This document shows positions 1 to 62,856 of a DNA stretch of 62,856 bases, one piece after another (position 1 is the first letter of the stretch; each line of letters starts with the position of its first letter). The position numbers and the translations under genes are program-made. Below the pieces are notes generated by a model that was given only the letters and a program-made list of their open reading frames with translations, did not search any database and was not told where the DNA came from. Source of the DNA: an uncultured Verrucomicrobia subdivision 3 bacterium (GTDB taxonomy: Bacteria; Verrucomicrobiota; Verrucomicrobiia; Limisphaerales; UBA11358); assembly GCA_903820285.1 (NCBI GenBank), contig CAIJGS010000329.1, positions 1 to 62,856 of the forward strand, read 5' to 3'.

Positions 1-33
1 ACTTTGCAGGCGGCGTAATCCGCCTCGTTCGAT

Positions 34-1101
34 ATGTTCACGAACCTTGATCAACCTGCCGGTCCGCTCGCTCGTCTGGCGCAGGATCTGCAAACCTTCC
101 CCGGTACCATACGGGTGCTGGTGACCACCTGCACGGTGTCCGTGCTGGCAGCAGTGCTCCTAAATTTCATCCTGGCCCGCCAGAGCCACGCGATTCGCTC
201 CCAAAAAAAAAGCACGGTGGAAACGGGGTCCATGCTCCTGTTCCTGGCCGGGTTCTATTTGCTGATCCGGACGCGTACAGGCGTTTATGATGTGCCCGCG
301 ATGTATCATCCGGCGGCGGTCGTCGGAGCCATTTTGTTGCTGCTGGGCACCACGGTGAATCTCATGGGCCGGTTTGCGCTGGGCCGGAACTGGGGCAATC
401 ACGTGGTGATTTACGAGGATCATCAACTCGTAACGCGCGGAGTTTATTATTTCGTGCGGCATCCGCTGTACGCCGGACTGATCTGGATGTTTCTGGGCGC
501 GTCGCTGGTGTTTCAAAACGGGGCCGCTCTGCTGGCCACGCTGTTTCTTTTTCTACCCGGCATGTATTACCGGGGCAAACAGGAGGAAAAGGTTTTGGTG
601 GCACAGTTTCCCGACTACGACAATTACCGCGACCGCACTGGCATGTTTTTCCCAATTTCCATGGGGCCCGAAGTGGCGCGTGTGCCGCGACCCGCGTTTG
701 CTTTTTGCCGCCTATCGCTAACGCTGATGCTCTGGCTCGCGTGGGGATTCCACCTGCTCTGGCTGGTCGCGGCGGTGCTGGTCATTCTGGTCGCATCGGT
801 GGCGTTAAAGGTCCAGCGTTCGCCGATGATCCAGCTTTATCAGCAGACTGTGCTGCGCGTCGTGCCCACCCTGCGCTATGAATTGCTGGATGTGCCGGCC
901 ATGCGGTTTGCGCACGGACTTGGCGCGCTCATGGCGTTGGGAGTGATCATTGGCATCCTGATGTCTCCGACGGGCGGCTGGTATGGACTGCTGGCGTTCT
1001 GCCTGCTGAAAACCATTGCGGCCTTGGGTTACTGCCCCGCCTCCAAACTGTTCGCCTGCATGCAAAAAGGCGGCTGTTGCGCCCTGACCCGCAGGTGCTG
1101 A
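34..1101 (+). CDS. Isoprenylcysteine carboxyl methyltransferase (ICMT/PEMT)-family membrane methyltransferase fused to a DUF4395-like C-terminal domain
   Basis: ICMT motif LGRNW..HQLVTRGVYYFVRHPLY and EEKVL..F..Y..Y..RT; second hydrophobic domain with RFAHGLG and GYCPAS; Cys-rich tail. Confidence 0.75.
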   Translation: MFTNLDQPAGPLARLAQDLQTFPGTIRVLVTTCTVSVLAAVLLNFILARQSHAIRSQKKSTVETGSMLLFLAGFYLLIRTRTGVYDVPAMYHPAAVVGAILLLLGTTVNLMGRFALGRNWGNHVVIYEDHQLVTRGVYYFVRHPLYAGLIWMFLGASLVFQNGAALLATLFLFLPGMYYRGKQEEKVLVAQFPDYDNYRDRTGMFFPISMGPEVARVPRPAFAFCRLSLTLMLWLAWGFHLLWLVAAVLVILVASVALKVQRSPMIQLYQQTVLRVVPTLRYELLDVPAMRFAHGLGALMALGVIIGILMSPTGGWYGLLAFCLLKTIAALGYCPASKLFACMQKGGCCALTRRC

Positions 1102-1192
1102 TCCATTTTACCCGGCCTTCGGATCGAGCAACCCATTCGCAAATCAAAACTTTGCGCTTTGAACTTGGGGCACAAACCCCTATACAAATCCC

Positions 1193-1807
1193 ATGCAGCC
1201 AACACTTCTGGGCGAGGGCGGACCGGTCATCTGGCTGATCCTGGTCGCCGCCGCCATCGCCGCCGCCGTGTTTATTGAACGGGCGCTCTATTGCCACCGT
1301 TCGCAGATCAACTCCGCTGAGTTTCTCAACGGCGTCCGCACCGTCATGAAACGGGGCAACGTCGTGGAGGCCATCTCCATTTGCGATGCCACCCCCGGAC
1401 CCGTGGCACGGTTGGTGAAAGCCGCCATTCTCACCCGCGAACTCGGCCGCGACCGCGTGCGCGAATCCGTCGAGGAAGCCGGCCTCACCGAAGTGCCCCG
1501 GCTGGAGGAAAAACTCAATCTGCTCGCCACCATCGCCCAGATCGCGCCGCTGCTCGGCCTGTTCGGCACCATCATCGGCTTCATTGACGTCTTCAAGCAC
1601 CTTGAGGAAAAGGGCTTGTACTCCAACATCCTGTTCATGTCCGGCGGGGTCAAGCAAGCCCTCATCTGCGCGGCCGCCGGCATCGCCGTGGCCATCCCGG
1701 CCCATGCGGGTTATAACTATCTCGTCAGCCGCGTGAACAAGATCGTCCTGGATATGGAACGCGCCGCCGCCGAGATCGTCAATATCGTCACCGAAGACGG
1801 CAAATGA
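1193..1807 (+). CDS. exbB: MotA/TolQ/ExbB proton channel protein
   Basis: GGPVIWLI N-terminus, APLLGLFGTIIG, ALICAAAGIAVAIPA. Confidence 0.9.
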   Translation: MQPTLLGEGGPVIWLILVAAAIAAAVFIERALYCHRSQINSAEFLNGVRTVMKRGNVVEAISICDATPGPVARLVKAAILTRELGRDRVRESVEEAGLTEVPRLEEKLNLLATIAQIAPLLGLFGTIIGFIDVFKHLEEKGLYSNILFMSGGVKQALICAAAGIAVAIPAHAGYNYLVSRVNKIVLDMERAAAEIVNIVTEDGK

Positions 1808-2232
1808 AATTTCCGCGCAACGCCAAGATCCTGCGCAGTCCGTTTGACATCGCGCCGTTCGCCGCGGTGTTTTTCCTGCTCGTCATTTTCGTGATGCTGG
1901 GCGGCCAGATGCCGGTGCCCGGCATTCCGCTGGACCCGCCCGCCGTGGCGAATCTGCCCGGGGTGGACAAGCCGGTCATTGCCGTGGCCGTGGACAGCCA
2001 GGGCACCTTGTATTACAAAAATAAAATGATCACCGAGCCGGAGCTGACCAATAGCCTGGCCGCCGCCCGCGCCGCGGCCCCGGAACCGCCCACGCTGGTC
2101 ATTCATGCGGATAAGCAGGTGACGTATTGGACACTCACCCATCTCGTAGGGCTGGCCCGCACGGCGGGCATCACCAATACGTTGCTGGCCACCCTGCCGC
2201 GCGTCACCGATCCGCCCCTGCCCCATGAATGA
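1804..2232 (+). CDS. exbD: ExbD/TolR biopolymer transport protein
   Basis: DIAPFAAVFFLLVIF TM segment, LVIHADKQV; ATGA overlap with exbB. Confidence 0.85.
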   Translation: MKFPRNAKILRSPFDIAPFAAVFFLLVIFVMLGGQMPVPGIPLDPPAVANLPGVDKPVIAVAVDSQGTLYYKNKMITEPELTNSLAAARAAAPEPPTLVIHADKQVTYWTLTHLVGLARTAGITNTLLATLPRVTDPPLPHE

Positions 2233-3016
2233 GGCGCCCGCAGATCCCCGACCCCTGCCGCTGTCACCGCCGCCGGACGAAGGCTGGGCCTGGCGGAAAC
2301 TGGCCTGGCTGGCCGTCTTTCTTTTCGCCGTGCACATCGGCGCCCTGTTTGTTTTTGGCAGCAAAAAGCCGGTGACCGCCCGGGCCGTGATCAATCACGT
2401 GCCGCATTTGCAACTGACCAGCGAAGGCAATGAGCTGATCGCCCTCGGCGACCCGACCCTGTTTGTGCTGCCGCATCCGAATGATTTTGGCGCGCCCCTG
2501 TGGCAGCATCCCGCCGACCGGATCCGGCCTGCTTTTCATTACACCGAGGACCCGGAATTCTTGAAGTTGAACCCGCTATCCTTGGGAGCCACGTTCCAGG
2601 AATTTGTGCAGACAAACCGGTTTGCGCCCTACGCGCCGGATTTCAAACCGGCCTTGGAACTGGCCGCGCCCGCGCTCACCGATGAACCGGCGGTCACCGC
2701 TTCCACCTGGCGCATTACGGGCGACCTGGCCCGCCGGCCGCTACTGGACACCCCAGCGCTGCCCGTGCTGGCTTACAATGATGTACTGCCCCCCAGCAAG
2801 GTGCAGGTGTCGGTGAATGCGGAAGGATTTGTGGCCTCACTGGTGCCGCTGCCGCCGGAAAATGCCGTGGAGGCCAAGCAACGCGCCGAAGTGGGCGAAA
2901 CCAATGCGCTGCGCATCGCGCGCAAATTGCGCTTCGCCCCGGCAGCGCAGGCCACCTTTGGCGAAATCATTTTTAACTGGCACACCATGCCGCTGCTCAC
3001 CACCAACCCACCATGA
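2225..3016 (+). CDS. TonB-like energy transducer (divergent)
   Basis: N-terminal TM with His (FAVHIG), Pro-rich linker, C-terminal VQVSVNAEGFV resembling TonB-C; follows exbBD. Confidence 0.5.
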   Translation: MNEAPADPRPLPLSPPPDEGWAWRKLAWLAVFLFAVHIGALFVFGSKKPVTARAVINHVPHLQLTSEGNELIALGDPTLFVLPHPNDFGAPLWQHPADRIRPAFHYTEDPEFLKLNPLSLGATFQEFVQTNRFAPYAPDFKPALELAAPALTDEPAVTASTWRITGDLARRPLLDTPALPVLAYNDVLPPSKVQVSVNAEGFVASLVPLPPENAVEAKQRAEVGETNALRIARKLRFAPAAQATFGEIIFNWHTMPLLTTNPP

Positions 3017-3237
3017 GCATCTCGCACCTGCTATCTGGTTACGTGGCTATGGCGCTGGGCGCGCTCTGTGTGGTGGGCATCCTCTCCGAAATGCGCCGCC
3101 GCCGCTTCGGTCCCGCGCATCCCGAAGACCGCGTGTTCCGCTGCCGCAAATGCCAGCACGTGTACACGGACGATGCCGACGTGGACCGCTCCCGCTGCCC
3201 GCACTGCGGGAAGCTCAATGAGCCGATTGTGTTTTAG
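3013..3237 (+). CDS. Small membrane-anchored zinc-ribbon protein
   Basis: N-terminal TM, CRKC...CPHC; ATGA overlap with upstream gene. Confidence 0.75.
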   Translation: MSISHLLSGYVAMALGALCVVGILSEMRRRRFGPAHPEDRVFRCRKCQHVYTDDADVDRSRCPHCGKLNEPIVF

Positions 3238-3282
3238 ACAGAATGACAGAATATTGCAGAATCGGATAAATCCTCAGTCCAA

Positions 3283-3999
3283 TCACTGCCCAGCCGCCGC
3301 ATCTAACGGCTTGAAGAACCTCCCCGAACGCGGCAGCCAGCCTTCCGTCTTATCCAGCGACAACACCACATCCGTGGCCTTGCCCACAATACGCTTCCGC
3401 TCCACCGTGCCAAAATAGCGGGAATCAAAACTGTTGTCGCGATTGTCGCCCATCATGAAATACTGGCCCGCCGGCACCTGCACCGGACCGAACGTCCGCT
3501 TCGCCGGCAGGCTCGGAATGGCCATCACCGCGTGCGTATGCGTGGGCAATTGTTCCGTGACAACCTGGCTTTGCAACTGCTCATCCGCCGAAAGCCGCTC
3601 CGCAATGCCCGTACCGGCCGGCGCATATTCAACCGGTTTGCCATTGATGATCAATTGCTCGTCTCGCAGTTCAATCACATCGCCGGGCAGACCGATCACG
3701 CGCTTCACCAGCCGGGTTTCATCCTTGGGCGAATAAAAAACCACAATGTCGCCCCGCTGTGGATTCCCCCACTCGGCCAGATGCCAGGTGGTAAACGGCA
3801 CCTTCAGATCATAGGCCAGTTTGTTTATAAACACGCGGTCGCCTTCCAGAATCGTCGGTTTCATGGACCCGGTTGGCACATCATTCCAGTCGGCCAGCGA
3901 AGAGCGGATGGAGAACAGCACCATCGCCATGATAAGAATGGGCCGGATTTCCTTTCGCCAGTAATGGCGGACCCGGGGACTGAGCAGAGCTTGCTTCAT
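3283..3999 (-). CDS. lepB: Signal peptidase I
   Basis: VPTGSMKPTI (Ser), LVKRVIGLPGD (Lys), MMGDNRDNSFDSRYFG; start trimmed to ATG at 3999. Confidence 0.95.
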   Translation of the reverse strand: MKQALLSPRVRHYWRKEIRPILIMAMVLFSIRSSLADWNDVPTGSMKPTILEGDRVFINKLAYDLKVPFTTWHLAEWGNPQRGDIVVFYSPKDETRLVKRVIGLPGDVIELRDEQLIINGKPVEYAPAGTGIAERLSADEQLQSQVVTEQLPTHTHAVMAIPSLPAKRTFGPVQVPAGQYFMMGDNRDNSFDSRYFGTVERKRIVGKATDVVLSLDKTEGWLPRSGRFFKPLDAAAGQ

Positions 4000-4140
4000 G
4001 CTGGTTTTGACCTGACAGACGCCGAAGCGTTCAAAGCAAGATAGCCCCCAACTGCCTACATCACGCCAGCCGGACGGCCTTGCCCCCCTTTTGTTTTGCC
4101 AATTTAAACGCCCCCTCCTATTCTGCCCACACTTGGATTT

Positions 4141-6225
4141 ATGAAAGCACCCGGAAAATTCACCCTCCCATTTCTGCTCTTTTGTATCTTCGTTTGGTTC
4201 GCCCCGCGTGCGCTGGCCCATTTGCCTCAGGAGTACGTCGAAGGCGATGTTCTCATCACCTTCAAACCCGGCGCGAGCCTCACCGCCGGCACCAACGCGC
4301 TCGCCCGTCATTCGTTGAACTTGAAAAAACATTTCCCCGAATTATCCCGCCTCCGGGGCAAACACTCCGGTCTCGTTCATGATAACTCCCGCACCACCGC
4401 CCAATTAATGGCCGAATTGCAGGCCGACCCCGCCGTCGAATCCGTGGAACCCAATTACCTCCGCTGGGTCACCGCCGTCCCGAACGACACGCTCTTCACC
4501 AACCTCTGGGGCCTCCAAAATACCGCCCAATCCGTCAACGGCAATACCGGCACCAGCGGCGCGGACATCCGGTTTGTGCCCGCGTGGGCGCTGGCGCGGC
4601 CTACCACCAATCCCGTGGTGGTCGCCGTCATCGACACCGGCGTGGATTACACCCACCCCGATCTTGCCTCGAATATGTGGGTTAACCCCGGTGAAATTGC
4701 CACCAACGGATTGGATGACGATGGCAACGGTTACGTGGATGACGTTTACGGCTACGATTTCGCCGACAACACCTCCAACCCCACGGACTCCGGTTATCAT
4801 GGCACTCATGTGGCCGGCACCATCGCCGCCATTGGCAACAATAATTTGGGCGTGATCGGCGTCAACTACCAGGCCCATATCATGGCACTACGGGTTTCGA
4901 GCGATGGCGAAACCATCTCCTCCGCCGCCGAAATTTCGGCGCTGGGCTATGCAACCCTGATGAAAAACCGCGGCGTCAATCTGGTGGCCATCAACGCCTC
5001 CTTTGGCGGCGGCGGCTACAGCAGCACCGAGTCGGCCGCCATCCAGGCCGCCGGCAATGCGGGTATTATCTTTTGCGCCGCCGCCGGCAACGCCACCAAT
5101 AACAACGACACCGCCGCCTTTTATCCGGCCAATTACCGGCTCACGAATATGATCGTGGTGGCCGCCAGCGATCAGAACGATTCGCTGGCCTATTTTTCCA
5201 ACTACGGTGCCAGCACCGTGGACTTGGCCGCGCCGGGAGTAAATATTCTCTCCACCCTGCCTGTGGCCCAGGCGACCACCACGGCTTATGTGCAGCAGAG
5301 CACCAACATCTACAGCGCCACGGAATTGACCTATTCCGGCACCACCACAGGCATTACCGCTACCGTCTATTATTGCGGCTTGGGCAATCCCACTGACTTT
5401 CCTGCCGGAGTGCGCAGTAATCTGGCCCTGATCCAGCGCGGCACCCTCACGTTTTCCAATAAGGTGGTCAATGCCATGGCAGCCGGTGCCCGCGGAGCGA
5501 TCATCTTTAACAACACCAATGGAAATTTTCTGGGAACCCTGGGAGGATCCAATAACTGGATTCCGGCCATCTCCCTGGCCCAGGCCGACGGCCAGACCTT
5601 GCAGGCACTGCTGCCCGTCACGGCCAAGCTGTTTAACGGGGTGGATCCGGCCAATATCTACCAGTACTTGGACGGCACCTCCATGGCGACCCCGCACGTG
5701 GCCGGAGCGGTGGCCTTTGCCGCGCAGAATTTCCCGACGGAAACCGTCAGCCAGCGCATTCAGCGGGTGCTCAACAACGTGGACGCCGTTGCGGGCCTGA
5801 CCGGCAAAGTCCGCACCGGCGGCCGGTTGAATCTGCAACGCATCGTGGACACCGATCGCAATGGCCTGCCCGACTGGTGGGAGCAGCAATATTTTGGCCA
5901 CCTCACCGGCACCAGCACGAATACCGATGCCGACCACGATGGCCTGAACAACCTCGCCGAATTTCTGGCCGGCACCAACCCGACGAATGCCAACTCAAAC
6001 CTCGGCGTGAAAATCCTCTCCGTCAGCAAAAGCAATACCGTGTCCGTGGCTTGGGCCAGCGTGGCGGGCAAAACCTACTGGGTGGAACGCGCCACCAATT
6101 TAACCGGCGGTTTCCACACGGTGATCCAAACCAATATCGCGGCCACCGCGCCGACCAATACCATCACCGACACCAATCTCCTAAGCGGCAAAATCCGGTT
6201 CTACCGCGTGGGCGTGGAGCAATAA
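4141..6225 (+). CDS. Secreted S8 subtilisin-like serine peptidase with inserted PA domain
   Basis: Signal peptide; catalytic IDTG, HGTHVAG, GTSMATPHVAG; PA motif ALIQRG..TFSNKV.NA..AGA; DxDxxG Ca-binding-like motifs; C-terminal RFYRVGVEQ. Confidence 0.92.
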   Translation: MKAPGKFTLPFLLFCIFVWFAPRALAHLPQEYVEGDVLITFKPGASLTAGTNALARHSLNLKKHFPELSRLRGKHSGLVHDNSRTTAQLMAELQADPAVESVEPNYLRWVTAVPNDTLFTNLWGLQNTAQSVNGNTGTSGADIRFVPAWALARPTTNPVVVAVIDTGVDYTHPDLASNMWVNPGEIATNGLDDDGNGYVDDVYGYDFADNTSNPTDSGYHGTHVAGTIAAIGNNNLGVIGVNYQAHIMALRVSSDGETISSAAEISALGYATLMKNRGVNLVAINASFGGGGYSSTESAAIQAAGNAGIIFCAAAGNATNNNDTAAFYPANYRLTNMIVVAASDQNDSLAYFSNYGASTVDLAAPGVNILSTLPVAQATTTAYVQQSTNIYSATELTYSGTTTGITATVYYCGLGNPTDFPAGVRSNLALIQRGTLTFSNKVVNAMAAGARGAIIFNNTNGNFLGTLGGSNNWIPAISLAQADGQTLQALLPVTAKLFNGVDPANIYQYLDGTSMATPHVAGAVAFAAQNFPTETVSQRIQRVLNNVDAVAGLTGKVRTGGRLNLQRIVDTDRNGLPDWWEQQYFGHLTGTSTNTDADHDGLNNLAEFLAGTNPTNANSNLGVKILSVSKSNTVSVAWASVAGKTYWVERATNLTGGFHTVIQTNIAATAPTNTITDTNLLSGKIRFYRVGVEQ

Positions 6226-6247
6226 TCACCGGCCGACAGCGGCAGCG

Positions 6248-7816
6248 TCAGGACAGCGTTTTGGTTCCCGCATGCGCCGGCAGCCAGAGTTCCACGGATG
6301 TGCCCATGCCGGGGGCACTCCGGAGGTTGATAAATCCATCGTGCTCCTTGATGATGCCCCGGACAATCGACAGCCCCAGCCCGGTACCTTTGCCGGCCTC
6401 TTTTGTGGTATAAAACGGTTCGAAAATTTTCTCCTGTTGGGCCGGCTCAATGCCCACGCCCGTGTCCTTGACGCGGATCATCACATACGTCCCCGCCCGC
6501 GCTTCCGGATGCGCGGCCACCTCTTCCGCCCCGGCCAGGATATTCTCCGCCGAGATGGTCAGTTCACCGCCCACTGGCAGGGCATCCCGGGCATTGATGC
6601 ACAGGTTGAGGAGCACCCGGTGCAGCTGAGTCGGGTCACCGAAGACCGTCCAAAGATCCGGCGCAATGCGGGTATGAATATGGATGGCTTTGGGAAACGT
6701 TTCCTGGATGATGCCCGTGATTTCGCGGATGATCTGGCCCAGCAGCAGCAACTCGCGCCGCCGATCCTCGCCCCCGCGGGCAAACATCAGCATTTGCTCC
6801 ACCAGCTTGACGCCGCGCTCCGCGCTGCTGCGAATCGCCCCGGCCAGCCGGCGGCTGTCCTCATCGCCGTTGGTGTTGAGCAGCAGCCGGGAGGAAATCA
6901 GGATGGGCGACAGCACATTGTTGAGGTCATGGGCCAGGCCGGTCGCCAGGGTACCCATGCTTTCCATGCGCTGGGCGCGCTGGAACTGGGTTTCCAGTTT
7001 CTTTTTTTCCGAAAGATCCTCCACCAGACCAATCGCATAAACCTGCCCCGGCACGGCCTCGCGCACCACTGATACCGTCAGCCGGCCGGAAATGATTTTC
7101 CGGTCCTTGCGCAAATAGCGTTTTTCAATCTGGTAAAACTCGCGTTTGCCCGCCAGCAGGTCACGGTAGAGCGCCAAATCCGCCTGCGCATCCTCCGGAT
7201 GGGTGAATTCCATGAACGTCATCCCCCGCAATTCATCCTCGGTGTAGCCGAGCAGCCGCTGCAAGGCACGATTGCATTTGAGGGGCCGCGCATGCGGTCC
7301 CACCAGGGCCATGCCGATGGCTACATTCTCGAACATCACCCGGAACTCGGTCTCGCTCTTGCGGAGCAGTTCCTCGGTCCATTTGCGTTCCGTGATGTCC
7401 TCGGCAATCCCGACAATGCGCGTTACTTTGCCGGCGGCATCCTTCACCGGAAAGGCCCGGCTGTGAACCCACCGCACGGTCCCGTTGGGGCGGACAATGC
7501 GATACTCCTCGTCGTATTTGCCCGCCACCTGCCGGATCAGGACGCAATCCAGCACCCGGGCGCGATCTTCCGGGTGGATCGCCTCCGACCACAGATGGGG
7601 GGAGGCATATAGTTCCGCGCATGACCGGCCCCAGATGCTTTCGTACCCCGGGCTGATGTAGAGCATCCGGGTTTTCGCCACATCCGTCATCCAGAAGACC
7701 TCGTGAATGTTCTCCACCACCTGGCGGAACATTTCCTCGCTCTCCCGCAATTTCAGTTCAACAGCCCCGGCATCATTCCCCGCCGGCGGCAGATCGGATC
7801 CTTCCATCGCCTTCAT
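6248..7816 (-). CDS. Cytoplasmic PAS-PAS sensor histidine kinase
   Basis: Two PAS/PAC domains, H-box LAHDLNN, NLCINARDA, DTGVG, FEPFYTTK..GTGLGL. Confidence 0.93.
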   Translation of the reverse strand: MKAMEGSDLPPAGNDAGAVELKLRESEEMFRQVVENIHEVFWMTDVAKTRMLYISPGYESIWGRSCAELYASPHLWSEAIHPEDRARVLDCVLIRQVAGKYDEEYRIVRPNGTVRWVHSRAFPVKDAAGKVTRIVGIAEDITERKWTEELLRKSETEFRVMFENVAIGMALVGPHARPLKCNRALQRLLGYTEDELRGMTFMEFTHPEDAQADLALYRDLLAGKREFYQIEKRYLRKDRKIISGRLTVSVVREAVPGQVYAIGLVEDLSEKKKLETQFQRAQRMESMGTLATGLAHDLNNVLSPILISSRLLLNTNGDEDSRRLAGAIRSSAERGVKLVEQMLMFARGGEDRRRELLLLGQIIREITGIIQETFPKAIHIHTRIAPDLWTVFGDPTQLHRVLLNLCINARDALPVGGELTISAENILAGAEEVAAHPEARAGTYVMIRVKDTGVGIEPAQQEKIFEPFYTTKEAGKGTGLGLSIVRGIIKEHDGFINLRSAPGMGTSVELWLPAHAGTKTLS

Positions 7817-8031
7817 TTACCTTTCCCGCCATTGTTCACATTCACCCAAAAATAGTTCATGCCATAATGAACCGGAACCGGCGGGGGAACGCTACTGTCC
7901 ATTGGTACAGGTGACACGAATCCGGCTGAACCCGCGAATAGCCAAATATTTATGAAAACCGGCAAACCACCTTGGAACGGCGGACCCGCAGCCGCAAACT
8001 TTCGCCAATTAACTCGCTCTCCCGGCCGGGT

Positions 8032-8655
8032 TCAGCCCGTCTCCCCGGTGATTTTTTCCGCCATCCGCACCAGTTCGGCCAGCGATTTGGCGCGCATCTT
8101 CTGCATGATATTGGCGCGATGAAACTTTACCGTCCGCTCGGCCGTGGCCAGTTCGCCGGCCACCTGTTTGTTCAACCGGCCGGCCGTGATGAGCGCCATC
8201 ACCTCGCGCTCGCGCGGCGTCAGCTGCTTGTAACGGGCGCGCACTTCCCGGAACTCCATCCGTTCCTCGTGGGCCACCGCATCCCGGGCCAGGGCCATCC
8301 GGATGGCGTCCAGCAGATGCGCGGTCTGGAACGGTTTCGTCAGAAACTCTACCGCCCCCGCCTTCATGGCGCGCACCGACATCGGGATGTCCCCGTGGGC
8401 CGTAATAAAGATTACCGGGACGGTGTTGCCCAGCCGGTTCAATTCCCGTTGCAACTCCAGCCCGCCCATCCCCGGCATGCGCACATCCAGCACCAGACAG
8501 GCCGGCACATCCCGGCGCGGGTGCTCGAGAAATTCCCGGGCCGAGGCAAACGTCTGCACCTTGAAACCGGCGCACCGCAGCAACCGCCCCGTGGAACGCC
8601 GCACCGACAGGTCATCGTCCACCACATAAACCATGGGCTCTGGCTTCGCGCTCAC
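8032..8655 (-). CDS. FixJ/NodW-type LuxR-family response regulator
   Basis: VYVVDDD, LVLDVRMPG, FLTKP, LTPREREV..LNKQVA; GTG start overlaps upstream stop (GTGA). Confidence 0.93.
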   Translation of the reverse strand: MSAKPEPMVYVVDDDLSVRRSTGRLLRCAGFKVQTFASAREFLEHPRRDVPACLVLDVRMPGMGGLELQRELNRLGNTVPVIFITAHGDIPMSVRAMKAGAVEFLTKPFQTAHLLDAIRMALARDAVAHEERMEFREVRARYKQLTPREREVMALITAGRLNKQVAGELATAERTVKFHRANIMQKMRAKSLAELVRMAEKITGETG

Positions 8656-10193
8656 GATCTGGCCTCCCCGGCGGCCGGCAGGCAGAATGAAAACGTTGCC
8701 CCCGGGCCCGCATTGGTTTCCGCCCACAGCCGTCCGCCATGTGCTTCAATGATGGACCGGCTGATGGCCAGTCCCATGCCGAGTCCCTGCGGCTTGGTGG
8801 TATAAAACGCCTCAAAAATCCGCTCCAGCTGCCCGGGTGCGAAACCGGCCCCCGTGTCCTGCACATCAATGGTCACCGCCGGCCGGTCTTCCTGCGTGTC
8901 GTACCGGGCGCGAATCAGCAAAAACCGCCGGGCAGCAGGCACCTCCGCCATGGCATCCAAGCCGTTCACCACGAGATTAAGCAACACCTGCTCCAATTGC
9001 ACCCGGTCCCCCAAAACCGGCGGCAGCCCGGCCGGCATGCCGGTCTGGATGGTTACCTGCCGGGTGGCCGACTCATAACGGGCCAGGGCCACGACTTCCA
9101 CAATCACCTCGCGCAAATCCACCAGCTTGCGCTCGGCGGGCGCCTTTCGGGCCAGCTGCCGAACCCGCGCAATCACCGTGCCCGCGCGTTCCGCGTCGTC
9201 AATGATTTCGGCCAGCGCGTCCCGCACCTCCGTCACCGCCGGCCCGCCAGCGGGCAAAAGGGTGAGACACGCATTGGCATTGTTGACCACCGCCGTGAGC
9301 GGCTGGTTGACCTCATGGGCAATCGAAACCGCAAATTCTCCCATGGTGGTCAGCCGGGTGATATGCGCGTAGTTGGCCTGGGCCTGGTGCAGCGCGTCCT
9401 GCGTCCGGTTCTGCTCGGTCACATCCATGACCGCCCCGACAAATTCCAGTTCGCCTGCCTCGTTCATCTCCGCGTGCCCCATAATGTGGACATGCTTCAC
9501 CTGATCATCCGGCAAAAGCAGCCGGTGGTCGAAGTCAAAATCATTCCCTTTCCGGGCGTTCTCGATCATCTGCCGGACCAGCGCCAGGTCTTCAGGGTGA
9601 ATCCGGCGGAGATAATGCTCCAGATTCAGCTTCGCCATCGGCTCGTATTCAAAGATGTGAAACGTCTCTTCCGACCAGAAAACCTCATCGGTGGCCACCC
9701 GCCAGTCGAAACAGCCGGTATGGCTCAGCCGCTGGGCCGCCGCCAGGTAGTTCTCACTGCGCCGCAGGGCATCCACCTTGGCGGAGAGTTCATCCTTCGC
9801 CCGCCGGAGCGATTGTGTCGTACGCCACTGGGTGCTGGCCAGCATGGTCACCAGCAGTCCCGCCAGCCCGAAGCAAAGCAGGCGGGGCAGCGAACTGGCA
9901 TCCGCCGATAGGGGCGGCAGAAATAGGAAATAGAAAGCCGTCACCGAAAGCCCCAGCGCCAGCAGGCCGGGTCCCTGACCGCCAAACCATGCGGTGAACA
10001 GGGTCGCGCACAGCAGCAGCGAAACGTAGGGCGTGGATGGCCAGTATTCATGCATCCACCAAGCGAGGCCGATGGCCAAGCCGGGCGCGACCACAGCCCC
10101 GCCCCACCGGACGGCGGACGTCTGCCACCAAGACCTGGGCAAACCGCCGGTTTTCAGGCCTTGGGACCCCGCTGTTGACAAGCCTGATACCAC
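8652..10193 (-). CDS. Membrane PAS sensor histidine kinase (FixL/NodV-like)
   Basis: N-terminal 4-TM (DUF4118-like) region, PAS, SIAHEVNQPL, FYTTKPQGLGMGL; start uncertain. Confidence 0.92.
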   Translation of the reverse strand: MVSGLSTAGSQGLKTGGLPRSWWQTSAVRWGGAVVAPGLAIGLAWWMHEYWPSTPYVSLLLCATLFTAWFGGQGPGLLALGLSVTAFYFLFLPPLSADASSLPRLLCFGLAGLLVTMLASTQWRTTQSLRRAKDELSAKVDALRRSENYLAAAQRLSHTGCFDWRVATDEVFWSEETFHIFEYEPMAKLNLEHYLRRIHPEDLALVRQMIENARKGNDFDFDHRLLLPDDQVKHVHIMGHAEMNEAGELEFVGAVMDVTEQNRTQDALHQAQANYAHITRLTTMGEFAVSIAHEVNQPLTAVVNNANACLTLLPAGGPAVTEVRDALAEIIDDAERAGTVIARVRQLARKAPAERKLVDLREVIVEVVALARYESATRQVTIQTGMPAGLPPVLGDRVQLEQVLLNLVVNGLDAMAEVPAARRFLLIRARYDTQEDRPAVTIDVQDTGAGFAPGQLERIFEAFYTTKPQGLGMGLAISRSIIEAHGGRLWAETNAGPGATFSFCLPAAGEARS

Positions 10194-10421
10194 GGCTTAA
10201 ATGTGCCCCAGCCCGGGCGGTGAGGCAAGTGGAAGGTGCATCGCCAACGGCCATGCCGGGCCGGAAAAACGGCCACACCTTCCGGACTGAAACCCGGGAT
10301 AGAAATGCGCCGCAAACACTTAGAATCCGCCCGGTCGCCCTTTTTCCGCCAATTGCGGGCGGGTTGATTGGCTTGTATTTATTTTCGGAAACATTAGTTT
10401 TGGGCGCAAGCAAGCCCTGAT

Positions 10422-10703
10422 ATGAAAACCTCGCTCGAAATCGTCCACGGCGGCGGCTGGGTCAAAGACCGGGGCCAGACCCGGCCCAAGGCGCGGCTGT
10501 TCGGCGCATTCACCATCCTGTGGCTGACCCTGGCATTCTGCGGACTGGCGGCGTTACCCCTCAACGACTGGGAGGCGTTGGCCATGTTCGCACCAGTGCC
10601 GGTATGGCTGATGCTGGCCATTCACTTTTTCCATTCCGAAACCCCGCGTCCCCACTCCCGCCGGATTCCCAATCCAGGTCACCATCTGCGGAAGCTCTAT
10701 TAG
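10422..10703 (+). CDS. Hypothetical small membrane protein
   Basis: ATG ORF with two hydrophobic segments. Confidence 0.6.
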   Translation: MKTSLEIVHGGGWVKDRGQTRPKARLFGAFTILWLTLAFCGLAALPLNDWEALAMFAPVPVWLMLAIHFFHSETPRPHSRRIPNPGHHLRKLY

Positions 10704-10739
10704 GGCGGCTGCCTAAACCAAGTCGGAAGTTTTCCCGCC

Positions 10740-10988
10740 ATGTTCATCCTCATACTCTCCATCGGCGTGGCGATTTTGGTTGGCTGGCTGTCGTTCGGTT
10801 TCTTTTTCGAAGACCGTTCGGATTTCTGGGAATGTGTGCGCCTCTATTTCACCCCGGAAATCATCACCCTGTTCCGGGGCGAATGGGGCGACGCCAATTG
10901 GGCAGATCTCAAACTGTTCGTTTATTTCGGCCTCACCCTCGGCTGCGGCTGGCTCACCCACGCCGGGCTCGCCAAATTATTTGGCTAA
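10740..10988 (+). CDS. Hypothetical small membrane protein
   Basis: Two TM segments flanking an aromatic/acidic loop (FRGEWGDANWA). Confidence 0.65.
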   Translation: MFILILSIGVAILVGWLSFGFFFEDRSDFWECVRLYFTPEIITLFRGEWGDANWADLKLFVYFGLTLGCGWLTHAGLAKLFG

Positions 10989-11025
10989 TTACCGGCACGG
11001 ATCAAATTTCCGCTTACGCCCCCGC

Positions 11026-11054
11026 TTGCCAGCCGGCCCAACCCGTTCTATTTT
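11026..11054 (+). promoter_or_regulatory. Sigma70-type promoter giving a probable leaderless mRNA
   Basis: TTGCCA-17nt-TATTTT, then 6 nt, then ATG at 11061. Confidence 0.55.
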
Positions 11055-11060
11055 GGCCGC

Positions 11061-12242
11061 ATGAAATATCGTCGTTTTGGCCGTACCGGGCTGAACATCC
11101 CCGTGATCTCCTGCGGTGGCATGCGCTACCAGCACAAATGGCAGGATGTCGCCCCGCAGGACATTCCCCGCGCCAATCAGGAAAATCTGGAGGCGTGCAT
11201 TCATCGCGCCTTGGAACTCGGCATCAATCACATCGAAACGGCGCGCGGCTATGGTAGTTCGGAAATGCAGCTCGGCAACCTCCTGCCCAAATTGCCCCGT
11301 GATAAAATGATCGTGCAGACCAAGGTGTCGCCGCAGGCCACCGGCGCGGAGTTCCTCAAAATTTTCAACACCTCCATGGCTTACCTGAAGCTGGACCACG
11401 TGGACCTGCTCTCCTTCCATGGCATCAACACCCGCGAATTGCTGGACTGGACCTTAAAAAAAGGCGGCTGCCTCGAAGTCGCCCGTCAGTTGCAAAAGGA
11501 GGGCCGCTGCCGTTTCCTCGGCTTCTCCACCCACGGCACCACCGATGTGATCGAAGAGGTGATCAACACCGGCGAATTCGATTACGTGAATCTGCACTGG
11601 TATTTCGTGAACGACCTCAACTGGTCCGCCGTGCAGGCTGCGCGACGGCAGGACATGGGCGTGTTCATCATCAGCCCCAATGACAAAGGCGGCAAGCTTC
11701 AGGAACCCGGCCCGAAGATCAAGGAACTGTGCGCCCCGCTCACGCCCATGCAGTTCAACGACCTCTACTGCCTGAACCGCCCCGAAGTGCACACCCTGAG
11801 CTGCGGCCCGGCCCGGCCCACGGATTTTGATGAACACGTCGCGGCGCTGGAACATTACGACACCATCCCCCAGACGATTGCGCCCATCGAAAAACGTCTC
11901 CGCGCCGAAATGGAATCCGTGCTCGGTGCCGACTGGTGCGCGCGCTGGCCGGAAGGGCTGCCGAATTTCAACCACGTCCCCGGCCAGATCAACATCTCCG
12001 AAATCCTGCGCCTGTGGACCTACGCCAAGTCGCTGGACCTGCTCCCGTGGGCGAAGATGCGGTACAACTTATTGGGCCAGGCGGAACATTGGTTCCCCGG
12101 CGAAAATGCCGGCAAACTCGGCGAACTCGATGTGCGCGACGCCCTCAAAGGCAGCCCCTTCGCCAGTCGCATCCCGGAAATCCTGGCCGAAGCGCACCGG
12201 ACCTATTACGAAAAACCGGTGCAACGGTTAAGTAAGAGCTGA
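11061..12242 (+). CDS. Aldo/keto reductase family oxidoreductase
   Basis: [44 protein letters not shown]. Confidence 0.92.
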
Positions 12243-12246
12243 GCCA

Positions 12247-12339
12247 TCAATGGCGGGCTGCCAGCGTGATGAAATAAATAATCAGACCCAGGAAGACGAG
12301 GATCTGCCCGACGGCGAAGAAAGCGGTAATGGATTCCAT
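12247..12339 (-). CDS. Putative 30-aa single-TM small protein (below ORF-track cutoff)
   Basis: Read by hand: MESITAFFAVGQILVFLGLIIYFITLAARH*; AT-rich leader; co-oriented with upstream genes. Confidence 0.5.
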   Translation of the reverse strand: MESITAFFAVGQILVFLGLIIYFITLAARH

Positions 12340-12388
12340 AAATTATTGGCTTTGTTTGTTGCTGAAAATATTTCGCCGGCACCCGCTG

Positions 12389-12868
12389 CTACCGGGGAAT
12401 GGTCTGGCCATTCCAGCTCGGTTTTTCATAAGTGACCGTTTCCAGCGGCCAGGGCGTCACCTCCTCAAACCCCGCGTGATTCTTGTTATAAATCTGCCCC
12501 AGATCCTTGCCCCCTTTGGAAAAGGTCGCTTCCGGGTCCGTCAGAAAATAAAACCAGCCGCCGGAAACCGTAACCGGTCCCCAGGCAGGAACATTGAAAA
12601 CGCCGTTCGTATCCGTGACCACCGTCGCCAGGTTGATATCCATCGCCTCCGGATCGTGCATGTTGGCCGTGCTGCGCATGGCCGACCAGCGGACTTGAAC
12701 CGTCACCCCCGCCAACGGTTTGCCGGTGGCCGTGTCCACCACCGTGCCCGATAGCGCCGGACTTTGAAAACGAACCGGCAAATTACGTCCATAAACCAAC
12801 CCCAACACCAGCAACACAAACAGCGTGGCACCGGCGAAAAAGAGCCGCTTTTTGGTCAGGTATTTCAT
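12389..12868 (-). CDS. Membrane-anchored protein with carboxypeptidase-regulatory-like (transthyretin-like) domain
   Basis: N-terminal TM; SGTVVDTATGKPLAGVTV and TDTNGVF motifs. Confidence 0.65.
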   Translation of the reverse strand: MKYLTKKRLFFAGATLFVLLVLGLVYGRNLPVRFQSPALSGTVVDTATGKPLAGVTVQVRWSAMRSTANMHDPEAMDINLATVVTDTNGVFNVPAWGPVTVSGGWFYFLTDPEATFSKGGKDLGQIYNKNHAGFEEVTPWPLETVTYEKPSWNGQTIPR

Positions 12869-13593
12869 GGCGCGGTTGGATGGGAATCCGGCTGCAGCCG
12901 GTAAATATAAATTTCTTCATTGGATCCACCCTTATAGTGGCCTTCGAGAATCCGAAAACTGCCGGGTTCAATGGGAATCGGGTTTTCGCCAAAGGCAGTG
13001 TCGCCGGGCTTGTCGCCCGCGAAGAGCAAAACCATTCCCGGCTGGGTCAGCGTCCACTTCTTGCCGGTATCAACCATCGCGCTGGTGGGCGTCGCTTGGA
13101 CGGCCCGTTTTAACAATAAATCCGTGTTCGTATCGGCCCAGGCGGCCAGAAAATAAATATCAACCCAGCCTTCCGGGGAATGCCCCCAGGCACTCATGGG
13201 CGGATTATCCAGTACCATGGCCTGTCCCTGCCCCACCGAAATCAGGGTCATCTGACCGTTGGTGGTGGCCGCGCAGGCCCGACCATAATCACCCGACGAA
13301 CTGAGCGCGCCCAATAGCGGCCCAACGCCCTGCCACTGTCGGCTTAATTCTTTCGGCAGCACCAGATGCGGCCCGCCATCACAGGCCAGATAATCAAAAT
13401 CGCACATCCCGGCAACCTTCTGGGAAATCGGCTGGGGTGGGACTTCTGCCCGTTGACCACAGCCGGTGAGAGACAGAATAAATCCTGCAAATAAAATCAA
13501 TGGCCATGAGCGCAATCTGTCTGAAACCCCGCGCACGCCGAAGTAGTCGGCCATGAGGTCTGGCTGGCAGTTTCCCATGCTTTTGTCGGCCAT
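12865..13593 (-). CDS. Imm21-like immunity protein, probable lipoprotein
   Basis: DGGPHLVLP...W.G...DYGRAC motif typical of Imm21; lipobox LTGC; start uncertain. Confidence 0.6.
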   Translation of the reverse strand: MADKSMGNCQPDLMADYFGVRGVSDRLRSWPLILFAGFILSLTGCGQRAEVPPQPISQKVAGMCDFDYLACDGGPHLVLPKELSRQWQGVGPLLGALSSSGDYGRACAATTNGQMTLISVGQGQAMVLDNPPMSAWGHSPEGWVDIYFLAAWADTNTDLLLKRAVQATPTSAMVDTGKKWTLTQPGMVLLFAGDKPGDTAFGENPIPIEPGSFRILEGHYKGGSNEEIYIYRLQPDSHPTAP

Positions 13594-13685
13594 CTGGCCG
13601 TCAGCAAACCGGGAATCCCCCTGGCAGGCAAGCTCAATCAGTCAAATGAGTTAGGATACTCCCGGAGCTGCCTCAATCTCTGACC

Positions 13686-13709
13686 GTAGCAGCCGACATG
13701 AGGAGGCTC
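13686..13709 (+). repeat. GTAG-type REP-like repeat (copies at 23898-23918, 38646-38669, and reversed at 40951-40967)
   Basis: Shared GTAG(C/G)AGCCGAC(G/A)T(G/A)AGG(AG)GCTC sequence at gene 3' ends. Confidence 0.7.
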
Positions 13710-13723
13710 CTACGAGCGAAAAT

Positions 13724-14629
13724 TCACGCCGTCCGCCACGCGAGCTTTTTGATCTGCCCATGCTCCGGATGCGTCCGGTCCAGCGACCGCAATTCAAATT
13801 CCGCGCTGTCATCCGTCAGCGTGGCTCGCACCCAACCGCTCGGGCGGCCATCCTTGAACACATACCCGGTGGGCGGCAGATTGATCAGATGCACCCCGCT
13901 CGCATGCGTCTCCACATGCCAGTCATGCGTGTGGCCAAACACACAGGCCTTCACCTGCCGGTGACTGGCCAGCACTTCCAGGAAGGCATCCACATCTTTC
14001 AGACTCGCCTTTTGCGTTGAGGTTGCCGGATTGTGATGCACCACCACGACGGCCGGCTTGGCCGGGCGCGCCGCGAGTTCGGCCGTCAGCCAGGCCAGTT
14101 GGGCGGAACCCAATTCGCCCTCGGAGATGTTGGTGGCTTCCAGTGAATCGAGCAGAAACCAGTTCGCGCGGGCGGTGGCAAAAACCGAGGCCTGCCGTTG
14201 CAGCGCGGCTTCCGCCGTTTTCGCCGCATCCGCCGGAAACGCGGACCAGAAATTCTGGCGTTCATCGTGATTGCCCAGCGACAGGTGAATCGGGGCCAGC
14301 GCCCGCACCGGATCAATCAACTTGCCGAAGGTGGCATAATCGCCCGGCAACCCCTCTTTCAGCGCCAGATCACCATTAACAATCACCGCCGCCGGCGACA
14401 CCGGCCACGCCGCAAAATCACGCACGGCCGCAGCCAGATGATCCGCGACATTCACATGCCGCGCAATTTCCGCCGGATCAGCCGCGATGTGCGTGTCCGA
14501 AAAAAAGGCGAGCATGTCCTCATCGCTCGTCTTGGCAAAGGCATTGGGCGCCAGCACAGCGGCGACCCCGGCGAGGGCGGCACGCTTCAAAAAGTCACGC
14601 CGTGTCAGTTGCGGCAGATGGATTGGCAT
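13724..14629 (-). CDS. Tat-exported calcineurin-like metallophosphoesterase (Icc/CpdA-like)
   Basis: TRRDFLK Tat motif; SDTH, NGD, GNHD, HH, GHTH. Confidence 0.9.
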   Translation of the reverse strand: MPIHLPQLTRRDFLKRAALAGVAAVLAPNAFAKTSDEDMLAFFSDTHIAADPAEIARHVNVADHLAAAVRDFAAWPVSPAAVIVNGDLALKEGLPGDYATFGKLIDPVRALAPIHLSLGNHDERQNFWSAFPADAAKTAEAALQRQASVFATARANWFLLDSLEATNISEGELGSAQLAWLTAELAARPAKPAVVVVHHNPATSTQKASLKDVDAFLEVLASHRQVKACVFGHTHDWHVETHASGVHLINLPPTGYVFKDGRPSGWVRATLTDDSAEFELRSLDRTHPEHGQIKKLAWRTA

Positions 14630-14770
14630 AATAATTTAAACGGTTGCTCCCATTTCCGGCACGTTAGGCCAGCCGCGCTGCAGAATCAAGCCACGGAAAA
14701 CCGAAACCCACAATTTAACGGAATCGTAACGCAAACGGATGACGGAGCGCGGACCAGGCAATACACCCGT

Positions 14771-14964
14771 GCCTGTCGCGAAGCGACCCCTGGAAATTAG
14801 CCCGGCACAAGGTGCCGGGAACCACCAACGTATTCCCAGCGTCCTGTCGGGACGTTAGGATTATTTCCTCCATGCCTTCCTACCGTCCCTCGCGGGACGG
14901 ATTCATTTATTGCCTGCCACCAAGGACCTTGTCCCTGGCTAATTTCCCGAGGCCGCGCTGGGAC
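14771..14964. repeat. Palindromic REP/MITE-like element
   Basis: Inverted GAAATTAGCC/GGCTAATTTC ends with internal hairpins CCCGGCAC..GTGCCGGG and CGTCCC..GGGACG. Confidence 0.55.
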
Positions 14965-15166
14965 CACACCGAAACTCTATATCTTTTATAATAATCGCCG
15001 GCTCGTTAAGACCGCAGAAGCCACCGGCAGGGGAGCCAGCCGGACCCTGGTCCTGGCCAAAATATAAATCCATGATCGACAACCACAAACCCCTTTTGCT
15101 ACGGTCGCATAGATTGAAAGCGTTCGCCCGCAAAAATTTGGAGAAAAGCAAGGCCACTTCACGTGC

Positions 15167-15463
15167 ATGAAAGATAAATACAACAAATCACGAGACCGCT
15201 TTGTCAGAGTCACCATTGGTTTCATGGCGCTTTTCTTCGCCATGCTCGGCGTGGTTTGTGTTTTCAGAGGCAGGCCTGTTTACCAGAACGCTTGGGGACA
15301 GGGTGTTTTTGCCCCTGTCACCATTCTCGTTGGATTGATTCTCTTATTTATCGTGCTGTTTAGATGGAGTCAGTTCCGCGAGTCAGCATTGTATGGCATC
15401 GCTAGACGAAAGAGATACGAGGAAAAACGCGATTTATCGAAGAAGCACAAGCATAGGCATTGA
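15167..15463 (+). CDS. Hypothetical membrane protein (cassette-like)
   Basis: Two TM segments and a basic tail; lower GC; followed by GCCTAAC. Confidence 0.65.
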   Translation: MKDKYNKSRDRFVRVTIGFMALFFAMLGVVCVFRGRPVYQNAWGQGVFAPVTILVGLILLFIVLFRWSQFRESALYGIARRKRYEEKRDLSKKHKHRH

Positions 15464-15511
15464 CCAGTGGCCTAACCAAATCGTTACTCGTCACTGAACA
15501 CCACAACATTT

Positions 15512-15796
15512 ATGAGCACAAAAACATTATTCGCTCTGGGAGTCAGAATCTTGGGCTTGGTCTTTTTATACCATGCTTTTCAGGCGGCCGTTTCTGCAGC
15601 CTCGATATTATTAGATGGCAGTTTTGCCCAACCGTGGCTGCAATTCAGTTTTCGGATATGTGTTTTCCAATGCCTCGCTTATGCCTGCTTTAGCCTTTGG
15701 TTGGTGGGTGGTGCCGGATGGCTTATTCGCTGGGCATTTCGCGAGCCGAAGGAACAGAGCAATCTGCATGTTAAGACTTCACCTGCTGATGCCTGA
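15512..15796 (+). CDS. Hypothetical membrane protein (cassette-like)
   Basis: Two TM segments; stop codon lies within GCCTGAC. Confidence 0.65.
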   Translation: MSTKTLFALGVRILGLVFLYHAFQAAVSAASILLDGSFAQPWLQFSFRICVFQCLAYACFSLWLVGGAGWLIRWAFREPKEQSNLHVKTSPADA

Positions 15797-15950
15797 CCAG
15801 GTCGCCGAAGCCGCCACCTGGGCCGCCCGCAACTTTCGATCGGAGCCGGACTTGTCAAGCCGTAGCCCTGATGCGAATGCTGATGGCACGGCTTGCACCA
15901 TTACGTTAAGTTAAGCCAAGCCAGCTTCTACAGCTGGCGACATCACGTTT

Positions 15951-16310
15951 ATGAAAATAAATCGCATTCTCGGCATCCTTTGGCTGGCCCTTTGTGGCTC
16001 CTCCGTCTTTAATCTGCTCCGGGCAATGCAGGGGCTGCATCCGACGGCCGCCGGGCTTTGGATCGCCATGTCAGTTCTCGCGGGTGCCTGCCTGTTGTAT
16101 TTGGCGGGCATGGTAGCGAGCCTTTTTCTGATGCGCGGCGCGAGCTGGGCGCGTTGGCTGATTGCCGTGGTGGCGGTCTGGGAGGCATTTTCCACCGCCG
16201 CCTACATGGTGGTATCCAAATCATTTCACGCCTGGAGCGGCTTTTGCATTGTGCTCGCCGTCGTAACCCTGGTGCTGTTATTTTTGCCTAAACATGAGCC
16301 GGCCGCCTGA
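15951..16310 (+). CDS. Hypothetical 4-TM membrane protein (cassette-like)
   Basis: Hydrophobic throughout; stop codon lies within GCCTGAC. Confidence 0.7.
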   Translation: MKINRILGILWLALCGSSVFNLLRAMQGLHPTAAGLWIAMSVLAGACLLYLAGMVASLFLMRGASWARWLIAVVAVWEAFSTAAYMVVSKSFHAWSGFCIVLAVVTLVLLFLPKHEPAA

Positions 16311-16367
16311 CAACTCGCCGTGCCAAGCCAGCTTTCTACGTTGATACGGTCACTTAGGCACACCACT

Positions 16368-16820
16368 ATGATTCGATACTCACACGTCATCCTTCTGATT
16401 CCGTGCGATTCAGTGAGCGCGGCGACCATCACAGCGGCACTTGGCGTGAAACCTGCCCGAGTTCGCGAGAATAAGTCACAGGTACGGGTTGCCGATGGCA
16501 GCTTTCAGGAGTGTGGGCATCACACCTGGATGTTTGATTCTCCGAAGAATCACTCCGAAGGCGACCCGACGGCACGACTTCACGCACTGGCTGATGCTAT
16601 TGAGCCCTTCGCGCCACGGTTGCCTGGCATCCGGGCAGATTATAAGCCGTTCGTTGATATTGTTTATCACGTCACCCCCCAGCAGCCGCACGGTATCACC
16701 GGCGAGTTTGATTGGTTTCGGATGCCGGCCGAGTTGATGCGGCGTTATGGTGCTTGGGATTTGAGTGTTTCCTACGAGGCATTTTGGTTTGACCACCCTG
16801 ACTGGATTCGTAGGCGTTGA
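16368..16820 (+). CDS. DUF4279-like protein (cassette-like)
   Basis: ITAALGVKP, W.FDS, L.ALADAIEP, MPAELMRRY pattern; ATG follows CTTAGGC. Confidence 0.6.
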   Translation: MIRYSHVILLIPCDSVSAATITAALGVKPARVRENKSQVRVADGSFQECGHHTWMFDSPKNHSEGDPTARLHALADAIEPFAPRLPGIRADYKPFVDIVYHVTPQQPHGITGEFDWFRMPAELMRRYGAWDLSVSYEAFWFDHPDWIRRR

Positions 16821-16825
16821 GGATT

Positions 16826-17179
16826 ATGTCCCGCACCATCACACTTTTAGCTTTGGCCCAAGCCGCCGCCGTGATTTGTGGTTTTTTTGGACTGGCGATT
16901 ATTTTGCGTCACCACGGCTACCCGGATGAGCCATTTCAGGCCGGCTCCAGCTTTGTGATTTATCACTGGAGTCCTTTCACTTTGTTTTTGCGGCGTATGG
17001 GTATGATTTTATTGGTTGTACCTTTGGCATGGACAATCTTTGCTGTGATTCCGGAGCGACGAGCCCATTATATTTTGCCGCACACCTTATGGTTATATAT
17101 TGGTGCCATTATTCCCTTCGTGATGATCATGATGTTTTTTTATGCGATTTTTCATCCTTGCATCGCTGTTCCCAATTGA
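16826..17179 (+). CDS. Hypothetical membrane protein
   Basis: Three TM segments; GAGG upstream of ATG. Confidence 0.65.
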   Translation: MSRTITLLALAQAAAVICGFFGLAIILRHHGYPDEPFQAGSSFVIYHWSPFTLFLRRMGMILLVVPLAWTIFAVIPERRAHYILPHTLWLYIGAIIPFVMIMMFFYAIFHPCIAVPN

Positions 17180-17293
17180 CCGTGTGCCCGCCAATTCGCC
17201 ACCGCCAACTGCTACTTTGTCGAACCGCAGCCCTGAGGCGAAGGCTGGCATCTCGGTTTACACTAAGATCGGCCATAGCTCCTTAAACGCCGC

Positions 17294-17860
17294 ATGATCA
17301 CGCGCAAATCCATCCTCCTCGCATGTGTGGCCGTTGGCCTTTTTATTGGCATTGGCGTGGGCAGGTATTTTCTCGCCTCGCCCAATCATGGTTCGGCCCT
17401 GCCAGATTTCAGTTCACTTTATGAGCTGGTTCTTTCGCGAGCTGTTGATACAAACCAGAGCGAACTCTTCTCGGTTGTGCTTGCGGAAACTGTTACCAAT
17501 GAGGTTGAGTCTTTTACGCCATTGCCATCCAAGTTACACGACCGCTTAGTGGCGGCTTGGAAACAAAAAGGTGTTCATCTGGATTTACTCATTCCACCGG
17601 ACCGCATACAGGCCATATGGCAGGAAGTTGATCTCGATGGCCACAAGATTCCCCATTTTCAAAAATTCGTGGACAAGAACTCTCAGCAGATGGTCCGCGT
17701 ATACAAAATAGATTCAATTTGCTGGCTTGGATCGGACGAGGTGTTGGTTTCGTGGTCGGGGACTGAAGCCAATCTCAGCGTCAGGGGATCAAAGATTAAG
17801 CTCAAGTTTGAGTTCGGCTTTTGGCAATGGGTGGAGGAAACAGACGAATGGGCTTCATGA
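17294..17860 (+). CDS. Hypothetical exported or membrane-anchored protein
   Basis: N-terminal hydrophobic segment; low-GC ORF of 188 aa. Confidence 0.65.
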   Translation: MITRKSILLACVAVGLFIGIGVGRYFLASPNHGSALPDFSSLYELVLSRAVDTNQSELFSVVLAETVTNEVESFTPLPSKLHDRLVAAWKQKGVHLDLLIPPDRIQAIWQEVDLDGHKIPHFQKFVDKNSQQMVRVYKIDSICWLGSDEVLVSWSGTEANLSVRGSKIKLKFEFGFWQWVEETDEWAS

Positions 17861-18124
17861 TGGTGCGCCGTTAAAAGTATTGTTTCATTTTACATCCTCA
17901 CCCGGTTTCCCATCCCGCTCCTAACACCTTTACCCCATCTCTTACTAAAGAGCCGCTATTGCGGAAGTTGGCCGCTCATTAAAAAACCCCGCCAAGTTAA
18001 GTTGCAGGGTTGATTTATTGGCCTGGGGCAGAGATTTTCCTACAGCCTGATGGCGGGTTTTTAGGGTGATCGCCGCCGGTCAGGCAGGAGCCGGTCAATC
18101 GCCTTGTTCCCGGTACCGCCGGAT

Positions 18125-18772
18125 TTATTTCCGCTGCCGGCGGTTCAGCACAGCGGCCAGACCGCCCAGGGCGGACAAGACCAGCACCGAAGGTTCGGGA
18201 ACGGGCTGCAGAAAAGTGGCGTTGGCCGGCGCCCATCGGCCGAGCGCATCAGTGCCATTGCTGGTCGGAGCCGCCAGGGAACTGCCGCTGGAGGCAAAGT
18301 TATTATTAACAATGGTTACATCCGAATTTGCAGTGTAGGTGGCGGTGGTGTCATTGTCCCCAAATTCTGCATGTCCGTCGCCAACCAGGGCACCAATCAG
18401 ATAATCGGTACTGGCGGCCAGCGTAATGGGGGCAATGGATTGATAACGATAGTTGCCCGCCAGTTCCGGATCCGAGGTGGAAACGGTGGCGGAAGCAAGC
18501 AGGGTCGAACCATCGGCAGTCCACAAGCCGACTTCCGTGGCAGTGCCCAGAAATAATCCGCCATCCTGAACGCCCAGGGCATTGATGGTAAGCGGCACAC
18601 TGCCGATGGCAATCATTGTGCCAACCGTGCCATTAAAACCGCTGCGGGGCGCGGTGGCGGCACCACTCCATGAGAAAAGCGTGTTGCTTTGATTGGTCTG
18701 GGCACCAGCCATGGTCGGCAAAAAGGCCAGACAGGTTAAGGTGGCGGCCAGGAGAAGACGTTTGGTATTCAT
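18125..18772 (-). CDS. PEP-CTERM surface protein (DUF4082-like beta domain)
   Basis: Signal peptide; VPEPS + TM + RRQRK C-terminus; VGLWTADGSTLLASATV. Confidence 0.88.
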   Translation of the reverse strand: MNTKRLLLAATLTCLAFLPTMAGAQTNQSNTLFSWSGAATAPRSGFNGTVGTMIAIGSVPLTINALGVQDGGLFLGTATEVGLWTADGSTLLASATVSTSDPELAGNYRYQSIAPITLAASTDYLIGALVGDGHAEFGDNDTTATYTANSDVTIVNNNFASSGSSLAAPTSNGTDALGRWAPANATFLQPVPEPSVLVLSALGGLAAVLNRRQRK

Positions 18773-19104
18773 TGGATTGTTTAAATGGACGGCGTGGTTA
18801 TTTTAAGACCTTCTTAATCAACTAATCAGACAAGACTAACTTTAAAAAGCTTAAAGGCAATGACTTTCCCGGAAAACCCGTTCGGTTTCAGAGACTCGGG
18901 AAAAGGCAGCGATTTTAAAAAACGCCCTCATGCCACCCGCCGCTGGTTGAGGCGGACTGCCTCACCGATCCATTCCCCCTTTGCGCCCTCGTGCCTTTGC
19001 GTTAAATCAAAGGACTCTTGGGCGCATTCTGGGGCATGCGCCCAAGACTCCGATAGTCGCCGTTCGCCCCTCGACAACGTCCGCCAATAATATATGCTGT
19101 ACCG

Positions 19105-19185
19105 ATGTCTTTGTGGTTTAATCCACCGGTCCCTGGCACGCGGCAGATCCTGACGGATCTGGCCGGCGGCGGCCGTCTGCTCTAA
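19105..19185 (+). CDS. Putative leaderless leader peptide (uORF) of the ABC-F gene
   Basis: MSLWFNPPVPGTRQILTDLAGGGRLL*; TCGACA-16-TATGCT-6nt-ATG; stop 17 nt before the ABC-F ATG. Confidence 0.45.
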   Translation: MSLWFNPPVPGTRQILTDLAGGGRLL

Positions 19186-19202
19186 TCCCCCCTTTTTCTC
19201 CC

Positions 19203-21098
19203 ATGCTTACTGTTGCCGGACTACAAAAATCATTTGGCGGACGCGAACTGTTCGACGACGTTTCGATCACCATTCAGGCCGGTGAACGCGTGGCCATTGT
19301 CGGCCCCAACGGCGCCGGCAAATCCACGCTCATGAAAATCATTCTGGGCATGGAAGAACCCGATGCCGGTGAAGTGACTTTCATTCGCGGCACCCGCGTC
19401 GGCTATCTGCCGCAAGAAAGCGAAGCCGTCGGCAACGAAACCGTCCTCGACATCACCGTGCCGCACGATCACGAGCACGACGGCCAGTTCGTGGCCAAGG
19501 CCAAGCAGATTCTCACCGGCCTGAGTTTCAAGCAGTCGGATTTCGACCGCCCCGCGCGCGAGTTGAGCGGCGGCTGGGTGATGCGCGCGCATCTGGCGCG
19601 GTTGCTGGCCCAGGAGCCGGACCTCCTGATGCTCGACGAACCGACGAACCATCTGGACTTGGAAACGCTGCTGTGGTTCCAAGATTATCTGTGCGAGTAT
19701 CCCGGCGCCATCTTGCTGATCTCCCATGATCGCGAATTTCTGAACCGCCTGTGCACGCACACCGCCGAGTTGCGCGCGGCGCAGATTCTGCGCTACACCG
19801 GCAACTACGACCGCTATCTGGAACAGCGTGCCGCCGCCGAGATCACGCTGGCGGCAACCGCCGTGGCGCAGCAGCGGGAAATAGACCGGCTGCAACTGTT
19901 CGTGGACCGCTTCCGCGCCAAGAACACCAAGGCCGCGCAGGCGCAGAGCAAGATGAAGCAGATTGAGCGCCTCAAGGAAGACATGGTGGTCGGGCCGGGT
20001 GGACCCGACGCCACCGTGGGCTTCACCTTTCCGCAGCCGGCGCGCAGCGGTCAGCGTTCCATCACGCTGGATAAGGTCAATTTCGGCTACCGCGCCAAAG
20101 CGCCGGAAGGCAGCCACCTCACGCCCGAGGAAGTGGCCCAACTACCGATCATCAAGCAGATTTACGACAGCGTTGATTTTGAGGCCGAGCGCGGCCAGCG
20201 CATGGTACTGGTCGGCCCCAATGGCGCCGGCAAGTCCACACTGTTAAAACTTCTCGCTGGCATCCTGCAACCGATCAGCGGTGAATGCCGCCTGGGCCAC
20301 AACGTGAAGCTCGGCTATTTCGCGCAGCATCGCGCGGCCATGCTGAATCCCAAGCACACCGTGCTGGAAGAGGCATTGGACACGCCGCAACGCATCACCG
20401 AACAGGCCATCCGCAACATTCTCGGTAACTTTCTCTTTCGCGGCGACGATGTTTTCAAACCCGTCAGCGTGCTGAGCGGCGGTGAAAAAAGCCGGCTCGC
20501 GCTGGTGAAACTGTTGCTCGATCCCCCGAACCTGCTGCTGATGGACGAACCGACCACGCACTTGGATCTGGCCAGCGTGGATGCCTTGATCGAAGCGTTG
20601 AAGCAGTACGAAGGCACCCTGATTTTCATCAGCCATGATGTGCATTTCATCCGCGCCCTGGCGAAGCATGTCGTGCGCGTGGAACACGGCCAGCTCCGGC
20701 ACTTTACCGGCGGCTACCAATACTACCTGGATAAGACCAACCAGACCGCCCGCGAGGCACTGACCAGTTCCAGCAACAGGGCAGTGGCGGCGCGCCCGGT
20801 AATCTCGGCAGCGGATCGCAAGGAACAGAAGCGCCTCGAAGCCGAGCAGCGGCAGGCGCGGTCCCGCAAGAAGCAGGAATTGCAAAACCGCATTGCCACG
20901 CTGGAAAAGGAAATTGCCGATCTCGAAGTGAAGGAAAAGAAGCTCGCCGAAGAACTGGAAAATCCGGATTCCTACGCCGGCGGCCGGGCGCAGCAGATCA
21001 ACCGCGAATTATCACGCGTGCATGACCGTCTCCCGGAACTGAACAAAGCCTGGGAACAAGCCACCCTCCAGCTCGAGCAGATGGAACAGCCCGGCTGA
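19203..21098 (+). CDS. ABC-F family ribosome-associated ATPase (YheS/Uup-like)
   Basis: Two NBDs (GPNGAGKS, LSGG, DEPT.HLD), no TM, inter-domain linker, C-terminal coiled coil. Confidence 0.95.
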   Translation: MLTVAGLQKSFGGRELFDDVSITIQAGERVAIVGPNGAGKSTLMKIILGMEEPDAGEVTFIRGTRVGYLPQESEAVGNETVLDITVPHDHEHDGQFVAKAKQILTGLSFKQSDFDRPARELSGGWVMRAHLARLLAQEPDLLMLDEPTNHLDLETLLWFQDYLCEYPGAILLISHDREFLNRLCTHTAELRAAQILRYTGNYDRYLEQRAAAEITLAATAVAQQREIDRLQLFVDRFRAKNTKAAQAQSKMKQIERLKEDMVVGPGGPDATVGFTFPQPARSGQRSITLDKVNFGYRAKAPEGSHLTPEEVAQLPIIKQIYDSVDFEAERGQRMVLVGPNGAGKSTLLKLLAGILQPISGECRLGHNVKLGYFAQHRAAMLNPKHTVLEEALDTPQRITEQAIRNILGNFLFRGDDVFKPVSVLSGGEKSRLALVKLLLDPPNLLLMDEPTTHLDLASVDALIEALKQYEGTLIFISHDVHFIRALAKHVVRVEHGQLRHFTGGYQYYLDKTNQTAREALTSSSNRAVAARPVISAADRKEQKRLEAEQRQARSRKKQELQNRIATLEKEIADLEVKEKKLAEELENPDSYAGGRAQQINRELSRVHDRLPELNKAWEQATLQLEQMEQPG

Positions 21099-21180
21099 AG
21101 CGCCGGCGAGGATGGATGATTGCGGATGGCAAACAGGGTGAAACATCCGACACCCAACATCCAGGGGAAATAGTTTAACG

Positions 21181-21340
21181 CTCGCCCTCACTCCGGCCAA
21201 CCCGCCGAGGAGAGGGAGAAAAGGTTCCAGCGTTTTTCGCGAAACAAGCGACTGGATTGGTCGGTCCGGTAGACGAATGGTCAGATAATGTGCCAGCGAA
21301 AAGCCCTCTCCTTGGGGAGAGGGTTGGGTGAGGGAGAGCG
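21181..21340 (+). repeat. ~160-bp double-hairpin repeat (CCCTCACCCCGGCCCTCTCCC family)
   Basis: Closely similar to 23985-24144; reverse copies at 43715-43874 and 37740-37854. Confidence 0.8.
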
Positions 21341-21412
21341 ACAAAACTAAATCTCTGGCGGCTGAACACGCACAATAGCGCATCACCCCCCCCTGCCCCA
21401 CGGGAACAGAAC

Positions 21413-22447
21413 TTACCCTTCCAACCCGGCATCCACGCCCAGCTTCTTTTCCCAGGCGGACACTTTCTTCAGCAGCTCGGGCAAATGCATCATGGCGATA
21501 AATTCGCGCTTGGCCTGCTTGTCCGGCTTGGCGGGCGAGCCCAGCCATTTGCCGCCATCGGGGATGTCGTGCATTACCCCGGATTGACCGGCCACCACCA
21601 CCTGGTTGCCAATCTTCAGATGCCCCGCAATACCCGCCTGCCCGGCCAGCACCACGTATTTACCGAGCTGCGTGCTGCCGGCAATGCCCACCTGCGAGAT
21701 GATCAAACAATGTTCTCCCACCACGACGTTGTGCGCGATCTGCACGAGATTATCAATCTTCGTGCCCGCGCCAATGACCGTGGAACCCAGCGCGCCGCGA
21801 TCGATCGTCACGTTGGCCCCAATCTCCACATCATCGCCAATCACCACGTTGCCGATCTGTGGCACCTTGCGATGAATGCCACCATCCAGCACATAGCCGT
21901 AGCCGTCGGACCCGATCGTGGTGCCCGCATGAATGCGCACGCGCTTGCCAATTTTGGTGCGCGGATAAATCGTGACGTTCGGGAACAGATTCACGCCCTC
22001 GGCCAGCACGGAGTCTGCGCCCACGTTGTTGCCGGATTGCAGTACGGTGCCCGCGCCAATCTGAACGCGTTCGCCCACCACGCTGTGCGGCCCGATGTGC
22101 GCAGTGGCATCCACTTTCGCGGAGGCTGCGATCACCGCGGAGGCATGGATGCCGGCGGCAAACGGCGGCTCGGGAAAAAACACGGCGAGCGCCTTGGCAA
22201 AGGCAATGCGCGCATTCGCCACGCGAATGACAATTTTCACCGTCGAGCTGAACCGTTTGTCCGCAATGATGGCGGTGGCCTGGCTGGCCTCGGCGGCGGC
22301 AAAATATTCGGGGGTTTCGGCAAAGGTCAGGTCGCCCGGCTGCGCGCGGTCCGTCATGGCAAACCCGGTGAGGACGGCGGCGGCATCGCCCAGGACTTCG
22401 CCCTGAAGCAAACCGGCAATTTCGGCGGCGGTAAAAGTGGTGGCCAT
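21413..22447 (-). CDS. lpxD: UDP-3-O-acylglucosamine N-acyltransferase
   Basis: Hexapeptide repeats; [31 protein letters not shown]. Confidence 0.95.
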
Positions 22448-22501
22448 TTCAGTTCATCATAAAGACCGGCGGGCACAGTTCAATTCGCAATTCACGCGAC
22501 G

Positions 22502-22529
22502 TTGATTAAATTTCCCCGCTGGTTATAAT
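22502..22529 (+). promoter_or_regulatory. Sigma70 promoter
   Basis: TTGATT-16nt-TATAAT upstream of the ATG at 22547. Confidence 0.55.
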
Positions 22530-22546
22530 GACATTGATATTTATTT

Positions 22547-22993
22547 ATGCTGCCCACCACCCCCGAACAGATCATTCCGGAACTGCGCGATGCCGTCGGA
22601 CCCGTCATTCTCATTTCCGGCGTGGGCCTGCTGCTGCTCACCATGACGAACCGGCTGGGCCGCACGATTGACCGCGCCCGCCAGCTCAAGCATGAGCTGG
22701 CCCCGCTGGCCGGCCAGGAACGGGAACAGGTGCAGGCACAGGTGGATATCATCTTTCGGCGCGCGAAAATCATCCGGCTGGCCATCCTGTTCGCGGTCAC
22801 CAGCGCGCTGCTGGCGGCGGTGCTGGTAATGACCCTGTTCCTTACGGCGTGGTTTCATTCGGATCAGGCCTGGCTGGCGGGCTGGATCTTCATTGCCTGC
22901 CTCGGTTCCCTGTGCATCTCGCTGGGCGCGTTCATGGTGGATACCAATCTTTCCCTGCACGCCCTCAAGCTGGAACTCGAAGCAACCCGTTGA
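22547..22993 (+). CDS. DUF2721 family membrane protein
   Basis: AVGPVILISGVGLLL..TNRLGRTIDRAR. Confidence 0.85.
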   Translation: MLPTTPEQIIPELRDAVGPVILISGVGLLLLTMTNRLGRTIDRARQLKHELAPLAGQEREQVQAQVDIIFRRAKIIRLAILFAVTSALLAAVLVMTLFLTAWFHSDQAWLAGWIFIACLGSLCISLGAFMVDTNLSLHALKLELEATR

Positions 22994-23024
22994 CCGCGCG
23001 GCTCCGTGCCCTTACTTTGACGGC

Positions 23025-23882
23025 GTGGCGAAACCGAGTATAACCAACTGGTGGCGGCCGGACCTGCGTCTGGCTCCGCAACCGCCGTCGTTTACCAATC
23101 ACATTGGGCGGAAGCTATTGGTGTTCCTGCAAACCGCGCAGGGCCTCGGCGCCTTCTCCCTGATCACGCTCGGCGTCATGCTGCGGAAACGCCGGCTCGC
23201 CCGGGAAGTAATGCAGCCCCGCATCCGCCGCGAAATCACCCGGTCCGGCTCGCGCCTGCTGCCGATGTTCTCCTTTCTGGCGCTGGCCTTGGGATTTTTG
23301 GTCGTTGGCCAGGCGGTAACACAATTAAGTTCCATTGGCGCGACGAACTATGTGGGTTCACTCATGGTCACCGTGGTGGTACGCGAATTGGGACCGCTGC
23401 TGGCCGTCATGATGATGCTCGCCCGCGTCGGCGCGGCCAATGTGATCGAGCTCGGCACCGCCCGGGCCCAGGGCGAGGTGGAAGCTCTCGAAGCCCTGGC
23501 AATTGACCCGGTGCATTATCTGGTGGTGCCGCGCGTTATCGGCATGGCCACCGGCGTTTTCGCCCTCACGATTTATCTCATTCTCGGCGCGCTCGGCGGC
23601 GGTTATCTCTGGGCATTCCTGATGATGCCGTCTCTGGAACTGACCCCGGGCGAATACATCAGTCAAATAGCGGATGCGCTGAACTGGATGGATTTCGTGC
23701 TGATCGCGGTCAAGACGCTCACGTTCGGTTTCTTCATCGCCGTGGTGACGTGTTATCACGGCCTGGCGCAACCCCTGCGGCAGGAGGATGTCTCCCGCGT
23801 GGCCGTGCAGGCCGTCACCCAAGGCATCATCGTCTGCACGCTGGTGGACCTGATCTTTATCGTGCTCTACTTCGTGGGGTAG
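23025..23882 (+). CDS. mlaE: MlaE/YrbE-family ABC permease (stand-alone)
   Basis: VRELGPLL, ELGT...GEVEALEALAIDPVHYLVVPR; GTG start 6 nt after TTGACC-17-TACTTT. Confidence 0.85.
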   Translation: MAKPSITNWWRPDLRLAPQPPSFTNHIGRKLLVFLQTAQGLGAFSLITLGVMLRKRRLAREVMQPRIRREITRSGSRLLPMFSFLALALGFLVVGQAVTQLSSIGATNYVGSLMVTVVVRELGPLLAVMMMLARVGAANVIELGTARAQGEVEALEALAIDPVHYLVVPRVIGMATGVFALTIYLILGALGGGYLWAFLMMPSLELTPGEYISQIADALNWMDFVLIAVKTLTFGFFIAVVTCYHGLAQPLRQEDVSRVAVQAVTQGIIVCTLVDLIFIVLYFVG

Positions 23883-23984
23883 TACGCCTTTTAAGATGTA
23901 GCAGCCGACGTGAGGCTCCACCAAACTTGTTGCCGGGCGGCTATCATCCCTGGCAGCGGCGGACAGGAAAAAGTATGTGATAAC

Positions 23985-24144
23985 GCTCTCCCTCACCCCG
24001 GCCCTCTCCCCGAGGAGAGGGGGAAACGGTTGCAGCGTCTTTTGCGAATCAAGCCGCTGGATTGGTCGTACGGGTGGACGAATGATCCAAAAACATGCCA
24101 GGGAAAAGCCCTCTCCTTGGGGAGAGGGTTGGGTGAGGGAGAGC
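23985..24144 (+). repeat. ~160-bp double-hairpin repeat (same family as 21181)
   Basis: CCCTCACCCCGGCCCTCTCCCCGAGGAGAGGG ... CCCTCTCCTTGGGGAGAGGGTTGGGTGAGGG. Confidence 0.85.
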
Positions 24145-24302
24145 AACAAAACAAGCTTATCCGGCCGCTTTCCCGATGTTACAAAACCCGCTTTTCAACC
24201 AGCCAGACCGGCAAAAAGTAAGTTCAAGCTTCATTATTCAAATAACTGTAAAAGATGCGGGTAATGACCAGGGCTGAAGCCCGCGCTCCGGCTTCCCGCT
24301 GG

Positions 24303-25625
24303 TCAGCCAAACATCGCGCGGCACAGTACGATGGACACAATCACGCTCACCGCATCCGCCGTCAGCCCGGCGATGACCGCGTAGCGGGTGCGGCGAATGG
24401 CCACAGAACCAAAATAGACCGCCAGTACATAGAACGTCGTTTCCGTGCTGCCATAGATCGTCCCAGCCATGCGGGCAATCAGACTGTCGGGACCAAATTG
24501 CTTCGTCAGCTCCGTGAACATCCCCAGCGTGCCGCTGCCGCTCATCGGCCGCAGCAACACCATGGGCAACAGCTCCGTGGGGAAATGAATCAGTTTCAGT
24601 ACCGGCGCCAGCGCCGCCGTAATCATGTCAATGCCCCCGGCCGCGCGAAACATTCCCACCGCGCACAGCATGGCGAGCAGATAGGGAATGATGCGGATGG
24701 CCACGTCAAAACCCTCCTTCGCCGCCTCCACAAACTCCTCGTAAATTTTAACGCCCCGCAACGCCGCATATAGCGGAAACACCGCCAGCAAAAACGGCAC
24801 CAGCAATTTGGAGATGGCGTCCACCACGCGAATCAGCGGCCCCGTCGCCGCCCCCGCTACCGGGGGCGCGATGACCGCCTGGACAAAAAGCCAGACGAAG
24901 AACAACAGAAACGACGCCATGATCAAACCGCCCCACCAGCGCAAGGGTTTCAGCGTGGCGGCTTCTTTGACCGACGGTTTATCCGTGGCGGCGACAGTGG
25001 CGGCGGCCAGTCCAGGCGCGGCAATCTCCGGCGGCGGCATTTTGAAAAACGGCGAGCGGGCGAGCAGTTGCGCGGTGATCACGCCGCACGTGCAGGCGCA
25101 AGCCGTGGCGATGAGCGAGGTGCCGACGATGGCGGAGGGATTTTGCGAATGATTGGCCGCGAGGATGGCCATGGCCGTGACCGGCACAATCTGCACGGAA
25201 CTGGTGTTGATCGCCAGGAACGTGCACATGGCGTTCGTGGCCGTGCCGGGATTCCGGTTGAGCGATTCCAGGTCTTTCATCGCCCGCAGGCCGAGCGGCG
25301 TCGCCGCATTGCCCAAGCCCAGCATGTTGGCGGCGATGTTCATCACCATCGACCCCATGGCCGGATGCTCCGGCGGCACCTCGGGAAAGAGCCGCCGCAT
25401 GATGGGGCGCAGCGCCCGTGCCAGCAATGAAACCAACCCGGAGCGCTCAGCCAGCCGCATCAGGCCCAGCCACAGCGCCATGACGCCGATGAGGGGAAAC
25501 GCCGTTTTGACGACCGCATATTCGGTCATCTCGAAGCTTTTATCGGCCACCTCGGAAAGGTGGCCGGTCCAGCCGCCAATCACCACGGCGCCGACCATCA
25601 ACGCCAGCCACAGATAGTTGAGCAT
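24303..25625 (-). CDS. Fused SpmA-SpmB nucleoside-recognition (Gate) membrane protein
   Basis: ANMLGLGNAATPLGL.AM, INTSSV, RPMSGSG, GSTETTFYVLAVYFG. Confidence 0.92.
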   Translation of the reverse strand: MLNYLWLALMVGAVVIGGWTGHLSEVADKSFEMTEYAVVKTAFPLIGVMALWLGLMRLAERSGLVSLLARALRPIMRRLFPEVPPEHPAMGSMVMNIAANMLGLGNAATPLGLRAMKDLESLNRNPGTATNAMCTFLAINTSSVQIVPVTAMAILAANHSQNPSAIVGTSLIATACACTCGVITAQLLARSPFFKMPPPEIAAPGLAAATVAATDKPSVKEAATLKPLRWWGGLIMASFLLFFVWLFVQAVIAPPVAGAATGPLIRVVDAISKLLVPFLLAVFPLYAALRGVKIYEEFVEAAKEGFDVAIRIIPYLLAMLCAVGMFRAAGGIDMITAALAPVLKLIHFPTELLPMVLLRPMSGSGTLGMFTELTKQFGPDSLIARMAGTIYGSTETTFYVLAVYFGSVAIRRTRYAVIAGLTADAVSVIVSIVLCRAMFG

Positions 25626-25680
25626 CGGTCAGATTTCAGCAAGTCGGTGCCGTTTTAACAAGCACCGACTGCCAAAAAGG

Positions 25681-26526
25681 TCACGACCCCGGACAGGTGG
25701 CATGCGTGGTGAACCACTGCCAGTCGGCATTGAGCTTGCCTCGGGTGGTAGACAGATTATTGGCCGTGGTCTTGGTATTATAGTAAGTGGTCACAAACCC
25801 GGGCAGATCGCTGGTCTGCCACTTGTGCGCCTCGGCATGACCGTCATTAAATGAGAAACCGGTCACGTTTCGGTGATAAGCGGCGGGCACGTCCGGATAG
25901 ATGGCGCTGCTTGAATTAATCTGTAAATAGCCATCGTTCAAGCTGCACATATTCTCCTCGGTGAACACCCAGGCATCACTGGCCGGCAGAGTATTGGCAC
26001 TTAATTGCGTAAACTTTACGAACGCCGTGTAGCCCGGATTATAACCCTGCGTCAGAGTCTGGACATAAAGATTGCCCATTTGAGCGTTCATGGAATAACT
26101 GCGGAGCCGCGTACCATTCGCCGAGGGCAGAATATCGCCCGGACAGCGATAAACATCCACCTGGTTGCCCAGAAACGGAGCCATGATGGAAGCCGCGTAA
26201 TACGTGCGGTCGGTATTCACCGTTGAAGCACCCCAGTTTTCAGAACCGTTCCCGCACCAAGTCGAGGCGGTGGTGCCGTTCAAGGGAGCGTTCGGAATCA
26301 TGGTGTCGCCATTGTCGGTGCTATAGACGACGGCGGCCAACTGTAGCTGCTTCAAATTGCTGATACATTTGATGGTCTGCGCCTTCGCTTTGGCCGCCGC
26401 CAGCGCCGGCAGCAGCATGGCTGCCAGAATGGCGATGATGGCGATGACCACCAGCAGTTCAATGAGCGTGAAACCCCGCCTGACCTCGCGGCCAGCCCAA
26501 CGACGACTGCCTTTGCATTTAGTCAT
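25681..26526 (-). CDS. Prepilin-type N-terminal cleavage/methylation protein with H-X9-DG motif (DUF1559-like)
   Basis: [25 protein letters not shown]; C..NLKQ; [13 protein letters not shown]. Confidence 0.92.
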
Positions 26527-26545
26527 AATAATAAAAATGAATGAG

Positions 26546-26576
26546 GCCGGGATGCGGAATCATTCCACATCCCGGC
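26546..26576 (-). terminator. Intercistronic hairpin (partial terminator or stability element)
   Basis: GCCGGGATG..GGAAT/ATTCC..CATCCCGGC between the two co-oriented genes; weak U-tract. Confidence 0.5.
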
Positions 26577-26598
26577 GTATTTGCAATCAATTACAGTT

Positions 26599-29500
26599 TC
26601 AGTTTTGCAGGATGCGATAGAACTGGGCCGAACCGCTTTGCGGCACGACCGCCTGGAAACCACCACCGCTCAATGAGGTGATGGTTGCACCGGACGCCGC
26701 AGTGTACGGGCCCGTCACCGTAGCGGCACTCTGCAAGGTGAACGAGCTAGCCGTCAGATCGCCATCCACTGTGCTAAAGTTAATTACCGACGTGCTGTTC
26801 GACTTATTGATGGCAATTTGGGTAATAACCGGTGCGCCAATGGCCACAACCCGCAGGTTGGAGAAGTACACCGCCGAATCCAAGGTGCCCACCGAGCTAA
26901 ACGGATCTTCATAGCCCAACATAATGGTTCCATTGGTAAACGTGGTGGCGTTGGTGTAGGCAAGGATTGGTGTTTTATCAATCAACAGAGTAACTACGCC
27001 TTTGAATTGCTTAATTTCCACATCCGACCAGTTATTGGCAGTTATGCTGTTAAAGTAAGAACCATTAGCCACCAGACCCGGACCGGAGGTAGTGGTGAAA
27101 ATATTAGTTGGGAATGCATCTGTAAAGGATGCGGCCTTCTTGGCTCCAATGGATTGCCAGCCGGTGTTGGGCAATTTGCCGCCCGCGCCGGTATAGCCAA
27201 GATAATCACCGGCGGAAGCTCCCCCGTCGGCGCTGATCCAGTACCAGACACCATCGCTTTCCCAGACATTGGTATTGGCCGCGCCCCATCCGCTCAACAG
27301 GGCGCTGCCCGCCCACCAGTTGGTGGCCTGGCCACTGTGATTGACCCCGAACATGGCACCTTCCGTAGTATAGGAAGCATTGTAGCCTTCAATGAGGTTC
27401 ATGTTAAAACGAACCGAGTAGTTGCCACTGAACGTGACATTGGTGGGATAGAGGTTAACCGCCGCACCGGCACCGGAGCCTTGCGAGGCAGTTTTATTCA
27501 CCGTCACCCGCAGCGCCGTGGTGGCACCGCTCGGCGGCAGGGGAATGGGACCGTAATCACCGGGATCGCCAATTTGCAGGTCGTAGCCAAACGTGATGGT
27601 ATTATCAATGGCATTGGTCTGCATGTTGTTATTGGCCGAGGTGACGCCCCAGTTGGCAGCATCAGCCGGATCGGTCAACGGATCGGCAAACAGCACGGTG
27701 GCCGTAGGATAAGCACTATCCAGAACGGTCAAAGCCACGGTATTGGTGGCGACTGTATACCCGGAGGCCGCACTCACCCCCACCACAATGGTCTTGTTCC
27801 CGACAAAGGCATTGGTAGTGCTATCCACCGGCAACTGGCCGTTGCGCAACGGATAGACAAAGTTGGTGTACACCAGATCACCCGGGTTGAACGTGATCGC
27901 CGCAGGCGCGGTGAAATCCACGCCACTGACGGCGGTACCCGCCGTGGTGAAACTGGAGACGGTATAAGCAGCCGCGTTGGTATCGCCCCAGCGGGTGACC
28001 GTGAACGCTGCATACGAGTTGGAGAACGCGTTATACATGGAAGACACTACCGCCGAACTAATGATGAGTTTCTGCGGCCCGACATTCTGGACGGCAACTG
28101 TATCCTGATAAGGAATGGTGGTGGTATAACCCGCGCCGCCTTTCAGCGTCAAGACGACCGTGGTCGTGGGCCGAGAAACGCCGTCATTCACCGCTGTAAT
28201 GGTGATGTTGGTGGTCGTCTGATTGGCGGCAAAGGTAATCGTATTGGTGGCAAAGGGAGTAATGCCCGCCGGCGAACAGGTGTAAAGGCCGTTGGAAGCC
28301 GTACCGCTGAACGCGAACGTGACCGTCAAAGGCGCAGTGAGATTTTGGCCGGCGCGGGTGAGTTGGAATACGCCCGGCGTAGGTCCGGTCGGCGAGGCCA
28401 AATTGCTGGTTGCCGCCACGCTGACGGTGGTGGGCGGAACCACCAGCGAGAAGGTCCCGTTGGTGCCAGTCTTGTCATTGGAGGTGGTTGCCGTAGTGGT
28501 CAGGCCGAGGGAATAAGCCCGCAGACGATCCAATCCGCCGCTGATAATATATACGTTATCCGCCGCATCAAAGGCAACGCTGCGGCCCGTACCGCTCAAG
28601 CCGGTAACGTTGGTGGTTAGCGTCGAAATATCCGGCACCCCGTTCGTCAGTTTCATCAGCAAGTAGGCGCTGTCACTGCCGTGAATGACGGCACAGTACT
28701 TATCATCCGGTGAAACGGCCACACCATAAATGCCGCTGAACGGATCGGTACCGGAAGCCGGGCTTTGGCTGCCGCCCCACGCCGTCAAACCATCCCACAG
28801 GTAGGTCACTCCATCGCTCGCATAGACCCAAAAGCCGTCGTTGCCGCCGGTTGCGCTGCTGCGATTTTGGGTGGCAAAAAATTTCCCGTCGGGGGCCACG
28901 GCCAAATCGCCCACAATACCGTCAACGGTGGCAATGCCGGTACCGCCAACGGGCGCATTGGTGGTGGGAGCTGCCGTGCAAGGCAGGGTGCCGCCGACGT
29001 TGTAACCAAGTATGTCACAATACATTGCGCCAGCCGACCCTAGGTTTGTACCGAAACCCCATTCCACACAATACAAATTCAGATTGCCCGCCGCCAGCGA
29101 TCCGGTAACCACCGGGGTGCTGAGCGTGCCGCCGAACGTGGTCACGGTCGTACCCGACCATTGAAGCACCGCCGTGGCGGTGTTGATATTCGGATCAAAC
29201 ATCCACACACTGGCACCACCGGGCGTACCTGTATAGCCACCGGTGGCATCACCGGCATAAACCATGTCATCCGGCCCGACATATGTCTTGTACAGGGAAT
29301 AGGTCGTGCTGGATCCCAGCGTGGCCCCGCCCAGCGAGGCGGTGCCGAAACGGCCCAGAGCGTCTGAGGTATCCGCATTCATAACATAAATTCCGCGACC
29401 GACCGCCCGGGCCGGGGCTGTTCCGGTCCCGGCGCTGGAATTCACCACGTAAATTCGGCCGAAATTTTGGGTCTTCGGATTCGTGTTCACCGCCACGCCG

Positions 29501-29832
29501 CGCGGTCCAAAAAAGCTGTTATTGGTCGTGTCCACACTGATCTGGCTGGGCGTGCCCGCGCCGATCTTGGAAACCACGATGGAGAAATTGGTATGCACCC
29601 CCAAACTAAACGAATTCAAACCGGCGGTGAGCGCGCCAAAGTCGTTACTGACGGTATTGTTGTCAAAGTACACCTTAACGTCGGTGGCAGTCTCGTTTAA
29701 GATGTACTGAATCGTTCCGGAGTTATTCGTAATGCCAGACGCGTACGGCGTGGCGTGAACCATTATGGGCGCCAGCAAAAAAGCCAGCCCGGCTCCCAGC
29801 AAATAAATAATGCGACTGCCTTCAGTTTTCAT
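26599..29832 (-). CDS. Large secreted Thr/Gly/Asn-rich multidomain protein (beta-propeller, Calx-beta-like, lectin-like)
   Basis: Signal peptide; PRGVAVN, LAVAPDG, VAVSPDD propeller blades; SGTA..G.Y and GTAVSGVDF Calx-like motifs; ends QFYRILQN. Confidence 0.8.
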   Translation of the reverse strand: MKTEGSRIIYLLGAGLAFLLAPIMVHATPYASGITNNSGTIQYILNETATDVKVYFDNNTVSNDFGALTAGLNSFSLGVHTNFSIVVSKIGAGTPSQISVDTTNNSFFGPRGVAVNTNPKTQNFGRIYVVNSSAGTGTAPARAVGRGIYVMNADTSDALGRFGTASLGGATLGSSTTYSLYKTYVGPDDMVYAGDATGGYTGTPGGASVWMFDPNINTATAVLQWSGTTVTTFGGTLSTPVVTGSLAAGNLNLYCVEWGFGTNLGSAGAMYCDILGYNVGGTLPCTAAPTTNAPVGGTGIATVDGIVGDLAVAPDGKFFATQNRSSATGGNDGFWVYASDGVTYLWDGLTAWGGSQSPASGTDPFSGIYGVAVSPDDKYCAVIHGSDSAYLLMKLTNGVPDISTLTTNVTGLSGTGRSVAFDAADNVYIISGGLDRLRAYSLGLTTTATTSNDKTGTNGTFSLVVPPTTVSVAATSNLASPTGPTPGVFQLTRAGQNLTAPLTVTFAFSGTASNGLYTCSPAGITPFATNTITFAANQTTTNITITAVNDGVSRPTTTVVLTLKGGAGYTTTIPYQDTVAVQNVGPQKLIISSAVVSSMYNAFSNSYAAFTVTRWGDTNAAAYTVSSFTTAGTAVSGVDFTAPAAITFNPGDLVYTNFVYPLRNGQLPVDSTTNAFVGNKTIVVGVSAASGYTVATNTVALTVLDSAYPTATVLFADPLTDPADAANWGVTSANNNMQTNAIDNTITFGYDLQIGDPGDYGPIPLPPSGATTALRVTVNKTASQGSGAGAAVNLYPTNVTFSGNYSVRFNMNLIEGYNASYTTEGAMFGVNHSGQATNWWAGSALLSGWGAANTNVWESDGVWYWISADGGASAGDYLGYTGAGGKLPNTGWQSIGAKKAASFTDAFPTNIFTTTSGPGLVANGSYFNSITANNWSDVEIKQFKGVVTLLIDKTPILAYTNATTFTNGTIMLGYEDPFSSVGTLDSAVYFSNLRVVAIGAPVITQIAINKSNSTSVINFSTVDGDLTASSFTLQSAATVTGPYTAASGATITSLSGGGFQAVVPQSGSAQFYRILQN

Positions 29833-29892
29833 TGATTAATCCTTCTGTCCTTGTTTGGGCTTGAAACGGTATTGTTTCAGCCCGGCTAAAAG

Positions 29893-29911
29893 CGTGTTGC
29901 GTGGCAACACG
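29893..29911. promoter_or_regulatory. Palindromic putative operator
   Basis: CGTGTTGC-gtg-GCAACACG, 61 nt upstream of the start at 29832. Confidence 0.45.
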
Positions 29912-30008
29912 TCCAAAGCATGTCTACGCTTTTACGCCTGTTGTTAAATCTTTGCAACAAAAATCTAATTCCCTGGTTAAGATTTTTCATGCTCGCGCCA
30001 TATGATTT

Positions 30009-31343
30009 TCAAACCGCCAGCCGGTGCAGACACCTGGTTAACATGGTCATAAGCTGCTCGATGTCGGCCCCCGTCACGCTCAGGTTGGGTCGCAGCCGGA
30101 TGCTGCGCACGCCCGCGCCGAGCAGCAGCAGTCCCTCCGACTTCAGCGCCATTTCCTCCAGCTGATTTTTCATCTCCGGCTCGCGCAGGGAAAACCCCTG
30201 ATACAGGCCCTGGCCGCGCACATTGAAGATCAATCCGTCAAACTTTTCCTCCAGCACCTGCAAACCGGCCGCGAGCCGTTCGCCGTTGATTTTGGCGGCG
30301 GTAATCAGGTCTTCGCGCCGCACAATTTTCATTTCCTGCACAAACCTCACCATGTCCGCCAGTGAGCCGCCCCAGGTGGAGTCCAGGACGCCCTTGTCTT
30401 CCATGGACTGCCGCATGTACACCGCGCCACAACCGAATTTCTTTGCCACCGCCACGGCATCCGGCGGATAGGGCAGGTTCAGCTGATCCACCATGAACAC
30501 GTCGCCCGTCGGTCCGCCCGCCGTCTGCACCTCATCGAACCCCAGAAAAACGCCGTAATCATGCGCCAGCCGGCTCAGGCCCTGAAAAAACTCCGGCTCC
30601 GCCACGCGATGCCCGCCCGCGCCCTGAATCGGTTCCACAATGATGCCCACCACCTCCCCGGCATAGCGTTTCAGCATGGCTTCCACCGTCTGCAACACTT
30701 CTTCCGTGCGCGCCCGGTTTTCCGCGGCCGGACCCGAGGTGTTGAGGTCCGGAAACGGCACCTGGATGTTCGCCGGGATCAGCCCGTGAAAATCCTTCGT
30801 CGCCACCGGATCAAGGGTTTGCGTGACGTTCAGCGCAAAAATCGTCCGCCCGTGAAACGCCTTTTGAAAATAGATGAACCGGCACCGTTCGCCCGACTGC
30901 ATCCGCCGCGCCCCGCTCTGGTGATGCAGGTTGATGAAATATTTCATCATGTTTTCAATGGCTTCCGCGCCGGAATTCACCGCATAGACCTCCAGTTGCG
31001 GATTGCGCATGCAGCGCGGTGCCAGCCGTTGCAGCAGCCGGTAATATTCCAGACATTCCATCGTCAGAAAATCCGGGTTCGCCACCTTGTTGTTCGCCGC
31101 GCGGGCGAGCCGCTTCAAATAATCCGGCTCATACATGCCCGGATGGTTATGCCCGAGCAGCTTGGACGCGTAGTAGCCCGCCCAGTCGAAGATTTTCTGG
31201 CCATCCACGGTCGTCAGCCACATGCCCTCGCAGCGCTCCAGATCCACCACCACGGACTGCACATCGGCGATCACATAGTGCGACAGCTCATCAATCATGG
31301 CCGCGCCCCGCGGTCCCGGTATTGCTCCCATTTCAGTTTGCAT
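30009..31343 (-). CDS. lat: Class-III PLP aminotransferase, L-lysine 6-transaminase-like
   Basis: NSGAEAIEN, AFHGRT, EPIQGAGG, FDEVQT, AVAKK, DSTWGGSLADMVR. Confidence 0.75.
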   Translation of the reverse strand: MQTEMGAIPGPRGAAMIDELSHYVIADVQSVVVDLERCEGMWLTTVDGQKIFDWAGYYASKLLGHNHPGMYEPDYLKRLARAANNKVANPDFLTMECLEYYRLLQRLAPRCMRNPQLEVYAVNSGAEAIENMMKYFINLHHQSGARRMQSGERCRFIYFQKAFHGRTIFALNVTQTLDPVATKDFHGLIPANIQVPFPDLNTSGPAAENRARTEEVLQTVEAMLKRYAGEVVGIIVEPIQGAGGHRVAEPEFFQGLSRLAHDYGVFLGFDEVQTAGGPTGDVFMVDQLNLPYPPDAVAVAKKFGCGAVYMRQSMEDKGVLDSTWGGSLADMVRFVQEMKIVRREDLITAAKINGERLAAGLQVLEEKFDGLIFNVRGQGLYQGFSLREPEMKNQLEEMALKSEGLLLLGAGVRSIRLRPNLSVTGADIEQLMTMLTRCLHRLAV

Positions 31344-31349
31344 AAGTCC

Positions 31350-32525
31350 CTATTCCGGACGCTTCAGCGCGCCCGCCACCTTCGTGAAATCAAAATCCGT
31401 CACCGCCTCCGCCGCCAGCGTGCCCAGCCGGTGCCGCAGCGCAATCACGCTGCCCGCCTCTGTCGGATGATTGCGGTTCGACAGAAAGATCACGAACGTC
31501 CGCGAGTACGGATCAATCCACAGCGACCCGCCGGTCCAGCCGGTGTGACCGTATGAGCCCAGCGGAAAAATGTCCCCGCGCGGCCCGCTGAAAGCAGAGC
31601 CAATATCCCAGCCCAGCCCGCGCCAGGCGCTGATTCCCGGCGGCGTCTGCACGCGCGTCATCAGGCGGACCGTCTCCGGCTTAAACAATCGCACGCCATC
31701 CAGCTCGCCCAGATTCACCAGCATTCGCGCATACCGCGCCACATCCGGTGCCGTCGTAAACAGCCCGGCGTGCCCTGCCACGCCGCCCATGTGCCGCGCC
31801 GTGGGGTCATGCACCACGCCGCGCCACGGCTTGCCCGCCACCACTTCCGTGGGCGCGATGCGCGGGATTTTTTCCGGTGACGGCAGGTAGCCCGTGTCCG
31901 TCATTTTCAGCGGGCCATAAATCTCTCGCTGCACAAACACTTCCAGCGGCGTATGACTCACGCGCTGGACAATTTCGCCCAGCAAAAAGAAATTGATGTC
32001 GCTGTATTTGAAGACGGTCCCTGGTTTGGATTGCAAACTGGCCGCGCAGGCCTTGCGAATCGCCTCGGCCTGACCATGCCAGTCGCTCTTCGTCTCGATG
32101 TCCGGCGGCAGTCCGGAGGTGTGTGTCAGCAATTCCCGCACCGTCACCACCTCCTTGCCCCCGCCGCTGAATTCCGGAATATACGTCTGCACCGGCGCAT
32201 CCAGCATCACCAACCCGCGTTCCACCAGCAGCATCACCGCCGGCGTGGTGGCAACGACTTTCGTCAACGATGCCGCATCGAAAAGAGTATCTTCCGTCAT
32301 CACCTCGCACGCCGGCACCAAGGCACGGCTGCCAAAGGCTTTGTGATACGCGGTGCCGTTGTGCTCCAGCCACAGCACGCCGCCGGGGCATTTGCCGTCG
32401 GCGATGGCATTGGTGATCGCCACATCCATCGCCGCCAGCTTATCCGCCCGGAACACCTCCGCCCGCAGCGGCGACACCGTGTAGAACAGTGATAACAGCC
32501 AGACCAACAACATCCCCGCACGCAT
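31350..32525 (-). CDS. Secreted beta-lactamase-fold serine hydrolase (AmiE/YbbE-like)
   Basis: SLTK, YSD, LLTHTSG, GVVHDPTA, GHTGWTG. Confidence 0.9.
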   Translation of the reverse strand: MRAGMLLVWLLSLFYTVSPLRAEVFRADKLAAMDVAITNAIADGKCPGGVLWLEHNGTAYHKAFGSRALVPACEVMTEDTLFDAASLTKVVATTPAVMLLVERGLVMLDAPVQTYIPEFSGGGKEVVTVRELLTHTSGLPPDIETKSDWHGQAEAIRKACAASLQSKPGTVFKYSDINFFLLGEIVQRVSHTPLEVFVQREIYGPLKMTDTGYLPSPEKIPRIAPTEVVAGKPWRGVVHDPTARHMGGVAGHAGLFTTAPDVARYARMLVNLGELDGVRLFKPETVRLMTRVQTPPGISAWRGLGWDIGSAFSGPRGDIFPLGSYGHTGWTGGSLWIDPYSRTFVIFLSNRNHPTEAGSVIALRHRLGTLAAEAVTDFDFTKVAGALKRPE

Positions 32526-32540
32526 AAATTATTCAGTTAA

Positions 32541-32652
32541 ACCACGAATGAACACCCATCAACACCAATGGGAACGGCAAAAAAAAGGTCAAGAAGTGAA
32601 CCCATTATCCGCATCGGAAAAAATTCGTGTTTATTCGTGTCCATTAGTGGTT
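32541..32652. repeat. Inverted pair of ACCACGAATRAACAC-type repeats
   Basis: ACCACGAATGAACACCCATCAACACCAAT ... ATTCGTGTTTATTCGTGTCCATTAGTGGTT; also at 37538/37977 and 47281. Confidence 0.7.
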
Positions 32653-32667
32653 GCTCCCGGGTTTCCT

Positions 32668-33975
32668 TCATTTATAAAGCAAATACGGCTGGCGCAGCGC
32701 CGCAAATTCTTTTAAGCCCGGCGCAAAGTCCGCCACCATCTTTTCCGCCGGCTCGCCGCGCTCCAGCGCCTCGCGCACGCTGGCCGTGCCCATCACCTTG
32801 TCAAAGTACTCCGCGTGCAATTCCAGCTGGCTGCCGTACAGCTCCTTGATCACCGCCAGCTCCGCCAGCACGGTGGTTATTGATTGATAGGCATTCCGAT
32901 CCGTCACGTGCAACTGGCAGCCGCCGCACAGTTTCCCGGAAAATTTTGAGAACGACGGCGTGAACCAGACCTCGCGATATTTTACGCCCGGCAGATGCAA
33001 ATCATTCAGTTTTTTCGCCAGCACATGACCATCAATCCAGGGCGCGCCAAAAAATTCAAACGGCCGCGTCGTGCCCCGCCCCTCTGAAAGATTCGAGCCT
33101 TCCAGCAGCACCTGCCCCGGATACACCGTCGCACTCTCCGGCGTGGGCAGATTGGGCGAGGGCATCACCCACGGCAGCCCGGTTTCATCAAACCATTCGT
33201 CGCGCGTCCAGTTTTCCATCGGTACCACGGTGAGCTTCACTTTGTGCTTCAGAAATTTTTCGTTGAAGAGCTGCGCCAGTTCGCCCGCCGTCATGCCATG
33301 CCGTAATGGAATCGGATACAGGCCGATGAAGGAACTGTGGGAGGGATATTCCAGGATCGGCCCCTCCATCACCGCACCGTTCACCGGATTCGGCCGGTCC
33401 AGCACGATGAACGGAATATTCGACTCCGCCGCCGCCTGCATCGCATACGCCATGGTGGCGATGTACGTGTACACCCGCGTGCCGACATCCTGCAGATCAA
33501 ACACCATCACATCCACCGACGACAGCATGCCCGGTTCCACCTGCTTGCCGGTGTGCTGGGTGTCGAACGTACGCATGTATTCATCAATGTTCGTCAGCAT
33601 GTCCGGCGGCGGCTTGTGCGACTGCCCATAGAGACTGAACACCGGCAGTTTTAACTGTTCATCATAATAAAACGGCACATACTCGCCCGCCTGCGCATTG
33701 CCGCGCACACCGTGTTCCGGTCCGTACAGCGCCACCAGTTTCACCCCCGGCTCGTTGCGAAACCGGTCGATAATGCTGTCCAGGTGGCTGTCCAGCCCCG
33801 TGGGATTGGTGATCAGCCCCACGTGTTTGCCCCGGATCAGGTCCAGGTGTTTTTCAAACAGGACTTCCACGCCGAGTTTCACCGGCGGACGCGAGGCAGT
33901 TGAGGAGGAGGATTGTGACATGCTCAGATAGGGGGCCAGCCCGAGCGCGAGCATGCAGAAAAATAAATTCCGCAT
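32668..33975 (-). CDS. namZ: Exo-beta-N-acetylmuramidase NamZ (DUF1343)
   Basis: GLITNPTG, PEHGVRG, DLQDVGTRVYTY, LDRPNP, RHGMTAGELA, PSPN, SEGRGT. Confidence 0.9.
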   Translation of the reverse strand: MRNLFFCMLALGLAPYLSMSQSSSSTASRPPVKLGVEVLFEKHLDLIRGKHVGLITNPTGLDSHLDSIIDRFRNEPGVKLVALYGPEHGVRGNAQAGEYVPFYYDEQLKLPVFSLYGQSHKPPPDMLTNIDEYMRTFDTQHTGKQVEPGMLSSVDVMVFDLQDVGTRVYTYIATMAYAMQAAAESNIPFIVLDRPNPVNGAVMEGPILEYPSHSSFIGLYPIPLRHGMTAGELAQLFNEKFLKHKVKLTVVPMENWTRDEWFDETGLPWVMPSPNLPTPESATVYPGQVLLEGSNLSEGRGTTRPFEFFGAPWIDGHVLAKKLNDLHLPGVKYREVWFTPSFSKFSGKLCGGCQLHVTDRNAYQSITTVLAELAVIKELYGSQLELHAEYFDKVMGTASVREALERGEPAEKMVADFAPGLKEFAALRQPYLLYK

Positions 33976-34107
33976 CCGCGCCAGGCCGGAACGGACTGGT
34001 TGGACTGATGATTTCACTAAAATTCGAACCTTGTTGCCTACATCACGCGAATTTGCGCGCCCTTTGTCGAGAAAAATATTCACGCATTGTGGCGGCCCCG
34101 TGCCGCC

Positions 34108-34220
34108 GGAGCGCGGCTGTGTGCGCTAGCACCAGCCGCAGCAATGTCCGGACGTCCAAGCCGCGTCGGATTGTTCCATCCGCCCTGTGCAGGTGGAATT
34201 GGTGCGGCTGGTCTTTCGAC
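34108..34220. repeat. REP-like inverted pair
   Basis: GGAGCGCGGCTGTGT..CACCAGCCGCAGC and TGCGGCTGGTC. Confidence 0.45.
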
Positions 34221-34357
34221 ATCGTCCACTAGCGGTCATCCGACCTGCCGTTGAACTGATTCAAGCTTTGGACTGAACAAAAGAACTTCCCCCGCCATTG
34301 ACACTCCCGCCTCGTTTGTTAGCGTGATAGCCTGTTGAGACATTGCAAATCAAAGGC

Positions 34358-35128
34358 ATGAATAACGAAGCGTCACCCGTCATCCAGCTGTGGTCGGCCA
34401 CGGCGGGCGCACGCTTTGATCCCGGCCGCACCGTCGCCACGGACGTGAACTGGACCGTGAACGCCGGCGAGTTCTGGGTGGTGGCCGGCGAACAGCACTC
34501 CGGCAAAAGCGATTTGCTCATGCTCGCCGCCGGGCTGCTCCCGCCCGTGGCCGGCCGCTGCGAAGTATTTGGCCGCGATGCCCGCGAACTGGATGAAACC
34601 CGGATCGCCGAACGGCTCCGCATCGGTTTTGTCTTTGAGGATGGCCGGCTGTTCCACGATCTGACCCTGCTGCAAAATATCGCCCTGCCCCTGCAATATC
34701 ACCGCAATCAGCCCGCCGAGGAGGTCCTGCGCACCTTGGAGCCACTGCTCACCCGCATGGAATTGCTGCCGCTGGTGGAAAAACTGCCGGCCGAATTAAG
34801 CCGCAACTGGTGCAAACGCGCCGGTCTCGCCCGGGCGCTTGCCCTGGAACCGGAAGTGCTCATCCTGGATAATCCTCTCCACGGCCTCGGCGCCACCCAC
34901 CGCCAATGGTGGCTGCGCTTTCTCGATGAAATCGCCCGCGAACGCAACCTCACCGTCATTCTGGCCACCGACGATCTCCGGCCTTGGGCCGGCAACGACC
35001 ACTACCGCTTTGCCCTGCTGCATGAAGGCCTGTTCCTGGCCGCCGGTCATTGGCCGGATTTGTTAAAAAACCACCCGCACCTGGCCCGGACGCTGCTGGC
35101 CGGCGCTGACCGGGAAACAGCCCAATGA
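34358..35128 (+). CDS. MlaF-like ABC ATP-binding protein with degenerate motifs
   Basis: Walker A GEQHSGKS; signature LSRNW; Walker B LILDNP; GFVFE..RLF..LT..QNIALPL. Confidence 0.8.
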   Translation: MNNEASPVIQLWSATAGARFDPGRTVATDVNWTVNAGEFWVVAGEQHSGKSDLLMLAAGLLPPVAGRCEVFGRDARELDETRIAERLRIGFVFEDGRLFHDLTLLQNIALPLQYHRNQPAEEVLRTLEPLLTRMELLPLVEKLPAELSRNWCKRAGLARALALEPEVLILDNPLHGLGATHRQWWLRFLDEIARERNLTVILATDDLRPWAGNDHYRFALLHEGLFLAAGHWPDLLKNHPHLARTLLAGADRETAQ

Positions 35129-35162
35129 TCGCCCAATAATTTTGCCCAATAAAAATTTTCCT

Positions 35163-36428
35163 ATGCCACTGCAAGATCTCACGCCCCAGCTTCGCACCCG
35201 CCTGAACCGCATGGAACGCGCCGTCGGCTGGTTTGTTTCCTTCGCCATGCTGCTGCTGCTGGCCGGCTTTATCACCTACCTCTACCACGCCGCCATCAAC
35301 AAGGGCTGGTTCAAGATCAAGGCCCAGTTTTTTATCTACGTGTCCACCGCCGACGGCATCAGCCTGGGCGACACCGTTTACCTGATGGGTTCCCCCATCG
35401 GCGCCGTCACCCGCGTGGAACCGCCCGAACCCCGCGAAAAACATGGCGTAAAAGTCACCTTTGAAGTGCTGGAGCCCAGCTACCGTTATATCTGGTCGGA
35501 AGGTTCCTATGTGAAAGCCAGTTCCTCCGGCCTGCTCGGCAAACGCGGTCTGGAAGTCACCCGCGGCACCAACGGCTTCGCCCTGTGCAGCGCCCATCCC
35601 GTCGAGCATCTGGCCGTGGATGAAGTCGCCCGCCGCGCGCTCGCCCAGCCGCAACGCTGGCAAATGTTCCAAAATCTCTACGACGCCAACTCCAACCTCG
35701 TTCTCCGCGCCTACGCCCAGCTCGTCACCACCAACCAGGATGGTTCCCTCGACACCAACAATCTCCAGCACCTGATCGAGCAGAAGCACGCCGCCGTTTA
35801 CGTTTACGATAACACCATCAAGCGCCACAGCATCGCCTCCGTCTGGAACCGCGACCAGCAACACTATGAAGAATTCACCGGCGAAGCGGTCCAGTTGCCC
35901 ATTGATGAATCCCCCGCCCTGACCGAACGGCTGGACCAGATCGTCGCCCAAATCCAGACGGCACTGCCCAATATCCTGGCGCTCACCAACCGCATCGCGC
36001 GCATTCTGGACAACACCGCCAACGTGACGTCCAACCTGAACTCCTCCCTCGTCTCCGCCCAGCCCATGATCACGAATTTTGCCGTGCTCAGTGGCAATTT
36101 GCGCCAGCCCGGTGGCCTCGGCGCGTGGGCCCTCGGCACCAACGGGGCCGACCAGCTCAACGTCGTCCTCACCAACACCGGCACCCTGCTCGCCCACACC
36201 GACACCAACCTCGACGCCATCACCGAGGACATCGGCGTTACCCTCATTCACCTCGGCAACATCACCAGCAATCTGGATACGCAGGTCGCCAACAACCCGC
36301 AAGCCATGAGCAACCTCGTCAAAAGCATCGCCGACACCGACGACCTCATCCAGGGCCTGAAACGCCACTGGCTCCTCCGCTCCGCCTTCAAGAAAAAGGC
36401 CACCAACGCCCCGGCGATTAAAAAATAG
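35163..36428 (+). CDS. MlaD/MCE-family protein
   Basis: ERAVGWFV TM, ADGISLGDTVYLMGSPIGAV, SGLLGKR, helical tail, C-terminal HWLLRSAF. Confidence 0.8.
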   Translation: MPLQDLTPQLRTRLNRMERAVGWFVSFAMLLLLAGFITYLYHAAINKGWFKIKAQFFIYVSTADGISLGDTVYLMGSPIGAVTRVEPPEPREKHGVKVTFEVLEPSYRYIWSEGSYVKASSSGLLGKRGLEVTRGTNGFALCSAHPVEHLAVDEVARRALAQPQRWQMFQNLYDANSNLVLRAYAQLVTTNQDGSLDTNNLQHLIEQKHAAVYVYDNTIKRHSIASVWNRDQQHYEEFTGEAVQLPIDESPALTERLDQIVAQIQTALPNILALTNRIARILDNTANVTSNLNSSLVSAQPMITNFAVLSGNLRQPGGLGAWALGTNGADQLNVVLTNTGTLLAHTDTNLDAITEDIGVTLIHLGNITSNLDTQVANNPQAMSNLVKSIADTDDLIQGLKRHWLLRSAFKKKATNAPAIKK

Positions 36429-36466
36429 TTCTGCGGATATTAGACAAGTTGCCGCCGCCCTCCGGT

Positions 36467-36509
36467 CATTGGATGTTGGGCGTTCAATGTTGAGTGTTGG
36501 ATGTTTTCC
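36467..36509 (-). repeat. Heptamer tandem repeat (AACATCC/AACGCCC); copies at 21141, 43646, 45028, 62434
   Basis: CATTGGATGTTGGGCGTTCAATGTTGAGTGTTGGATGTT. Confidence 0.7.
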
Positions 36510-36522
36510 TTTTTATGGAAAA

Positions 36523-37482
36523 TCACTTCCAATAAGGACACCTCACCCACCGCTTCGGTTCCACCTCGATCAGCTCCGGTGCCGCCGCCGAACATTCCGG
36601 CCGGGCCACCGGACAGCGCGGCGCAAACCGGCAGCCCGACGGGAAATTCCCGATGCGTGGCACATTTCCGGGAATGGCCGGCAGCCGCTCCACATTGCCG
36701 CGCAGTTTCGGCACCGAATTCATCAGCGCCCGCGTGTAGGGATGCAGTGGCCGCCGCAAAATTTCCTGCGCCGGTGCCAGCTCCACAATCTGCCCCGCGT
36801 ACATCACCGCCACGCGATCCGCGATGTCGCCCACAATCCCCAGATTGTGCGTGATCAGCAAAATCGCCATGCCCAGCCGCTGCTTCAGGTCGCGCAGCAA
36901 ATCAAGAATCTGCGCCTGAATCGTCACATCCAGCGCCGTCGTCGGTTCATCCGCCACCAGCAGGCGCGGCTCGCTCGCCAGCGCCATGGCAATCATCACC
37001 CGCTGCTGCATGCCGCCGGACATTTCAAAGGGATAATTCCGCAGCCGCGATTCCGGCGCGGGAATGCCAACGAGTTTAAGCAGGCGAATGACCTCCTGAT
37101 CCGACGCCTTTTCCGGCCGGTGCAACTTGAGCGATTCCTTGATTTGCGCGCCCACGCGGAACACCGGATTCAACGACGCGCCCGGTTCCTGAAAAATGTA
37201 GCTCACCACCCCGCCGCGAATGTCCCGCAATTCGCGCGGCGTCATTTTCAGCACGTTGCAGCCATTCAGCAAAATCTCGCCGCCCACGTAGTTCGCCGGC
37301 GGCGACGGCACCAACCGCGCGATGGACTGCGCCGTCACGCTCTTGCCGCAGCCGCTCTCGCCCACCAGGCACAGCGTTTCGCCCGCGCCGATGGTCAGCG
37401 ACACGCCGTCCACCGCCCGCGCCGCCTCGGCCCCGAGACCGAAGTCGAGTTTCAGATTGTTGATTTCCAGCAATGCCGCCAT
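36523..37482 (-). CDS. Oligo/dipeptide ABC transporter ATP-binding subunit (OppD/DppD)
   Basis: [35 protein letters not shown]-terminal Cys motif. Confidence 0.95.
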
Positions 37483-37537
37483 GACGATATCAAATAGACC
37501 GCTGTTAAAATTCCGTCCTTAAAACAACTGCTTTTTT

Positions 37538-37977
37538 ACCACGAATAAACACCAATAAACACGAATCGGTGTACCAGCAAACCGCTTCGCCAACCCAACC
37601 GCCGAAGCACGGCGTTCACGCCGCTTCAACTTACGAACACACACCGACCAATCGAATCACCCCAGCCCCTCGTACGCTGAAGCGACCTGAAGGTCGCGCT
37701 CCATTGACACGCTGCGCCCAAACCCACCGCCAGCTATCCTCCACCCTCAATCTTTGTCCCCCATCTGTATGAACCAATCGCCCGCTCGGCCAGACCAAAA
37801 CGCGGCAACCGTTTCCCCCTCTCCTCGGGGGAGAGGGCCGGGGTGAGGGCGAGCAACCAACTAAATTTTTCCCGCCAGTATCAAACGCTGCGCCAACCCA
37901 CCGCCCGCCATCCGCTCCCGCTTTATCCTCCATCTTCGCTTTTTCTCATTCGTGTTTATTCGTGTTCATTCGTGGTT
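37538..37977. repeat. Composite nested repeat region
   Basis: Inverted ACCACGAAT-type ends enclose a REP pair (37604-37702) and a partial CCCTCACC-family element (37740-37854). Confidence 0.65.
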
Positions 37978-38066
37978 GAAATCTCTTCCCTACGCGCCAA
38001 CCATCGCAAAAAAGCGGCCCGCATGAAAGGGTTTTCCTTTTTGAAATGGTTGGTTATAGTACCCGC

Positions 38067-38621
38067 ATGGGTGCATTAGATCAGCAACTGGACACGTTTT
38101 TGCGCAAACAGCCGAAGCTTGGCAAGGGTGTCTTCATCGCCAAAACCGCCACCGTCATCGGCGATGTCACGCTCGGCGCACACGCCAGCGTCTGGTATGG
38201 CGCGGTGCTGCGCGGCGACATCAACCGCATTGTCATCGGCCACCACTCCAACGTGCAGGACAACGCCGTGCTGCACCTCGCCGACAAGTTCCCATGCATT
38301 CTCGGCAATTGGGTCACCGTCGGCCACAGCGCCGTGGTTCACGCCTGCAAAGTCGGCGATGAATGCCTCGTGGGCATGGGCGCGATCATTCTCGATGGCG
38401 CCGTCATCGGTAAACAATCCATCATCGGCGCCAAAGCCCTCGTCACGTCGGGCACCAAAATTCCGCCCGGCTCCCTCGTGCTTGGTGCCCCCGCCAAAGT
38501 CGTCCGCAAACTGACCAAGGAAGAACGCGCCGGCCTGAAATGGTGGGCGCAGAAATACGTGGATAACGGGGCTTATTGCCTGATGCATGGCATCGGTGTG
38601 GGCGCACCGCTGCCGAGTTAA
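38067..38621 (+). CDS. Gamma carbonic anhydrase family protein (YrdA-like)
   Basis: VLRGDIN, SNVQDNAVLH, TVGHSAVVH, LVLGAPAK. Confidence 0.93.
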   Translation: MGALDQQLDTFLRKQPKLGKGVFIAKTATVIGDVTLGAHASVWYGAVLRGDINRIVIGHHSNVQDNAVLHLADKFPCILGNWVTVGHSAVVHACKVGDECLVGMGAIILDGAVIGKQSIIGAKALVTSGTKIPPGSLVLGAPAKVVRKLTKEERAGLKWWAQKYVDNGAYCLMHGIGVGAPLPS

Positions 38622-38744
38622 AATAGAGCAGGCAATATTTTTCCCGTAGGAGCCGACGTAAGGAGGCTCTAACTTTATTTGTTTCGTTTAAAATTGCCTG
38701 CCTGTAAGCCGGTCAAATACAAGGCAACTGCCGTAAAATCCAAG

Positions 38745-38843
38745 AATCCCAAAGGGATTTCGACCCAAAGCCCTGGGTTGCGAGCCTGCGAGCTACCCAG
38801 GGTTACCGCCCCAAAAAATCCGCCCAACCGCAACTCGGTTGCG
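38745..38843. repeat. Palindromic REP-like element
   Basis: AATCCCAAAGGGATT; CCCTGGGTTGC..GCTACCCAGGG; CAACCG..CGGTTG. Confidence 0.5.
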
Positions 38844-38905
38844 ACCAAGGTAAAGGACCTCTTGTTTACAATACACATCCACTGGATCACACCAAAAACA
38901 CACCC

Positions 38906-40138
38906 TCAAACCCATCGCGGTTTTATCAGCAGCCACCCCGCCAGAATCGGAAACAAACCCACCCCCAGCAACAGCGCGCCCAATGGGCGGTTCGGGCCGA
39001 CCGGATAACGGGATGGTTCCGCGTAACCGGTTATCCTGACTTGCTGTTGGGGGATTCTCAAGTTCACCCTTTCCGTCTCAATTTTTACGCCCAGCACGTG
39101 GTGCTCGTCCAACAGTTTTCTAGCCTCCCAATAGGGTTGTTCATTAACCCCTTTCTGCTGGCGTTGCTTTGCTTCTGTCACTGCCTGAACAAGCATGTCG
39201 GTGACGGCTTTTTGTGACGCCAACCTGGTTTCAATGCCGGACACAATGCCAGTCATCCGGTCGTCAATTTGCTCGTTTAACTGGCTTATCCGGTGCCGAA
39301 GCTTTAACCGCACCGGATCGTTCGTTGGGTATTCGCTTTTCAACCGCTCATCTTGCCGCTCGGCTTCATGCAGCTTCTCCAGTAACATGGATAATGTTCC
39401 ATCGGGCCAGATGGCCGGCAACACCTCCCGCAGCCTGTCCTTGCGGTCCTTATTCAAACTCTTTAACTGATACATTTGCGTGTATAGGTTTTGATATGTT
39501 TTTCCCGTTTCATTAATCATCTCTTGGTAATGAGCGATCATTGATATAGGTATTGAATAGTCAGGAGATAACCCCAGCTTTTTTGCCAGCGCATTGACGT
39601 TCGACTGAACCGTCACAATCTCCTTTTCCTGGTCTTGATACCAGGCTTCGAGAAAATTGATGTTCTTCTTTTCCGTCTCGATTCGCAGGCTTTCAAGATA
39701 ATCCTCAAAACATTGACACAAGGTATTGGCCAACCGAGCGGCTTCCTTCGGATCCTCACTGTAAAAGGAGATGACGATCTGCAGCGGATTGGTTCCCAGC
39801 TTCAACTCCATCCGTTGCCGCAACCCATCAATCACCGTTGGCATATTCAGTTTGCTGTTCCCCGCACCACGGTTCTTGGCCCAGACCACCGGCAGGTTCA
39901 AATCCACCGCCAGATTGGATAGGATCAGATCCGACTGTAATGCTTGCGGAGAAAAAATGACCCCATCACGCCCGCCATAGGAAACATCGCCGGGGTTGAA
40001 TGCCGGCTTCCGGCCCTCGGTCGTGGCCGTCGCGCGATACTGGTTGTGACTCACCAACAACCTCAGCCCCGCACCCGCCACCACCAACCCGCCCACTAAC
40101 AGCGCGAGCCCGAGGATTTTGGTCTGCCGTAAATGCAT
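38906..40138 (-). CDS. GumC/Wzc-like polysaccharide chain-length determinant without kinase domain
   Basis: N-terminal TM + YRATAT; DPKEAARLANT; coiled coils; AEPS..PVGPNR + C-terminal TM. Confidence 0.75.
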   Translation of the reverse strand: MHLRQTKILGLALLVGGLVVAGAGLRLLVSHNQYRATATTEGRKPAFNPGDVSYGGRDGVIFSPQALQSDLILSNLAVDLNLPVVWAKNRGAGNSKLNMPTVIDGLRQRMELKLGTNPLQIVISFYSEDPKEAARLANTLCQCFEDYLESLRIETEKKNINFLEAWYQDQEKEIVTVQSNVNALAKKLGLSPDYSIPISMIAHYQEMINETGKTYQNLYTQMYQLKSLNKDRKDRLREVLPAIWPDGTLSMLLEKLHEAERQDERLKSEYPTNDPVRLKLRHRISQLNEQIDDRMTGIVSGIETRLASQKAVTDMLVQAVTEAKQRQQKGVNEQPYWEARKLLDEHHVLGVKIETERVNLRIPQQQVRITGYAEPSRYPVGPNRPLGALLLGVGLFPILAGWLLIKPRWV

Positions 40139-40216
40139 AAGCGGTCAAACCATAGACCCCGATTTCGGTCATCGTGTTCAAAACCAAAGCACCCAATTTT
40201 TTCCATTTCACAGGCG

Positions 40217-40642
40217 TCACCCGATAAACAATTCCGCGCCCACCTTGAAATGCGCCGCCAGTTTGCGGACATGCGGCAGGGTCAGATTGCGGTCACCCCG
40301 TAAAATCATGGCTCCCAGATTTCGGCTGCCACCCAAAATGCGGGACAAATCGGCCGCTGTTTGGCCGTGTTCGGACAGCAGATGCTTAAGTATGTCCACG
40401 CCCCGCAAGGCGGGCCACTTAACATGTTCCGCGTCGTATTCCTCAATAAGCGAGCAGAGCAGGTCAAAATAATCGGCCTGGTCCGGGGTGAAATCTTCCT
40501 GCCACAGCACCATGGCATCAGCTACTTCCGCCACGTTCGCATATTCCACGGCATCATGAATGGGACGCGGCAGCAACCCCCGGCACAAACCCGCGTAGTC
40601 CTTGGGCAGATCCGCAAAGCGAATTTTGGTTTTGGTCTTCAT
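40217..40642 (-). CDS. higA: HigA-type HTH antitoxin (orphan)
   Basis: PRPIHD..EY, YFDLLCSLIEEYD, LKHLL.EHG.TAADL.RILG, ILRGDRNLT..HVRKLA.HF. Confidence 0.8.
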   Translation of the reverse strand: MKTKTKIRFADLPKDYAGLCRGLLPRPIHDAVEYANVAEVADAMVLWQEDFTPDQADYFDLLCSLIEEYDAEHVKWPALRGVDILKHLLSEHGQTAADLSRILGGSRNLGAMILRGDRNLTLPHVRKLAAHFKVGAELFIG

Positions 40643-40734
40643 AGCTCGTCTATACAGGGTCGGTGCTGTATTTGTAATATAATATCTATGCAGGGGTGTC
40701 TTTCCGAAGATCAATCTATCGGTTGATGAGGCTC

Positions 40735-40865
40735 CCCCATCCGGCCTCCGGCCACCTTCCCCCATCCGATGGGGAAAGGAAGAACCTAGGGTGGCGGCAC
40801 CTGGGGTGGCGGTCCATCTCATGGGCCTTACCCCAGGCTAATATCCTGCATCCATTGAGGATGCC
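40735..40865. repeat. REP-like hairpins upstream of higA
   Basis: CCTTCCCCCATCCGATGGGGAAAGG; CCTGGGGT..ACCCCAGG; GCATCC..GGATGC. Confidence 0.5.
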
Positions 40866-40976
40866 CAGAGGCTCATTGGCTGTTTCCAGCCCTTTGTAAA
40901 ATGGGAGCAGACCTTATTTGACGGCCACAAAGATGTGGGTAAAGAAAGGCCGCACGTCGGCTGCTACCCTGCAACT

Positions 40977-41600
40977 CTACTTCTTCCCCATCGCCTCCGC
41001 CGTCAGCGCGGTCACCTTGGCCCACTGTTTCTCCGCCACCAGCTTGCGCTCGGCCATCCAGGAACCACCCACGGCTGCCACCTGAGGCAGGGCCAGATAT
41101 GTCGGCAACGTCGCCGCCGTGATGCCGCCGGTGGGAATGAATTTCACGCCCGTGTGGCCGAATGGTCCGATCAGGGCCTTCAGTGCATTCACGCCACCAA
41201 ACGTTTCCGCCGGGAAAAATTTCAGCGTCTTCCAGCCCAGATCCAGCGCCCGGATGATTTCCGACGGCGTGACAATGCCCGGGAACAGCGGCAGCTTCAG
41301 GTCATGCGCCGCCTTGGACACCGCTTCGCTCAGGCCCGGCGACACCCCGAACTGCGCCCCGGCATCCACCGCTTGCTTCACCTGATCGGCCGTCAGCAGC
41401 GTGCCCGCGCCCACACACGCAGCGGACACATTTTTGCGGATCCGCGCAATGGCTTCCGCCGCGCCCGCCGTACGAAACGTCACTTCAATGGTGTTCAAAC
41501 CGCCCGCGATCAACGCCTCCGCCAGCGGTACGGCATCGTCCGCCTGATCAATGACCGCCACGCAAACCAGCCGTTGTTGCAAATAAATCGGTGTATCCAT
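40977..41600 (-). CDS. eda: KDPG/KHG aldolase
   Basis: IEVTFRT, VGAGT, FGVSPG, PGIVTPSE, LKFFPA, FIPTGGI, VGGSW. Confidence 0.95.
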   Translation of the reverse strand: MDTPIYLQQRLVCVAVIDQADDAVPLAEALIAGGLNTIEVTFRTAGAAEAIARIRKNVSAACVGAGTLLTADQVKQAVDAGAQFGVSPGLSEAVSKAAHDLKLPLFPGIVTPSEIIRALDLGWKTLKFFPAETFGGVNALKALIGPFGHTGVKFIPTGGITAATLPTYLALPQVAAVGGSWMAERKLVAEKQWAKVTALTAEAMGKK

Positions 41601-41678
41601 AATCGTTGCCCGCCAGCATGCCGGATTTCGCCCCCGGATGGAATTGATTTCAGCGCGGGAATCGGTTACAGTATCAAC

Positions 41679-42809
41679 GTGATTTACGACGCGTCATTGG
41701 ACGATTTGCTGCAAAAAGTCTGGGATGGTAAGCGCATTGACCGGGCCGATGCCCTGCGCCTGTCCCATCTGCCGCTGGAAGAGCTGGGTACGCTGGCCAA
41801 CCGCCGCCGCGAGCTCGCCAAGCAATCCGCCTATAACGGGCGCGGCAACGAGATCGTCACCTACAACGTGGACCGCAACGTGAATTACACGAACGTCTGC
41901 AATGTCTATTGCAAGTTCTGCGCGTTTTACCGGACGGAAAAGGATACCGATTCCTACGTGATCAGTCTGGCGGAGATGGACCAGAAGATTGCCGAAACCC
42001 TCGCGCTGGGCGGCACGCAGATTCTCATGCAGGGCGGGCATCATCCCAAGCTCACCAAGCAATGGTATCTGGACCTGCTCTCGCACATTAAAAATAAGTG
42101 GCCGCAGATCAACATCCACGGTTTCAGCCCCAGCGAGTTCGTCCATTTCCGCGAAGTGTTCAATGAGCCGCTGGAAAAGATCATTGCCGATTTCAAGACC
42201 GCCGGCCTGGGCTCCATTCCCGGCGGCGGCGGCGAAATTCTGGTGGACCGCGTCCGCCAGCGCATTTCCCCGCTGAAGGCCATGAGCAGCGACTGGCTGG
42301 AGGTCATGGATATCGCGCACAGTCAGGGCCTCTATTCCTCGGCCACGATGATGTTCGGTCACGTGGAAACCATTGAGGACCGCATTGAACATCTCGACCG
42401 TTTGCGCGTGCAGCAGGACAAGTCGCTGCAACGGCGCGCCGCCAGCACCGGCGGCACCCTGCCCGGTCATTTCACGGCGTTCATCTGCTGGACATTCCAG
42501 GCGGAGCACACCAAGCTGAAAGCCCCCACGGTCGGCGCGCATGATTATCTGCGCACGCAGGCGCTGGGCCGCATCTACCTCGACAATTTTGAAAACATCC
42601 AGAGCTCGTGGGTGACGCAGGGTCTGGAAATCGGCCAGGTGGCGCTGAAATACGGCGCGAACGATCTGGGCAGCATCATGATCGAGGAAAACGTGGTGTC
42701 GCAGGCCGGCACCACCTTCCACATGACCGTGCCGGACATGCACCGCCTGATCGGCGATCTGGGCTACGAACCGCATCAGCGCGACAACTGGTACAAGCTG
42801 GTGAATTAA
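41679..42809 (+). CDS. mqnC: Cyclic dehypoxanthine futalosine synthase (radical SAM, CofH family)
   Basis: NYTNVCNVYCKFCAF, SIPGGGGEIL, TMMFGH, QSSWVTQG, GANDLGSIMIEENVV; GTG 6 nt after TTGATT-17-TACAGT. Confidence 0.88.
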   Translation: MIYDASLDDLLQKVWDGKRIDRADALRLSHLPLEELGTLANRRRELAKQSAYNGRGNEIVTYNVDRNVNYTNVCNVYCKFCAFYRTEKDTDSYVISLAEMDQKIAETLALGGTQILMQGGHHPKLTKQWYLDLLSHIKNKWPQINIHGFSPSEFVHFREVFNEPLEKIIADFKTAGLGSIPGGGGEILVDRVRQRISPLKAMSSDWLEVMDIAHSQGLYSSATMMFGHVETIEDRIEHLDRLRVQQDKSLQRRAASTGGTLPGHFTAFICWTFQAEHTKLKAPTVGAHDYLRTQALGRIYLDNFENIQSSWVTQGLEIGQVALKYGANDLGSIMIEENVVSQAGTTFHMTVPDMHRLIGDLGYEPHQRDNWYKLVN

Positions 42810-42842
42810 CGGCGGTAAATTAATTTTTCAGCCCACATTTTT

Positions 42843-43628
42843 GTGTCTGCCGAAACTCCCCGCATCAGCGTTGTGCTCCCCTGTCACAACGAACAGGACA
42901 ATCTGCGCCCGCTCATCGCCGCCATCAGCGCGGCGCTGGATCCGCGCGGCGAGCCGTATGAAATCGTGATCACCGATGACCGGAGCACGGACAATTCGTG
43001 GACACTGCTCAAACAGATCGCGACGGAGAATCCTCGCATACGCGTACAGCGGTTTGTGCGCAATGCCGGTCAGTCCGCCGCCGTATGGGCCGGCGTGCAG
43101 GCGGCGCGCGGCGAAATTATTGTGACCTTGGACGCGGACCTGCAAAACGATCCGGCAGACATGCCCAAGCTGCTGGATGCGCTAAAAGATTGCGACTGCG
43201 CCACCGGTTCCCGCGTGGCGGCTCGTGCGGCCGGCGACAACCTCACCCGCCAGCTTTCCTCCAAGATTGCAAATTCGGTGCGCAACAAGATCACCGGCGA
43301 GCAGGTGGGCGATGCCGCGTGCGGCTTCCGGGCCTTCCGCCGGGAGTGCGCCATGCAGCTCAAGTTTTTCAAGGGCATGCACCGGTTTCTCGCCACGCTG
43401 TTCCGCATCGAAGGTTTCAAAGTGGTGGAAGTGCCCATCAGCCATCATCCGCGCAACGCGGGCAAGAGCCACTATGGCGTGCTGAACCGGGCGTTCAGCG
43501 CCAGCTACGATCTCTTCGCCGTGCGCTGGATGAAAAAGCGCATGTTCCGCTATTACGTGGAAGAATGTCAGCCGCCGGAAATGCGGAATCCGCACATGGG
43601 CCGCATCTGGCGCGGGCCGGAGACGTAA
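42843..43628 (+). CDS. GT2 glycosyltransferase (polyprenol-phosphate/DPM1-like)
   Basis: SVVLPCHNE, DDRSTD, NAGQS, LDADLQNDP, GMHRF. Confidence 0.9.
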   Translation: MSAETPRISVVLPCHNEQDNLRPLIAAISAALDPRGEPYEIVITDDRSTDNSWTLLKQIATENPRIRVQRFVRNAGQSAAVWAGVQAARGEIIVTLDADLQNDPADMPKLLDALKDCDCATGSRVAARAAGDNLTRQLSSKIANSVRNKITGEQVGDAACGFRAFRRECAMQLKFFKGMHRFLATLFRIEGFKVVEVPISHHPRNAGKSHYGVLNRAFSASYDLFAVRWMKKRMFRYYVEECQPPEMRNPHMGRIWRGPET

Positions 43629-43714
43629 GCAGGTAAAGCCGGGGAAATATCCAACACCCAACATCGAACGCCCAACATCCAATGAAAAGGGGGCGGGAAG
43701 AAGTATGTTTTGAG

Positions 43715-43874
43715 CTCGCCCTCACCTGTATCCTCCACCGGGGAGAGCGGGTTTTCCTGGCATCCTTTCCAGTCATTCGCCCACCGGTCCGACCAATCCA
43801 GCCGCTCGATTCACGACAGACGCGGCAACCGTTTCTCCCTCGCCTCGGGGGAGAGGGCCGGGGTGAGGGCGAGC
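43715..43874 (-). repeat. ~160-bp double-hairpin repeat, reverse orientation
   Basis: Ends GGGGAGAGGGCCGGGGTGAGGGCGAG; core GACCAATCCAGCCGCT is the reverse complement of the 21181/23985 core. Confidence 0.8.
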
Positions 43875-43928
43875 GTTATACCATATAAATATAAGTCTGG
43901 CATCGTGTCAGGCGTTTTCCATAGGCAC

Positions 43929-43959
43929 AAAAAACGGGCGGCAATCACTTGCCGCCCGT
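43929..43959 (-). terminator. Intrinsic terminator of the LysR gene
   Basis: ACGGGCGGCAA-4-TTGCCGCCCGT followed by a U-tract on the minus strand. Confidence 0.8.
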
Positions 43960-43985
43960 GGTGTTTCGGTCCTTAAACGACCGGA

Positions 43986-44867
43986 TTAAATCGTATCCTT
44001 GAGGATGGTCAGGAACTGCTTCATGGCCGGTGAGAGCACCTTGTTCTTCTTATAAATTGCGGCCAGCGGACGGTAGAATTCGCCGTCATCAATTTCAATC
44101 GCCACCAGCGTCTGCTTGCTGATTTCCTGCGTCACCGTGCCGAGGGGCACGATGGAGATGCCGGCGTCGATTTCCACGGCGCGCTTCACGGTTTCCACGT
44201 TGTCGAATTCCATGACGTGCTTCACATCCACGCCGTGCTCGCGCAGGATCTTGTCCAGCGCCTTGCGGGTGGGGATGTCCGGCTCGAAACCAATGACCTT
44301 CTGGCCGACGAGATTTTTGAGCTTGATCGTCTTCTGGCGCGTAAACGGATGCTGCGGATGGCAGATCAGCACGAGGGGTTCCTTGCGGAGCGGAACGATT
44401 TCGAGCTTCGAATCCTTCTGCGGATAGGCAACTAGGCCGAGGTCCACCACGTTGCTGAACACATCTTCATACACCTGATTGGCGCGGCGGTATTCCACGT
44501 GCACGTTCACCGTGGGATAGCTCTTCATGAACTTCTTGATGTACGGCGGCAGATCGTGGAGGCCAATGGAGTAAATCGTGGCCACGCGGATGGTGCCGGA
44601 AATGATGTCCTTCAGCTCCTGCAGCTTGCTGTGGAGGGACTCATAAGTCTGGATGATTTGTTTGCTGTAATCATACAATACCTGGCCCTCGCGGGTGAGG
44701 CGGAACTTCTTTTTGCTGCGCTCAATGAGCAGCGATTTGAAAACGCGTTCAAGGGAACTAATCTGCTGGCTCACGGCAGACTGGGTTACCCCGTTGATTT
44801 GGGCGGCCTTGGTGAAGCTTTCCGTCTCCGCCAAGTCACAAAAAACTTTAAGGCTTTCGATTTGCAT
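43986..44867 (-). CDS. LysR-family transcriptional regulator
   Basis: SFTKAA..NGVTQSAVSQQI..LE, LTREG, substrate-binding domain. Confidence 0.95.
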   Translation of the reverse strand: MQIESLKVFCDLAETESFTKAAQINGVTQSAVSQQISSLERVFKSLLIERSKKKFRLTREGQVLYDYSKQIIQTYESLHSKLQELKDIISGTIRVATIYSIGLHDLPPYIKKFMKSYPTVNVHVEYRRANQVYEDVFSNVVDLGLVAYPQKDSKLEIVPLRKEPLVLICHPQHPFTRQKTIKLKNLVGQKVIGFEPDIPTRKALDKILREHGVDVKHVMEFDNVETVKRAVEIDAGISIVPLGTVTQEISKQTLVAIEIDDGEFYRPLAAIYKKNKVLSPAMKQFLTILKDTI

Positions 44868-45116
44868 AAGCTCAGTTAACGCCAAGAGTCATCTCAAGTC
44901 AATACCTGCATGCAAATTTTCGTACGGGTGACTAATTGGCAAGGGATGGTTGGACAAGGTAAGGTTTTGGGGTAATCCAGCTAAACCGTTGGATTACCGT
45001 ACGGAATGATCGGGGAAAGGGGGATGGGAACATCCAACATCCAACATCCAATGAAGGAGAAAAAGGCGCGCGGGGAGGTGGCGGGCACGGCGTGACGTGC
45101 CCCACCGGGACCGACG

Positions 45117-45407
45117 TCAGGCCGGCACCAATTCAATCTTCACTTTGCGACCCAGCGCCCGGGCGGCTTTGCCCAGCGTGTTCAAGGTAACCGAGGAGTT
45201 GGAGGCATCCAGCAGCCGATCCACCGCCGCGCGACTGGTTTTCATCCGGGCCGCCATTTGCGTCTTGGTGAGTTCCTGTTCTTTCAAAAGGTGCTCCAAT
45301 TGCCGGCTCAACGCTTGTTTCAGCGCCCGGGACTCGACTTCACCGAGAATGCCCTGTTCATTCAGGAAATCCCTGAAGTCGCCACCATGATGGTTTTTTT
45401 TGCTCAT
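45117..45407 (-). CDS. XRE-family HTH antitoxin
   Basis: HGGDFRDFL, LTKTQMAARMKTSRAAVDRLLD, TLNTL.KAA.ALG. Confidence 0.88.
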   Translation of the reverse strand: MSKKNHHGGDFRDFLNEQGILGEVESRALKQALSRQLEHLLKEQELTKTQMAARMKTSRAAVDRLLDASNSSVTLNTLGKAARALGRKVKIELVPA

Positions 45408-45748
45408 AACAGATATTGTCTTTTTCGTTTTTTCGCCAGTTCCAGTTCGCCTTGCGGGGTCTTTTGCTGCTTCTTGATGAAGCCATGCAGCAGCACGATT
45501 TCCTGATCCACCAGCGCGAACAGTGTCCGCGCGATGCGATTATCCAGCCGTGAACGGACTTCCCAAATGCCGTCACCGAGGTTATCAACCAGCGGCTTGC
45601 CGATCGGCCACGCATATTGCACCGTCAGAATGTCCGTGCCGATGACCTTGCAATCCTCTTTGGATAAAGCTTTCAACCATTCCCGCACCGGTTCATTGCC
45701 GGTGTCCGTCTTGAAAAAAATGACTTTGAGCGGCCGTTCAGCTTTCAT
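45404..45748 (-). CDS. RelE/ParE-family (Gp49-like) toxin
   Basis: GNEPVREWL, LGDGIWEVR, LLHGFIKK.QKTP..ELELA..R; ATGA overlap with the antitoxin. Confidence 0.9.
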   Translation of the reverse strand: MKAERPLKVIFFKTDTGNEPVREWLKALSKEDCKVIGTDILTVQYAWPIGKPLVDNLGDGIWEVRSRLDNRIARTLFALVDQEIVLLHGFIKKQQKTPQGELELAKKRKRQYLL

Positions 45749-45757
45749 CCGTCATGC

Positions 45758-45785
45758 AACGTATCAGAAATGATACGTTTGTCAA
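45758..45785 (-). promoter_or_regulatory. TA promoter with overlapping operator
   Basis: TTGACA-16-TACGTT; perfect inverted repeat AACGTATCA-gaaa-TGATACGTT (45758-45779). Confidence 0.75.
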
Positions 45786-45911
45786 TTTTCGCTGCGCAAA
45801 ATATTGATCCGAAGATGATCGGGTTGAGGGCGGCGGAGACGGCGGGATATTGCGTGAGCAACCCCGCGAGTGCGTCGTGATTGGTGGAGCATTGGCAAAT
45901 CGGCCGCGTCA

Positions 45912-46035
45912 TGGAGGGCGGCGGGAAGCGGAGCGCCACGCCGCTTTCGCCCGTATGATGCGGATAAAATGGAGCATGGCGTCCCCATGCGCTCGAAAGC
46001 GGTGTCGCCGCTGCGCTCTGACACCGCAATCCATG
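45912..46035. repeat. REP-like inverted hairpin pair
   Basis: GGAGGGCGGCGGGAAGCGGAGCGCCACGCCGCTTT ... AAAGCGGTGTCGCCGCTGCGCTCTGACACCGCAATCC. Confidence 0.6.
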
Positions 46036-46109
46036 ACGCGTTGGGCACGCGGGAGCGGTGGCCGTCGCGCCAGCGTCTTGAGCCCCTTTAAAAACTTTGC
46101 CGAGCTGGC

Positions 46110-46552
46110 TCATAACCAACCCTCCACAAATGGCAGCCATCTGCGAAGTAAGCTGACGACCGGCCCAAGCAAGCGGTCTGATCGTAAAAACCCACGAGCC
46201 GAACGTCCGGCAGCCAACTCCCAAGCTACTCGCCAGCCGGTGTAAAAACCAAGCAAAGAGGCAAAGGCTGGAATGGCGATGATGAATAACGCCAGAAAAA
46301 TGATGATGACATCGGGCGGGCGAAAGAAATGCGATATGCCGAAAATGGCCAATAAAATCAGGCCAACAAAGGTGCTGAAATAAGCTGAAAAAGGAAAACG
46401 CCGGGAAATGAGCCTGCCATGCCCGCAGCAATTTTCTTGGCAAGGGCGCGTGTGTGTGGAGAAAACGCCAGAACAATCGCCACCATCCAAACCGCACACG
46501 CGGCAGCAAAGTAAACCATCAGAGCCAAAATGTATGCGAATGTCGGTGGCAT
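46110..46552 (-). pseudogene. Frameshifted membrane-protein gene cassette
   Basis: The 46358-46552 ORF joins the 46110 frame if one T is added at CCTTT(T)GTTGGC (~46368-46370), giving a continuous 4-TM protein. Confidence 0.65.
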
Positions 46553-46557
46553 AGGTG

Positions 46558-46646
46558 GCCTAACTTAAAAGGAGCCACCGCCTACTCGCGACGTGAACCG
46601 CGATAGCGGAACGGGCAGCGCCAACGGCGGCTCCGGCGACTTAGGC
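46558..46646 (-). mobile_element. Integron attC site
   Basis: On the minus strand GCCTAAG (contains the macro gene stop) ... GTTAGGC; inner GGAGCCGCCG/CGGTGGCTCC pairing; 89 bp; next ATG 5 nt after. Confidence 0.75.
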
Positions 46647-47111
46647 CACACGTCGAAATCTGACAAATCTAACCTCTCCATCATAATCAAACTTTCGTGT
46701 CTCATCCTGCATTATGTCCAGCGCCCGCTCGGGCGAGAAACCACCAGTGCCAGCGCCAATGAGTGGGAACGCGATGGAACGATAGCCTCGCTCGTGTGCG
46801 ATGGCGAGTGCGCTACGGACGCAACTGCGGATGGCTCGTTCAGACGACTGCCAGAATATGCTGATGCCAGCAACATGAATAATGCCACGAAAAGGCAATC
46901 GGCCTGCACATGTCTCGACAGCACCACCGAGTCGAATCGCACCTTTGCGCCCCAACTCTCGAAACGGCTCATAACCTGCCCGACGCTTAATCGCGCCCGA
47001 AACGCCCTGTGGCAACAACAACCACCAAGGGATGATATTTCTGTTCCAAGCGTTAACGATGACATCCACATCTTGGTCGAGCAAGTCTCCATCGGTGACT
47101 CGTATCTCCAT
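46641..47111 (-). CDS. Macro domain protein (gene cassette)
   Basis: GDLLDQDVDVIVNAWN, GVSGAI, GGAVET.AGRL, IIHVAG, SIAFPLIGAGTGG. Confidence 0.92.
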   Translation of the reverse strand: MEIRVTDGDLLDQDVDVIVNAWNRNIIPWWLLLPQGVSGAIKRRAGYEPFRELGRKGAIRLGGAVETCAGRLPFRGIIHVAGISIFWQSSERAIRSCVRSALAIAHERGYRSIAFPLIGAGTGGFSPERALDIMQDETRKFDYDGEVRFVRFRRVA

Positions 47112-47123
47112 GCGCGTAGTGTG

Positions 47124-47207
47124 GCCTAACATTGTTCTTCTACCGCCCGCTGCGGCACGATTATTTCCATGAGTTCGATCTTATTTAAGTCTTTTCCCTT
47201 TTGTCCA
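47124..47207 (-). promoter_or_regulatory. Putative attI core site and cassette promoter
   Basis: GTTAGGC at 47130-47124 with no upstream attC palindrome; TGGACA-18-TAAGAT at 47207-47178. Confidence 0.4.
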
Positions 47208-47474
47208 CAAATAATTAGCGCTCAAACATGCCCAATATGGGATTGGGAAATGCCACCCACAAAGCCTAATAATCCATTTCAACCACGAATTAACACCAAG
47301 GGACACGAATTGAGACGATGACCGGACGCAGAACTATATGATGGCATTTATCCCGGCCTCCGCTCGCGGGCTCGCTCCAGCCTGGGCAATAATACCATTT
47401 GGAGTTTGAAACTGCACAATAATCTTCGTGCACGAGGGTTGCCCGCGTTGAGCGCCAGCGGAGCGCGGCATTCA

Positions 47475-47612
47475 GAGCCTGTGTGAAAATATCCGAAACG
47501 CGAAAAATTCAGTCAAAAAACTGGTTCAAATCACCTTCGGAAAAAATCAAAATGCGCCATAAGCCAATTGTAAGCGCCGGTTTTTTTGGCGATTTGTTTT
47601 TCACACAGGCTC
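47475..47612. mobile_element. MITE with perfect 15-bp terminal inverted repeats
   Basis: GAGCCTGTGTGAAAA ... TTTTCACACAGGCTC, 138 bp, no transposase. Confidence 0.7.
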
Positions 47613-47660
47613 TGAAGCCCGCGCCCCGTACACGTCCACACCAGCCGCCCGCCCTACGCA

Positions 47661-48071
47661 TCAACTCATCGTAAATGCCTCGGGCAACAACCCCGGTACC
47701 GTGAATTCCCGGATGTTTTTTAAATCATCACTGTCGGCGATGAAGACATCAGCTTTGGGCGCGTATTCGGCGAGCAACTGGCGGCAGGCGCCGCAGGGCA
47801 TGGGGCCTTGGTCCCAGCGGGCCACCACAGCCACGGCCACAAAATCGCGCTTCCCCTCCGTCAGCGCCTTGAAGAGCGCGATGCGTTCCGCGCAGCACGT
47901 CAGCCCGTAGCTGGCGCTTTCCACATTCGCGCCGCCGATGATTTCGCCGGTACGCGTCAGCAGCGCGGCGCCGACCAGGAATTTCGAATACGGCGCCACC
48001 GCCCCCTTCCGGGCACGGGCGGCGGCTTTCACCAGGGAGGTTTTGACGGCGGCTTTATTTGTTTTTTTCAT
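47661..48071 (-). CDS. cdd: Cytidine deaminase
   Basis: APYSKF.VGAA, NVESASYGLTCCAER, PCGACRQ. Confidence 0.95.
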   Translation of the reverse strand: MKKTNKAAVKTSLVKAAARARKGAVAPYSKFLVGAALLTRTGEIIGGANVESASYGLTCCAERIALFKALTEGKRDFVAVAVVARWDQGPMPCGACRQLLAEYAPKADVFIADSDDLKNIREFTVPGLLPEAFTMS

Positions 48072-48891
48072 GGAGGCGGGCAAAGGCTTCGATCAGGGCG
48101 GCGCCGGATTGTTTGACGCGTTCGGCGGTGACGAGGACTTCATTGTGCGAGAGTTTTTCCGGGCTGATGCCGGCGGCCAGGTTGGTGATGCAGGAAACGG
48201 CGGCCACGCGCATTCCCTCATGGCGGGCGACGATGGCCTCCGGCACCGTGCTCATGCCCACGGCATCCGCGCCGAGGGTGGCAAAGGCGCGGACTTCCGC
48301 CGGCGTCTCGTAGCTGGGGCCGCTCACGGCCAGATAAACGCCGCGCTGTAATTTGAGTCCCGCCACCTTGCCGGCCTGCACCAGGCGCGTGCGCAGTTCC
48401 AAATCGTAAACCTCCGTGAGATCCACAAAGCGCGCCAGCCCGGGGATGGCCGGACCGCGCAGCGGGTTCACCCCCATGAAATTGATGTGGTCGGTGAGCA
48501 TCATGAAATCGCCGGCATGAAATTTGGGATTGATGCCGCCGGCGGCATTGGTGAGCAGCAGATCGCGGATGCCGAAGGCGGCCAGGGTGCGGACGGCGAA
48601 AGTGACGCGGTCCATGGCATGGCCTTCATAATAATGGGCGCGCCCGCTCAGCACCGCCACCGGTGTGCCGCCGAGTTCGCCAAAATAGAGTTCACCCGCG
48701 TGGCCGCTCACACTGGGCAGCGGAAAACCCGGGATTTTGGCATACGGAATCTTTTTTTCGACGCGCAAACCGGCCAGCGCATGATGAAAGCCGCTGCCCA
48801 AAACAATCGCCAGCGTCGGACGCAAGGCTGACAATTTTTGCAAACGTTTGGCCGTCGTGGCCGGCAAAAGGGCCCCTTTTGTTACAGACAT
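48055..48891 (-). CDS. punA: Purine nucleoside phosphorylase (trimeric type)
   Basis: VLGSG, GHAG, GRAHYYEG, TNAAGG, GPSYETPAE, VGMSTVPE. Confidence 0.93.
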   Translation of the reverse strand: MSVTKGALLPATTAKRLQKLSALRPTLAIVLGSGFHHALAGLRVEKKIPYAKIPGFPLPSVSGHAGELYFGELGGTPVAVLSGRAHYYEGHAMDRVTFAVRTLAAFGIRDLLLTNAAGGINPKFHAGDFMMLTDHINFMGVNPLRGPAIPGLARFVDLTEVYDLELRTRLVQAGKVAGLKLQRGVYLAVSGPSYETPAEVRAFATLGADAVGMSTVPEAIVARHEGMRVAAVSCITNLAAGISPEKLSHNEVLVTAERVKQSGAALIEAFARLHEKNK

Positions 48892-48973
48892 GAAACGTGA
48901 ATAGCTGATTAACGGGTGAAACTGCAACACTTTTCGCTTTTGCAGACCCGTCCGGTCGTGTTCAATTGATGGT

Positions 48974-49312
48974 ATGAGTCTGACCCATCCTTTGACCACC
49001 ACGACGTTCGATCTGCCCGGCTACCGGGTGACGCGCTCCCTGGGCGTGGTGCGCGGCCTGATTGTCCGCTCGCGGTCGGTGATCGGCAATATCGGCGCCA
49101 ATCTCCAAAGCCTGTTCGGCGGCAACATAACACTGTACACTTCATTGTGTGAGCAGGCCCGCGAGGATGCGTTCAACCTCATGTTGACGCAGGCGGGCAC
49201 TCTGGGGGCCAACGCGGTGATCGGAGTGCGCTATGATGCCACCGAGATCGCTCCGGGCATCACCGAGGTGTTGTGCTACGGCACGGCCGTTTCCGTGGAA
49301 AAGGTCAATTGA
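48974..49312 (+). CDS. YbjQ/UPF0145 family protein
   Basis: [30 protein letters not shown]. Confidence 0.92.
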
Positions 49313-49545
49313 TTCGGAAATTTGACAAACTACGGAAGTTCGGCGCTATTGTTTCTCCGTCCCAAGGTGTAAAACGGCAACCCAACCGCCGCCGGAAATA
49401 TCCGGAAATGAATTTTGCAAATGGCAGCTAATCAAACAGTGATGCAGTACAAACAACTCAGGGCGATGCCCGTGCGGCACACCCGGATTTTATCCGGGCG
49501 GCGGTGCCTGGCATTATGGTCCCCGGGGATGGAGTTGGCCGCATC

Positions 49546-52317
49546 ATGAAGGCGCTGAGCCAGGACAGCTTCATGGCGCGGATTCTCGGCTGGGTGGCGG
49601 CGGCCGTCCTGCGCCATCCCCGTCTGTTTGTCTGGCCGCAGATCTTGATCTTCGGCCTCTGCGTGGCTTATACGGTTTTCCACCTGAAGCTGGACATGGA
49701 CAACGACCATCTGGTCGGCCCCAACCAGCGCTATCACGCCAACCATCTGGCGATGCTCAAGGAATTTCCCGAGCCCGACCGGTTGGTGGTGGCAGTGGAG
49801 AGCGATAATCCGGAAAAAAACCGCCAGTTCGTCGAACGCATCGCCGTCAAAATCCAGGCCGAAACCAACCTGTTCCGCGATGTCTTCTACCAGCAAAACC
49901 TCTCGGTGATGCGGGAAAAAACCCTGCTGTACGCCTCCGACCAGGATCTGGTGGAGATGCAAAACCTGCTGCGCGTGGCGCAGCCGTTCATCCGCCAGTT
50001 TACGCAGACGACGAATCTCGTTTCGCTCTTTGAGCAGATCAACACCACTTTCCGTACCGCGCCGCAGGAAGAAACCACGGAGACGAAGTCGCTGGTAAAA
50101 TCGCTGCCCTCGCTCACGCGCATCGTGTCGCAGGCCGAACAGGCGCTGCAACGCTCCGGTGTGCCCCCCTCGCCCAATGTCACCACCCTGCTGAGCGGGG
50201 ATGAAAATGCGCTGCTGTCCAGTTACCTGACCTTTGCGAAGGGCCGGCTGTTTCTGGTAACAACGCATGCGCCGAATGATGATCTGACCGGCGATGCCAT
50301 CGAACGCCTGCGCGTGCTGGTGCAGCAAACGGAGGCCGAAGTGCCCGGCGTGAACGTGGGCCTGACCGGCGAGCCCGTGCTGGATTACGACACCATGATG
50401 CAGGCGCAGAAGGACACCACCCTGGCGAGCATGGTGTCACTCGTGCTGTGCGCGCTGATCTTTATTTACGGTTACAACGAAACCGGCCGCCCCATCAAGG
50501 CGACGATTTGCCTCGTGATTGGCTTGGGCTACACGATGGGCTTTACCACGTTGGTGGTCGGGCACCTGAACATTCTCACCATCACGTTCGTGCCCATGCT
50601 GATCGGGCTGGCGATTGATTTCGGCGTGCATTTGATCACGCGCTACGAGGAGGAATTGCGTCATGGCCGGACCGAAGCCGAGGCGTTGACCAAGGCCATG
50701 GTGTTCACCGGGCAGGGCATTTTCACCGGTGCCCTGACCACAGCCGGCGCGTTTGGCGCCATGGCCTTTACGAATTTCAAGGGCATCCAGGAAATGGGCA
50801 TCATCTGCGGCGGCGGCCTGATGCTGTGCCTCGTTCCCATGCTGACCATGCTGCCGGCGCTGCTGCTCCGGGGCCGGCAGAATGTGCTCGACCATAAGGT
50901 CCGGGAAGATGAGACCCGTGCGCGCATCGAAAACATCTGGCTGCAACGTCCCTGGCTTGTGGCCGGTATCACCGCCAGCCTGTGCGTGGCGGCCTTGATA
51001 GCCGGTCGCAAACTGTATTTCGATTACAATCTGCTCAAGATGCAGAACCCCCGCCTGCCCTCGGTGGTTTATGCACAGAAGCTGATGAACTCGGCGGACA
51101 AGTCGCTGCTCTACGCAGCGGTCATCACTGATTCACTAACCAATGCGGTGGCGCTGCAGCAGAAAATTGAAAAACTGCCGCTCGTGGCCGGCACGGAACC
51201 GGAGTTCTACAAGGATTTCCTCAATACCAACCAGTCCGAAAAACTGCGGCTGATCGGCCAGATCAAACAACAGGTGGCGGCAATGGATTTCGCCCCGCCG
51301 GATCCCCGGCCCGTGAATGTCGATGCCCTCACCAGCACGCTGTACAGCTTGTCCGGTTATTTGGGCAACGCCCTGGAGGCGGTCGGCACCAATGATGCCG
51401 AGCTCACAGCCCAACTCGTCCGTTTGCGGGAAGGCATTGGCAGCCTGCGCAAGACGGCCTTGCAAGGCGATGCCAAGGTGCTCGCCGAGCATGCCGACAA
51501 GCTCGCCCATTTTCAGCAGGCGCTCTTTGCGGATCTCGCGGATACGTTTCATCTGCTGCAACACCAGGACAATAGCGCCCCGCTGCAGGTAAGTGATCTG
51601 CCCCCGGCGCTGAAGAACCAGTTCATCGGCGTCTCCGGCAAATTCCTCATCCAGATTTACCCCAAGGAAGATGTGTGGGAACGTGCGCCACAGGAACGGT
51701 TCATCGCCGCGTTGCGGGCGATTGATCCGGATGTGACCGGCACACCCGTGCAGTTGTACGAATATGAATCCTTGTTGAAAAACAGTTATGTGCAGGCGTC
51801 ATGGTATTCCCTCGCGGCGATCGCCCTGATGGTGCTGATCCATTTCCGCAGCCTGACCGCCGTAATCCTGGCGCTGCTGCCGGTCGGCATCGGCACGCTG
51901 TGGCTGGTGGGCCTGATGGGCTGGCTGAAAATGCCGGTGAATCTTTCCAACATCATGACGCTGCCCCTGGTGATCGGCATTGGCGTGACCAACGGCATCC
52001 ACATCCTAAATCGCTATGCGGAAGAAGGTACGCCGGGTATATTGTCGCGCAGCACCGGCAAGGCGGTGCTCGTCTCAGGATTGACGGCCATCGCCGGATT
52101 CGGCAGTCTGATTCTGGCGCAGCACAACGGCATTCACAGCCTGGGGGTGATTATGTCGGTGGGCATTGCCATGTGCATGCTGGCGGGCTTGACGTTTTTG
52201 CCGGCCTTTTTAAATTTGATCGGACGCTGGCGTCCCTTGATTGACAATAAAAAACCCGATGCTGACGACTCGTCAACACCGGGTTCAGGAGGAACCGAGG
52301 TAAAAAACCTCAATTAA
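49546..52317 (+). CDS. MMPL/RND lipid transporter (HpnN-like)
   Basis: Two MMPL halves; GLTGEP, LIGLAIDFGVH, IGIGVTNGIH, LTAIAGFGSL. Confidence 0.88.
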   Translation: MKALSQDSFMARILGWVAAAVLRHPRLFVWPQILIFGLCVAYTVFHLKLDMDNDHLVGPNQRYHANHLAMLKEFPEPDRLVVAVESDNPEKNRQFVERIAVKIQAETNLFRDVFYQQNLSVMREKTLLYASDQDLVEMQNLLRVAQPFIRQFTQTTNLVSLFEQINTTFRTAPQEETTETKSLVKSLPSLTRIVSQAEQALQRSGVPPSPNVTTLLSGDENALLSSYLTFAKGRLFLVTTHAPNDDLTGDAIERLRVLVQQTEAEVPGVNVGLTGEPVLDYDTMMQAQKDTTLASMVSLVLCALIFIYGYNETGRPIKATICLVIGLGYTMGFTTLVVGHLNILTITFVPMLIGLAIDFGVHLITRYEEELRHGRTEAEALTKAMVFTGQGIFTGALTTAGAFGAMAFTNFKGIQEMGIICGGGLMLCLVPMLTMLPALLLRGRQNVLDHKVREDETRARIENIWLQRPWLVAGITASLCVAALIAGRKLYFDYNLLKMQNPRLPSVVYAQKLMNSADKSLLYAAVITDSLTNAVALQQKIEKLPLVAGTEPEFYKDFLNTNQSEKLRLIGQIKQQVAAMDFAPPDPRPVNVDALTSTLYSLSGYLGNALEAVGTNDAELTAQLVRLREGIGSLRKTALQGDAKVLAEHADKLAHFQQALFADLADTFHLLQHQDNSAPLQVSDLPPALKNQFIGVSGKFLIQIYPKEDVWERAPQERFIAALRAIDPDVTGTPVQLYEYESLLKNSYVQASWYSLAAIALMVLIHFRSLTAVILALLPVGIGTLWLVGLMGWLKMPVNLSNIMTLPLVIGIGVTNGIHILNRYAEEGTPGILSRSTGKAVLVSGLTAIAGFGSLILAQHNGIHSLGVIMSVGIAMCMLAGLTFLPAFLNLIGRWRPLIDNKKPDADDSSTPGSGGTEVKNLN
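52247..52315 (-). ncRNA. Candidate ~68-nt sRNA antisense to the MMPL 3' end
   Basis: TTGACT-17-TATTTT promoter (52350-52322); 5' hairpin; unpaired CCUCCUG; 15-bp terminator stem plus U-tract. Confidence 0.6.
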
Positions 52318-52424
52318 GTCCAAAATAAGTCACAATTTGCCAAAAGTCAATATCAATGTAAAATGCATGGGTAAATTGACTCATATTGGCTAATAACCGA
52401 ATACGGTAACGATAACTTTAAAAA

Positions 52425-53861
52425 ATGATTCAGCGCCAAATCGCAGTCGCAGTGATAATTAGCTTGGGAGGCGTTTTTGCCCGTCCATTGGCCGCGGCGA
52501 CGCCCAATCCCGACCGCGGTCCCGCGCTGGCGCGCTTCCAATTGACGCTCGAAGAGGGCGTTCGCACCGAGGCCGCCGGCCCGTTTTATTATTCGGAAAC
52601 CAAGGGACAGGAACATAATTGGGGCTTCATTCCCTTTTATTCGCACTACGTCGATCCGTCCGTGGAATACAGTGAGAAGGAAATTCTTTATCCCCTGTTT
52701 TCCGACATTCATTACGGCAAGGAGCATCGCTGGCAGTTCGGCCAGTTGTACAGCATTGCCCTCGGTGGAGAACCGGATGACAGCACCACCCGGCGCGTGA
52801 CCGTGTTTCCATTTTACTTCAAGCAGCGCGCCGCCGACACGAATCTGAATTATACGGCCTACATGCCGTTCTACGGGCGCCTGAAGGACCGTTTGTTTCA
52901 CGACGAAATGTATTTCGTGATGTTCCCGTTTTACGCGGAAACCCGCAAACGGGATGTGGTGATCAAAAACTACATGTACCCCTTTGTGGATGTCCGCCAT
53001 GGCGATGGCATGCACGGCTGGCAAGTGTGGCCCATCATCGGCCGCGAACACAAGGACGTGACCACCCAGACCAACGGGTTTGGCGAGGCGATCGTGGTGG
53101 GCGGCCATGACCGGTCCTTTTTCATATGGCCGTTTTATCTGAAGCAGGACAACGGCGTGGGCACGGATAATCCGGAGAAAAACCGCACTTCGTTCCCCTT
53201 CTACTCGTACTCGCGGTCACCGCTGCGGGACGCCACCTCCGCCCTCCTGATTTTCAACTGGATCGACGATCGCGGGAAAAAGTACCACGAGTGGCAGGGG
53301 CCCTGGCCGTTTGTCATTTTCACGCGCGGCGAAGGCAAGACCACGTCGCGCGTCTGGCCGGTGTTCAGCCAGTCGCATGATGCCTCGCAGGAGAGCGATT
53401 CGTACCTGTGGCCGGCGTATGTGTATCGGAGCACGCATTCGGCGGATCTGGATTTCCGGCGGACGCGCATTGGCTTTTATCTGTACGTCAGCGTGGTGGA
53501 AAAGAATCTCGCCACCGGCGGGGAACGCCGCCGGCTGGATATATGGCCGTTCTTCACCTGGCACCGGGATTTCAATGGCAACGAGCGGTTGCAAATTCTG
53601 GCCCCCGTGGAACCCGCCATCCCCGACCAGCGCGGCATTGTGCGCAACTGGTCGCCGTTCTGGTCGTTCTGGCGCGCCGAAAAGAACGCGCATACCGGGG
53701 CCACCAGCCGGTCATTGCTCTGGAATTTTTACCGCTGCGAGACCCGGCCCGGGTACAAAAAAGTCTCGCTCTGCTTCGGCCTTTTTGGGTATGAATCAGG
53801 CGGGGAAAGCAAGCCGGCCACTCCGGATTCAAGTCCTGGCCCGGCGGTGAACACTCATTGA
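52425..53861 (+). CDS. Exported aromatic-repeat protein of unknown function
   Basis: Signal peptide; about 14 repeats of a hydrophobic-P-F/L/I-Y/F motif (FIPFY, VFPFY, IWPFY, IWPFF). Confidence 0.75.
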   Translation: MIQRQIAVAVIISLGGVFARPLAAATPNPDRGPALARFQLTLEEGVRTEAAGPFYYSETKGQEHNWGFIPFYSHYVDPSVEYSEKEILYPLFSDIHYGKEHRWQFGQLYSIALGGEPDDSTTRRVTVFPFYFKQRAADTNLNYTAYMPFYGRLKDRLFHDEMYFVMFPFYAETRKRDVVIKNYMYPFVDVRHGDGMHGWQVWPIIGREHKDVTTQTNGFGEAIVVGGHDRSFFIWPFYLKQDNGVGTDNPEKNRTSFPFYSYSRSPLRDATSALLIFNWIDDRGKKYHEWQGPWPFVIFTRGEGKTTSRVWPVFSQSHDASQESDSYLWPAYVYRSTHSADLDFRRTRIGFYLYVSVVEKNLATGGERRRLDIWPFFTWHRDFNGNERLQILAPVEPAIPDQRGIVRNWSPFWSFWRAEKNAHTGATSRSLLWNFYRCETRPGYKKVSLCFGLFGYESGGESKPATPDSSPGPAVNTH

Positions 53862-53864
53862 TTT

Positions 53865-54614
53865 ATGTTTGATAACATCGGACAGATTGCCCTTCTGTTC
53901 TGGCGCACGGTGCTGGCTTTGCCGCAGACGTGGCGCCAGCGGCAGAAGGTGTTTGATCAGTTTTTCGAAATCGGCAACGCCAGCCTCCTGATGGTGTGTG
54001 TGCTGTCGTTTTTCATTGGCGCGACCATCGCCCTCGTCACGGGGCCGGTGATGGTGGAGCGCAGCCTCAGCAACGCCGTGGGCGGCGTGGTGGGTTATGC
54101 GATTGCGAATGAACTCGCGCCGGTCATGATGGCCATCCTCATCGCCGGCCGCATCGGCTCCGCCATGGCGGCGGAAATCGGGTCCATGCGCGTCTACCAG
54201 GAAATTGACGCCCTGCGCACCATGAACATCAATCCCATCACCTATCTGGTGCTGCCCCGGGTGCTGGCCATTTCGCTGGCGTTGCCCATGCTGGTGGTAT
54301 TCGCGATTCTCGTCGGCTGGTTCGGCGGCGCGGTTGTGGCCAATTTCAATCACCTGATGGACATTCCGTTCCAGGTCTTTTTTGCCGACCTGAAAGACAT
54401 TGTGCATCTCGAGGATGTCGTTCACGGCCTGATCAAGAGCTTCTTTTTCTCGGTGATCATCGGCATTATTTCCTGCCATCAGGGGCTCACGACCATTGGC
54501 GGCCCGCGCGGCATCGGCCGCTCCGTGACCAAGGCCGTGGTCAATTCCATTGTGCTGGTGGTGTTCATGGATTACATCCTCACCCTGGTCCTCACCCATT
54601 TCTCGCACCGATGA
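53865..54614 (+). CDS. mlaE: MlaE-family ABC permease
   Basis: ELAPVM, AGRIGSAMAAEIGSM, EIDAL, GGPRGIG. Confidence 0.93.
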   Translation: MFDNIGQIALLFWRTVLALPQTWRQRQKVFDQFFEIGNASLLMVCVLSFFIGATIALVTGPVMVERSLSNAVGGVVGYAIANELAPVMMAILIAGRIGSAMAAEIGSMRVYQEIDALRTMNINPITYLVLPRVLAISLALPMLVVFAILVGWFGGAVVANFNHLMDIPFQVFFADLKDIVHLEDVVHGLIKSFFFSVIIGIISCHQGLTTIGGPRGIGRSVTKAVVNSIVLVVFMDYILTLVLTHFSHR

Positions 54615-55384
54615 ATACTTCCAACGGTAACAACTCCAACGGCAAAGCAGGTGGCGTCAACCTCGTGGTGCGCGGCCTGCGCAAGAGCTTTAACGGCCAG
54701 GAAGTGATCAAGGGCATTGATTTTGAGGTCCAGCCCGGCGAAATCTTCGTCATCATGGGGCCGAGCGGCAGCGGCAAAAGTGTGCTGCTCAAACATCTCA
54801 TCGGCCTCGAACCGGCGGATGCCGGCGACATCCTGATCAATAACGAACCCATCACGAACCCGGAGATCGCCGCGAAATATCGTATGGCCCTCGTGTTCCA
54901 ATCCGGCGCGCTGCTGAGCTCGCTGACCGTCGGCGAAAACGTCGGTCTCTACCTCGCCGAACACCGGTTGAAACCGCCGGAGGAAATCGAGCGCATCGTC
55001 GCGGAAAAACTGACCGACGTCGGCCTCAAGGATGTCATGCACAAGCTGCCCTCCGAACTTTCCGGCGGCATGAAGAAACGCGCCGCCATCGCGCGCGCCC
55101 TCGTCATCGAACCGCAGCTCATTCTGTACGATGAACCGACCAGCGAGTTGGACCCGCTCTCCTCCATCGTCATCGGCGAGGAAATCCTGGAGCTGAACCG
55201 GCGCACCGGCGTGACCTCCCTGGTCGTGTCCCACGATCGCGACCTCGCCTTCGGCGTGGCCACCCGCATCGCCATCATTTCCGAAGGCCGCATCCTCACG
55301 ATCGGTACGCCGGACGAAGTCAAACAGTTCAAGCACCCCCTCGTGCAACAATTTTTGCATGCTGATTTCAAACGTGAAAGATAA
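54611..55384 (+). CDS. mlaF: MlaF-family ABC ATPase
   Basis: GPSGSGKS, FQSGAL, LSGGMKKR, YDEPT. Confidence 0.93.
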   Translation: MNTSNGNNSNGKAGGVNLVVRGLRKSFNGQEVIKGIDFEVQPGEIFVIMGPSGSGKSVLLKHLIGLEPADAGDILINNEPITNPEIAAKYRMALVFQSGALLSSLTVGENVGLYLAEHRLKPPEEIERIVAEKLTDVGLKDVMHKLPSELSGGMKKRAAIARALVIEPQLILYDEPTSELDPLSSIVIGEEILELNRRTGVTSLVVSHDRDLAFGVATRIAIISEGRILTIGTPDEVKQFKHPLVQQFLHADFKRER

Positions 55385-55396
55385 ACCATTCCGCCT

Positions 55397-56347
55397 ATGA
55401 AAAACTCCCTCGAAACCAAGCTCGGCGTCTTTGTCGTCCTCGTCATCTTCGCCGCGTGGGCCATCGTTGAAACCCTCGGCAGCGCCGATATCTTCAGCCA
55501 CGGCTACCATATCAGTGCGCAATTCGACAACGCGCAGGACCTCAAGATCGGCGACCGCGTCAAAATGGCCGGCGTCGAAATCGGCCGCGTGGACAACATC
55601 TCCCTCAGCGATGAGAAGGTGGTTGTTACCATGAAGCTCAAGAGCGACGCCGTGGTCCACACCGACAGCAAGGCCGCCATCAAGTTCACCGGCCTCATGG
55701 GCCAGAACTTTGTCGCCGTCGGCTTCGGCTCCGCCGCCGCCCCCAAAGCCGCCGATGGCGCCGTGCTCGAAACCTATGAGCAGCCCGATCTCAGCGCCAT
55801 CATGGCCAAGCTCGACACCGCCGCCAGCGGCATCCAGAACCTCACCAAGAGCTTCACCGGCGACAAGATCGACAACCTCATCGGACCGCTCACCGACTTC
55901 TTCAAGCAGAACAGCGGCCCCATCACCGCCACCATTGCCAACGTAAAGAACATTTCCAGCCAGATCGCCGCCGGCCAGGGCACCGTGGGCAAGTTGATTT
56001 ATGACGAATCGCTGTACGCCTCCGCCATGACCACCGTCACCAATCTGCAGGACACCGTGGCCTCCGCCAAGCTCGTCGTGGACAACGTCAATTCCGGCCA
56101 GGGCACCATCGGCAAATTGCTGACCGATGAAACCCTTTACCGCGCCACCACCTCCTCCATGACCAACCTGAACGGCATCCTGTCCAAGATCAACGGTGGC
56201 AACGGCACCGTCGGCAAACTCGTCAACGACCAGGAATTCTACAAAAACGCCAAGCTCTCCCTCCAGAAACTCGACAAAGCTGCCGACGGCCTCGAAGACC
56301 AGGGCCCGCTGAGCGTGCTCGGCATTATGGCCAACAACCTGTTCTGA
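55397..56347 (+). CDS. mlaD: MlaD/MCE-family protein
   Basis: ETKLGVFV, GDRVKMAGVEIGRV, GLMGQ, three GTxGKL repeats. Confidence 0.92.
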   Translation: MKNSLETKLGVFVVLVIFAAWAIVETLGSADIFSHGYHISAQFDNAQDLKIGDRVKMAGVEIGRVDNISLSDEKVVVTMKLKSDAVVHTDSKAAIKFTGLMGQNFVAVGFGSAAAPKAADGAVLETYEQPDLSAIMAKLDTAASGIQNLTKSFTGDKIDNLIGPLTDFFKQNSGPITATIANVKNISSQIAAGQGTVGKLIYDESLYASAMTTVTNLQDTVASAKLVVDNVNSGQGTIGKLLTDETLYRATTSSMTNLNGILSKINGGNGTVGKLVNDQEFYKNAKLSLQKLDKAADGLEDQGPLSVLGIMANNLF

Positions 56348-56389
56348 TGGTCCCGGCGGACGGCTACCGGCCCCGCGAATGATTCAACG

Positions 56390-56426
56390 AAGACCCGGCC
56401 TTTAAAACGCCGGGTCTTTTTCTTTT
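56390..56426 (+). terminator. Intrinsic terminator of the mla operon
   Basis: AAGACCCGGC-9-GCCGGGTCTT followed by TTTCTTTT. Confidence 0.8.
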
Positions 56427-56435
56427 ATATCAAAG

Positions 56436-56972
56436 TCAATTTTTACCAGCCGCATCCGCCTGCGCTTTCTGAATCTGTTTCACCAGGTCGTTGTATTTCG
56501 CGACGATGTCGTTGCGGTCTTTGATGGCGGCGTTGTATTTCGTCACGAGCTCGTCGCGCTGGGTGGCCAGTTCCGCGAGCGCGGCGTTCTGCTTGGTGAT
56601 GCCGGTGGCGGCTTCTTTCAACTTGGCTTCGAGAGCGTCCACGCCGGTCTGATATTCGGCGACTTGGTTGGTGAGGCTTTGGTTCAGGAAGCTGATCCGG
56701 TTGAGTTCGCGTTTCTGCGTGGTGATCAGAGCTTCATTGGCCTGCGCAGCCTCCTTGAGGGTGGTCAATTCGGCATCAAACGTGCCAACTTGGTGGTTGA
56801 GCGTGGCCAGGGAATTGGTATAGCCCTGGATGGCAGTGTCCCGCTGAAAGACAAGTTGGTTAAGCCCGCCGATGGCATTACGCTGTACGATTTGATCGTG
56901 CCACTGATAAAGGCAGAGACCGCAGAGGCCGATGGCCAGGACGATGAGCAGGTTGCGTTGGAAATATTTCAT
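56436..56972 (-). CDS. Membrane-anchored coiled-coil protein
   Basis: N-terminal TM then heptad-rich sequence; 5 nt after exbD. Confidence 0.75.
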   Translation of the reverse strand: MKYFQRNLLIVLAIGLCGLCLYQWHDQIVQRNAIGGLNQLVFQRDTAIQGYTNSLATLNHQVGTFDAELTTLKEAAQANEALITTQKRELNRISFLNQSLTNQVAEYQTGVDALEAKLKEAATGITKQNAALAELATQRDELVTKYNAAIKDRNDIVAKYNDLVKQIQKAQADAAGKN

Positions 56973-56977
56973 AGGAT

Positions 56978-57397
56978 TCAGGGCTGGCCGGGCAAGGTTT
57001 TGACGGCGAGGGCGACGCGCTGGACGCCGGCGTGCTTAACAAAGTCCAGGGCAAACATCACATTGCCATGAGTGGTGTCCCGGGTGCCGGTAATGTAAAC
57101 GGGCAGATTGGTGTTCAGGCTCAGCCGATTCGTGAGCAGGGTAAAAAGATCCGGCAGGCTCAGCGCGCGGTCACCCACCGAAATCTGGCCGTCTTTCTCC
57201 ACGGTGAGGTTGACGATATCCGGCTTGGTCGCAGCGGTGGCGAGCGTGGCGGTCGGCAGGCCGGCCTTGAGCGTGCGGACGATCTGCATCTGCAGGCTGA
57301 CCATCATGAAGGCGGCGAGCAAAAAGAACATGATGTCAATCAGCGGAATGATCTCCAGCCGGGTCTTGGCAGCAGGCAATGGATTGCGAATTTTCAT
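56978..57397 (-). CDS. exbD: ExbD/TolR
   Basis: IIPLIDIMFFLLAAF. Confidence 0.92.
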   Translation of the reverse strand: MKIRNPLPAAKTRLEIIPLIDIMFFLLAAFMMVSLQMQIVRTLKAGLPTATLATAATKPDIVNLTVEKDGQISVGDRALSLPDLFTLLTNRLSLNTNLPVYITGTRDTTHGNVMFALDFVKHAGVQRVALAVKTLPGQP

Positions 57398-57822
57398 GGC
57401 ATGGTGGCGGCGGGTGATGGACTGGCAACCATGAAGGCAACTTTTTGCACGCCGGCACGGCGGACAGCTTCATAGACATCCACCATATGGGCCTGCACGG
57501 TATTGCGGTCGCCGCTGATATACACCGGCAGGTTGGTATCGGCGTGGCAGCGATTGCTGACCGTGAGATACAGTTCCGCAAGCGACACCTGCCTCTTTTC
57601 AATCCAAGGCTGACCGGCTTGATCCACAGCGATATTGATCATATCCGGCTTGTAGTCGGGCTTCGCCTGCGCGGCGGGTGGGAGATTAACTTTAATGTTG
57701 GCGTTCCGGCTCATTTGCAGGCTCACCATCATGAAGGCGGCGAGCAGAAAGAACATGATGTCGATCAACGGAATGATCACGATCCGCGTCCGGCGCTGGG
57801 GAATGGGCGAGGTTATTTTCAC
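57394..57822 (-). CDS. exbD: ExbD/TolR
   Basis: IIPLIDIMFFLLAAF, VNLP, ISGD. Confidence 0.92.
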   Translation of the reverse strand: MKITSPIPQRRTRIVIIPLIDIMFFLLAAFMMVSLQMSRNANIKVNLPPAAQAKPDYKPDMINIAVDQAGQPWIEKRQVSLAELYLTVSNRCHADTNLPVYISGDRNTVQAHMVDVYEAVRRAGVQKVAFMVASPSPAATMP

Positions 57823-57831
57823 CGGGAATGA

Positions 57832-58464
57832 TTATTTGGCGGCGGGTGGCTGATCTTTTTTGCCGCCGACCATGACCTCGATGTTGGTGGCGGCGGTTTC
57901 CAGCTCAAACTGCAACTGGGTGACCTTGGCGGAAAAAATATTGTAAGGAATGAGTGAAACGATCGCGATGCCAAGGCCGCAGGCCGTGGCGATCAATGCC
58001 TCGCCAATGCCGCCAGTAACGGCCGAGACCGAAAGTTCCGCACTGCCGATGTTCAGGAAGGCGCGCATGAGACCGGTGACCGTGCCGAGCAAACCGAGCA
58101 GCGGGGCGAGCGTCACAAGGGTGTCCATGATGGTCAGAAATCGCCCGGCGCGCCGGAGCTCAATCCCGGCGGCGAGCTGCAGGGCACCTTCAAGTGAGGT
58201 GTGAACGTGGTTCAAGCCGCGGTAAATCATGCGAACAATGGGGTCGCCGGAATCCTCGGCGATTTTCGTAGCGGCGGGGACGTCGTGGTTTTCAATGGCC
58301 GCCAGAATTTGCTCCAGCTTGTGCGGTTCACGACGGCGGCTCTCGCGCAGCCACCAGAACGTTCGTTCGCCAACGACCGCGATGGCCACGATGGCACTGA
58401 TGAGAATGGGCCACATGATGGGCCCGCCTTTGAGGAAGAATTCGATGACGATGTTGGCTAGCAT
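57832..58464 (-). CDS. exbB: ExbB/MotA/TolQ
   Basis: GGPIMWPI, APLLGLLGTVTG, EALIATACGL. Confidence 0.93.
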   Translation of the reverse strand: MLANIVIEFFLKGGPIMWPILISAIVAIAVVGERTFWWLRESRRREPHKLEQILAAIENHDVPAATKIAEDSGDPIVRMIYRGLNHVHTSLEGALQLAAGIELRRAGRFLTIMDTLVTLAPLLGLLGTVTGLMRAFLNIGSAELSVSAVTGGIGEALIATACGLGIAIVSLIPYNIFSAKVTQLQFELETAATNIEVMVGGKKDQPPAAK

Positions 58465-58487
58465 AATGAATGGTTTGGTTTGCGGGA

Positions 58488-59186
58488 TCAGTTCAGTTGG
58501 AGACGATAAATGATGGTGGTTTGAAAGGTGCGATTTCCGTTTCCGCCCGGCAGGTGCCAGTGGCGGCGGATAAAATCCACGGTGGCGCGGTCCAGAATGG
58601 GATAACCGGAGGAGCTTTTCAGATCCACGGACAGGACATTACCGGCGGCATCCGCTTGCAGAGTAACGGTCACACTCCCCTGCTCGCCTTGCTCCTTGGC
58701 GATGGGCGGGTAGGACGGCGAGGGTCGGTCCCCGCCGGTGCCTGTATCAGCCACGGACTGGATGCGGGCAGAGACGCTCATGGGTTCCGCCGGAGGTGCG
58801 GCGGCCATCGAGGCGGGCACGACCAGTCCGCCCAGCGTGGGCACCGAAAACTGGATGTTCGGCAGGGACGGAATCACAACGGCCACCGGCGTGGCCTCGG
58901 CGGCGGGATCAGGACGCTCCTGTTTTTGCGGCTGGCTGTCAGTAGGCGGAATCACGACCGGTTCGACGACCACCGGGACGGGTTCATCCAGAGGCGCCAC
59001 AGCGCGGATATCCACGGATCCGCGCCGGGCGCCGCACAGGCCGATGAGCAAAAAGACGAGGCACACCGAGTTGACCCAAGCGAGCGGGCGCTCGGGATCG
59101 CGGTCAGCCCCGGGGAGACAGAGGCGCGCCAGATCGTCTTGCAAGCCGGCTCCGGGATTCAACCGGCTGGCTTCGTTTGATTTCAT
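58488..59186 (-). CDS. tonB: TonB energy transducer
   Basis: TM, Pro-rich linker, YPPIAKEQGEQGSV, SSGYPILD. Confidence 0.88.
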   Translation of the reverse strand: MKSNEASRLNPGAGLQDDLARLCLPGADRDPERPLAWVNSVCLVFLLIGLCGARRGSVDIRAVAPLDEPVPVVVEPVVIPPTDSQPQKQERPDPAAEATPVAVVIPSLPNIQFSVPTLGGLVVPASMAAAPPAEPMSVSARIQSVADTGTGGDRPSPSYPPIAKEQGEQGSVTVTLQADAAGNVLSVDLKSSSGYPILDRATVDFIRRHWHLPGGNGNRTFQTTIIYRLQLN

Positions 59187-59208
59187 GTTTGGATGCGGGC
59201 GAAGCGCT

Positions 59209-61473
59209 TCAGAATGCGTAGCTGAGAGAACCAAAGAATCCGAGTCGTTCGCCGTATTGCGCGGCGTTCACACCCACGCCGGAACCGTCGCGCAGTTCGT
59301 ACACGTTGTCCGTCAGGTTCACCACGTCGAGCCGGGCTTTCAGCATCCGCTTGTGCGGCAGGTTGAAACCCTGTTCGATGCCGACGTTGATGGAGTAATA
59401 GGCCGGCACGCTGGCACCGTTGGGAATATTCGAGCCATCGGCGGCCGTGCCATCGGTGCGCAAGCCGCTGCCATAGAGGGCATCCATGAAAACGCGCGTG
59501 CGGCCGGTGTCGCCTTCCTTCCAGGTGTAGGCAATGCCGAAGGAGCCGGTGTAGCGCTGGTCGTGATCGAGGGAGATCCAGTGGTTCTGGACGTAGGCGG
59601 CGTCCGTGGGATCAAACAGGAACTGCGAGGAATTCCAGCCTTTGCCCTGGGCCTTGGAGTACGCGACGTTCGCGTAAACGGAAAAGCCGTGGTGCTCGTA
59701 GCTGGTGGTGAATTCCACACCATAGATGCGGCCCACGGAATAATTGAACGCGGCCGGAATCAGGCTCTGCCCAAAGAGGCCGTCATCCAACTGGTTTTGG
59801 GCGGTCTTGTAATAGCTGTCGAGACCGGCCTGCCAGCCGGGCAGAAGTTTCTGGCTGACGCCGACGTCATAATAATTGGCGCGCTCGGATTTGACGTTGC
59901 TGTCCAGATCGGTGGCGGACTGGTTGGAGGTGCCGTCAAATTTCGTCAGGCTGCCGGCGGAAACACTCTCGGCTGGCGGCGGGGTGAAGTAACGCGAATA
60001 CCCGGCATGCAGCGTGGTGGCATCGGTGGGCTGATAAATGAGGTTCACGCGCGGGCTAAGCTGGTTTTCGTTGTCGAAGGACGAATTGTAAACATCGAAG
60101 CGTGCGCCGTAGTTGAGGGTGACCTTCGGCAGGAGTTTCCATTCATCCTGCAAATAAACCCCGGCAAACATCGCCTTGATGTTGGAATTATCCACGATGT
60201 TGGTGAGGCTGGTGGGATTGCCGGACACCGGGTCCAGATTGAAGGCGGTGGTGGAGGTATCCACGGCGGTGGATTCGCTCATCAGCATGGCTCCGCCGCG
60301 CAGGGTGTGCTTATCGCCGAGCTCATAGCTGGCATCGGCCTGGAGGCCGCCGGAGTAGAGGTTGCGCTGGACGTCGCTGGCCACGCCATTGTAATAGAGG
60401 TCCCCCACGGGGTCGGGGGTGAAGTGGACATCGCTATTCCGGACAAAGGTGGAGACCTGCAGGTTCAGGTCGCCGGCCGATTTCTGGTAGGCAATGACGC
60501 CGTAATAATTCTGCTCGTTCTGGTTTTCATTGAGGTTGGCGGAATTGAAGCTGGTGGCCGACTGGCCGGGCATGGCCGTCCACCACGGATTGGGCGAGGG
60601 ATTGGACGTGGTGGCGCCGGGCGCGCCGGGGTCCAGCCCGGGTGTGTTCGGAATCTGAAAATCGCTATAGTCGGCGCTGCCCATCACGCTGATCCGGCTG
60701 GTGTCATCCAGAATATAGGACAGATAGGTAAATCCCCGGTACTGGCCGGTGGTGTCATGGATGGCATTGTGGCTGGCGGTGGGATTCTCGATGCCCAGAT
60801 CATTGTGATCGTAGCTGCCATCGAAGAAGTAATTGAGTTTCCCTTGCGAGCCGCCGTATTCGAAGCTGGGGCGGTAGGTGTTGTAGCTCCCGCCATAGAC
60901 TTCGCCACTGCCACCGTTTTCAAAGGCGCCGCTTTTGGTCTGAATATCCACCACGCCGGCCGTGCGGAAACCGTATTGCGCCGGCAGGGAGCCGGTGATG
61001 AGCTGCATGGAATCCACAAAGCGCGGGTCCAGTTCCTGGCCGAAGCCGGTGACGCCCTCGGGAAGGAGCACATCGTTGATGCGGTACTGCAGGTTCGCAT
61101 GTTCGCCGCGCACGTGCAGCCCGCCGTTCGGGGCGGAGTCCTCCGCCACGCCCGGCGCGCGGAGGATGATCTGACTGAAGGGAGCATTGCCGCCCTGCGA
61201 AGCCGATTCGATCTGCGACTGGTTGATCGTGTAGGCCGAGGCGCCGAGCGACGGCACGATCTGGCTGCGCGCCTGGTTCAACTGACCGACCACGGTCACA
61301 TTGCCCAGATCAGTGACGTTGGTGACGCCGCCGGCAGGGATGTTGTTTGTGGAAGTAACGCTATTTGACTGGGCGAAGGCCGCTGTCCCGCAGGACAGGG
61401 CCGCCGCCGAAATGACCGACCGATAAAATTTACCGCTGCTGACGTTATGCTGCTTTGTTGCCAATTTTTTCAT
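59209..61473 (-). CDS. TonB-dependent outer-membrane receptor (putative metal uptake)
   Basis: Signal peptide, VTVVG TonB box, plug (PGV..VRGEH), YLQDEW, SPRVN, NLTD, terminal YAF. Confidence 0.93.
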   Translation of the reverse strand: MKKLATKQHNVSSGKFYRSVISAAALSCGTAAFAQSNSVTSTNNIPAGGVTNVTDLGNVTVVGQLNQARSQIVPSLGASAYTINQSQIESASQGGNAPFSQIILRAPGVAEDSAPNGGLHVRGEHANLQYRINDVLLPEGVTGFGQELDPRFVDSMQLITGSLPAQYGFRTAGVVDIQTKSGAFENGGSGEVYGGSYNTYRPSFEYGGSQGKLNYFFDGSYDHNDLGIENPTASHNAIHDTTGQYRGFTYLSYILDDTSRISVMGSADYSDFQIPNTPGLDPGAPGATTSNPSPNPWWTAMPGQSATSFNSANLNENQNEQNYYGVIAYQKSAGDLNLQVSTFVRNSDVHFTPDPVGDLYYNGVASDVQRNLYSGGLQADASYELGDKHTLRGGAMLMSESTAVDTSTTAFNLDPVSGNPTSLTNIVDNSNIKAMFAGVYLQDEWKLLPKVTLNYGARFDVYNSSFDNENQLSPRVNLIYQPTDATTLHAGYSRYFTPPPAESVSAGSLTKFDGTSNQSATDLDSNVKSERANYYDVGVSQKLLPGWQAGLDSYYKTAQNQLDDGLFGQSLIPAAFNYSVGRIYGVEFTTSYEHHGFSVYANVAYSKAQGKGWNSSQFLFDPTDAAYVQNHWISLDHDQRYTGSFGIAYTWKEGDTGRTRVFMDALYGSGLRTDGTAADGSNIPNGASVPAYYSINVGIEQGFNLPHKRMLKARLDVVNLTDNVYELRDGSGVGVNAAQYGERLGFFGSLSYAF

Positions 61474-61610
61474 AATAAATCCAATAATGGTTAAGTTAAT
61501 GGGCGGATCTGCACAGAGCCGCCCTCTGCCATGCACACGCACGGCAGAGTTATTGCCAAGGGAATCAAACGGAAATCAGCCGCCACGGACAGTGGCGACC
61601 GAACGGAATA

Positions 61611-61949
61611 TCAGGAAAGGACGGCAGGCAGCGGCGGACCGCGATCGGCGGGCAGAACGATGAAGGTGGGAACAAAGCCAGTGACGGGGACGAGCAGGAC
61701 GAGCGGACCGCCCGGGACGAACGGGGCCGGTTCCACGCCCACGGCGGCATGCTCCACCTGGCCGTGGGCAAAGAGCGTGATGGCGCATTGATGACCAGCC
61801 TCGCGGGCATCGGAGTGCAACCGCTCATGCAACGTTGGGGAAGCCGCCAGCAGATTAAGCGCAAGGACAACCAGCACCAGCATGGCAGCCACGACTGGCG
61901 ATAAACATCCCGGTAAACAACCCCTTAAATGGCGCTTCGTGTATTGCAA
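61611..61949 (-). CDS. DUF2946-like His/Cys leader protein with RGPP motif
   Basis: TM, HERLH...HQC...H, C-terminal DRGPP; start either TTG at 61949 or ATG at 61883. Confidence 0.7.
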   Translation of the reverse strand: MQYTKRHLRGCLPGCLSPVVAAMLVLVVLALNLLAASPTLHERLHSDAREAGHQCAITLFAHGQVEHAAVGVEPAPFVPGGPLVLLVPVTGFVPTFIVLPADRGPPLPAVLS

Positions 61950-61962
61950 AGCGTTTGCAATA
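61942..61962. promoter_or_regulatory. Palindromic operator overlapping the -10/TSS
   Basis: TATTGCAAA-gcg-TTTGCAATA; minus-strand promoter TTGCTT-16-TATATT overlaps it. Confidence 0.65.
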
Positions 61963-62622
61963 TATAAATGAGCTGGATTAAAGCAAGCGGATAATGCTCT
62001 CTGCCAAAGTTTTTGCATTATCAATCGCGCTTCCTAAGGGGAGGCCGAAATCGCAAAAACCAAAGTGCGCCCACTGAAGTTAACATTTGCGTTCACGACA
62101 AAGGGGTCAGTCAATAGTTTTGTGCTATTTTGATTAACAACCCGGCCATTTACCACCAACCAAAGCGCGGGAGTATGTTGATAACGCAAATTGGAATCTG
62201 GGTTCGCAGCCCTCGAATGGTTTAACTGAAACTTTGGTGCAATTGGATTAACCAAACCATCCACAATGCCAGCACAGTGGTTCGTTTGCGTTATCTACAT
62301 ACTCCCGCCAAAGCGAAACCATGGACCGCCAATGTCCATCCCGCCCGGCCATGATGAGCCCAGTGAAAATACGCATTCCGACCCAGCTAATCGGCACCAG
62401 CCCCACGCCCGCTACCTTACCGCGCGCCTCTGCCATTGGATGTTGGGCGTGGCAACCGTCCGCAAGGACTGTTTGGTGGTGGATATTTCCTCATCCATGT
62501 GCCTGTTGTCCCTTTAGCCCTTTCCCAAGCAACCACTGAATCAACCACAACCGCATCATTAAACCCATCGCACCGCTAATAAATCCATCCTCAATCCTCC
62601 ACCCGCAATCCTCATTTATCTT

Positions 62623-62856
62623 ATGAAACGCACCGGCAAAATCGCCCGTCTCCCGCACCACCTCCGCAACCAGCTCAACCAGCGCCTCTACAACGGTGAA
62701 CCCGGCGTGGACCTCATCCAATGGCTCAACAGCCTCCCCGAAGTCCAGGCCATCCTCGCCGAACATTTCAACGGCGTCCCCATCAGCCCCCAAAACCTCT
62801 CCGAATGGAACAATGGCGGCTTCCTCGACTGGCTCACCACCCAGGAACTCCTCGAA
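62623..62856 (+). CDS. DUF3486-like (Mu gp27-like) HTH protein, truncated by the window end
   Basis: Read by hand: MKRTGKIARLPHHLRNQLNQRLYNGEPGVDLIQWLN...ISPQNLSEW. Confidence 0.6.
   Translation, partial: MKRTGKIARLPHHLRNQLNQRLYNGEPGVDLIQWLNSLPEVQAILAEHFNGVPISPQNLSEWNNGGFLDWLTTQELLE

Follow-up and report, generated by a model that had tools for sequence, protein, structure and literature searches.

The window analysed here, a 62,856-nucleotide stretch from an uncultured Verrucomicrobia subdivision 3 bacterium, carries between positions 49546 and 56347 five co-oriented genes, all on the + strand and followed by a terminator. The first encodes an HpnN-like MMPL/RND transporter (49546–52317); its open reading frame (ORF) spans 49504–52317 with a GTG opening at 49504, but translation probably begins at the ATG at 49546, since relatives align from residue 13–15. 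An AT-rich gap of 107 bases, which includes a predicted promoter-like site (TTGCCA-16-TAAAAT, 52337–52364, + strand, 10/12 match to the consensus), separates this gene from one for a secreted 478-aa protein of an undescribed family (52425–53861, from the ORF map), hereafter UNK, for which an AF2 model predicts a β-hairpin repeat. Three bases lie between the UNK stop and the ATG of an mlaE-type permease gene (53865–54614), which overlaps an mlaF-type ABC ATPase gene (54611–55384) by 4 bases, and a long mlaD (55397–56347) completes the series. The intrinsic terminator (56389–56429, + strand) consists of an 11-bp stem with a 9-base loop (56389–56419) and then a U-run (UUUUUCUUUU), and was missed by the consensus scan because of the 9 bases in its loop; its folding energy of −19.4 kcal/mol (z −4.73) was equalled by none of 200 shuffles. 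The ORF map and the terminator folding thus confirm the layout given in an earlier note on this DNA, namely five co-oriented genes ending in a terminator, with the unknown 478-aa gene 3 nt ahead of mlaE.

The three downstream genes encode the MlaFED core of an MCE/Mla-type ABC transporter, i.e., an MlaE-family permease (PF02405, E 4.7e-70; TIGR00056, 220.8 bits, over the cut-off of 212.2), an ABC ATPase beside it (PF00005, ABC_tran, E 2.8e-32; NF008809, 164.8 bits, under the cut-off of 441) and a membrane-anchored MCE-domain protein (PF02470, E 2.6e-19, residues 36–109, after a hydrophobic N-terminal segment). Neither the ORF map nor the Pfam search revealed mlaA, mlaB or mlaC within the locus. 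Their absence, reported in the earlier note, is therefore true of the locus, while of the canonical MlaA–F pathway the genome does encode an unlinked MlaA homologue on another contig (C344; PF04333, 178.7 bits, 643-aa ORF), beside a gene that encodes acyltransferase and AMP-binding domains. MlaC (PF05494) and PqiC-like genes (PF03886) were not found in the genome, which is 90.8% complete. A second mlaEFD operon in the same genome has no UNK, and its MlaD, 24% identical to the UNK-linked one, is devoid of the repeats and the C-terminal motif described below; the MlaA homologue could serve either operon.

The window’s MlaD is composed of an N-terminal transmembrane helix, the MCE domain and a tail that continues for ~200 aa beyond that domain, so that the long tail noted previously is confirmed in its length. 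The alignment resolved three GxGTxGKL repeats in the tail, then ~35 residues, of which the final 13 are a conserved hydrophobic peptide ending in Phe. This peptide is kept in both the Verrucomicrobiota and a Thermodesulfobacteriota-type clade, ends in Phe or Leu across the subtype, and by its conservation suggests a docking site; in published systems, MCE C-terminal peptides are described as binding outer-membrane lipoproteins (PMC13631591). Over positions 14–265, a profile built from the UNK-linked MlaDs could be aligned with the needle protein Mce1B (8fed_B, E 2e-22), and the subtype is, judged from its sequence, one with a needle-like tail. Sequence and alignment showed no C-terminal outer-membrane β-barrel of the Veillonella type in the window’s MlaD, in line with the description of PVC-group MlaDs in PMC10665443 as being without the barrel seen in Veillonella. 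The MlaD-tail profile was found in 150 of 301 genomes sampled from the phylum.

UNK had no match in Pfam or NCBIfam and 0 PDB sequence matches, and a comparison of 83 family members against Pfam gave no recurring family (three families matched one member each, E 0.077–0.31). No characterised unrelated family was matched, and the protein is as undescribed as had been proposed. The family comprises 989 clusters at 50% identity (E ≤ 1e-3), which by their MAG labels include Verrucomicrobiota, Thermodesulfobacteriota, Ca. Dadabacteria, Methylomirabilales and Desulfuromonadales, and its profile is positive in 152 of the 301 phylum genomes. The window’s UNK has a signal peptide with neither a lipobox nor a Cys and consists of 17.4% F+W+Y; across the family, the median count of aromatic-Pro-aromatic motifs in a member is 14. 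A loose lipobox pattern occurs in 8 of 83 members, and the family is exported and for the most part not lipidated. UNK shows neither hallmark of a PqiC-like outer-membrane lipoprotein, having no PF03886 match and no lipobox.

The gene order extends beyond the window’s own lineage. Of 40 loci sampled throughout Verrucomicrobiota, 33 carried UNK-mlaE-mlaF-mlaD without interruption, and mlaE lay downstream of UNK in 27/28 loci with room in the window’s order. Close relatives keep the whole MMPL-UNK-mlaE-mlaF-mlaD series (mlaE in 11/11 loci, MMPL in 10/10 with upstream DNA). The Thermodesulfobacteriota-type clade (P0210) was sampled through 44 metagenome loci, and in all 37 with enough downstream DNA mlaE directly followed UNK, with mlaE, mlaF and mlaD all seen in 33 loci. 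This order holds across phyla at 24–32% identity, and the four genes are a conserved unit in several phyla. UNK also tracks the tail-type MlaD among the 301 genomes (146 have both, 145 have neither, 6 have UNK alone and 4 the tail alone), although the table overstates the statistical weight of the match as the genomes are related and not independent; five of the six UNK-only genomes have a marginal UNK E (1e-6 to 1e-9). Since UNK stands apart from mlaEFD in 6/40 phylum loci and in one genome of the order (G366), the link is not obligatory at the gene level. Standalone copies are neighboured by unrelated genes, e.g., a phosphoglucomutase/phosphomannomutase-family gene or yajC, and the six genomes whose best UNK copy is of this kind each have a tail-type MlaD elsewhere. 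The synteny in both Verrucomicrobiota and the Thermodesulfobacteriota-type clade, together with the near-perfect match to one MlaD subtype, bears out the suggestion that the unknown protein is tied to an MCE system.

We favor the explanation, at a probability of roughly 0.55, that a distinct MCE/Mla ABC lipid transporter subtype, encoded as UNK-mlaE-mlaF-mlaD, has UNK as its fourth component, one that is secreted. The protein probably represents a new accessory subunit of the MCE transporter, and is a strong candidate for the far-end part of a periplasm-spanning Mla/MCE machine. In such a machine, MlaE2F2 and an MlaD hexamer would constitute the inner-membrane engine and a tube across the periplasm, with UNK placed at, or lying along, the tube’s far end, where it would bind the MlaD C-terminal peptide by analogy with the PqiC-like lipoproteins that bind the tails of PqiB and PA3213. 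Through its aromatic edge, UNK may contact either the outer membrane’s inner leaflet or the lipid being carried; this cargo would be a general envelope lipid, most likely phospholipid.

The AF2 model of UNK (pLDDT 91.8, pTM 0.81) contains 43 strands and predicts a long antiparallel sheet of ~21 hairpins, with the aromatic-Pro-aromatic motif on every second turn and these turns aligned along one edge. The structure search placed single-layer sheets nearest, namely the CPAP/SAS-4 TCP domain at Z 9.6, MORN1 and engineered OspA each at 9.4, and the ApoB-100 belt at 9.0, with lipovitellin at Z 6.6; because every Z is below 10, close to the background of 7–8 stated for the tool, the assignment to a single-layer β-sheet class is tentative. 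MORN repeats, the TCP domain (G-box) and OspA would resemble UNK in chaining hairpins into one extended sheet (Z 9.2–9.6 over 130–210 residues, near background), yet they have no sequence relation to it (0/83 members match any such Pfam family) and are eukaryotic or spirochaetal proteins with unrelated roles. The idea that the aromatic-repeat protein is an integral outer-membrane partner was not upheld. Its strands, of 4–8 residues, are largely polar on either face (9/43 have a face with mean hydropathy ≥1.4), and its nearest folds are soluble sheets. Partial matches to porins and Omp85 barrels were also obtained (Z 6–7.4, ~100–190 aligned residues of 478). Integral outer-membrane β-barrels typically carry a C-terminal aromatic residue as their β-signal; the window’s UNK ends in His, and of 83 members three have a terminal Phe and none a terminal Tyr or Trp.

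A secreted, mostly non-lipidated protein with polar faces could alternatively be a soluble periplasmic lipid carrier, a functional analogue of the MlaC that was not found in the genome, and would then carry lipid between the MlaD ring and the outer membrane without docking permanently. The resemblance to the lipid-binding β-sheet belts of ApoB-100 and lipovitellin fits this explanation as well. We nevertheless regard a carrier as unlikely, since the associated MlaD has the long needle-type tail that replaces the shuttle in systems described in PMC10665443 and PMC12436622, its conserved C-terminal peptide points to a docking site, and the secondary structure and hydrophobicity pattern of UNK gave no sign of an enclosed hydrophobic pocket.

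The MMPL gene requires a separate treatment. Its product matches PF03176 (E 2.3e-53) and, over its full length, the HpnN model TIGR03480 (positions 6–856 of 862; 566.3 bits, under the cut-off of 751.85), with 320.8 bits against the cut-off of 1100 for NF052374; as both scores fall below the curated cut-offs, we describe it from its sequence as HpnN-like and not as a certified equivalog. HpnN moves hopanoids to the outer membrane. With homologues counted at E ≤ 1e-60 and squalene-hopene cyclase at E ≤ 1e-40, MMPL was detected in 10/301 phylum genomes, and all nine besides the window’s own (G000) are cyclase-positive, a state seen in 14/301 genomes overall; in one of them (G033) MMPL adjoins the cyclase. 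This strict co-occurrence is shared with the HpnN hopanoid transporter, and in it the MMPL behaves like an HpnN-type gene, the kind of MMPL cited in the earlier note. Within the window’s order the cyclase is over the cut-off in 80/81 genomes, and it was not found in G000 (90.8% complete).

The earlier note had gone further and joined all five genes into one trans-envelope pathway, in which an HpnN-type RND pump and the MCE system would be coupled through an outer-membrane UNK to move a hopanoid-like lipid. The near-universal cyclase of the order favors this reading, as does the position of MMPL directly upstream of UNK, seen in 22 of the 27 order loci with room and in every close relative with upstream DNA. 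Further points in its favor are an MMPL-UNK-cyclase row in G366, a weak cyclase-like gene three genes past mlaD in G309, and two database ORFs that read MMPL and UNK as one protein. However, MMPL is beside UNK in 0/40 phylum and 0/44 metagenome loci, the three genomes outside the order with both genes (G001, G033 and G258) carry them on different contigs, and 147 of the 152 UNK-positive phylum genomes have no cyclase match at E ≤ 1e-40. The gap between the two genes, with its promoter-like site, and the lack of membrane-barrel features in UNK also argue against a single pathway. The fusions amount to 2 of the 4698 longer candidates scored, and because both retain the Met and signal peptide of UNK, they may equally well reflect lost stops or calling errors in place of true fusion; they and the G366 arrangement are weak hints of RND-MCE coupling within the order. 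The checks that the earlier note had put forward, synteny and co-occurrence with shc, were accordingly positive for UNK-mlaEFD across phyla and for MMPL with the cyclase, and negative for MMPL-UNK adjacency beyond the window’s order and for UNK with the cyclase. We consider the one-pathway proposal very unlikely. MMPL would be an HpnN-type hopanoid exporter that neighbors UNK in the window’s order only; it probably has its own transcription unit boundary, and its link to UNK is most readily understood as genes for outer-membrane lipids lying together, not as one machine.

It is similarly doubtful that UNK is a single-chain β-ribbon of ~20 nm (an estimate from 43 strands at ~4.8 Å each that assumes an extended sheet), whose aromatic-proline edge acts as a hydrophobic rail or outer-membrane docking blade beside the MlaD needle. 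Such a ribbon would be the outer-membrane link for PVC-type and Desulfobacterota-type bacteria with barrel-less MlaD, and in the window’s order would also serve the HpnN-type pump, physically joining RND and MCE transporters. Least probable of all is that UNK has some other task in the envelope, as a structural, cell-wall or assembly factor with no part in lipid transport, and is merely co-transcribed with mlaEFD. This would suit the lack of a recognisable functional domain and the 6/40 phylum loci where UNK is alone, but against it stand a gene order kept across phyla at such low identity and the near-perfect match to one MlaD subtype, the latter difficult to account for unless function is shared.

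How lipids cross the periplasm outside Proteobacteria is an open question, for which UNK gives a concrete candidate that is conserved, operon-encoded and secreted, and that tracks one long-MlaD subtype. If it is indeed an MCE subunit, it adds to the MCE parts list a family with no Pfam, NCBIfam or PDB sequence match. The survey in PMC10665443 describes MlaEFD as a widespread core and PVC MlaDs as generally without MlaA/MlaC partners. Escherichia coli MlaFEDB-MlaC-MlaA shares with the window’s locus a homologous MlaE, MlaF and MCE domain, but has short MlaD chains (183 aa) whose partners are a STAS protein, a soluble shuttle and a lipoprotein of the outer membrane, whereas the locus has no MlaB or MlaC and its MlaA homologue is on another contig. 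Closer is Veillonella parvula, reported to have a minimal MlaEFD core without MlaC, its elongated MlaD being a proposed bridge across the periplasm (PMC10665443); that MlaD ends in a 10-stranded outer-membrane barrel, while the tail of the window’s MlaD finishes with a short peptide, a separate β-protein being encoded upstream. In Pseudomonas aeruginosa PA3211–PA3214 and E. coli PqiABC, as described in PMC13631591, the MCE needle protein binds its outer-membrane partner, a PqiC-type lipoprotein with a hydrophobic groove, by a C-terminal peptide. UNK-linked MlaDs have a conserved hydrophobic C-terminal peptide like those of PA3213 and PqiB, which would bind UNK. The Mla-Pqi chimeric system MpcEFDA of Brucella abortus (PMC12436622) differs in that MpcA is described as a PqiC-like lipoprotein forming an octameric ring and encoded by its operon’s final gene, whereas UNK, encoded by the first gene of the four, is a 478-aa predicted all-β hairpin repeat with no PF03886 match and no lipobox. 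According to the same source, MpcEFDA nonetheless parallels the window’s locus in its MlaE/MlaF-type ABC engine without MlaC, its single-MCE protein of ~330 aa with a helical needle, and a fourth, secreted partner in the same operon, proposed as the needle’s cap at the outer membrane.

The five genes of the locus are co-oriented on the forward strand and end in a terminator, and on both points the earlier note was right. The first is an MMPL/RND gene whose open reading frame (ORF) opens with a GTG at 49504; its likely start is the ATG at 49546, which agrees with the point from which its relatives align. After a 107-base AT-rich gap that contains a promoter-like site follows the gene for a 478-aa protein, UNK (52425–53861), which matches no Pfam or NCBIfam family, while both collections recognise the other four genes. 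mlaE (53865–54614) starts three bases past the UNK stop, mlaF (54611–55384) overlaps mlaE by four bases, and mlaD (55397–56347) is followed by a strong intrinsic terminator (11-bp stem with a U-run, −19.4 kcal/mol, z −4.73). Downstream, a convergent cluster on the reverse strand (56436–61542) encodes a TonB-dependent receptor (777 aa), ExbB and two ExbD proteins, and a gene for a 178-aa coiled-coil protein occupies the tonB position. Elsewhere in the window (34343–36428, forward strand), an ABC ATPase gene is directly followed by one that encodes another MCE protein (428 aa, PF02470, E 6.4e-8), and no MlaE-type permease gene was seen beside this pair.

The signal peptide of UNK lacks a lipobox, and aromatic residues make up 17.4% of the protein. 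UNK belongs to a large and unnamed family, for which a word-indexed search returned 1536 matches, with "hypothetical protein" as the only name that sources give; of clusters at 50% identity, 989 match at E ≤ 1e-3 and 642 at E ≤ 1e-10. At E ≤ 1, no Pfam family matched more than one of 83 family members and the family profile had 0 matches to PDB sequences, and the long ORFs that contain UNK at six loci held no extra domains. The literature search, with most subscription journals outside its coverage, found no description of the family. Its members carry a median of 14 aromatic-Pro-aromatic motifs, and 8 of the 83 fit a loose lipobox pattern. The metagenome-assembled genomes in which they occur are labelled Verrucomicrobiota, Thermodesulfobacteriota, Ca. 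Dadabacteria, Methylomirabilales and Desulfuromonadales, labels that derive from binned metagenomes and may be wrong.

Among 11 close relatives (46–92% identity), mlaE lies 3′ of UNK in all 11, and the MMPL gene lies 5′ in all ten that have upstream DNA. Across 40 regions from the Verrucomicrobiota, picked to spread over families, a contiguous one-strand UNK-mlaE-mlaF-mlaD run occurs in 33, six have UNK alone, and one is partial, with 6 kb separating mlaF-mlaD from UNK-mlaE. A clade labelled Thermodesulfobacteriota served as the seed for 44 metagenome loci; mlaE is directly 3′ of UNK in every case with room (37/37), and mlaE, mlaF and mlaD are all present in 33. The 29 loci from the window's own order, Limisphaerales, give 27 of 28 with room. 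The linkage of UNK homologues to mla genes, for which a synteny check had been suggested, is thus borne out in the phylum, metagenome and order loci.

The MlaD associated with UNK is a distinct subtype. In 35 aligned UNK-linked sequences the MCE domain is followed by three to five GxGTxGKLxxDDxLY repeats and then a conserved end, which in most Verrucomicrobial rows reads DDxRETxPIxxFxSxxFGAF; a second clade closes with the same kind of end (...DLAPLxxxGxAFGxxTxF). Because the profile of these proteins aligns with the needle-forming Mce1B (8fed_B; positions 14–265, E 2e-22) and with a 312-aa MCE protein (13hr_I; positions 11–282, E 1.1e-17), their sequences support a needle-like tail. In a phylum sample of 301 genomes, the UNK family profile was found in 152 and a profile of the last 100 MlaD residues in 150. 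Both occur in 146 genomes, UNK only in six (five of these with UNK matches at E 1e-6 to 1e-9), the tail only in four and neither in 145, an agreement that holds within each family, related genomes being non-independent samples. The window's own genome carries a second mlaE-mlaF-mlaD operon without UNK (L087:7673–10178, forward strand, contig C24), and its MlaD (326 aa) has neither the GxGTxGKL repeats nor the C-terminal motif and is 24% identical to the UNK-linked one. The same genome encodes an MlaA homologue (L086:3547–5478, reverse strand, contig C344; PF04333, 175 bits) with an unexplained C-terminal extension of ~390 aa. Beside it lies a gene whose product combines acyltransferase and AMP-binding domains and, in our reading, looks like an Aas-type enzyme that recycles lysophospholipids.

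The earlier note saw in UNK an undescribed outer-membrane partner of the MCE system; the undescribed family tied to mlaEFD stands, and an integral barrel is not supported. The AlphaFold model built on an 83-row alignment (pLDDT 91.8, pTM 0.81), used in place of one from 21 close relatives (pLDDT 34), predicts 43 short strands and hardly any helix. These strands span 4–8 residues and both their faces are mostly polar; in only 9 does either face reach a mean hydropathy of 1.4 or higher. The C-terminal residue is Phe in 3 and Tyr or Trp in none of the 83 members. In VIA-align, where the Z values for UNK lie near the tool's stated background and none is clearly above it, the top matches are single-layer beta-sheets (SAS-4/CPAP TCP domain, Z 9.6; MORN1, 9.4; engineered OspA, 9.4; ApoB-100 belt, 9.0), porins and Omp85 barrels score lower (Z 6–7.4, with only about 100–190 aligned residues), and no LptD, TamB or LolB-type match exceeds Z 7. 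Given this background, we tentatively class the predicted fold as a single-layer beta-sheet, which implies no family membership. Foldseek matches in the PDB (beta-propeller, teneurin and others; TM 0.10–0.15, rmsd 19–36 Å) were set aside as local hairpin similarity. The turns alternate between aromatic-Pro-aromatic ones (FPF, WPF, MYPF and similar) and short, often Gly-containing ones; if the strands form a simple meander, the sequence and the strand list would therefore place the aromatic-proline turns along one edge of the sheet.

The MMPL protein matches the HpnN models from end to end, below both curated cut-offs. At E ≤ 1e-60, 10 of the 301 genomes encode a homologue; the nine besides the window's own all fall among the 14 genomes positive for squalene-hopene cyclase, and in one of them (G033) the MMPL gene adjoins the cyclase gene. 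For the MMPL protein, the suggested co-occurrence with the cyclase is therefore confirmed, and this context gives an HpnN-type role good support. No cyclase turned up in the window's genome (90.8% complete, 395 contigs); since 80 of 81 genomes of the order carry it above cut-off, one of the same genus included, we take the assembly to have a gap here rather than the gene to be missing.

A pathway coupling RND and MCE transport of a hopanoid-like lipid, as proposed for the locus, fares less well. Where loci of the order have room, the MMPL gene lies 5′ of UNK in 22 of 27; outside the order it does so in none of the 40 phylum or 44 metagenome loci; three genomes (G001, G033, G258) carry both on separate contigs. 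A cyclase match is missing from 147 of the 152 UNK-positive genomes, so UNK-MlaEFD cannot be a hopanoid-specific system. In one genome of the order (G366; L165:4763–8388, reverse strand, contig C99), MMPL and UNK genes are followed by a true squalene-hopene cyclase (474 and 343 bits), and mlaE is not 3′ of UNK. Two metagenome ORFs, P0363 (1288 aa; named HpnN-like by one source) and P0364 (872 aa), join an HpnN-like MMPL to UNK through an in-frame linker; because both retain the Met and signal peptide of UNK after the linker, a lost stop or a miscalled gene is as probable as a real fusion. The G366 arrangement and the two ORFs hint that MMPL and UNK may be coupled inside the order, and a hopanoid pathway joining RND and MCE transport would at best be a lineage-specific association. 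Contig C5 of a further genome, G309, carries a divergent cyclase-like gene (L167:14147–16042, forward strand; SQHop_cyclase_C, 125 bits) three genes past mlaD, with an unknown gene of 192 aa and one for a DCC1-like oxidoreductase in between.

In the arrangement that we propose, where the location of UNK, its binding to MlaD, the cargo and the direction of transport are all putative, MlaE2F2 and an MlaD hexamer would make up the engine together with a tube that spans the periplasm, after the pattern of Mce1, PqiB, MpcD and Veillonella MlaD (PMC10665443; PMC12436622). UNK would sit at the far end of the tube and bind the conserved hydrophobic peptide at the MlaD C-terminus, much as PqiC-like lipoproteins bind the tails of PA3213 and PqiB (PMC13631591), and the aromatic-proline edge of UNK might touch the outer membrane or the cargo. 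A complex prediction for UNK 25–465 and MlaD 120–316 (one copy each, own alignments) gave a score of 0.00 and a mark of 0.32 with the partner fold uncertain, and speaks neither for nor against binding. With MpcEFDA, PA3211–PA3214 and PqiABC, the UNK system would share the plan of a needle-type MCE transporter with an outer-membrane cap. UNK differs from the PqiC-like lipoproteins in failing every test for them, and we rate the UNK system as an MCE transporter whose accessory protein comes from an undescribed family.
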